Below are positions 1 through 34,527 of a stretch of DNA of 34,527 bases, one piece after another. The DNA comes from Promethearchaeota archaeon (GTDB lineage: Archaea; Asgardarchaeota; Lokiarchaeia; Sigyniarchaeales; SOKP01): the NCBI GenBank assembly GCA_048940645.1, contig JBHLOI010000038.1, positions 1-34,527 on the forward strand, given 5' to 3'. The first letter of the stretch is position 1. The number at the start of each line of letters is the position of its first letter. Under the pieces are notes generated by a model. The model was not told the origin of the DNA and did not search any database. It worked only from the letters and a program-made list of their open reading frames with translations. The translations under genes were made by a program, and so were the position numbers.

Positions 1-63
1 TAGATTTCCAAAAAGAGAGTCTGGATTTTAATAGATTTAATTAAATTAGAATAGCAAAAAAAC

Positions 64-960
64 ATGATTTGGAAAACAAAAATAACACAAATAACAGGAA
101 TTAAATATCCATTAATAATGGGTGCATTTGGTGGCTGGGGTAAATCCGATTTTGCATCTAGTTTTTCAAATTCAGGTGGTTTGGGAATGATTGCCGCTTT
201 AAATTTTCCAGATCTAAATGACTTTAAAAATGATATAAAAAAAATGAAAACACTAACGAATAAACCTTTTGGTATAAATCTTTCTTTGCCTCATCATAGA
301 TTAAAAGATATTGATGAAGATGAAAAGACTATAGAACGATATTTAAATTATGTTGAGATTGCTCTTGAAGAAGATTGCAAGATATTTACTACTTCTGGTT
401 ACAAAGCATCATTTATTGGGAGAAGAGTTCATGATTCTGGGGGAAAATGGTTCCATAAATGTGTTTTAGTCAAGCATGCGGTTTCAGCTGAAAGAGAAGG
501 AGCTGATAGTGTTACAATAGTAGGTTTAGAAGGAACTGGGTTTAAAAATCCTCTTTCAAATCCTACATTGATTAATATCACGATGGCTAGAAAGCTACTA
601 AAAATTCCAATAATTGCTGCAGGAGGAATTGGTGATGCAAGAGGCTTTTTAGCTGCTTTAGCGATGGGTGCTGATGCGGTGTGCCTTGGTACTGCTTTAA
701 TGGCAACTAAAGAATGCCCAGTTCCTCAAAAGATTAAAAATAAATGGGTTAACATCGATATTTTTGATGAGGAATTTTATAAGAAAATATATCATTACAA
801 TATCAAGAATTTTATGGCTCCATCTACAGCAATTGGGCATAGAAGCAAAATCATACCACTTAAATTGTTAATTGACGAAATTATTAATGATGCTGAAAAT
901 ATTTTACACTCCTGGGGATTTAATAACTCAGAAATCAATACTATTATTCATAAATTTTAA
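64..960 (+). CDS. Nitronate monooxygenase / enoyl-ACP reductase II (FabK-like) family flavoprotein
   Basis: N-terminal TKITQITGIKYPLIMG, TNKPFGINL, and the FMN-phosphate motif IPIIAAGGIGDARGFLAALAMGADAVCLGT typical of the NMO family. Confidence 0.88.
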   Translation: MIWKTKITQITGIKYPLIMGAFGGWGKSDFASSFSNSGGLGMIAALNFPDLNDFKNDIKKMKTLTNKPFGINLSLPHHRLKDIDEDEKTIERYLNYVEIALEEDCKIFTTSGYKASFIGRRVHDSGGKWFHKCVLVKHAVSAEREGADSVTIVGLEGTGFKNPLSNPTLINITMARKLLKIPIIAAGGIGDARGFLAALAMGADAVCLGTALMATKECPVPQKIKNKWVNIDIFDEEFYKKIYHYNIKNFMAPSTAIGHRSKIIPLKLLIDEIINDAENILHSWGFNNSEINTIIHKF

Positions 961-1111
961 TACATCATCTTTTTACCCGAAATTCTGGTAATAATTGAAA
1001 TTTAAACTGATTCTAAAATTCAAAATATTTATAGGACTTAGGCTAATAGATTAAATATTAATTAATTTGCTTTTTAAAATTTAAAAAATCTAAATACAAA
1101 AGTGTTAAAAA

Positions 1112-3202
1112 ATGGCTGTTCCATTAATTTTAATTGTTGCATTAGTTGCCGGAGTATTCTCAATAGTAATGGCTTTATACTTTAGATATCTAGTCTTAAA
1201 AGAAGATCCTGGAAATGAGAGAATGCAGGAAGTTGCTGGTTACATTGAAGAAGGCGCTAAGACTTACCTTAAAGTTCAATATAAAATTTTATTCATATTT
1301 GTCTTAGGACTTTTTATTGTACTTTTATTATTTTTACCCTCTGAGTTAACAGGTAATCTTGTTCCAGTTACTACTGGAAGACTAAACTGGGAACAAGCAA
1401 TGGCTTACATAATTGGTGCTATTGGATCAATGGTAGCAGGATGGTTAGGTATGTATGTTGGAGTAAAAGCTAATACTAGAGCAGCTCAAGGATGTACAAT
1501 AGGGACTAAAAAAGGATTTGATATTGCCTTTTTTGGAGGGTCTGTTATGGGATTAGCAGTTGTTGGTGTTGCTTTGATTGGTGTATCCACACTTTATTGG
1601 ATATTTGAAACCCCTGCAATAGTATTAGGTTTTAGTTTTGGAGCAAGTAGTATTGCTCTTTTTATGAAATGTGGCGGGGGTATATATACTAAAACTGCCG
1701 ATGTTGGTGCTGATTTGGTAGGAAAAGCAGAATATAACCTACCAGAAGATGATCCAAGAAATCCAGCGACAATAGCTGATAATGTTGGTGATAATGTTGG
1801 AGATATAGCAGGAATGGGCTCAGATCTCTTCGATTCATATGTAGCTTCCATTGTTGCTGCAATGATATTAGCAGCAGCCTTAGTTATTGGAGGTGCTCAA
1901 GCATCATTTGTTATTTATCCTATTGTCTTATGTGGGGTAGGTTTATTAGCATCTCTGATAGGCATTTTCCTTATTAAATGGAAAGGATCTGAAGACCCAG
2001 GAAAGTCATTAAATTTAGGAACTTACTTAGCTACTTTTATTTTTGCCGGACTTGCAGCAATAATTGCCTTGCTAATGATGATAGATCTAGATCCTGCTTA
2101 TGGTGAAAAAATATGGCGAGGTTATTTTGCTGTGTTATTAGGTCTTGCTAGCGGTCTAGTAATTGGTTTTACTAGTGATTACTTCACAAGAGATGATCGA
2201 AAACCAACACGTAACATGGCTCATGCTGCTCAAGAAGGACATGCCGTTGTAATTCTTTCTGGATTTTCATATGGGCTTATAAGTGTAGTTCCACCTGCTA
2301 TAGGAATAGTGATCGCTATGATTTTATCATATATTTTAGATGGTGTTTTTGGCGTAGCAATGGCTGCTGTTGGAATGTTAGCTATTGTAGGAACTATTGT
2401 TTCTAACGATGCGTATGGTCCAATCGTTGATAATAGTAGAGCAATAGCAGAACAAGGAGATTTAGGTGAAGATATTATTCGTACAGCTGATAAATTAGAT
2501 TCAGCGGGAAATACAGCGAAAGCAATTACGAAAGGATTTGCCATTGGCGCTGCAAACCTAACTGTATTAGCATTATTATTTTCATTTGTAGAGGATGCGG
2601 GAATTTCAGCTGTTGGCATAGATCTTCTTAGTGTGAAAGTGTTGATTGGTGCTTTCTTGGGGGTAGTAGTGCCAGCATTATTTTCTGCATTATTAATTTT
2701 GGCCGTTCAAAGAAATGCAGCTAAAATGGTAGATGAAATTAGACGTCAATTTGAATCTAATCCAAAAATATTATCTGGTGAGGAAGCTGCTGATTTCAGC
2801 AGAACTATTGATATTGCAACAAAAGGTTCATTAAGAGAATTAGTTTTTCCAAGTATAATTTCAATTGCGATTCCAATAGTTGTAGGGATTTTATTTGGAG
2901 TTGCAGCTTTGGGAGCATTTCTAGCAGGCGCAATTTTATCTGGATTTGTATTTGCAGTTATGATGTCTAATGCTGGCGGAGCTTGGGATAATGCTAAAAA
3001 GTGGATTGAAGACGGGAACTTAGGCGGAAAAGGAACTGATACTCATAAAGCTAGCATTACCGGAGATACTGTGGGAGATCCCTTTAAAGATACAGCAGGT
3101 CCTAGCATTAATACCTTATTAGTTGTAATGTCATTAACAGCATCTATATTTATGAGATTTCTATTGCTATTCAATGCTGGAGCTGGTTTATTTTTACTGT
3201 AA
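1112..3202 (+). CDS. hppA: Membrane-bound cation-translocating pyrophosphatase, K+-independent signature
   Basis: GGGIYTKTADVGADLVGKAE, EDDPRNPATIADNVGDNVGD, DAYGPIVDN, GGAWDNAKK and GDTVGDPFKDTAGPS motifs; many TM helices; GNTAKA has Lys at the K+-dependence determinant. Confidence 0.97.
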   Translation: MAVPLILIVALVAGVFSIVMALYFRYLVLKEDPGNERMQEVAGYIEEGAKTYLKVQYKILFIFVLGLFIVLLLFLPSELTGNLVPVTTGRLNWEQAMAYIIGAIGSMVAGWLGMYVGVKANTRAAQGCTIGTKKGFDIAFFGGSVMGLAVVGVALIGVSTLYWIFETPAIVLGFSFGASSIALFMKCGGGIYTKTADVGADLVGKAEYNLPEDDPRNPATIADNVGDNVGDIAGMGSDLFDSYVASIVAAMILAAALVIGGAQASFVIYPIVLCGVGLLASLIGIFLIKWKGSEDPGKSLNLGTYLATFIFAGLAAIIALLMMIDLDPAYGEKIWRGYFAVLLGLASGLVIGFTSDYFTRDDRKPTRNMAHAAQEGHAVVILSGFSYGLISVVPPAIGIVIAMILSYILDGVFGVAMAAVGMLAIVGTIVSNDAYGPIVDNSRAIAEQGDLGEDIIRTADKLDSAGNTAKAITKGFAIGAANLTVLALLFSFVEDAGISAVGIDLLSVKVLIGAFLGVVVPALFSALLILAVQRNAAKMVDEIRRQFESNPKILSGEEAADFSRTIDIATKGSLRELVFPSIISIAIPIVVGILFGVAALGAFLAGAILSGFVFAVMMSNAGGAWDNAKKWIEDGNLGGKGTDTHKASITGDTVGDPFKDTAGPSINTLLVVMSLTASIFMRFLLLFNAGAGLFLL

Positions 3203-3359
3203 ACCTTCAAAAAACTATTAAAACTAAATACAATTAATTTTTTTTATTATCTTTTGTAACCATGAAAAACAAGAAGAACAATTAATTAATTTTTTATTGC
3301 TAGTGGGTAAAATTATTATTTTTTAATTATTATAATTTCTATTATTTTCAATTAATAAA

Positions 3360-4148
3360 ATGAAGAGTAAATTGTATACAACAGATAAGAAATCATTATT
3401 AAGCATTATCGAGAGAAATTTGGATGATTTTTATGGGAAATGTTCAAATCATCCTAATTTTAATTCGCACCGCAGCGATAAGATCAACTGGATACAATCA
3501 AAATATGCAGATTGGCCAGATTGTATATTTAATGTAAATTTTGAGGGTTTAAATATCGGAGCCGAAATTTTGCAGGTGAAAGCTCTGATCAGAGAAATGA
3601 AAGCCCCAAATGGTTGGACAGTTGGTCCTTTAACAAAACCTCCGAATTTAGGAAAGATGCTTGAAGATTATAACTTTTCTAATGTTTATTATCAAGCAGG
3701 AATGGCCTTAGATCTTAAAAGTTTAGAGTTTAACAATTTAGGATCAAATAAATTAGAAATAAAAATTGTAAATAACGATAGAATGCTTAAACAATGGAAA
3801 AATACGGTTTCATCAGTATTTAAAATTAAAATTGATTTTGAATTACTTAAATATTTATTGATCGAAAAAGAATCAAGATTTTACCTTGGCTTTTATAATG
3901 GAGAACCAATCTCAAGTTTATTATTATATCTTTCTTCAGGAGTTGCAGGATTACATGCAGTATCCACGCTGCCCGAATATAGAAATAAAGGCTTTGGTTT
4001 AGCAATAAGTGGAGTAGCCTTAAAAGAGGCATACAAAATGGGATATAAAATTGGTGTCCTGCAAGCTTCAGAATTGGGAGAATATGTATATAGAAAGTTA
4101 GGATTTAAAAAATACTGTGATATTTTTTCTTATGAGCTACAAGAGTGA
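3360..4148 (+). CDS. GNAT family N-acetyltransferase
   Basis: C-terminal VAGLHAVSTLPEYRNKGFG (acetyl-CoA binding motif A) and LQASELGEYVYRKLGF (motif B). Confidence 0.92.
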   Translation: MKSKLYTTDKKSLLSIIERNLDDFYGKCSNHPNFNSHRSDKINWIQSKYADWPDCIFNVNFEGLNIGAEILQVKALIREMKAPNGWTVGPLTKPPNLGKMLEDYNFSNVYYQAGMALDLKSLEFNNLGSNKLEIKIVNNDRMLKQWKNTVSSVFKIKIDFELLKYLLIEKESRFYLGFYNGEPISSLLLYLSSGVAGLHAVSTLPEYRNKGFGLAISGVALKEAYKMGYKIGVLQASELGEYVYRKLGFKKYCDIFSYELQE

Positions 4149-4182
4149 TTGAGGTATAATTTACCCCAAATTAAAACGAGTT

Positions 4183-5868
4183 TTAGCTATTTGATACTTT
4201 TTTTGTTACTTTTCTTTTAAGGTAAATATTCCTAACTAGACTTATCAACCCAAGTCCCATAAGAAATCCTCCTGGAATAACCATTCCAAGTTTTATGGAG
4301 TTTGCAAATGAAGTAGAATCTATAGGTAAATTCATTTCCTCTTGGGCTAGATACGGCATTATATAATCTCTAAAAGTTGGTAACCAACTCAAAATCATAT
4401 CCATTGTTTCATATTGCAATGAATTAACAATTTGTAAATTATTTGCCGCAGTTGAAGTTGGATTTATAATTGCTAAATACCATTTCTTTAGGCCCTCATC
4501 ATTTACCAAGGAATATTCATTTGTGACATCCCAAAGAGATTCAGCTGATTCTAAAGACATATTGCTAGGAATTACAGGTAAACCTTTACCTTGATATCCC
4601 ACTTCAAATCCATAAATTATACCTGCTTTTAAAGGGAGTGGAAATCCATAAGGATATATAACTTCTCCTAATGCGGTACCATTTGCCCATTGTTCTAAGA
4701 ATAATACTCTTGCATATTCAGTAATATTCATACCTACACCTTCTGGAGGGGGTAGTATCATAAGTTCAGGAACGATATTATCCTTAAAAGATTCTTCGAA
4801 TAACCAATAGAGAATCATATCCATTTGAGTCTGTGTTAGGTTGAATACATTCATCAATGTATCCTTAATAGTAGTATTTGTATAAGCATTAATCCACAGG
4901 TCAAATCCAGTTTCATTGGTTAGAGCATTCGGATAATTAATGTCATCAAAGAGCGCTATAGCTACTTTTCGAGTAATATTAGATGGTGTTATACGGCCCA
5001 CTTCGAATCCAACAAGATTTTCGTTTATATCTTCGAGCATTTCACTAAAATCGATTCCTCCTGGATATTGGACTTTACCTAATATTGTACCGTTAGCCCA
5101 CTGTTCCATGAAAAGAGCTTGAGCAATAGCATTAACTGAAAGAAGTCCTGCTAATTCTGGCATATAATCTACGTGTAAGTTATTTTGAATTATAATAGGG
5201 ATAATTAAATCAATTAAGTAATCACATACGTAATCATTTAATTTAGTTAACTGATCCCATGTACAATTATAATTTTCTTGCATTGTTTCCATTAATTCAT
5301 TAGTCTCGCTTGAATTCGCGGTATAATACTGATTTAAAAACGTTGTAACTCCTGCTCCTGTTGAAGTATCATTAAGAAAGCCTTGAATACCAGGAATATA
5401 ACCTGGAACTATAGTGCTGTTACCAAATAATATTCTATTTTGAGCATCTACAGTAAAATTAAGAGGTTCAGTATGATAATGTGATATACCACTAAAAACG
5501 ACCCAAACTCCGATCGTGTCATTATTAAAAAAATTTTCTATCCCAATAGGAGGAAAATATGTACTTGAAATATTTCCACCATCTAATGCCATAACTTTAA
5601 TTAATACAGCTACAAATGTAGCTTCAACCATATCTTCTACAAATGAAATTCCTACATTTCTAATTCCTCTAAGAGCTTGTGGAATCCCCTTCTCTTTAAT
5701 CAGTGGTTCAATTAATGGAATCGCTTCTTCCTCAATGCCTAATAGCCCTTCATCAACAGATTTAGCAACCGTATCGTTAATATAATTCTCAATTAAAATT
5801 CCTCCAGGAACTAAACCTGAACCAACAGCAAATAATATAATAGAAATAATTAAAATTTTTTTAGACAT
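4183..5868 (-). CDS. Membrane protein with N- and C-terminal TM helices and an internally repeated extracellular domain
   Basis: Hydrophobic helices at both termini, many N-x-S/T sequons, and a duplicated LF.EQWANGT..G...YP.G....GFEVG....PSN motif about 137 aa apart. Confidence 0.8.
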   Translation of the reverse strand: MSKKILIISIILFAVGSGLVPGGILIENYINDTVAKSVDEGLLGIEEEAIPLIEPLIKEKGIPQALRGIRNVGISFVEDMVEATFVAVLIKVMALDGGNISSTYFPPIGIENFFNNDTIGVWVVFSGISHYHTEPLNFTVDAQNRILFGNSTIVPGYIPGIQGFLNDTSTGAGVTTFLNQYYTANSSETNELMETMQENYNCTWDQLTKLNDYVCDYLIDLIIPIIIQNNLHVDYMPELAGLLSVNAIAQALFMEQWANGTILGKVQYPGGIDFSEMLEDINENLVGFEVGRITPSNITRKVAIALFDDINYPNALTNETGFDLWINAYTNTTIKDTLMNVFNLTQTQMDMILYWLFEESFKDNIVPELMILPPPEGVGMNITEYARVLFLEQWANGTALGEVIYPYGFPLPLKAGIIYGFEVGYQGKGLPVIPSNMSLESAESLWDVTNEYSLVNDEGLKKWYLAIINPTSTAANNLQIVNSLQYETMDMILSWLPTFRDYIMPYLAQEEMNLPIDSTSFANSIKLGMVIPGGFLMGLGLISLVRNIYLKRKVTKKVSNS

Positions 5869-6057
5869 AAACTACAATTAGTAATTAATGATCAACAATA
5901 ATATTGATCAATATTTTATTATAATGAATATTTGATAAATTAATATTTAAATATTTCATTCAAAAATTACTAAATTTTTTTCAGTATTTTAGAAGACTTG
6001 TTTGGATATATAACGTTACAAATAAAGGCTTGAAGGTGTTATATATAAAATAAGAGA

Positions 6058-6390
6058 AGATGAGTGATATATATACCCACCTTTCTGTAGTATTTTCTGT
6101 CGCCAAAAAATACTTGAGGCATCAAACTATGCGGCCTACCCAAAGCTCGCTCCAAGATCCTCATCGCTTTCATTTGGCCTTACACCAAGGTTTTTAGCTC
6201 GTTCCAACCTTTCCTTTAAACAATTTCTCTGGCTTAATTCCAAGTCATTAATATATGTAAAAAGGCAGTGCCGTTTCAGTTGCTAAAATGCGGTTCTCAC
6301 CGTAATAGCTTTTGCTACACCTTGCTTGGAGTGTGAGGTGAGGTTCCTCAGCAGGTCATGCCCACCGTCAGCCTCATATATCACTCGTCT
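6058..6390 (-). ncRNA. rnpB: Archaeal RNase P RNA (type A-like)
   Basis: On the minus strand, terminal helix P1 AGACGAGUGAUAUAU/AUAUAUCACUCAUCU; CR-I GAGGAACCUCACCU pairs with CR-V ACAGAAAGGUGGGUA (P4 with bulged U); CR-II-like GCAACUGAAACG; P6 CUCCAAG/CUUGGAG; P8 UAGC-AAAA-GCUA; P9 CGGU-GAGA-ACCG; P19-like hairpin with GCGA loop at 6089-6114; GC-richer than the flanks. Confidence 0.93.
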
Positions 6391-6410
6391 GATTTTTAAT
6401 AGGAAGGTTT

Positions 6411-6428
6411 ATTATAAAAAATTTTTCT
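6411..6428 (-). promoter_or_regulatory. Probable BRE/TATA promoter of rnpB
   Basis: Minus strand purine-rich run followed by TTTATAAT about 21-28 nt upstream of the predicted RNA 5' end (6390). Confidence 0.5.
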
Positions 6429-6457
6429 TAGAAATAATAATTCAATTTTCTAAATTT

Positions 6458-7654
6458 TCAGACATTCAGCTTGAAATTAACAAAATAGCTCTCAAAATTA
6501 GGATCATATTTAGATGGGATTTTTCTCAAATCTTTAAAGAATTGTTCACTTCTTATATAATTCACGTATTCTTTTTTAAAAAACCAACCTCTTGGAAGTC
6601 TAAAAATGAAATTCCAAGCTCTAGGAATTTTAATGTCTTTTAAATGAGAAGATACTTTTTTACAGCAATTTTGCCAAAAATAAAATATTTTAGGATCCAT
6701 TTTTTCTTCATGATTAATTGGCTCTCGCTTAAAAGAACCTGAAGCTAATAACATAACTAATGGTAAGCTATATTTAAATTGAATAACTATATGTTTATCT
6801 TCCAGTGATTTGGCAAAATGATTCCAATCTATACCTATTTGAGCTAACGCTTCATCAATTTTTGAAAAATATAAGTCAATGGTTAAATCTGGACTTGTTT
6901 CTATAAATTGAAAAATTCTTAACGCACATGAAACGCGCCATTTTAGATTATTCTTGTCTAGATTAGAAAGAGCATTAAATAATGCAAAACTACGTTCTTC
7001 AAACTCAAACGACCTAGTTTTATCAAAAATATCTGACAAATTCAATCGGATCTTATCATAATTCCTAAAATAATGATCATAAATCTTTGAATAATCATAA
7101 CCCCAGATATCAACTAACGTGAAAGCATTTAAAATGTGAAAGAATATTGAAATATCCTCAGTAGATTGCCATAAAATCTGTAATTTTTTATCATTAAATA
7201 TTGAAATCGCCCCATAATAGCTGGATTCACCTGTATAAATAGTACCTGGGAGTAAGTGATATTTTATAGCTCCATAAAGAATTATTTGTTGCTCTAAAGT
7301 TAATTGAAATTTAGATAATAAATTTTTTTCTCTAATCATATTAGCTGATTCAAAAGTATGCCACTCTTTATTGAATGGTCTACCAATATCATGAAATAAA
7401 AGAAGAAGTGGAAAAATTTGCGAATTATATTGATAAATTTTATTTAAGTTGTTCTTTAGATGAGATATATTTTCACTTTTGATCTCCACCTCAAACCGAT
7501 TATTCATTATTGCATAATAAACCCATAGTGAACGAAAAATATGCCTTAATGTCCTCAAAGATTCGGAGCGATCATAGTTTATGCCTTTTAATATAAAATT
7601 CCCCCAACCTGGTACTTGCTTACTAATTTTATTAAATTCTAAGGAATGTAACAA
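6458..7654 (-). CDS. HD-domain-containing protein (putative metal-dependent phosphohydrolase); start codon uncertain
   Basis: LLLLFHDIGRP...WHTFESA...KYHLL motif spacing of the HD superfamily; TTG start in the ORF track. Confidence 0.6.
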   Translation of the reverse strand: MLHSLEFNKISKQVPGWGNFILKGINYDRSESLRTLRHIFRSLWVYYAIMNNRFEVEIKSENISHLKNNLNKIYQYNSQIFPLLLLFHDIGRPFNKEWHTFESANMIREKNLLSKFQLTLEQQIILYGAIKYHLLPGTIYTGESSYYGAISIFNDKKLQILWQSTEDISIFFHILNAFTLVDIWGYDYSKIYDHYFRNYDKIRLNLSDIFDKTRSFEFEERSFALFNALSNLDKNNLKWRVSCALRIFQFIETSPDLTIDLYFSKIDEALAQIGIDWNHFAKSLEDKHIVIQFKYSLPLVMLLASGSFKREPINHEEKMDPKIFYFWQNCCKKVSSHLKDIKIPRAWNFIFRLPRGWFFKKEYVNYIRSEQFFKDLRKIPSKYDPNFESYFVNFKLNV

Positions 7655-7806
7655 CTTTTCACCTGGCCTATCACAGAATTCTAAGCTAAGCTTTTGAAAA
7701 ATATCATTAAGATTTTTTTCGAAATGAATTATCTTTTTCCCTCGCTTTATTCTATTGGAAACATCTAAAAAAAGACTTTATAAATGATATATTTTTGATT
7801 TGAATC

Positions 7807-8013
7807 CTAACCGCCTAATACTAAGTTTGCAAAATAGTTAAAATCTCTATTATAAGATTTTTCTGCATCTTTTGATATTTTCGCAAAAACACAGCCAGGT
7901 AATTCGTCCATTTGCAAATGGTATTCTATACATTCACAACATTTACCTCTTCTCGAACAACTATATGTACAATCACAATTTTCTTTTAATCTCTCTTGAT
8001 TACATTCAACCAT
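7807..8013 (-). CDS. Small Cys-rich protein (DUF6485-like)
   Basis: CDCTYSCSRRGKCCECIEYH...ELPGC...AEKSYNR pattern matches my recollection of this small conserved family. Confidence 0.7.
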   Translation of the reverse strand: MVECNQERLKENCDCTYSCSRRGKCCECIEYHLQMDELPGCVFAKISKDAEKSYNRDFNYFANLVLGG

Positions 8014-8561
8014 ATTTTCTCATCAGTACTAAAATGTCTTTGACAGTTAGATGATCAGAATTAATTATTCTTTAAAAGAATTAATTTTTAAAAAATTAGA
8101 ATAAAAGAAATGTTTATAAAGAACGATAAACAGAATTAGAAAACTTTTTGATTATTTTGATTAAGGATTTAGAGTTTAAAAAGTAAATTTTGACTCTTAA
8201 TCGACTAAACTGAAAAGGATTTCTTCAGCACCTCATTTAGGGCATTTTTCAGGTATATTATCTAAATTTAAGGTTTCTCCACATATATAATATTTCCAAA
8301 GGTTGTTCCTTCTAGAATTTAATTAAAAACTTTATTAAGATGAAAAGAATGTCAATAAAAAATTTTATATGTTATTTTTTTTATAAAAGTTAATAACCAA
8401 TTTAAGCAGAGATTTTAAAAAAAATTTATCTCCTTAATTTAATTGCCACAATCCTCTATAATTCCATCAGAAATCTATAAAAATTGTCAATTCTTTATAA
8501 TTTGATTCTAACCTTTGAAAAGTTAGAATTTCCTTTTTCTCCTATGAAAAAGTGGGACGTA

Positions 8562-8577
8562 CGACAAAATATATAAA
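8562..8577 (+). promoter_or_regulatory. Probable BRE/TATA promoter of the large surface protein A gene
   Basis: CGACAAAA followed by TATATAAA; GAGGA Shine-Dalgarno-like site at 8666-8670 before ATG 8679. Confidence 0.45.
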
Positions 8578-8678
8578 CATTCCAATAATTCTTTATTAAT
8601 GAATTAACAAATCCAATACGGTCTCTAAAAGTGGTTTTAATGCGGGGTCTGTTACCTTTAGCAATGAGGAAAATAACA

Positions 8679-11600
8679 ATGAAAAAGTATTGGTGCAAAT
8701 TACAATCAAAAAAAAGGTTAAAGCGAATTTCCAAATTATTGGCTTATTTTATTTTGTGCTTTATATTAATTTTTTTTTCTAACTCTAATTTAATCATTTA
8801 TTATATGTCTTCCATTAAGGGAGATAATTATTATGATCAAGATTTTAATCCAAAAACATCAGATCCACCTGTTATTTCTATTCTCTCACCAGATAATTAT
8901 ACGCTGTTTGGAAAAATTGCTCCAAATTATTCATTAACCATTACCGAAGGTATAGGAAATTATAGTTGGTATGAATTTTTAGAAACTGGTGAGAGATCTA
9001 CACCGAAGGAATTAGAAGGAACATTAAATGAAGATGTAAATGATACATTTGATCAGAATTTATGGGATAATCTTGACAATGGAACTGTAACGATTAGATT
9101 TTATGTAAATGACTCCTTAGGTGATGTAGGACAGGTAGATGCAATTGTTAGAATTGATATTATTGATCCAACTATTTCTGTCATTTCTCCAACAGGAGGC
9201 TTTTTTAATTCAACCTCTCCAGAGTATGTTATCGAAATTTCAGAGCCAAATCTAGACAAAATATGGTATACATTAAATACTGATAACATTAAGTATTTTT
9301 TCCAAGATAATGGTACCATTGATCAAAACGCCTGGAATTCATTATCAGAAGGCCCCGTTGATATAAATTTCTTTGCTAATGATTCTGTCGCTAATGAAAA
9401 TTCTGCTTCAGTTCAAGTCACAAAAGATACTGTAGATCCTGACGCTCCAATTAGCCTTTCAGCTAATCCATCTTCCTGGACGAATATTAACAATTTTAAT
9501 GTATCTTGGACGAATCCCTCAGATATGTCTGGTATTGTTGGAGCATATTATAAATTGGATGCGGCTCCAACTTCTGATATTGATGGAATTTATATAGAAG
9601 GAAGCAATATTGAAACTATTACTGGAATTATCGTAAATTCTAATGGAACTCACCCTATCTATGTATGGTTAAGAGATGCAGTAGGAAATATAGATTATAA
9701 TAACTATGCAACTACTCAATTACAATTAGATGGGGAAGATCCAAATGCTCCAAATGGATTAATTGCTACTCCATCTTCATGGACAAATATTGATAATTTT
9801 GATCTGTCTTGGACCAATCCTTCAGATATCTCTGGTATTGTGGGCGCATATTATAAGTTGGATTCAGCTCCTACTTCAGATACTGATGGAAGCTATGTTG
9901 CAGGATTAGATATTGTATCAATTTCTGGTATTTCTGTTACGACTGATGGAACTCACACTGTCTATGTATGGTTAAATGATACAGCAGGAAATATTGATTA
10001 TAATAATTATGCATCAACTCAATTATTCTTAGATACAGTAAACCCTTCTTCCGCAATTGGATTAAGTGTAACCCCGTCTTCTTGGACAAATATCAATAGT
10101 TTTAATCTTTCTTGGACCAATCCTGCCGATACTTCAGGTATTATCGGTGCCTACTATAAATTGGATTCTACTCCTACTTCAGATACGGATGGGACTTATG
10201 TTGCAGGTATAAATATTGAATCTATTCTAGATATTACTACAGGTACTGATGGAACTCATACCGCCTATGTATGGCTAGTTGACGCTGCTGGAAATATTAA
10301 TTATACTACCTATGTAACTGCACAATTTTATTTAGATACTTCAGATCCATTAATTCCATCTGGATTAATAGCAATTCCCTCTTATTGGACAAATATTAAC
10401 AATTTTAATGTATCTTGGACGAATCCTTCAGATATGTCTGGTATTGTTGGAGCATATTATAAATTGGACACGGCTCCAACTTCTGATACTGATGGAATTT
10501 ATATAGAAGGAAGCAATATTGAAAAAATTACCGGAATTACTGTAAGCTCTAACGGAACTCATACTATCTATGTATGGTTAAGAGATACAGCAGGAAACAT
10601 CAATTATAATAATTATAACATAACTTTATTGTATTTAGATGCAATTAAACCTACAATTGATGGTTTACAAGAAGGCGATGATATGTGGCGTAATTCCGGA
10701 GGTACTACGTACAATGTGGATTTTATTGATCCTAGCCCTTCTTCCAGTCTTGATTATGCTCAATATAAAATTACGAGCGCTCAAGGACAGGGTGGAATTA
10801 TTTTGGTAGATTGGACATATATTTTTACGGATCATGCAGAACCTATTTACACACTTGATTGGACAATAGATTTTGACGCATGTCAAGAAGGAACTAATTG
10901 GGTTTCTGTTCGGGTATTTGATGATGCAGGTAATTTTGAGGTAAATAATGATACATTTTACGTTAAAAAAGACACCATCAGTCCAGCATTATTAATTAAT
11001 TCTCCACAAGATGGTTCGAAATGGAATACCCAACCAGAAATTCATCTATCAGCAACAGACTTAAACCTTGATAGTGTTTGGTATACTGTGGGAGGAACAA
11101 AAGTTTTATTAACAAATGGAGTACCAGAACCTCTAAATTCTACTATTTGGTCGAGTTTATCAGGAGAGCAGGAATTCACTATTTACTTTTATGCTAATGA
11201 TACTGTTGGAAATGTAAATAACACCTATTCTCATACTTTATATAAAGATGTTCTGGCTCCCAGAATGACAATTAATAGACCATTTAATCTCACATATTAT
11301 GATGATCGTCCTCCGATAAATGTTACAGTAATTGATCCAAATTTTGCGTCTCTTACTTACACAGTTGTTGGTTATTCTCCCGCAAATATTTGGCTGAATA
11401 ACAATACAGAAGTACAACTTGATCAAAATATATGGAATCAATTACCCCAGGGAGAATTTAAACTCACTTTTTCTGCTTTTGATGATTTAGGAAATGGGAA
11501 TGAATTAAGTTTAACGTTATACAAAGATACAATTGCTCCGAAAGTAATCATAAATTCGCCCGATAATTTAACTTATTGGAATTCAGCTCCTAATATTAAT

Positions 11601-14504
11601 GTATCCGCATATGATCCTAATCTTCAAGACATTTGGTATCGAGTAGGAACTACTAATGTTTTCTTATCAAATAATTTAGAAGAATTGCTTAACGTAACTA
11701 TCTGGAATAGTTTATCTGAAGGAGCTTTTTATATAGAAATTTTTGCTAATGATACTTTTGGTCATTTGAATGATACTTATACATTATTGTTATATAAAGA
11801 TACTATTGCTCCTCAATTAACTATTAATTCTCCTAACAATAATACATATTTTGATTCTCCCCCAGATATTCATGTAATTGCTACTGATTTAGCTCTTGAT
11901 AAAATTTGGTATAAAATTGGTACAACTGAGATAGAAATACCTAATAACTCTCCGACTCCTTTAAATAGTTCATTATGGAACAGTTTAGCTCAAGGAGCAT
12001 TTATTGTAGAAATATTTGCTAATGATACATTAAATCAAATCAATAATTCTTATTCATTAATGTTATATAAAGATACCTTACCACCAATTATTATCATCAA
12101 CTCACCTATTAATAGAACAAGTTGGAATTTAGCACCTCCCATTAATGTATCTGCTATTGATCCAAACTTAGACGACATCTGGTATCGAGTTGGAGGATAT
12201 CAAGACTTATTACTAAATAATACTGCAGAATTATTAGATAATGGCGTTTGGAACTCTTTAGGGAATGGCCCTTTTGAGATCTACATTTGGGCTATTGATG
12301 ATTTTAATCATATCAGTAATAATTATGTTTTAACTTTATATAAAGATACTCAAGCTCCTGAAATAATAATAAATACGCCAGCAGCTAGTAGTAATTGGAA
12401 TGAGCCCCCAACTCTTAATGTAATGGCTATAGATCCAAGTTTAGATACAATTTGGTATCAAGTTGGATCAGATAATTTTACTTTAACCAATAACACCGAT
12501 CAAATGTTAGATCTTGATCTTTGGAATGGTTTATCTGAAGGGGCTTTTGTTATACAGTTCTTTGCTAATGATACTTTTGGATATCTTAATGATCTAGTAC
12601 AAATTACCTTGTATAAAGATACTACTCTTCCGAACGTAAATCCATATTTGCCCTACAATAATACTTATTACAGCGTAGCTCCAGATATTCTCATATATGT
12701 TAATGACTTGAATTTTGATTCAGTTTGGTATACTAGTGGAGCAACTAAAGAGTTACTTGAGGAGGGAGTATCAGAACCATTAGATGCTACAATATGGAAT
12801 AGTCTTCCCCAAGGAGAGTTCATAATAAACATTTTCGCTAATGATACAGCGGGTAATGTTAATAATACATACTTCTTCGTGTTATATAAGGATACATTAC
12901 CTCCTAACGTCTATGTTACTTCGCCTCAGTCGAACTCTTATTGGAGTAATTACCCCATTATCCATGTAATTGCTTATGACCCTAATTTTAATGTGATTCG
13001 ATATAAACTAGGCGATATGACGCCACAAGTTATTCCTAATGATACTGATTATGAAGTTCCATGGACTGTTTGGTTGCCTATACCAGATGGACCTGTTTTA
13101 TTGGAAATTTTTGCCGAAGATATTTTTGGTCAGATTAATGACTCTATTAAATTAACTATTTATAAAGATACTTCTCCGCCAGTTATAGATGTCTATTCTC
13201 CTCAACATAATGATCTTTTTGGCGTAATAGCTCCGAATTATGATATTTCTGTAATTGATGGTAATTTAGAAAAGACTTGGTACCAATTGATTGGAACATC
13301 CATTAATTCATCCTATTATTTCATTTCTGTTTTTTCTGGTATGATTAATCAGTCTGCATGGGATTTATTTGCAGATGGTACCTTAACTATCCGATTTTAT
13401 GCTAATGATTCATTAAATAATATAAACTATTTTGATAGAATAGTAAGAAAAAATACTATTGACCCAATTATCAATATTGATGATCCTCATGATTATGAAT
13501 TATTTGGTCAACAATCTCCTAACATTACAATTTATAAAAGCGGTATAGAAATTGATACTACCTGGTATACTTTAAATTATCTTAATCATACTTTTTCAGG
13601 ATTGAATATTCAACTAGATCAAAATGCCTGGAGTGCGATTGGTAATGGTACTGTTTTAATTAAGTTCTATATTAATGATAGTGCTGGAAATTTGGGTTAT
13701 GATGAAATTATTCTTCGAAAAGATATCATTATTCCCATTGTTTATATCAATTTACCCTATAATAATACCATGTGTAGAAGAGCTCCCTATATAAATATAA
13801 CCGTGGTTGATCCAAATTTAGATAAAATTTGGTATAGAACTAATGGTGAAAGCAGATATTTATTAAACAGCATTTCGCAAGCACTTGATAGTACAATTTG
13901 GGATAATTTACCCGAAGGAATCTTTACTATTGAAATCTATGCAAACGATACTGTTAGCAACTTAAATGATCTATATAAATTATATTTAGAGAAAGATTCC
14001 ATTCTTCCTAATATTACTATAATATCTCCTTCTGAGAATCAAAATGTTGGAAGAGATTCACCATTTTTTGAAATTACAGTCTTTGATATTCACTTAGATT
14101 CTACCTGGTACATTATTGAGGATATAAACGAAAAAGTGCTATTTACAGGCGAATATGGAAAAATAGATCAATCTATGTGGCAAAGTTTATGGGATAATTT
14201 AACTCACGGTGATAAAATGACAATAATTTTTTATGCTAATGACACAGTTGGGAACATTGGGCAAACAAGAGTAAATCTTGTAAAATATACTGGAGAACCT
14301 TTTGATTTCTGGAAAATACTTACTGGACCGATGGGATTTTATCTTACAATCATTGGTTTAGGTGCAATGATTCCTGCCTCTACTGTTCTTGCTAAAACAA
14401 AATATTACAAAACCTTAGATAAAAATAAAAAAAGCAAGGTTAGAAAATTTTTAACTCTTACATTTTTCACTTTAGCCTTGATAGTCTTATATTACGTTTT
14501 ATAG
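8679..14504 (+). CDS. Giant membrane-anchored surface glycoprotein A with tandem Ig-like repeats (ORF track starts at GTG 8631; ATG 8679 preferred)
   Basis: Basic N-region plus a hydrophobic signal/TM; 2 + 12 copies of a ~90-aa KDT..P...INSP.N...DPNLD.IWY...IWNSL.EG.F....ANDT.GN repeat; 4 copies of a 101-aa SSWTN repeat; two C-terminal TM helices. Confidence 0.9.
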   Translation: MKKYWCKLQSKKRLKRISKLLAYFILCFILIFFSNSNLIIYYMSSIKGDNYYDQDFNPKTSDPPVISILSPDNYTLFGKIAPNYSLTITEGIGNYSWYEFLETGERSTPKELEGTLNEDVNDTFDQNLWDNLDNGTVTIRFYVNDSLGDVGQVDAIVRIDIIDPTISVISPTGGFFNSTSPEYVIEISEPNLDKIWYTLNTDNIKYFFQDNGTIDQNAWNSLSEGPVDINFFANDSVANENSASVQVTKDTVDPDAPISLSANPSSWTNINNFNVSWTNPSDMSGIVGAYYKLDAAPTSDIDGIYIEGSNIETITGIIVNSNGTHPIYVWLRDAVGNIDYNNYATTQLQLDGEDPNAPNGLIATPSSWTNIDNFDLSWTNPSDISGIVGAYYKLDSAPTSDTDGSYVAGLDIVSISGISVTTDGTHTVYVWLNDTAGNIDYNNYASTQLFLDTVNPSSAIGLSVTPSSWTNINSFNLSWTNPADTSGIIGAYYKLDSTPTSDTDGTYVAGINIESILDITTGTDGTHTAYVWLVDAAGNINYTTYVTAQFYLDTSDPLIPSGLIAIPSYWTNINNFNVSWTNPSDMSGIVGAYYKLDTAPTSDTDGIYIEGSNIEKITGITVSSNGTHTIYVWLRDTAGNINYNNYNITLLYLDAIKPTIDGLQEGDDMWRNSGGTTYNVDFIDPSPSSSLDYAQYKITSAQGQGGIILVDWTYIFTDHAEPIYTLDWTIDFDACQEGTNWVSVRVFDDAGNFEVNNDTFYVKKDTISPALLINSPQDGSKWNTQPEIHLSATDLNLDSVWYTVGGTKVLLTNGVPEPLNSTIWSSLSGEQEFTIYFYANDTVGNVNNTYSHTLYKDVLAPRMTINRPFNLTYYDDRPPINVTVIDPNFASLTYTVVGYSPANIWLNNNTEVQLDQNIWNQLPQGEFKLTFSAFDDLGNGNELSLTLYKDTIAPKVIINSPDNLTYWNSAPNINVSAYDPNLQDIWYRVGTTNVFLSNNLEELLNVTIWNSLSEGAFYIEIFANDTFGHLNDTYTLLLYKDTIAPQLTINSPNNNTYFDSPPDIHVIATDLALDKIWYKIGTTEIEIPNNSPTPLNSSLWNSLAQGAFIVEIFANDTLNQINNSYSLMLYKDTLPPIIIINSPINRTSWNLAPPINVSAIDPNLDDIWYRVGGYQDLLLNNTAELLDNGVWNSLGNGPFEIYIWAIDDFNHISNNYVLTLYKDTQAPEIIINTPAASSNWNEPPTLNVMAIDPSLDTIWYQVGSDNFTLTNNTDQMLDLDLWNGLSEGAFVIQFFANDTFGYLNDLVQITLYKDTTLPNVNPYLPYNNTYYSVAPDILIYVNDLNFDSVWYTSGATKELLEEGVSEPLDATIWNSLPQGEFIINIFANDTAGNVNNTYFFVLYKDTLPPNVYVTSPQSNSYWSNYPIIHVIAYDPNFNVIRYKLGDMTPQVIPNDTDYEVPWTVWLPIPDGPVLLEIFAEDIFGQINDSIKLTIYKDTSPPVIDVYSPQHNDLFGVIAPNYDISVIDGNLEKTWYQLIGTSINSSYYFISVFSGMINQSAWDLFADGTLTIRFYANDSLNNINYFDRIVRKNTIDPIINIDDPHDYELFGQQSPNITIYKSGIEIDTTWYTLNYLNHTFSGLNIQLDQNAWSAIGNGTVLIKFYINDSAGNLGYDEIILRKDIIIPIVYINLPYNNTMCRRAPYINITVVDPNLDKIWYRTNGESRYLLNSISQALDSTIWDNLPEGIFTIEIYANDTVSNLNDLYKLYLEKDSILPNITIISPSENQNVGRDSPFFEITVFDIHLDSTWYIIEDINEKVLFTGEYGKIDQSMWQSLWDNLTHGDKMTIIFYANDTVGNIGQTRVNLVKYTGEPFDFWKILTGPMGFYLTIIGLGAMIPASTVLAKTKYYKTLDKNKKSKVRKFLTLTFFTLALIVLYYVL
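9426..10637 (+). repeat. 4 x 303-bp in-frame tandem repeat (SSWTN / GAYYKLD / YVWL.D..GN, FN3/Ig-like)
   Basis: Exact 303-bp period from GAT 9426 to GAT 10638; units 1 and 4 are most alike (WTNINNFNVSWTNPSDMSGIVGAYYKLD). Confidence 0.95.
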
Positions 14505-14587
14505 AATAGTAAAAAATTTCTGATTTAATTTTAAAAATAATTTTTAATATCTTTTTTTGATACGAAAAATAAAATAAAAAAAAAAAT

Positions 14588-17500
14588 TTAATAATTATAT
14601 TTAGACTTTCCTTTTCTTCTCCTTCTTAGAATAAATACCGTCGCAATTACTGCAACTCCGACTGCGCTTCCACCAATTATTATCCACATAGTTAAGTCTG
14701 GTCCAGGTTCTACTGTCGTATCTATTACAATATCTTTATTAGCACTAAGAGAACCTGGTGCTCCTGGTGTTGGTAGTGTTAATTCAGCATCGTTAAGTAC
14801 TGCATCTCGAATCGTCCCTCCATTCAGAGATAAAGCATTAATGGAGATATATTCAAGATCAGATGAATTATGGCCTGAAGCTACCGTATAGGTAAATGTT
14901 AATACAAGAAGTCCACTTCCACTACTATAATCTACTACAGCGTCTATAGAACCTGTTTCTAAAGTAAGTTGAGGAGTACCTGTGACATATACTGCTTCTG
15001 AGAAGGCGATTGTTATATAGATTACAGCGCCTGTTCCATAGGTTCCATCTGCATTAGTGGCACTAACATTTGTGATTGTTGGTCCCGTAGTATCGATGAT
15101 GATATCCTTGTTAAAACTAAGAGATCCTGAGGCTCCCGGTATTGGAAGTTCCAGATCTGCGTCATTTCCTACTACGTCTTTAATTATTCCACTTAAAGCA
15201 GTTTCATTAAAATACGCTAGATCAGAAGAAGTATGACCTGAAGCTACAGTATAAGTAAAAGTAAGAGTATCTGTTTCATTACCGCTAGTATAATAAATTA
15301 TTGTGTCAGTAATGCCTGTTTCTAGAATTAATTGGGGAAGGCCTGTTATTAATACAGCTTCAGAGAATGTTATTGTTATATAGATTACAGCACCTATTCC
15401 ATAGGTTCCATCTGCATTAGTGGAGCTTAAACTAATAACTGAAGGATTTACTATATCTAGATATAATTCTGTTGTAGCATAATTAGAATAGTCAATATTT
15501 CCAACTGCATCTTCTAACCAGATATAAACTGTATGTATTCCGTCAGAACCTACACTAATTCCGATAATTGATTCTATATCAGCACCAGCTACATAGGTTC
15601 CATCTGTATCTGAGGTAGGGGCAGAATCCAATTTATAATAGGCACCGACAATCCCAGAAAGATCTGAAGGATTGGTCCAGGTAAGATCAAAGTCATCGAT
15701 ATTTGTCCATGAAGATGGATCAGCGGAAAGTCCTGTGGGTGCAGCTGGATTTTCTTGATCCAAGTATAATAGTGTTGTATCATAATTATTATAATCAATA
15801 TTTCCTGCTGTATCATTTAACCATACGTAGACAGTGTGAGTTCCGTCGGTTGATACAGAAATACCAGAGATGGAGATACCACCTGATACATAGGTGCCAT
15901 CCGTATCTGAAGTAGGAGCAGAATCCAATTTATAGTAGGCACCGATAATACCTGAAGTGTCGACAGGATTGGTCCAAGAAAGATCAAAACTATCGGTATT
16001 TGTCCACGAAGATGGGCTGGCCATAAGCCCCGTAGGTGCGCCTGGATCAACACTATCCAAATATAGCAGGATTATAGCATAGTTATTGTAATCAATATTT
16101 CCAACAGCATCTCTCAACCATACATAGATGGTATGGGTTCCATCTGTCGAAACAGAAATACCTGAAATTGATTCTATATCAGCACCAGCTACATAGGTTC
16201 CATCTGTATCTGAGGTAGGGGCAGAATCCAATTTATAATAGGCACCGACAATCCCAGAAAGATCTGAAGGATTGGTCCAGGTAAGATCAAAGTCATCGAT
16301 ATTTGTCCAGGAAGATGGATCAGCTGAAAGGCCGATAGGATTAGTAGGATCTTCTTGATCCAGATACAATTGTGTTATGGCATCATTATTGTAGTTAATA
16401 TTTCCTGCACCATCTCTCAACCATACATAGACAGTATGAGTTCCATCGGTTGATACAGAAATACCAGAAATTGATGTACCACCTGCAACATAATCTCCAT
16501 CAGTATCGAAAGTTGGAGCCGCATCCAATTTATAATATGCTCCAACAATTCCTGAGGTATCAGCAGGATTGGTCCAGGAAAGATCAAAACTATCGGTATT
16601 TGTCCACGAAGATGGGCTTGCTGTAAGCCCAGTAGGTGAACCAGGATCTACAGTCTCTAAATATAACACTGTTGTGGCATCATTAGTGTAATCAATATTT
16701 CCTGCAGCATCTCTCAACCATACATAGACAGTATGAGTCCCGTCCGTTAATACAGATATACCCGAAATTGATTCTATATCAGCACCAGCTACATAGGTTC
16801 CATCTGTATCTGAGGTAGGGGCAGAATCCAATTTATAATAGGCACCGACAATCCCAGAAAGATCTGAAGGATTGGTCCAGGTAAGATCAAAGTCATCGAT
16901 ATTTGTCCATGAAGATGGATCAGCGGATAGACTAATTGGAGCTGCAGGATCTACAGCATCTACAATGAGATTTTTGTTTGAACCAAGGGATCCTGGAGTT
17001 CCTGGTGCAGGAAGAGTTAAATCGGCATTTAAGCCTTCTGGATCTCTAATTGTTCCTTTTAAGGGATTTATAGTGATATAATCAAGATCAGATGACTCAT
17101 GTCCTATAGCTACAGTATAGGTAAATGTTAAAGTATTTGTTTCGTTCCCACTACTATAATCTACCACAGCGTCTGAAGAACCTGTTTCTAGAGTAATATT
17201 AGGAGTACCTGTAACATAGACGATTTCTGAGAAAGTAATTTCTATATCAATAGTACCACCTGCACCATATATTTGATTAGGATCTGGAGAAGTAACTTGA
17301 GTTACAGTTGGAGTTTTTGCATCGACGAAGATATCCTTGTTAGCACCGAGAGAATTAGCAGCTCCAGGACTTGGAAGTGTTAGATCAGCATCATTTCCAA
17401 CGATACCTCGGATTGTTCCACCATTTAAACTTAGGGCTGTAGTTGAGATATAATCAAGGTCAGTAGAATAATGATCTAATTCAACTGTATAATTAAATGA

Positions 17501-19192
17501 TAAAACGTTTGTTCCATCACCACTCGTGTAATCAACTATTGCATCAGTGTCACCTGTTTCCAGAGTAAGTTGAGGCGTACCTGTAACTTCAACCGTATCA
17601 GAGAATATAACTGTGATTTCAATTGTCTCTCCTAACCTATAGGTACCATCAGGATTTGTGGAAGTGACATTACTTATTGTTAGTGGAGGTATAACATAAT
17701 TATTTATAAAAATGTTTCCTACACTATTTTCTACGATGGCATATTCAGTATTAGCAATAAAAGAATTTTCTGAAATAAGATTAGAATCACTATAATTTAA
17801 ACAAATTCCGTATGTATTTTCTTGTAGTAAATTTTCCAAAATATCATTATTGTCGCTAGAATACAAAGAAATGCCATAGTAATTGTTCGAACAGTTATTC
17901 TCTATTAATGTTGCAGCATCAACAACAGAAACTAATTTAATTCCCGCATCCATAGAAGCTGAACCTGAATTAATGAGTCTACAATTTCTAATCTTAAAGA
18001 ATTCATCAGGAGCCGTACTATTGCCAATTAGGATACAGCTACCTACACTTCCACCATCAATTACCACATCTTCAATAACATAAGGATCACTTGAACTTCC
18101 TGAACCACTGCACCATGCTCTAGTAGATGCCCATATCCAACTTTTACTTCCACTTGTTGTACTTCCGTCAATATGAATTTTTGATCCATCATGCAATGGG
18201 TTTCCATAGATAGGTAAATGATCTGTCGGATCGTATCCTGAAGTTCCTGTAATAATATAAGTATAATTAGATTCTCCAATTCCATTACCATCTAAATCCA
18301 TACCCGTATAATTGTCCCAGTAATTACCAATTTTAGTGTTATTCCAACTATTTTCAGCGAATATTCCGGGAGTATCTTCAGCATGAATACTATTATTAAT
18401 AAAGTAATTCTTATACATAAGATTATTACCACTGGTACCAACCACTCTTATACCTATTCCAGAATTATTCTTTACTAAGTTCTCATAGATTTCATTATAA
18501 CTACTTGTAGTTTGAAGTAAAATTCCATTATCATCATTAAAGGATAGCTCATTCTTAAAAATATAATTATTACTACTACTACGAAAAGCTATCCCATGCC
18601 AAGTATTATTGGTCGCAATATTTTTAAAGAGATAATTTTCGTCACAACCAGTATCTAAATAAATCCCACTATAACTATTCTCATTTAAAATATTTTCATT
18701 TACTGTATTGTTTGTACTATCAAGCATGTATATTCCCGCCTCATTAGCATTACAATAATTTTCTCTAATTGTTCCATTGTTAGTGGATATTAATTTAATT
18801 CCCGCATTATTTCCACTTAATTGGGAATTATAGGTAGTACAATTTCTAATTATGAAATATTTAATTGAATTAGCAATTAAAATACCACTACCAGTACCTT
18901 CTGCATCAATAGTCACATTTTCTATAATATACGGATCAGCCCACGTTCCAGAACCACTACACCAATCTTGACTTGCTGCCCAAGTCCAATTTTTAGCTCC
19001 AACTCCGGTTTCCGTGTCGTTAATATAAATCTCATTAAGTATCCAATAGCCTGAGGCTTTAGAGTCAAATTCATTATCTGTCCCTTCTATATTTCCCACT
19101 AAATTTTCAGGAGTCATTGGCTCTGTTAAAGAAATCAAAATTAAAAAGCATAGAAGTGTTGCAATAATCGATATTTTTTCCATTTTTTTCAT
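14588..19192 (-). CDS. Giant surface glycoprotein B: two NosD/pectin-lyase-like beta-helix regions, four GTPQLTLETG Ig-like repeats, five SSWTN repeats, C-terminal TM anchor with basic tail
   Basis: Signal peptide; Asn-rich GI.L..S.NN.I..N beta-helix repeats preceded by W.WA....WCSGSG...DPY.IE; C-terminus WIIIGGSAVGVAVIATVFILRRRRKGK. Confidence 0.9.
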   Translation of the reverse strand: MKKMEKISIIATLLCFLILISLTEPMTPENLVGNIEGTDNEFDSKASGYWILNEIYINDTETGVGAKNWTWAASQDWCSGSGTWADPYIIENVTIDAEGTGSGILIANSIKYFIIRNCTTYNSQLSGNNAGIKLISTNNGTIRENYCNANEAGIYMLDSTNNTVNENILNENSYSGIYLDTGCDENYLFKNIATNNTWHGIAFRSSSNNYIFKNELSFNDDNGILLQTTSSYNEIYENLVKNNSGIGIRVVGTSGNNLMYKNYFINNSIHAEDTPGIFAENSWNNTKIGNYWDNYTGMDLDGNGIGESNYTYIITGTSGYDPTDHLPIYGNPLHDGSKIHIDGSTTSGSKSWIWASTRAWCSGSGSSSDPYVIEDVVIDGGSVGSCILIGNSTAPDEFFKIRNCRLINSGSASMDAGIKLVSVVDAATLIENNCSNNYYGISLYSSDNNDILENLLQENTYGICLNYSDSNLISENSFIANTEYAIVENSVGNIFINNYVIPPLTISNVTSTNPDGTYRLGETIEITVIFSDTVEVTGTPQLTLETGDTDAIVDYTSGDGTNVLSFNYTVELDHYSTDLDYISTTALSLNGGTIRGIVGNDADLTLPSPGAANSLGANKDIFVDAKTPTVTQVTSPDPNQIYGAGGTIDIEITFSEIVYVTGTPNITLETGSSDAVVDYSSGNETNTLTFTYTVAIGHESSDLDYITINPLKGTIRDPEGLNADLTLPAPGTPGSLGSNKNLIVDAVDPAAPISLSADPSSWTNIDDFDLTWTNPSDLSGIVGAYYKLDSAPTSDTDGTYVAGADIESISGISVLTDGTHTVYVWLRDAAGNIDYTNDATTVLYLETVDPGSPTGLTASPSSWTNTDSFDLSWTNPADTSGIVGAYYKLDAAPTFDTDGDYVAGGTSISGISVSTDGTHTVYVWLRDGAGNINYNNDAITQLYLDQEDPTNPIGLSADPSSWTNIDDFDLTWTNPSDLSGIVGAYYKLDSAPTSDTDGTYVAGADIESISGISVSTDGTHTIYVWLRDAVGNIDYNNYAIILLYLDSVDPGAPTGLMASPSSWTNTDSFDLSWTNPVDTSGIIGAYYKLDSAPTSDTDGTYVSGGISISGISVSTDGTHTVYVWLNDTAGNIDYNNYDTTLLYLDQENPAAPTGLSADPSSWTNIDDFDLTWTNPSDLSGIVGAYYKLDSAPTSDTDGTYVAGADIESIIGISVGSDGIHTVYIWLEDAVGNIDYSNYATTELYLDIVNPSVISLSSTNADGTYGIGAVIYITITFSEAVLITGLPQLILETGITDTIIYYTSGNETDTLTFTYTVASGHTSSDLAYFNETALSGIIKDVVGNDADLELPIPGASGSLSFNKDIIIDTTGPTITNVSATNADGTYGTGAVIYITIAFSEAVYVTGTPQLTLETGSIDAVVDYSSGSGLLVLTFTYTVASGHNSSDLEYISINALSLNGGTIRDAVLNDAELTLPTPGAPGSLSANKDIVIDTTVEPGPDLTMWIIIGGSAVGVAVIATVFILRRRRKGKSKYNY
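15458..16960 (-). repeat. 5 in-frame SSWTN repeats alternating 303/297 bp (600-bp higher-order period)
   Basis: A 159-bp block recurs at 15566-15724, 16166-16324 and 16766-16924 with a single mismatch (position 16310). Confidence 0.95.
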
Positions 19193-19253
19193 TTTTAAAG
19201 TTCAACCCTCTTTTTATAGATTTTATGAATATGTTAATTGTTTAATATAAAAA

Positions 19254-19269
19254 TATTTAAACTTTTTCG
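19254..19269 (-). promoter_or_regulatory. Probable BRE/TATA promoter of surface protein B
   Basis: Minus strand CGAAAAAG-TTTAAATA about 60 nt upstream of ATG 19192; GAGGGT SD-like site at 19205-19210. Confidence 0.55.
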
Positions 19270-19539
19270 TCGGTCTGTCTTTTTTTTCCTAAAATAGAAA
19301 GTATAATAAGGGGACAATTTCAAAATTTAGTTACAAGTGCGATAAAAAAACAAGAAAAAGAGGGACAATAAACAAAAAGAATTATTCTTTTTTTTATAAT
19401 AATTTACAATCAACTGATAATTTAATGGTAAAAAGTTGTACCTTAAGTCCAAAGATTTACCCCAATTCAAAATTTGAATATAAATATTTTTTTTCAAAAT
19501 GCTGATTTGTTATAAAAAGAGCTTCTCTCCCTCTCTATC

Positions 19540-19554
19540 CGAAAGATTTAAATA
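19540..19554 (+). promoter_or_regulatory. Probable BRE/TATA promoter of the Cys-rich protein gene
   Basis: CGAAAGA-TTTAAATA, a good archaeal BRE+TATA consensus, divergent from the gene B promoter. Confidence 0.55.
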
Positions 19555-19642
19555 TTTGTTCAACATAAATATAGATCGACTACTAAGTCATTTGAAGAAA
19601 TTCAAAGGTGGTTAATAAAAACTAGAAAAATGTGTTTAATCA

Positions 19643-20383
19643 ATGGAATTAGACGACACTGATAGCCGGTACTCACTATTGATTGCTGGGATCCTGGTGG
19701 CAACTATCTTTTCTATATTCCTGGTTATCGCATTAGGAGTTTGGGGCCATAGTATTTTTTCCGGAACTGGAATTGAACCGGTTCCCGGGGGGTTACCTTT
19801 GAGTAATGGAGAAAATACCGTGGTAAATTATAATCCTATGGATGATACTCTCTCCGGGGTAGAATTCCTACCAATATCTGAAGGATGTATGATGACAGGC
19901 CTTGACACAGAACAAGGCTGGGTTTACATTCATGATTATAATGTCCTCGATCCATTACCATTATGCTTAACCGGATCTTTCGGCGGTGCTACCATAATCT
20001 CTTATGGTGGCTATGACTTCTTTGGAGGCACTGGAATGATCTTCCAAGGTAAGTCTGATGCACCTCTATGTGAAAAATTAGTTGGTATGTTTGATATTGT
20101 TAAAACTGGCGCATGGTCAGATTATCCTCCTGAACACTGCCCATGGGCAGATCCATGCTGTATGGTTGACTATTGGACTGTAGAGTTCGTAGTTGATGGA
20201 TGCGTCCAGTTAGACAGCAACCACGCTCCTGCTGTATTAGGAGACGCCTGTTGCGAAGTATTTGACTTATGTGATGGAGTCCCTGACAACCTTGATAAGT
20301 TTGTTGATCTCGGATTCATTACCTGCTGGAGTGGCTGTGAAAAGCCTGATCAAGACTTCCAGATAATGTTGGCGTACAATTAG
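19643..20383 (+). CDS. Acidic Cys-rich protein with a single N-terminal TM anchor, function unknown
   Basis: TM helix at residues ~11-35; 12 Cys including two CC pairs; Asp/Gly-rich; visibly higher GC than the neighbours. Confidence 0.8.
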   Translation: MELDDTDSRYSLLIAGILVATIFSIFLVIALGVWGHSIFSGTGIEPVPGGLPLSNGENTVVNYNPMDDTLSGVEFLPISEGCMMTGLDTEQGWVYIHDYNVLDPLPLCLTGSFGGATIISYGGYDFFGGTGMIFQGKSDAPLCEKLVGMFDIVKTGAWSDYPPEHCPWADPCCMVDYWTVEFVVDGCVQLDSNHAPAVLGDACCEVFDLCDGVPDNLDKFVDLGFITCWSGCEKPDQDFQIMLAYN

Positions 20384-20433
20384 TATGCTACCGGAGTCCC
20401 CCAACTCCCGATTGGTTATTAATCGCCAGTTAG

Positions 20434-20482
20434 AATGCATTCATGCATTTTTAATTCCCCCCTCTTTTTTTTTCTTTTTTTT
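20434..20482 (+). terminator. Hairpin plus oligo-T tract, probable terminator
   Basis: AATGCAT-TC-ATGCATT inverted repeat followed by long T runs (20465-20482). Confidence 0.55.
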
Positions 20483-20698
20483 TAAATTATTTTAATATTT
20501 TAGATCAATTTTTAAAATTCTGTATTTATTATTCTAAATCCTAAATCTTGATCATTTTTCGATCTGTAAAGAATTATATAATAATAAATTCGTTTATTAA
20601 ATATATCTTCAAATGAATTAATTTTATGATTAAACTTAAAAAAATAAGTTGAATTATTATTATTGCATAAAAGAAATTCAGTATAAAGATGAGGTATT

Positions 20699-22453
20699 GT
20701 GGAACCTAATTTACAAAATATTGATAAAATTGGAAAAACGATTGCAGATCGATTAATCTCAGCGGGAATTGACACTGTTGAAAAACTTGCTAACATTGAA
20801 ATTGAAAAGTTATTAAAAGTAAAAGGTATTGGTAGATCAACAGCAAATAAATATAAAGAGTATGCTAAAAAACTTCTTAAAGAATTAAATAAAAATAAAA
20901 CTGCAGATTTAAAGTATATTTCTTCTAAACATAATAAATTAAAATCAGAAAAAGAAACTATATCAGTTAAAAATGCTCAATTAAACACTATAGAAAAGAA
21001 AAGTGAAGTTCATATGACGAAAAATATTAATTTGGAAAAAAGTGCTCCTAATACGAATTTAAGACATAAAGAGGAGATGAAATCAAAACAAAGAAATAGC
21101 TTATCCAAAACCAGAAGGGCTAAAAAAAAGGTCACGAAAGATTCTACTAAAAAAAAGGAGGCTAAAATAGGTTATGCTTATAAATTTTTTAAAGAAGACA
21201 CCATCCAAAGAATTAGGTTCTTGCACTTTAGGATTAAAAATATTGAAGAATTGATAAAGAAATTATCCTATAAAGAGATTCCTCCAAATGTAAGGGATTT
21301 ATTTTATGAGTACATAGTTATATTAAATAAAAATTATAAAACTAGGAATCATAATTTAATTCTTCGAGAATTAGAACTAACTCAGAAATATTTTGACCCG
21401 CTCGAGAATAAGGAAATAGGTATTTATGATATAATGTTTGAATGTGCTCGTGCATTTTGGGTAATGGCAAAAACTTTTAATCTACTTTCAGAAAGTTATG
21501 AGAGTAAAGAAGAATGGGAATATGCTGTAGCAGCTATGTTTCAATGTAGTAAAGCATATAAAACAGCTTCATATTTTAGCGCAGCTGCCATCCATCAAGA
21601 AATAATTGGGGGTAGTTTAAACGCGCAAAATTTAGAATTCAAGGCAGAAGAATCACGTATTCTCGCTCAAAGTCTGGCATCAGTTAATGAGGAAAATAAA
21701 GAAAATTATTTCTTAGCATCTAATTTTTATAGTGGTTTAAGTTCTCTGTCAAAAAGATTATTTTTTTCAGAATATTTCGATGAAAGAAAGAAGTTGCAAC
21801 TAAAAGCTCAATATCATTACGATTTGGGGAAAGCTTGTAATTTATTTGCTCAAGGAATATCAGGCTCATTAGGCCTTAAACCTAAAAAAAGTGGAGAGGA
21901 AAAAGAAAATAGAAAGTATCTTCAAAAGGCTGTTTATTACTATTCAGAGGCAGAAAAAATCTGGGAATTTGTGCTTAATAACTTGAAAGATATTACAAAG
22001 GAAGAAAAAGATGATTTAAAAAGAAATTTATCTATTGTTAATGAAAATATAATGGAAATTGATGAAGAAATTGTGGATTATAACTATTTAAAGGATATCC
22101 CAGTTCCTAAGCCAATTATAGCTGTTCCAGAAAATATTCCCATAGTATTACCGAAATCAATAAATTATCTAACTAAATTACCACAAAAGGAACCTGATGT
22201 TGGATTATTAAGAAAGTTTAAAAATATTAAATTTGAAGACAAATATCCAATGAATAAAAGAAGAGAGGTTCTAAATAAGAAGGCAACCGCAGGGAGAATC
22301 ATAAAAGAGTTAAAAGTATTGTTTGAAAATGATGAAATAGAAGTTGACAAATATACAGAACTTTTAGAAAAATATACTTTAAAATATAAAATGTTAGATA
22401 GCATTCTCTATAAATTTGACAATGTTCCAGAAGACAATAAATCTAAAAAGTAA
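20699..22453 (+). CDS. Helix-hairpin-helix domain protein with a Lys-rich linker and a C-terminal alpha-solenoid resembling a BRO1 domain
   Basis: N-terminal LQNIDKIGKTIADRLISAGIDTVEKLA...LLKVKGIGRSTA is a tandem HhH; the downstream helical region follows the BRO1 motif order (see findings); GAGGT SD before the GTG start. Confidence 0.75.
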   Translation: MEPNLQNIDKIGKTIADRLISAGIDTVEKLANIEIEKLLKVKGIGRSTANKYKEYAKKLLKELNKNKTADLKYISSKHNKLKSEKETISVKNAQLNTIEKKSEVHMTKNINLEKSAPNTNLRHKEEMKSKQRNSLSKTRRAKKKVTKDSTKKKEAKIGYAYKFFKEDTIQRIRFLHFRIKNIEELIKKLSYKEIPPNVRDLFYEYIVILNKNYKTRNHNLILRELELTQKYFDPLENKEIGIYDIMFECARAFWVMAKTFNLLSESYESKEEWEYAVAAMFQCSKAYKTASYFSAAAIHQEIIGGSLNAQNLEFKAEESRILAQSLASVNEENKENYFLASNFYSGLSSLSKRLFFSEYFDERKKLQLKAQYHYDLGKACNLFAQGISGSLGLKPKKSGEEKENRKYLQKAVYYYSEAEKIWEFVLNNLKDITKEEKDDLKRNLSIVNENIMEIDEEIVDYNYLKDIPVPKPIIAVPENIPIVLPKSINYLTKLPQKEPDVGLLRKFKNIKFEDKYPMNKRREVLNKKATAGRIIKELKVLFENDEIEVDKYTELLEKYTLKYKMLDSILYKFDNVPEDNKSKK

Positions 22454-22565
22454 ATGTAGAACTCATTTTCATTTAGAATCATAAGATTAGCTTAAATGTA
22501 AAGTTTTTAAATTATATTAACCTATTATTATTCATTCAATTTAACTATGTTAAGAGGGTATCTAA

Positions 22566-23114
22566 ATGGGTAAGGGTACAAAATCTATTGGGAGGGTGTT
22601 ACGTAATTCCTTATTTTATATAATTCTTCTAGTAATTTTATATGTCTTCTTTCTAAGTAAAGAAATAGGGCTTCTCTTATCAGCGATATTTTTAACAGTC
22701 TTTATTCTTACTTATATCCCATCTCTTTCTTCTAAAAGAAGATTGATTAAAGTTTTGAATCAATACGACAAAATTGAAGATAAATTTATAGCAAAGAAAT
22801 TAGATCGTTCAGTATCTAAAATTAGATCCCAAATGCATAATCTTTCTAAACGTCAAAAACATAAGAAATGGTTAATTGTTTTTCTAAATAAGCGTTATAT
22901 TTACTATAGTCAAGATACGATTGAGAAATTTTTGAATTTGTATGAGAATGGATTTCATGAAAAGAAAATTTTAGAAACCATGAAAAAGAAATCCGAATTA
23001 AAAACAAGAGCAGAAATTAAAGCTATTGAAGATGCTCTTACTAATAATAAAAGACTTATAGATAATCATAAAAAAGTTACAGGAAAAAAACCTATCACTG
23101 CAGTTGAGAGTTAA
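22566..23114 (+). CDS. Membrane protein with two N-terminal TM helices and a basic cytoplasmic helix-turn-helix/winged-helix-like region
   Basis: Hydrophobic residues ~16-52, then IEDKFIAKKLDRSVSKIRSQMHNL (HTH-like) followed by short beta strands WLIVF..RYIYY. Confidence 0.65.
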   Translation: MGKGTKSIGRVLRNSLFYIILLVILYVFFLSKEIGLLLSAIFLTVFILTYIPSLSSKRRLIKVLNQYDKIEDKFIAKKLDRSVSKIRSQMHNLSKRQKHKKWLIVFLNKRYIYYSQDTIEKFLNLYENGFHEKKILETMKKKSELKTRAEIKAIEDALTNNKRLIDNHKKVTGKKPITAVES

Positions 23115-23153
23115 TACACAACCTTTTTGCTCAACTTCATTGTTTATAAAATT

Positions 23154-23684
23154 TTATTTAATTAGATTAATGATTTGCTTATATACTTCTTGCTGATTTT
23201 GAAAACTTAAATCGAACTTATACAAATTTTCTATACCATTTAATGCTTTTTTACATGGAAGTTTTATGTTCTTCCCTATAGTTGCGATTATATTAAATTC
23301 CCCCTCAAAAATATTAATTATAAAATTTTGAAATTTTTTTGAAAATAACTCCATTTTTCCAATTTCGTCGATAATCATAAGATCTACCTGCTCAAAATCA
23401 ACATTCTCTAAATTTGAAATTACACTTTCAAATTTATTTATAAATACACAATATTTACCCAACTTATACAAAGTTTCATAATCTCCAATTCTAGCAAATT
23501 GATATCTTATATCAGAAGAGATTTCTTCAATATCAAATCCTATTCTTCTGTTTTCATTTCTGATCTCAGGAGTTAAAAATCCTTTAATTTTAAAATTCTT
23601 TTTAGAATAATATTCAATTAACTTTAAAATAAGGGTGGATTTTCCACATCTTGGAGGGCCACTAATAAGAATTTTTAAAACCAT
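23154..23684 (-). CDS. Nucleoside triphosphatase, THEP1/NTPase_1 family
   Basis: KILISGPPRCGKST Walker A, GFLTPEIR...RIGF, and IIDEIGKMELFS Walker B. Confidence 0.95.
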   Translation of the reverse strand: MVLKILISGPPRCGKSTLILKLIEYYSKKNFKIKGFLTPEIRNENRRIGFDIEEISSDIRYQFARIGDYETLYKLGKYCVFINKFESVISNLENVDFEQVDLMIIDEIGKMELFSKKFQNFIINIFEGEFNIIATIGKNIKLPCKKALNGIENLYKFDLSFQNQQEVYKQIINLIK

Positions 23685-23720
23685 AGTTAGTTAAATTTGC
23701 AAAAATAAGCCAATTTTCGT

Positions 23721-24869
23721 TTATTTTTTTTTCTTATTTAGTTCATGGAATTTTATCAATAATTTCTTTTGTTCTTCTGAGATATCTTTTGGAATTTCAA
23801 TTCTAACGATGACATACTGATCTCCTTTCGCTTTTCCTCTTAAATAAGGTACTCCACGATTTTTAATTCTAAATTCAGTTCCATGTTGAGTTCCCGCAGG
23901 AATGCTTAACTCTTTTTCAGTTAATTTATTACTTTTATAATCTAGGGTGAGAACTTTTATTTTTCCCCCTAAAATAGCAGTTACTAAATCAATATCCATC
24001 GGTGTATAAAGATCATTACCACGTCTTATAAAATTCTCGTTTTCAATAATTCTAATTCCTAAATAAAGATCACCAGGGATTGCATTTACTGAGGGAACAT
24101 GACCAGCACCCTGTACTTTAAGATGAACTCCATCCTCTACTCCTGGCGGAATATTCACATGAATTGTTTTAGTTTCTGGTACAACCTTTTTTCCATTACA
24201 AACTTTACATTTTTTTTCAAAAGTTTTTCCTGTACCCATACATACATTACATCCTGAAGTTCGAATAATTGTACTGTATCCCTGTCTTGTCATTCTTTGA
24301 ATTTGTCCTGTTCCGTCACAATTGTCGCATTTCTTAACACTTGCAGGATCCTCTGCTCCTGTTCCTTCACACTCATCACAAGGAGTATATCTTTGAATTA
24401 CAATATCTTTCTTAACACCAAACATAGCCTCTTCAAATGTAATCTCAACAAAATCTTCAATATCTTGGCCAACCTCTCTTTGGGGTCTTGCTCTAGGTCT
24501 TGCTCTCGATCCAAAAAAACTCCCAAATCCAAAATCATCATCACCAAATATGCTTCCTCCTCCAAATATAGATCTTAATATTTCATTTATTCCAGGGATA
24601 CCACCCCTAAAAAAATCACTCATATCAACATGTACTCCACTGAAGCCAAATCGATCATAATTGCTTCTTTTTTCTGGATCGCTTAAAACTTCATAAGCTT
24701 CTTGCAACTCAATAAATTTCTCCTTTGCTTTAGGATCTGTTTTGTTCACGTCTGGATGAAGCTTTCTAGCTAATTTACGATATGCTAATTTTACTTGATC
24801 AGTTGTAGCATCCTTCGACACTCCCAATACTTCGTAATAATCCCGCTTTTTAGAGGACACTTTACTCAC
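23721..24869 (-). CDS. dnaJ: Chaperone DnaJ (class A Hsp40)
   Basis: J-domain [10 protein letters not shown]...HPD; G/F-rich region; four CxxCxGxG-type zinc repeats; C-terminal substrate-binding domain. Confidence 0.98.
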
Positions 24870-25023
24870 TTATTTTAAATCTATGTTCTATATATTATTA
24901 CTGTCTTATGAGCCAGTTTATTAAGTAAAATATATTCTGAAATTTATTTTTTTAGGTACTTGATTATTCAAAAATAAAGACATACCACTATTAATTTTTT
25001 AAGAGCCACCTAAAAAATTGATT

Positions 25024-26529
25024 TCAATTTGGTATTTTGATAACATTTCGATTTAATTCCTTATTAAATCTAATAGGAAATATTTTCCCAACAAGTTCTG
25101 TTTTTTCTATTTCATTTAATTTACCTTTTGATGCCTGAATATAGGCAAGTGTACGATTCCCTTTGTTAAGGCGTCCTAATGCAATCCCATTTATCGGTTC
25201 TCCCTGTCTATTAAATATTAATGTATATCCTTCCACTTTAAATTGTCCATATGCAATTTCAACTGGAAAAGGTAAAGATTTCTTAAGAATCTGCTTTTGA
25301 ATTTTGTTCTCTTTTTCTTTATTCCAAGATATATAAGAATGTCTATTACCATAAATTCCAAATGATTGCTTGGTGTTATAACCTCCATTTGCAATTACCA
25401 TTATTTTAAGAGCTGGATTTTTTCGAATCAGCTCAATAGATGTTATTATAGCATGCAAAGAATAATTACTCCAAGGACCTCCGAAATAAGCTAATCCTCC
25501 GGTAACAGTCAAATCTCGTTTATCATCAGCATTTAAACCAATTTCATTCATAATAATTTCAACAATAGAAGGAAAACAACTATAGATATCAAATTTATTA
25601 ATATCCTTCAATTTAAGTCCCGCTTGTTGCAATGCTAATTTAACACCCTCTCTAGACGCTGGAGAATTTGTTAAAGATGGTCGTTGTGTTATACTAAATA
25701 CGTTTTGAAGGTCTGATCCTCCCATATGATAGACCCAGTTTTTTTTATTAATATTTAGTCGTTCTGCAATTGATTCACTTGTAATTACTAAGCTTCCTGC
25801 TTGATCAGTAAAAACATTAGAACACATTCGTTTAGTATAAGGGTGACAAATATTACGATTTTCATGAATAGGTGTTACTATATCGTCTGCTGAAAAATTT
25901 TGCTTAATCCATGCATAAGGGTTTCTGGAAGCAATATCAGCGAAATGTTCGAAAAGACTTCCTATATAATGATTATGTTCTATTATATTTTTATTTGATT
26001 TCGCGCGTAGAGCTGTCTCAAAAATTGCATAACTATAAGCTGGAGTAATCAATTCATATTTGTTTTCAAATTCATTAGTACCATGCCAAATCTTGCCTTC
26101 CATATATGAAGGTTTTTCTTCTTCCGGCCAGTTTAATTTAATTTTTCCTTTTTTAGCTCGAAGGGCGGAATAAGAAGCTTCAGCACCAGTAATTAATATT
26201 CCTTTACGCTCTCCTGATGAGATTTTCCTCACTGCTCGATTAACTAACATTTGAGGAGTGTTTCCTCCATCTGATAAATAAATTTTTTGAGTAGGTTTTA
26301 AGCCGACGATTTCACTAAGCAATCCTGGCGCATCCTTATATGACCAACTCCGAATATTTACCATATAAATTGTATCAATGTAGCTTTTTATTTCATCTGT
26401 AGCTGCTTCGGAAAAAGCTTCTTCAGAAGTTTTTACCATAAGATTTAATGGATCAAGGGGATCATTCAAATTTTTTGACTGTGTAAATTGAGATGCCCCA
26501 ACAATTACCGGAACAAGATTGGTTTTCAT
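25024..26529 (-). CDS. Thiolase-like protein (TLP1-type acetyl-CoA acetyltransferase family) with an extra C-terminal domain
   Basis: PVIVGASQ, GGNTPQMLVN, ITGAEA, HPYTKRM, DQAGS, FDIYSCFP, LTVTGGLAYFGGPWSNYS, ANGG..TKQSFGIY; C-terminal VEGYT...G.P.....GRL..G.RTLA. Confidence 0.88.
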   Translation of the reverse strand: MKTNLVPVIVGASQFTQSKNLNDPLDPLNLMVKTSEEAFSEAATDEIKSYIDTIYMVNIRSWSYKDAPGLLSEIVGLKPTQKIYLSDGGNTPQMLVNRAVRKISSGERKGILITGAEASYSALRAKKGKIKLNWPEEEKPSYMEGKIWHGTNEFENKYELITPAYSYAIFETALRAKSNKNIIEHNHYIGSLFEHFADIASRNPYAWIKQNFSADDIVTPIHENRNICHPYTKRMCSNVFTDQAGSLVITSESIAERLNINKKNWVYHMGGSDLQNVFSITQRPSLTNSPASREGVKLALQQAGLKLKDINKFDIYSCFPSIVEIIMNEIGLNADDKRDLTVTGGLAYFGGPWSNYSLHAIITSIELIRKNPALKIMVIANGGYNTKQSFGIYGNRHSYISWNKEKENKIQKQILKKSLPFPVEIAYGQFKVEGYTLIFNRQGEPINGIALGRLNKGNRTLAYIQASKGKLNEIEKTELVGKIFPIRFNKELNRNVIKIPN

Positions 26530-26739
26530 TTAAAATAAATTCTCCATTAAATGATATTTTTAATAAATTAATTAAGGAATAATTAAGATTATGCCTAATA
26601 ACCAAAATTATAAAGAACCTAAACTAAAACCTGACATTAGTGTATACTAGTAAATATTTAGAAATTGAAATATTTTTATAAACCACAAACAAATATTAAT
26701 ATACTATATATAAAAAAACTTTAAGATAGTGTATAAACA

Positions 26740-26970
26740 ATGGCATGGACTCCACCAAGTAAATTTATTGTAGTTATAACCTTTCTTTTATGGATCTTCG
26801 GACTATTTATCTTACTCGACATGTCTGTTATATTTTGGAATGATCTTATATTACCCTCAATTCATCTTTTTGGTTTAGCGAATTTCCAATCATGGCTTCT
26901 GATTGCTATGATAGTATTCTTTTTCTCTTGGATTCTATTTTTCCTCGCTATTAAATTAAAGGGTTTGTAA
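26740..26970 (+). CDS. Small two-TM membrane protein, function unknown
   Basis: ATG start, MAWTPPSK leader, two hydrophobic helices, sits in an otherwise empty AT-rich interval. Confidence 0.75.
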   Translation: MAWTPPSKFIVVITFLLWIFGLFILLDMSVIFWNDLILPSIHLFGLANFQSWLLIAMIVFFFSWILFFLAIKLKGL

Positions 26971-27133
26971 ATCTATAAAATAAAATTTCTTTATTTTTTT
27001 TTAGGATTTAATCAAAAATGAATATTATTTGGTAATTGTAAAAAAGATTTTAAAAAGAACCTTTAAATTTCTAAATAATTAATAATTATTGGCAACACAA
27101 AAAGAAATCCTAATAAAATTAAAAAGTAAATAA

Positions 27134-27385
27134 ATGAAAAAAAAACAAAAAAACGCACAATGTGAAAAGTGCGGACGGCTTATTCACCCCGCAAGGTCGG
27201 CTCTCCAAAGTGTTGGTGTCATTTTTGCAGAGATACCCGAATATTGTCCTCATTGTGGGGCAAAGCTCTCTGATATAAAACGAGAACAAGTAGATAAATA
27301 TACAGATTACCTTTGCATTCTTAAATGCATTCCTGTAGTAGTATTCATTGTTATTATTATAACTATAATTATTATTGCTCGCTAA
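27134..27385 (+). CDS. Zinc-ribbon protein with a C-terminal TM tail anchor
   Basis: CEKCG and CPHCG pairs, followed by the hydrophobic C-terminus IPVVVFIVIIITIIIIAR. Confidence 0.8.
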   Translation: MKKKQKNAQCEKCGRLIHPARSALQSVGVIFAEIPEYCPHCGAKLSDIKREQVDKYTDYLCILKCIPVVVFIVIIITIIIIAR

Positions 27386-27445
27386 GACGGTTTTGAAGGT
27401 CTTGATAATCTAGTAAATTTAGAATAATTAGATATTAGCCATCTT
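27386..27445 (+). pseudogene. Leucine-rich-repeat coding relic
   Basis: Translates as DGFEGLDNLVNLE*LDISHL, matching the SDS22-like LRR consensus (I)EGL..L..L..LDLS.N, with an internal TAA. Confidence 0.5.
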
Positions 27446-27484
27446 AATTAGATATTAGCCATCTTAATTAGATATTAGCCATCT
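27425..27484. repeat. Perfect tandem repeat, 3 x 20 bp (TAATTAGATATTAGCCATCT)
   Basis: Three exact adjacent copies starting at 27425, 27445 and 27465, with no spacers. Confidence 0.97.
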
Positions 27485-27569
27485 TTCTATATTTAATCAA
27501 AAAAAATTATAAAAAAAGAATGAAATAAAAGAAAAATTCATTTACTTTATAGTAAAAGTGACTTGAAAT

Positions 27570-29564
27570 TTAATCTTCGTCCCAATCGACATCTACGACT
27601 TTCTTCTTCTTATCTTCTTCTTCCTTTTTATATGTGGCACCACCTTCTCCAGTACCACCCTCTCCTGGAGATGCTCCACCCATGCCACCTGGTGGAACGT
27701 CACCCATACCACTTGCAGCTCGCTGAGCTTGTTCAGCAGCTTGTTGATATACTTGGTCTTGAGCCTGCGAAGCATAAATTCTCTGAGAAAATCCATACAT
27801 AGATTTTTGTAAATTTTCAATACCCATTTTAATTCTATTTACATCGTCTGTTTTTATATCTTCCTCTAAAGATTTGATTGATGCTTCTATTTCATTTTTT
27901 TCATTATCTTGTATCTTGTCTTTATTGTCTTCCATTAATTTCCTTGTTTGATAAATCATCGAATCAGCATTATTTTTAGCTTCAATCAATTCACGCACCT
28001 TTTTATCTTGTTCCTCAAATTTTTCAGCATCTCTGACTTTTTGTTGGATTTCCTCTTCACTTAAACCTTTAGCGCCTGTAACTGTAATACCTGTTTCTTT
28101 TCCAGTTCCTAAGTCTTTAGCAGTAACATGGACTATGCCATCAGCATCAATAGAGAATTTTACCTCTATTTGAGGCATGCCACGAGGAGCCGGAGGTATG
28201 CCAGTTAGATGAAACATTCCTAATGAGATATTATCTTTAGCCATTGCTCTTTCTCCTTGCAAGACGTTGATGGTAACAGCTGGTTGATTATCCGCTGCTG
28301 TACTAAAGGTTTGCTTTTTCTCAGTTGGAATAGTTGTATTTCTTTCTATTAATTTTGTAAAAACACCCCCTAAAGTTTCTACGCCTAGTGATAATGGAGT
28401 AACATCTAATAATAGTAGATCTTCTACATCTCCCGCAATTATTCCTCCTTGAATTGCTGCTCCAATCGCTACACACTCCATAGGATCGACTGAATGCTCT
28501 GGTTCTTTTTTAAAGAACTTTTTAAATCGTTCCTGAACAGAGGGCATTCTTGTTGGACCACCAACTAAAATGACTTTATCCACATTATTTGGAGAGATTT
28601 TAGCATCTGATACAGCTCTTTGCATAATAGGATCTAATCTTCTCAAGGTTGGTTCAATTAATTGTTCTAATTTGGCTCTAGTAAGTTCCATTTCTAAATG
28701 AACGGGATTCCCTTCTTTTTGTGTAATATAAGGTAAATTTATTTGCGTGGATAATGTTGTAGATAATTCTATTTTTGCTTTTTCAGCAGCATCCTTAATT
28801 CTAATCATAGCTTTATTATCTCCTTTTAGGTCAATCCCCTCTTTCTTCTTAAAGTCCTCAGCAACCCAGTCAATTATGGCGTTATCCATGTCAGTTCCAC
28901 CAAGTTGAGTATCTCCAGCTGTAGAAAGGACTTCTACAACCCCTTCACCATATTCCATCAAAGTTATATCAAATGTACCTCCGCCCAAATCTAAAACACA
29001 TATTTTATAAAGCTTATCTTTTGTATCTTTATCAAGACCGTAAGCAAGACATGCTGCTGTTGGTTCATTAATCATTCGCACGACTTCTAATCCTGCAATT
29101 TCACCAGCATTTTTCGTAGCTGTTCTTTGGGCATCATTAAAGTAAGCTGGTACAGTAATAACCGCCTTTTTTACGTCTTCACCAAGATATGCTGCTGCAT
29201 CATTTTTTATTTTTGTAAGTATCATTGCACTAATTTCTTCAGGCGAAAACTCTTTCCACTCTTTTCCTACTTTAATTTTAGCTTTATATGATAAACCCAT
29301 CTTACGTTTAATCGCAGTTACAGTACCATCAGGATTTGAAACTGCCTGACGACGAGCAGGTTCCCCTACTATTTTACGCCCATTCTCATCAAACGCCACA
29401 TATGATGGAAAGGCTTTCCCTCCTAATGTACGACCTTCTGCAGCTGGAATAATTTCAGGTTTTCCAGTACCACCTAAGACAGCACATGCGCTATTTGAAG
29501 TTCCTAGGTCGATTCCGATTACTCTCTCTTTCTTTTTCGGGCTTTCTGTTTTTTCTTCACTCAT
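27570..29564 (-). CDS. dnaK: Chaperone DnaK (Hsp70), archaeal/Gram-positive type lacking the ~24-aa N-terminal insert
   Basis: [76 protein letters not shown]. Confidence 0.99.
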
Positions 29565-29772
29565 AATAAAACTTCACTTCAATCAGATTATTAATCAATA
29601 TAATTCAATTATATTATAATATTTTTATTCTACATTATTTCCTATTAAAATAATAATTAATGGTAAAATTTAAAATTTTTATGATATAGAGATCATTATA
29701 AAAATGGATAAATAAACTGGATATTATAAGTTATTAAAACTAAATCTTTATGAAATATAAAGGGATAGGAAT

Positions 29773-30588
29773 ATGACTCGGAAAAATAAAGAAAAGGAAG
29801 AGAAAGAGAAAGAATCTCAAGTAAACAACAAAACTAAATCAGAAGATTCTCAGCTATCGACAGATAAAGTAGAAGACGAATCAATAGAAGAGGGACAAAC
29901 TAAAATTAAACAGATTGAAGGTGAAGAACCTCAAAAACTAGAATATTTCTCTAAAGATGATTTACTCGGAAAAGTTCAAAATTTAGAAGAAAACCTTAAA
30001 GTGGCAGAAGAAAAATTATCCCAATTTCAAAATCAAGCAAATGAGTGGAAAAATAAGTTTATGCACCTACAAGCGGAATTCGAAAACGCTCAAAAAAGAT
30101 GGGATAAATATCGTCAAAATTTAAGTATTCAGTATACTGCTTCAACATTAAAAACCTTCTTACCATTATATGATTCCTTTAAAAAAGCCCTTGAAAATGA
30201 AAATCCTCAGAATGATATATTAAAAGGTTTTTATGACCAATTTATGAATATCTTAAAATCTTATAAAGCGGAACCAATTAAAGTAAACATCAACGATCCT
30301 TTTGACTATAATTATCATGAAGCCTTAAGTACTGTTGAAAGAGACGATGTACCTAGCAATACCATTATAGATATTGTCCAGGATGGATGGAAACAGGATA
30401 AAGAGGTAATCCGATATGCGAAAGTAATAATCTCTCGTGAACCTAAACCACCAGAACCAGAGCCAGAGCTAGAAGAAAAAGATAAAAAGGAAGCAATCGA
30501 AGAAGAAGAAAAAGTGGAAGAAAAAGAGAAACCAGAAAAACAAGAAGAAGATTCTAAAGGAAAGAAAGGAGATGAATTAACCGATTGA
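29773..30588 (+). CDS. grpE: Nucleotide exchange factor GrpE with acidic N- and C-terminal extensions
   Basis: LQAEFEN..KR, FLPLYDSF.KA, PFDYNYHEA, IVQDGW....VIRYAKV; divergent from dnaK. Confidence 0.95.
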   Translation: MTRKNKEKEEKEKESQVNNKTKSEDSQLSTDKVEDESIEEGQTKIKQIEGEEPQKLEYFSKDDLLGKVQNLEENLKVAEEKLSQFQNQANEWKNKFMHLQAEFENAQKRWDKYRQNLSIQYTASTLKTFLPLYDSFKKALENENPQNDILKGFYDQFMNILKSYKAEPIKVNINDPFDYNYHEALSTVERDDVPSNTIIDIVQDGWKQDKEVIRYAKVIISREPKPPEPEPELEEKDKKEAIEEEEKVEEKEKPEKQEEDSKGKKGDELTD

Positions 30589-30768
30589 AAATTATTTTTT
30601 AATTATTTATCGAAATTGATATTAGACTTTTAGTTTATAAAAAATTCTCTTGTACTTTTGTAATTTTTAATTATTCTTTTTATTCTCCTTATTGTTTATA
30701 ATGAAAATCTATTTTTACCTAAACTCCTATGCTTAGATTATATAATTTAAAGTTTTAGGGACAAACAA

Positions 30769-31626
30769 ATGAATAAAATTAGAAAGGTAAAATTAACTTT
30801 GAAAAGCCGACCAACTATGGAAGGAGCGGGAGTTAGATTAAAAAGAGCTTTTGGGTATGCTGATCCTTCACTAGATCCTTTTTTACTCTTAGATGACTTT
30901 CATTCTGATGATCCAAATGACTATATTGCAGGGTTTCCTTGGCATCCACATCGCGGAATAGAAACCATTACTTATATGCTTCATGGAAAAGTAGAACATG
31001 GTGATAGTTTAGGAAATGGCGGAATTATTGAAGCAGGGGATGTTCAATGGATGACTGCAGGCTCAGGAATAATTCATCAAGAAATGCCAAAGAAAAATGA
31101 AGAAGATTTGCTTTTAGCAGGGTTTCAACTATGGGCAAACCTCCCAGCTTCACACAAAATGATGGATCCACGTTATCGAGATATTAAAAAAGAAGAGATT
31201 CCAGAGATCGATTTTGATGATGGAGTAAAAGTAAAAATAATCTGTGGAGAAGTAAATGGAACAAAAGGACCAGTTCAAGATATAATTACTGAACCAGAAT
31301 ATTTAGATGTTTCAATAGAACCCAATTCAAAATTTAGTCATCCAGTTAAAGAGGGGAATAATTTAATTGCTTATATTATCGAGGGAGAAGCTTATTTTGA
31401 TGAAGATAACGAGAATCTTGTTGGAGTTGAAAACTTGGTAATATATAAAGATGGTGATCAAGTTTTAATAAGAACCACAAGCAATAATGTTCGATTTCTT
31501 TTAATTTCTGGAAAACCTATAAAAGAACCTGTTGCGTGGCGTGGTCCCATAGTAATGAACACTGATGAGGAACTAAGAATTGCTTTTCGAGAGTACCAAA
31601 ATGGTACTTTTATTAAACATAAATAA
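30769..31626 (+). CDS. Pirin family bicupin protein
   Basis: DPFLLLD, GFPWHPHRGIETITY, VQWMTAGSGIIHQE, FQLWANLP, GPIVMNT. Confidence 0.97.
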   Translation: MNKIRKVKLTLKSRPTMEGAGVRLKRAFGYADPSLDPFLLLDDFHSDDPNDYIAGFPWHPHRGIETITYMLHGKVEHGDSLGNGGIIEAGDVQWMTAGSGIIHQEMPKKNEEDLLLAGFQLWANLPASHKMMDPRYRDIKKEEIPEIDFDDGVKVKIICGEVNGTKGPVQDIITEPEYLDVSIEPNSKFSHPVKEGNNLIAYIIEGEAYFDEDNENLVGVENLVIYKDGDQVLIRTTSNNVRFLLISGKPIKEPVAWRGPIVMNTDEELRIAFREYQNGTFIKHK

Positions 31627-31641
31627 ACTTTACCATGGAAT

Positions 31642-32607
31642 TTATGTTATAAACGGGTTTAATAGAAGAGAAAATATAATAATTACAGATCCGTAAAAGG
31701 CTAATAGAAATATAATATCTTTTCTATTTTTAGGAAGGTCTCTCTTAAATACAAGTCTTAGTGGAGCAGTTATTATAATTTTAATAAAATTAGGAAGTGG
31801 GATTAAAAATGGTGTTTTTTTTCGATACTCATCATATTTTTCAGGGAATCTATTATTCATCATGATTTCTTCATATAATGCAATGCCTATAATAATCAAT
31901 GCTGAGAGAAACCAAATAAATGTATATTCAAAAAATTTCGCACCTTTTGCATAACTAGTAATTGGTATTAAAGTTAAAAGATATATACCATAACTCCATA
32001 TAAGATATCCTAGGAATTGAGGATGGCGTGAATATTTATAAATTGAGAAATCTACAATCTCTTTTCTATAGATTACTCTTTGAAGCCACGCAATTACTCC
32101 AAAAGCGAATATGATAAGCCCAATTAGTATAATTCCATAACAAAAATATCTTACAACTAAGTCTGCATTTGATGAAAAAGAAGCTAAATAATCAATAATC
32201 ATATAAGGTAATTTAATGATAGAACCAAGTGTAAGTATATTAAATTCAGATGAATCTAAAGGTAATAATATAATCTGAAAAGCTTGAAGACCGACAAGTA
32301 GGAACATCGCCATAAAGAAGTGTGCAAAAGTGGGTAGAAATAGTACAAAAGATCCAACTTTAGATATTACTAACCTTTTTACTATAAATCCTAATATAAT
32401 TACTGTTATAATGAAACAAAGGCATATTAAACCAATTAATCTAATAAGTGGAGACCAAACAATATAAATACTTGTTCCTGGAAATACCGGAAATAAAATT
32501 TTATTCAAGAGATTATGGAACTCTAAAGTTAAATAAAATAGACTAATAGTAAATAATGCAGCTAATAATACGACTATTAGATTGTGTAAAAATTTAGATT
32601 TCTTCAT
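31642..32607 (-). CDS. Integral membrane methyltransferase-like protein (ICMT/PEMT/DUF1295 superfamily)
   Basis: Multiple TM helices with IYKYSRHPQFLG and EE.....F...Y.EY.KKTPFLIP motifs. Confidence 0.85.
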   Translation of the reverse strand: MKKSKFLHNLIVVLLAALFTISLFYLTLEFHNLLNKILFPVFPGTSIYIVWSPLIRLIGLICLCFIITVIILGFIVKRLVISKVGSFVLFLPTFAHFFMAMFLLVGLQAFQIILLPLDSSEFNILTLGSIIKLPYMIIDYLASFSSNADLVVRYFCYGIILIGLIIFAFGVIAWLQRVIYRKEIVDFSIYKYSRHPQFLGYLIWSYGIYLLTLIPITSYAKGAKFFEYTFIWFLSALIIIGIALYEEIMMNNRFPEKYDEYRKKTPFLIPLPNFIKIIITAPLRLVFKRDLPKNRKDIIFLLAFYGSVIIIFSLLLNPFIT

Positions 32608-32911
32608 AAATTAAATTAAAATTTCTTTATTATTTAAAATAGTTTAGAACCGTTTATTTAATATTATGTTCAAATCTTTAAAATTTGGAATCTCTGAAGT
32701 AAGTAAAACCTTATTTTGTGAATTTGTAGATCAAATTTATAAACGGCGTGATTGGTTAAAATAATTTAAGGATTTTAAGACTACAAAGTCATTCATAATT
32801 TATAGCAATAATAATTGATAACCTAAAAAATTATTAGTTACATTTCTTTTTACTTCATAATAAAAATAAGTTGATAAATAAATCAAAGTAAAAAGAGGAA
32901 AACAGCCAGAA

Positions 32912-33163
32912 ATGGCAGAAGAACCACAATTCCCGGACTTACCAGATCTTGGAGATATTGACAGAAAAGATAGATTTATCCAAAAGAAGACATCAGTTAT
33001 TAAATGTAAGGAATGCATGGGAAGGTATGAGCGACCCTTCAAAGTGGGCGATTATACATTTAAGAAGTTAACTGATGAAGAATGTGAAAAATGCCATCGA
33101 AGCAAATCTTTAACTATTGAAGAAATTTATGCTGAATGGATTGATCCTAAAAAAAGTAAATAA
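32912..33163 (+). CDS. Small zinc-binding protein, function unknown
   Basis: CKEC...RPFKVGDY.F......CEKC.....IEEIY; GAGGA SD upstream. Confidence 0.8.
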   Translation: MAEEPQFPDLPDLGDIDRKDRFIQKKTSVIKCKECMGRYERPFKVGDYTFKKLTDEECEKCHRSKSLTIEEIYAEWIDPKKSK

Positions 33164-33247
33164 AAGCATATTTACTTACCCTAAAATACTTTTTAAAGAT
33201 TAAACTCTTTATTATATTAATTTAAATTTTATAAGAGGTAAATAAGT

Positions 33248-34351
33248 TTGTCAGAGAGTAATGATAGATATATAATCGATAACTTTCATGCTGAGAGTTT
33301 AGAAAACAATCCATTAAATAGCCCTTCGGATCGAGATATTAATATATATTTACCTCCTAATTATTACGAAGATGAGGATAAAAGGTATCCTGTAATTTAT
33401 CTTCTACATGGATATTCTGGGAATAATTGGAGCTGGACAACCACATCGAAATATTCAAAAGATAAGGCTTTTGATTTTCAGGTTGTTCCACGAAAAATTC
33501 TTGAAAAATTAGATATCAATCGATTATTGAATTTTGAAATTCTGGACGGATTAATCCAAAGTGGAGAACTTAAACCTTTTATTTTTGTTCAACCTGATGG
33601 AAGTCTACAGGTCCCTAATATATTTAAAAGGAAAGATTTAAGGGGGAATATTATGACTAAGGGAAGTTTTTATGTAAATTCTCCCTACACAGGTAATTAC
33701 ATGGATTATATTGTTAATGATGTCCTAAATTATGTTGATTCTAACTACAGAACCCTTTCAGATAAAAATCATAGAGCATTGATAGGGTGTTCAATGGGGG
33801 GATATGGAGTATTATTAATTTCTCTACATCATCCTGAAAAATTTAATTCTGTTTGTGCTTTAAGTCCTGGAAATGCAAGAAATATGGAAGGCTTGGATTG
33901 GCAATTAAGAATTCCAATTTATACTGAGCTTTTTGGTCAAAAAATGTCGGCCCAAGTAGGGGATGCTGCTTGGAATGATATAATGGATACTTATGATCTT
34001 ATTTTTTCTCATGATAATAGATTAATACCAACTATTAAGAGAGATGATCAAGGAAATATCATTGATTATAATAAAGACGCATTTAAAAATTGGGCTAAAC
34101 AAGATCTCATTAATTTGATTGAGAAATTTCCCGATTCCTTGCGGAAGGTTCATTTACAATTAAATTGTGAAAGTACAGATGAATTTGGACTCACAAGGGT
34201 GGCTATTAGTCTACATGAAAAGTTAGCAGAATTAGGAATTGAACATGATTATGAAATATATTCTGATCCAAAAGCAGCACTTACACCTCATATATTAGGA
34301 ATTGGTTATCACATTCTGCCTGGAATAAAATTCTGTTTAAAACATTTTTAA
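33248..34351 (+). CDS. Alpha/beta-hydrolase, putative esterase family
   Basis: IYLPPNY....RYPVIYLLHG, nucleophile elbow GCSMGG, HPEKF, C-terminal Asp/His candidates; GAGGT SD before the TTG start. Confidence 0.92.
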   Translation: MSESNDRYIIDNFHAESLENNPLNSPSDRDINIYLPPNYYEDEDKRYPVIYLLHGYSGNNWSWTTTSKYSKDKAFDFQVVPRKILEKLDINRLLNFEILDGLIQSGELKPFIFVQPDGSLQVPNIFKRKDLRGNIMTKGSFYVNSPYTGNYMDYIVNDVLNYVDSNYRTLSDKNHRALIGCSMGGYGVLLISLHHPEKFNSVCALSPGNARNMEGLDWQLRIPIYTELFGQKMSAQVGDAAWNDIMDTYDLIFSHDNRLIPTIKRDDQGNIIDYNKDAFKNWAKQDLINLIEKFPDSLRKVHLQLNCESTDEFGLTRVAISLHEKLAELGIEHDYEIYSDPKAALTPHILGIGYHILPGIKFCLKHF

Positions 34352-34384
34352 TTAAAAAGAGAAAAAAATGGCTTGTCTTGCTGT

Positions 34385-34527
34385 TTATTCAATTCCAAGT
34401 AACTTTATTATTAAGTTAGCCATTGAATAAGGATCCAAGCTTTTATCCATAACTAGATTAATGTATTTTTCTATTTCAGAATTAGATGAAATTAATTTTT
34501 CTACTTTTTTAGTTAGTTTATGTTTCA
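34385..34527 (-). CDS. 3' end of a gene running off the window, probably MeaB/ArgK-like GTPase
   Basis: Open frame KHKLTKKVEKLISSNSEIEKYINLVMDKSLDPYSMANLIIKLLGIE*; the V.....DPY..A..I ending resembles MeaB C-termini. Confidence 0.5.
   Translation of the reverse strand, partial: KHKLTKKVEKLISSNSEIEKYINLVMDKSLDPYSMANLIIKLLGIE

Follow-up and report, generated by a model that had tools for sequence, protein, structure and literature searches.

The window, a 34,527-nucleotide stretch of DNA from a lokiarchaeial genome, encodes a protein in which an HhH module and a basic linker precede a helical domain (residues 160-486) that very probably has the Bro1 fold and is homologous to Bro1 domains. We have little doubt that this domain is related, though with much divergence, to the Bro1 domain in eukaryotic Bro1p, ALIX, HD-PTP and BROX, with which eukaryotes dock proteins onto ESCRT-III. 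A Bro1-fold family in Lokiarchaeia matters because a 2024 survey was unable to identify Bro1/ALIX in Asgard archaea. Only a few ESCRT components are still listed as absent there, and Bro1/ALIX is one of them (PMC10936438). If the family is real, then the origin of this ESCRT-III adaptor moves before eukaryogenesis, or an ancient transfer took place.

The protein (P0001) consists, in order, of an (HhH)2 domain, a 98-aa basic linker, a helical domain of ~327 aa and a C-terminal helical hairpin (Table 1). An earlier note on this DNA had proposed an HhH, a Lys-rich linker and a BRO1-like helical domain for the same open reading frame. All three are present; the C-terminal hairpin had gone unnoticed. 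Orthologues of 575-586 aa, with 83-90% identity, back the gene model. What looks like an in-frame TAA in four genomes of one genus is the genuine stop codon of the gene. None of the listed sequencing runs containing the stretch is RNA; all are sediment-metagenome DNA, and some are possibly its source.

Table 1. Features of the HhH-Bro1 locus; positions refer to the window, model residues to the AlphaFold2 model of residues 160-584.
Feature	Position	Strand	Details and basis
Putative ribosome-binding site, GAGGT	20691..20695	+	3 nt 5' of GTG; read from sequence
HhH-Bro1 gene, protein P0001	20699..22453	+	584 aa, GTG start; open reading frame list and translation
(HhH)2 domain, residues 5-51	20711..20851	+	PF14520 HHH_5, E 3.5e-11, 43.8 bits vs cut-off 27
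Basic low-complexity linker, residues ~63-160	20885..21178	+	98 aa, 29% K+R, 10% D+E, net +18
Predicted Bro1-fold domain, residues 160-486 (model 1-327)	21176..22156	+	AlphaFold2 model, Foldseek, VIA-align
Beta-hairpin within the Bro1-fold domain (model strands 71-74, 79-82)	21386..21421	+	DSSP on model
Pro-rich extended C-terminal strap (model 296-326)	22061..22153	+	Non-helical in model; invariant P..P....PEN.....PK
C-terminal hairpin of two antiparallel helices, residues 520-574 (helices 361-384 and 390-415 in the model)	22256..22420	+	Model
Partner gene	22566..23114	+	182 aa; TM helices 5-30, 32-65; winged helix 69-114; three further helices

The assignment to the Bro1 fold is carried by structure. 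AlphaFold2 models residues 160-584 with a pLDDT of 83.9 and a pTM of 0.75. When this model is used as a Foldseek query, all 21 matches at E<=1e-3 are Bro1 domains, and the highest TM-scores (0.50-0.56) belong to BROX. VIA-align superimposes 277-296 residues on HD-PTP, BROX, ALIX and yeast Bro1p (Z 19.9-21.9, rmsd 4.2-5.0 Å), compared to Z 11.8 for the best non-Bro1 fold. A wide VIA search that is independent of Foldseek yields Z 20.2-21.4 for Bro1 and 11.6 for the next fold. At the level of the fold, the resemblance to BRO1 that was first seen by eye is thus far above chance. In the ESM Atlas, eukaryotic clusters bearing PF03097 are found at TM 0.55-0.59, and the archaeal cluster of the HhH-Bro1 family has been auto-named 'putative BRO1 domain-containing protein'. 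The helical domain had been placed at about 21200-22170, in close agreement with the model.

The structural alignment is co-linear and covers ~85-90% of the domain, with model residues 1-327 set against Bro1 chain residues ~22-348/361. The beta-hairpin (model 71-82) lies inside the aligned range, and the strap is aligned as far as Bro1 chain residues ~347-361. The strap region holds the invariant columns I308, P313, P318, E319, N320, P326 and K327. Bro1 folds are elongated solenoids of helices, ~330-370 residues in length, that have a beta element near the N-terminus and an extended strap at the C-terminal end. The domain has both an N-terminal beta-hairpin and a C-terminal strap, and its matches are not confined to generic TPR or solenoid proteins; Bro1 domains top the structure searches. 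With eukaryotic Bro1 domains (1ZB1, 2OEW/3C3O, 3RAU/5MK0, 3R9M/3UM3) the domain thus has a fold in common that spans ~280-296 residues (Z 20-22) and takes in both hairpin and strap.

The earlier note also missed that PF03097 does not turn up in profile searches: neither the full-length protein nor pieces of it match this Pfam family at E<=10. A distant family member, P0147, matches PF03097 with 33.3 bits (cut-off 35.1, E 3.2e-8). The match spans HMM positions 33-208, in a register that roughly agrees with the structural alignment, and a precomputed database annotation also assigns PF03097 to P0147. The window core in turn finds P0147 by phmmer at E 7.4e-20. Relatives in Borrarchaeum match PF03097 at E 5e-4 to 2e-3, below the curated threshold. 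The link from the window core via P0147 to PF03097 is transitive, and as support from sequence it is weak. Scores near 33 bits are not specific: a canonical TPR protein of another Asgard family reaches 32.4 bits against PF03097. Not one of 301 Asgard genomes contains a PF03097 match above the cut-off. Weak matches in other Asgard families were discarded as canonical TPR proteins or short N-terminal matches, unrelated to the A2 profile. PDB sequence matches of the family profiles A1 and A2, or of P0147 alone, include no Bro1 chains; they are HhH only, plus one designed TPR and one chance match. The sequence blocks that had been read as BRO1-like (FEC.R, E..R..AQS and the P.PEN strap) contain the family-invariant residues E89, R92, E158, R161, Q165, P318, E319 and N320 (core numbering).

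The helical domain could resemble Bro1 by convergence, as a TPR-like solenoid that is no homologue. Identity to solved Bro1 domains is only 10-15%, zero profile matches exceed any curated threshold, and PF03097 scores of this size, below the cut-off, are also within reach of TPR proteins. We nevertheless consider convergence very improbable. The best TPR-type match is ~10 Z units below Bro1, the alignment is full-length and co-linear and takes in the beta-hairpin as well as the non-repeat C-terminal strap, and Pfam assigns the window protein to none of the canonical TPR families (E<=10).

The family has a narrow range. In the GTDB family to which the window belongs, 67 of the 68 genomes sampled carry it, as against none of the 7 genomes of the sister family in the same order and almost none of the remaining phylum sample; remote members occur in Borrarchaeum. 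A word-index search from P0147 to widen this distant branch returned P0146 only. Each genome contains a slowly evolving stand-alone paralogue of ~410 aa, overlooked in the earlier note, which like BROX is little beyond a Bro1 domain. HhH-fused copies occur additionally in about half of the genomes and form one clade. The long fused forms (up to 819 aa) are HhH-bearing proteins only and have no extra domains. ESCRT-III is reported across Asgard lineages. Since the HhH-Bro1 family occurs in little more than a single GTDB family, it cannot belong to the ESCRT machinery of Asgard archaea in general; its narrow phyletic range is a caution against placing it in the core of that machinery.

We found no published description of the HhH-Bro1 family. 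Eme et al. 2023 claim Bro1 homologues in Asgard archaea (PMC10307638). Rows labelled Bro1 in their supplement list proteins of 75-150 aa from Heimdall-, Njord- and Thorarchaeial bins, tagged PF18097 (PMC10307638). PF18097 is Vta1_C, a model of 38 positions, and the proteins in these rows differ from the ~410-aa family described here.

The tandem HhH and the Lys-rich low-complexity linker were both correctly read from the sequence: PF14520 is matched above its cut-off, and the net-positive linker separates the HhH from the core. A PDB sequence search with the family profile finds the HhH domains of the NusA C-terminus and of the RadA and Rad51 N-termini, and the best matches also include the RNA polymerase alpha CTD and the HhH repeats of topoisomerase V. 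The N-terminal HhH domains of RadA and Rad51 and the topoisomerase V repeats bind DNA. Protein contacts, in turn, are what the HhH modules of the acidic repeats at the NusA C-terminus and of the RNA polymerase alpha CTD serve. One or two HhH2 modules and a net-basic linker are found throughout the fused clade; linkers are 15-249 aa long and, in 22 of the 23 homologues with the fusion, have a net positive charge. Judged by sequence, the HhH module and the basic linker are somewhat more apt to bind nucleic acid than not.

A purely protein-based adaptor, whose HhH module mediates protein-protein interactions and does not bind DNA, seems improbable to us. That the NusA repeats and the alpha CTD are among the best PDB sequence matches fits such an adaptor, but RadA, Rad51 and topoisomerase V match the module as well. 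Moreover, the linker next to the HhH is strongly basic throughout the clade, and in one long homologue it carries a precomputed annotation of HC2, which is histone H1-like.

The fused gene also has a conserved companion that the earlier note missed, a downstream gene for a winged-helix protein with two TM helices. In 17 of 18 genomes the next gene downstream, on the same strand and at a spacing of -4 to +116 nt, is a homologue of this partner; other neighbours of the fused gene are kept in just 4-8 of the 18. Beside the stand-alone paralogue no partner homologue occurs at any of 31 loci. In the window the partner begins 112 nt downstream, and the intergenic gap is AT-rich with a TATA-like stretch. 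Hence co-transcription in the window is not certain. The AlphaFold2 model of the partner (pLDDT 80.7) has a winged-helix topology (E69-71, H72-78, H83-95, E103-107, E110-114). VIA ranks the tandem winged helices of SelB first (Z 8.5-10.1, ~110 residues), followed by many wHTH proteins; Foldseek matches are all wHTH proteins, none at E<=1e-3. We think it probable that the HhH-Bro1 protein and the winged-helix protein are functionally paired.

We propose a tethering mechanism. The HhH module and the basic, disordered linker would hold nucleic acid, most likely DNA. The partner would anchor the complex at the membrane, with its winged helix in the cytoplasm. The Bro1 domain would dock a helical peptide, which by analogy with characterised Bro1 domains would be the C-terminal helix of ESCRT-III. 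The gene pair would then mark a DNA-membrane contact for ESCRT-III. Taken jointly, DNA hold, membrane anchor and ESCRT-III docking make a proposal that we rate as nearly, though not quite, even.

Candidate ligands are encoded in the same genome: a CHMP4-7-type ESCRT-III (P0172; PDB 9fn1_U, E 2e-89) and a CHMP1-3-type ESCRT-III together with Vps4, Vps25 and Vps22/36. Bro1 domains receive the C-terminal helix of a CHMP4/Snf7-type ESCRT-III in a concave hydrophobic patch; in ALIX, a patch of the Phe199/Ile212/Leu216 type contacts ESCRT-III. The most conserved helix of the family is core 178-196, with G187, L188, S189 and R194 invariant; it would lie near the position of the ALIX patch, provided that the offset is linear. 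Co-folding the last 67 residues of P0172 with the Bro1 core (residues 1-340 of alignment A2) gave a score of 0.00, controls not included, and speaks neither for nor against binding. By analogy with its eukaryotic relatives the Bro1-domain core may bind ESCRT-III, which we put forward tentatively.

Alternatively, the Bro1-fold domain may be a scaffold that does not engage ESCRT-III and that serves another DNA-membrane process together with the 2-TM partner. To this reading we give real, if minority, weight. The process might be the anchoring or segregation of chromosomes, the transfer of DNA, or the control of a winged-helix regulator that is sequestered at the membrane. The family is limited to one GTDB family, there are no ESCRT genes near the fused gene or the stand-alone paralogue (window and surroundings of the paralogue), and no conserved link is stronger than that to a membrane protein with a winged helix. 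Eukaryotic Bro1 domains also take ligands other than ESCRT-III, and HD-PTP with STAM2, endofin and SARA peptides is among the Foldseek matches. However, the characterised Bro1 proteins among the structural matches all bind ESCRT-III tails (CHMP4A/B and CHMP5 complexes 3c3o, 3um3, 3um1, 5mk2), and the genome has both ESCRT-III types and Vps4.

The proposed tether has possible counterparts in known systems. In LEM2, a motif that tethers chromatin is joined to a low-complexity region, to two TM helices and to a winged helix that activates an ESCRT-III-type protein (10.1101/577460). Similar types of parts are present here, split over two adjacent genes, and the functional logic may, by analogy, match that of LEM2 (Heh1/Lem2)-CHMP7, which acts in sealing the nuclear envelope. 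In contrast to LEM2, the window protein has an HhH, not LEM or HeH, and it has a Bro1 domain where LEM2 relies on its winged helix to activate CHMP7 directly. Among the structural matches listed for the partner there is no LEM2/MAN1 chain. We know of no nucleus in these archaea.

Crenarchaeal CdvA binds DNA and recruits the ESCRT-III-like CdvB (PMC3132758), and is therefore an archaeal precedent for a DNA-associated ESCRT-III recruiter. CdvA is made up of a PRC-barrel, its own coiled coil and an E3B peptide. Its fold is unrelated to the HhH-Bro1 protein, and no CdvA or PRC Pfam family is found in the window protein at E<=10. Compared to eukaryotic Bro1 proteins, the window protein is archaeal, carries an N-terminal HhH and a basic linker, is paired with a 2-TM winged-helix gene and ends in a hairpin where those have a V domain, PRD, PTP or CAAX.

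We consider it unlikely, but worth stating, that the HhH-Bro1 protein acts with its partner as a prokaryotic tether of DNA, membrane and ESCRT-III, and that this tether has its functional parallel in LEM2-CHMP7 or CdvA. If such a tether exists, it would place ESCRT-III scission relative to the chromosome when the cell divides, or fill ESCRT-made vesicles with DNA. In the ESCRT pathway, the Bro1/ALIX branch would then be older than eukaryotes and no eukaryotic invention. The HhH fusion and the near-constant pairing with a membrane winged-helix protein point to a role that in eukaryotes falls to other parts (LEM2-CHMP7). The two proteins are a cloneable pair for studying how Asgard archaea coordinate chromosome, membrane and ESCRT-III.

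The C-terminal hairpin was also considered as an ESCRT-I core hairpin or steadiness box. This idea has no specific support: the hairpin matches many unrelated hairpins at Z 8.4-9.1, and its scores against the ESCRT-I chains 2p22_A, 2caz_D, 2f66_A and 6vme_C (Z 8.5-9.0) tie with those of the MK-D1 OST1 cytoplasmic domain (9.1), CdvA (8.6) and the CHMP4B hairpin (8.4), as well as those of flagellins and of coiled coils in integrases. Among ten C-terminal pieces scanned with Pfam there is a single Vps23_core match (PF09454, E 0.1), in P0147. The hairpin of one homologue weakly matches the CdvA coiled coil (E 0.0067). The hairpin itself is conserved in both paralogue classes and in the distant members.

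By its predicted fold, the helical domain of the HhH-Bro1 protein is a Bro1 domain that lies below the curated sequence threshold. We modelled residues 160-584 with AlphaFold2 from 34 aligned homologues (mean pLDDT 83.9, pTM 0.75). In the model, N-terminal helices lead into a beta-hairpin (model positions 71-74 and 79-82) and seven long helices, followed by a Pro-rich strap that is not helical (296-326); a linker of poor model quality then connects to a helical hairpin (361-415). Four structure searches with this model concur on Bro1. With Foldseek against the PDB, all 21 matches at E<=1e-3 are Bro1 domains, led by yeast Bro1p (1zb1, E 2.4e-6) and then HD-PTP, BROX and ALIX; the first match of another kind is a designed repeat protein (E 7.6e-3). 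When Foldseek's matches were aligned with VIA-align, 16 Bro1 entries reached Z 19.9-21.9 (rmsd 4.2-5.0 A, 277-296 aligned residues), covering model residues 1-327 and Bro1 chain residues from about 22 to 348 or 361. The best other fold among these matches was SRP68-RBD (Z 11.8). A VIA-align run independent of Foldseek, over 48,161 representative chains, returned five Bro1 representatives (Z 20.2-21.4) and then NatC Naa35 (11.6). The nearest ESM Atlas cluster is the family's own (archaeal, 410 aa, TM 0.69, automatically named 'putative BRO1 domain-containing protein'); four PF03097-bearing eukaryotic clusters (TM 0.55-0.59) and bacterial TPR clusters (about 0.4) come next. The earlier note had proposed a BRO1-like domain here. 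Bro1 domains, not generic TPR proteins, head the structure searches and the beta-hairpin is present, which supports the structural half of that interpretation.

At the sequence level the link to the Pfam BRO1 model (PF03097) is transitive, direct evidence is absent, and the Bro1 assignment rests on the predicted fold. No family profile matches any Bro1 chain in the PDB by sequence. Exhaustive phmmer searches yielded only 51 cluster representatives, three of them distant members of about 400 aa at 24-27% identity (P0146, P0147 and P0151). P0147 matches PF03097 with E 3.2e-8 and 33.3 bits (cut-off 35.1), residues 9-182 on HMM positions 33-208, in a register that roughly agrees with the structural alignment; PF03097 also stands in the database's precomputed annotation of this protein. 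Two Borrarchaeum proteins of 510 aa match the family profile with E~1e-20; their PF03097 matches have E 5e-4 and 2e-3. Since 32.4 bits against PF03097 are also reached by a canonical TPR protein of a different Asgard family, the family's scores are supportive, not decisive.

These Borrarchaeum-type proteins (loci L062 and L063; see table) match the family profile over residues ~57-355, carry an extra C-terminal region of ~155 aa without a Pfam family, and may form a separate Asgard Bro1-like lineage. The proteins of L066 and L067, from Asgard family f24, match the N-terminal part of PF03097 weakly (HMM 8-104, E 6e-4 to 6e-3) and show no relation to the profile of the Bro1-fold core; the matches may be due to chance or mark additional divergent Bro1-like proteins.

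The literature searched contained no description of a Lokiarchaeial Bro1 domain. Makarova et al. (PMC10936438), in a 2024 survey, were unable to identify Bro1/ALIX in Asgard archaea. Eme et al. 2023 (PMC10307638) report 'Bro1' in Asgard archaea, and the ESP table in their supplement has 'Bro1' rows, possibly among others, for proteins of 75-150 aa tagged PF18097. This is Vta1_C, a 38-position model, and not the BRO1 domain PF03097.

The protein combines HhH2, a basic linker, the predicted Bro1 fold and the hairpin. Such an HhH-Bro1 architecture is not known from eukaryotes. The gene model is backed by seven orthologues (575-586 aa, 83-90% identity), with GAGGT 3 nt 5' of the start codon. Residues 5-51 are an (HhH)2 domain (PF14520, E 3.5e-11, 43.8 bits; cut-off 27), the only significant Pfam family in the protein; BRO1 is absent even at E<=10. 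The linker between HhH and core spans 98 aa, with 29% K+R and a net charge of +18. The HhH region and Lys-rich linker noticed earlier are confirmed. The window is AT-rich all along (26-38% GC), and the gene is not distinct in composition. The 315-nt AT-rich intergenic region 5' of it contains a long tract rich in pyrimidines (C7 followed by T-runs).

Features in the window, its genome and other Asgard loci
Feature	Location	Strand	Remarks
Giant predicted surface protein, 1957 aa	8631-14504	+	Big_13 Ig-like domains
Giant predicted surface protein, 1534 aa	14588-19192	-	NosD/beta-helix repeats, repeated ~95-aa modules
Pyrimidine-rich tract	20440-20480
HhH-Bro1 ORF	20699-22453	+	584 open codons, GTG start
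Partner gene, 182 aa	22566-23114	+	only conserved neighbour of HhH-Bro1 gene
Chaperone cluster	23721-30588		DnaJ (-), thiolase-like 501-aa protein (-), DnaK/Hsp70 (-), GrpE (+)
HhH-less paralogue, 413 aa	window's genome (G000), contig C69:30545-31819 (-) = L011:9543-10784
718-aa protein	L013:10442-12598 (contig C52)	-	weak Vps23_core match
510-aa proteins	L062:2840-4372; L063:2804-4339		Borrarchaeum-type
508-514-aa proteins	L066:1192-2736; L067:556-2082		Asgard family f24

HhH-Bro1 is paired with the gene of a 2-TM winged-helix protein. In 17 of 18 genomes the next gene 3', read in the same direction and -4 to +116 nt away, is a homologue of this partner; the remaining neighbours are shared by just 4-8 of the 18, and the partner is found beside none of the 31 stand-alone paralogue loci. 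Within the window, 112 nt that include an AT-rich stretch separate the two genes, and co-transcription is plausible, not certain. The partner model (pLDDT 80.7) consists of two TM helices and a winged helix, plus three additional helices. SelB tandem winged helices match it best in structure (Z 8.5-10.1), ahead of many wHTH proteins; Foldseek returns wHTH proteins only, none at E<=1e-3.

Conservation of the C-terminal hairpin extends over both classes of paralogue and to the distant members. It aligns with ESCRT-I core chains (Z 8.5-9.0, rmsd 1.5-2.4 A), and hairpins of unrelated proteins score on a par: the MK-D1 OST1 cytoplasmic domain (9.1), CdvA (8.6), CHMP4B (8.4) and flagellins. Across ten C-terminal pieces Pfam yields nothing consistent. 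These results lend no specific support to an ESCRT-I steadiness box. We regard the hairpin as a generic one that probably serves in oligomerisation or partner binding.

The window's genome holds two Bro1-fold copies, the HhH-Bro1 gene and the HhH-less paralogue. In a sample of 301 genomes from the phylum, a search with the core profile found the family in 67 of 68 genomes of the window's GTDB family and in none of seven from the sister family of the same order. Remote matches occur in four of five genomes from another family (Borrarchaeum, going by a UniRef name), and in one further family a single weak match (E 6.8e-6) is confined to the hairpin region; nothing else in the sample matched. Nearly every genome of the family carries a stand-alone copy, about half with one to two additional long copies. 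The stand-alone loci are flanked by a convergent gene for an uncharacterised 157-aa protein (29/30) and a divergent ATP-grasp gene (26/30). In the core tree stand-alone copies are closely alike, and the HhH-fused ones group together in one clade of long branches (SH-aLRT 100). Hence a conserved Bro1-like gene that stood alone gave rise to the fusion once, inside the family. Fused copies contain one or two HhH2 modules; their linkers measure 15-249 aa, and 22 of 23 carry a net positive charge. The longer forms, up to 819 aa, show no added domain.

Four loci from other genomes of the genus contain two HhH-Bro1 genes each, from different sub-clades of the fused clade. In L051, L053 and L054 the 2-TM winged-helix gene sits between the two; in L050 the two stand side by side, and the 2-TM gene follows the second copy. 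Four MAGs placed in the window's genus or family (L075, L076, L079, L081) bear Odin-, Hod-, Hermod- and Thor-archaeota submitter labels. These conflict with placement in one genus or family, so the labels are unreliable for taxonomy.

What might the gene pair do? The HhH-Bro1 N-terminus would bind nucleic acid, the 2-TM winged-helix partner would hold the complex at the membrane, and the Bro1 domain would dock the C-terminal helix of ESCRT-III. LEM2-CHMP7 (10.1101/577460) and CdvA (PMC3132758) offer functional parallels, both by analogy only. The genome encodes a CHMP1-3-type ESCRT-III adjoining Vps4, Vps25 and Vps22/36 (contig C60) and a CHMP4-7-type ESCRT-III (contig C52; PDB 9fn1_U, E 2e-89). 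A co-fold of the Bro1 core with the CHMP4-7-type tail gave 'no answer', which weighs neither for nor against binding. The window itself has no ESCRT gene. Around HhH-Bro1 lie the genes of two giant surface proteins, the 1534-aa one ending in a C-terminal TM anchor and a basic tail, an uncharacterised 246-aa protein, an NTPase, DnaJ, a thiolase-like protein, DnaK and GrpE; DnaJ lies near HhH-Bro1 in 7 of 18 related genomes. Given this lack of ESCRT synteny and the family's narrow phyletic range, a Bro1-fold scaffold acting outside ESCRT-III stays a serious alternative. On contig C52, the gene of the 718-aa protein adjoins the CHMP4-7-type gene on the opposite strand; the product has a weak Vps23_core match (E 0.005, residues 637-686) and may be an ESCRT-I-like component.
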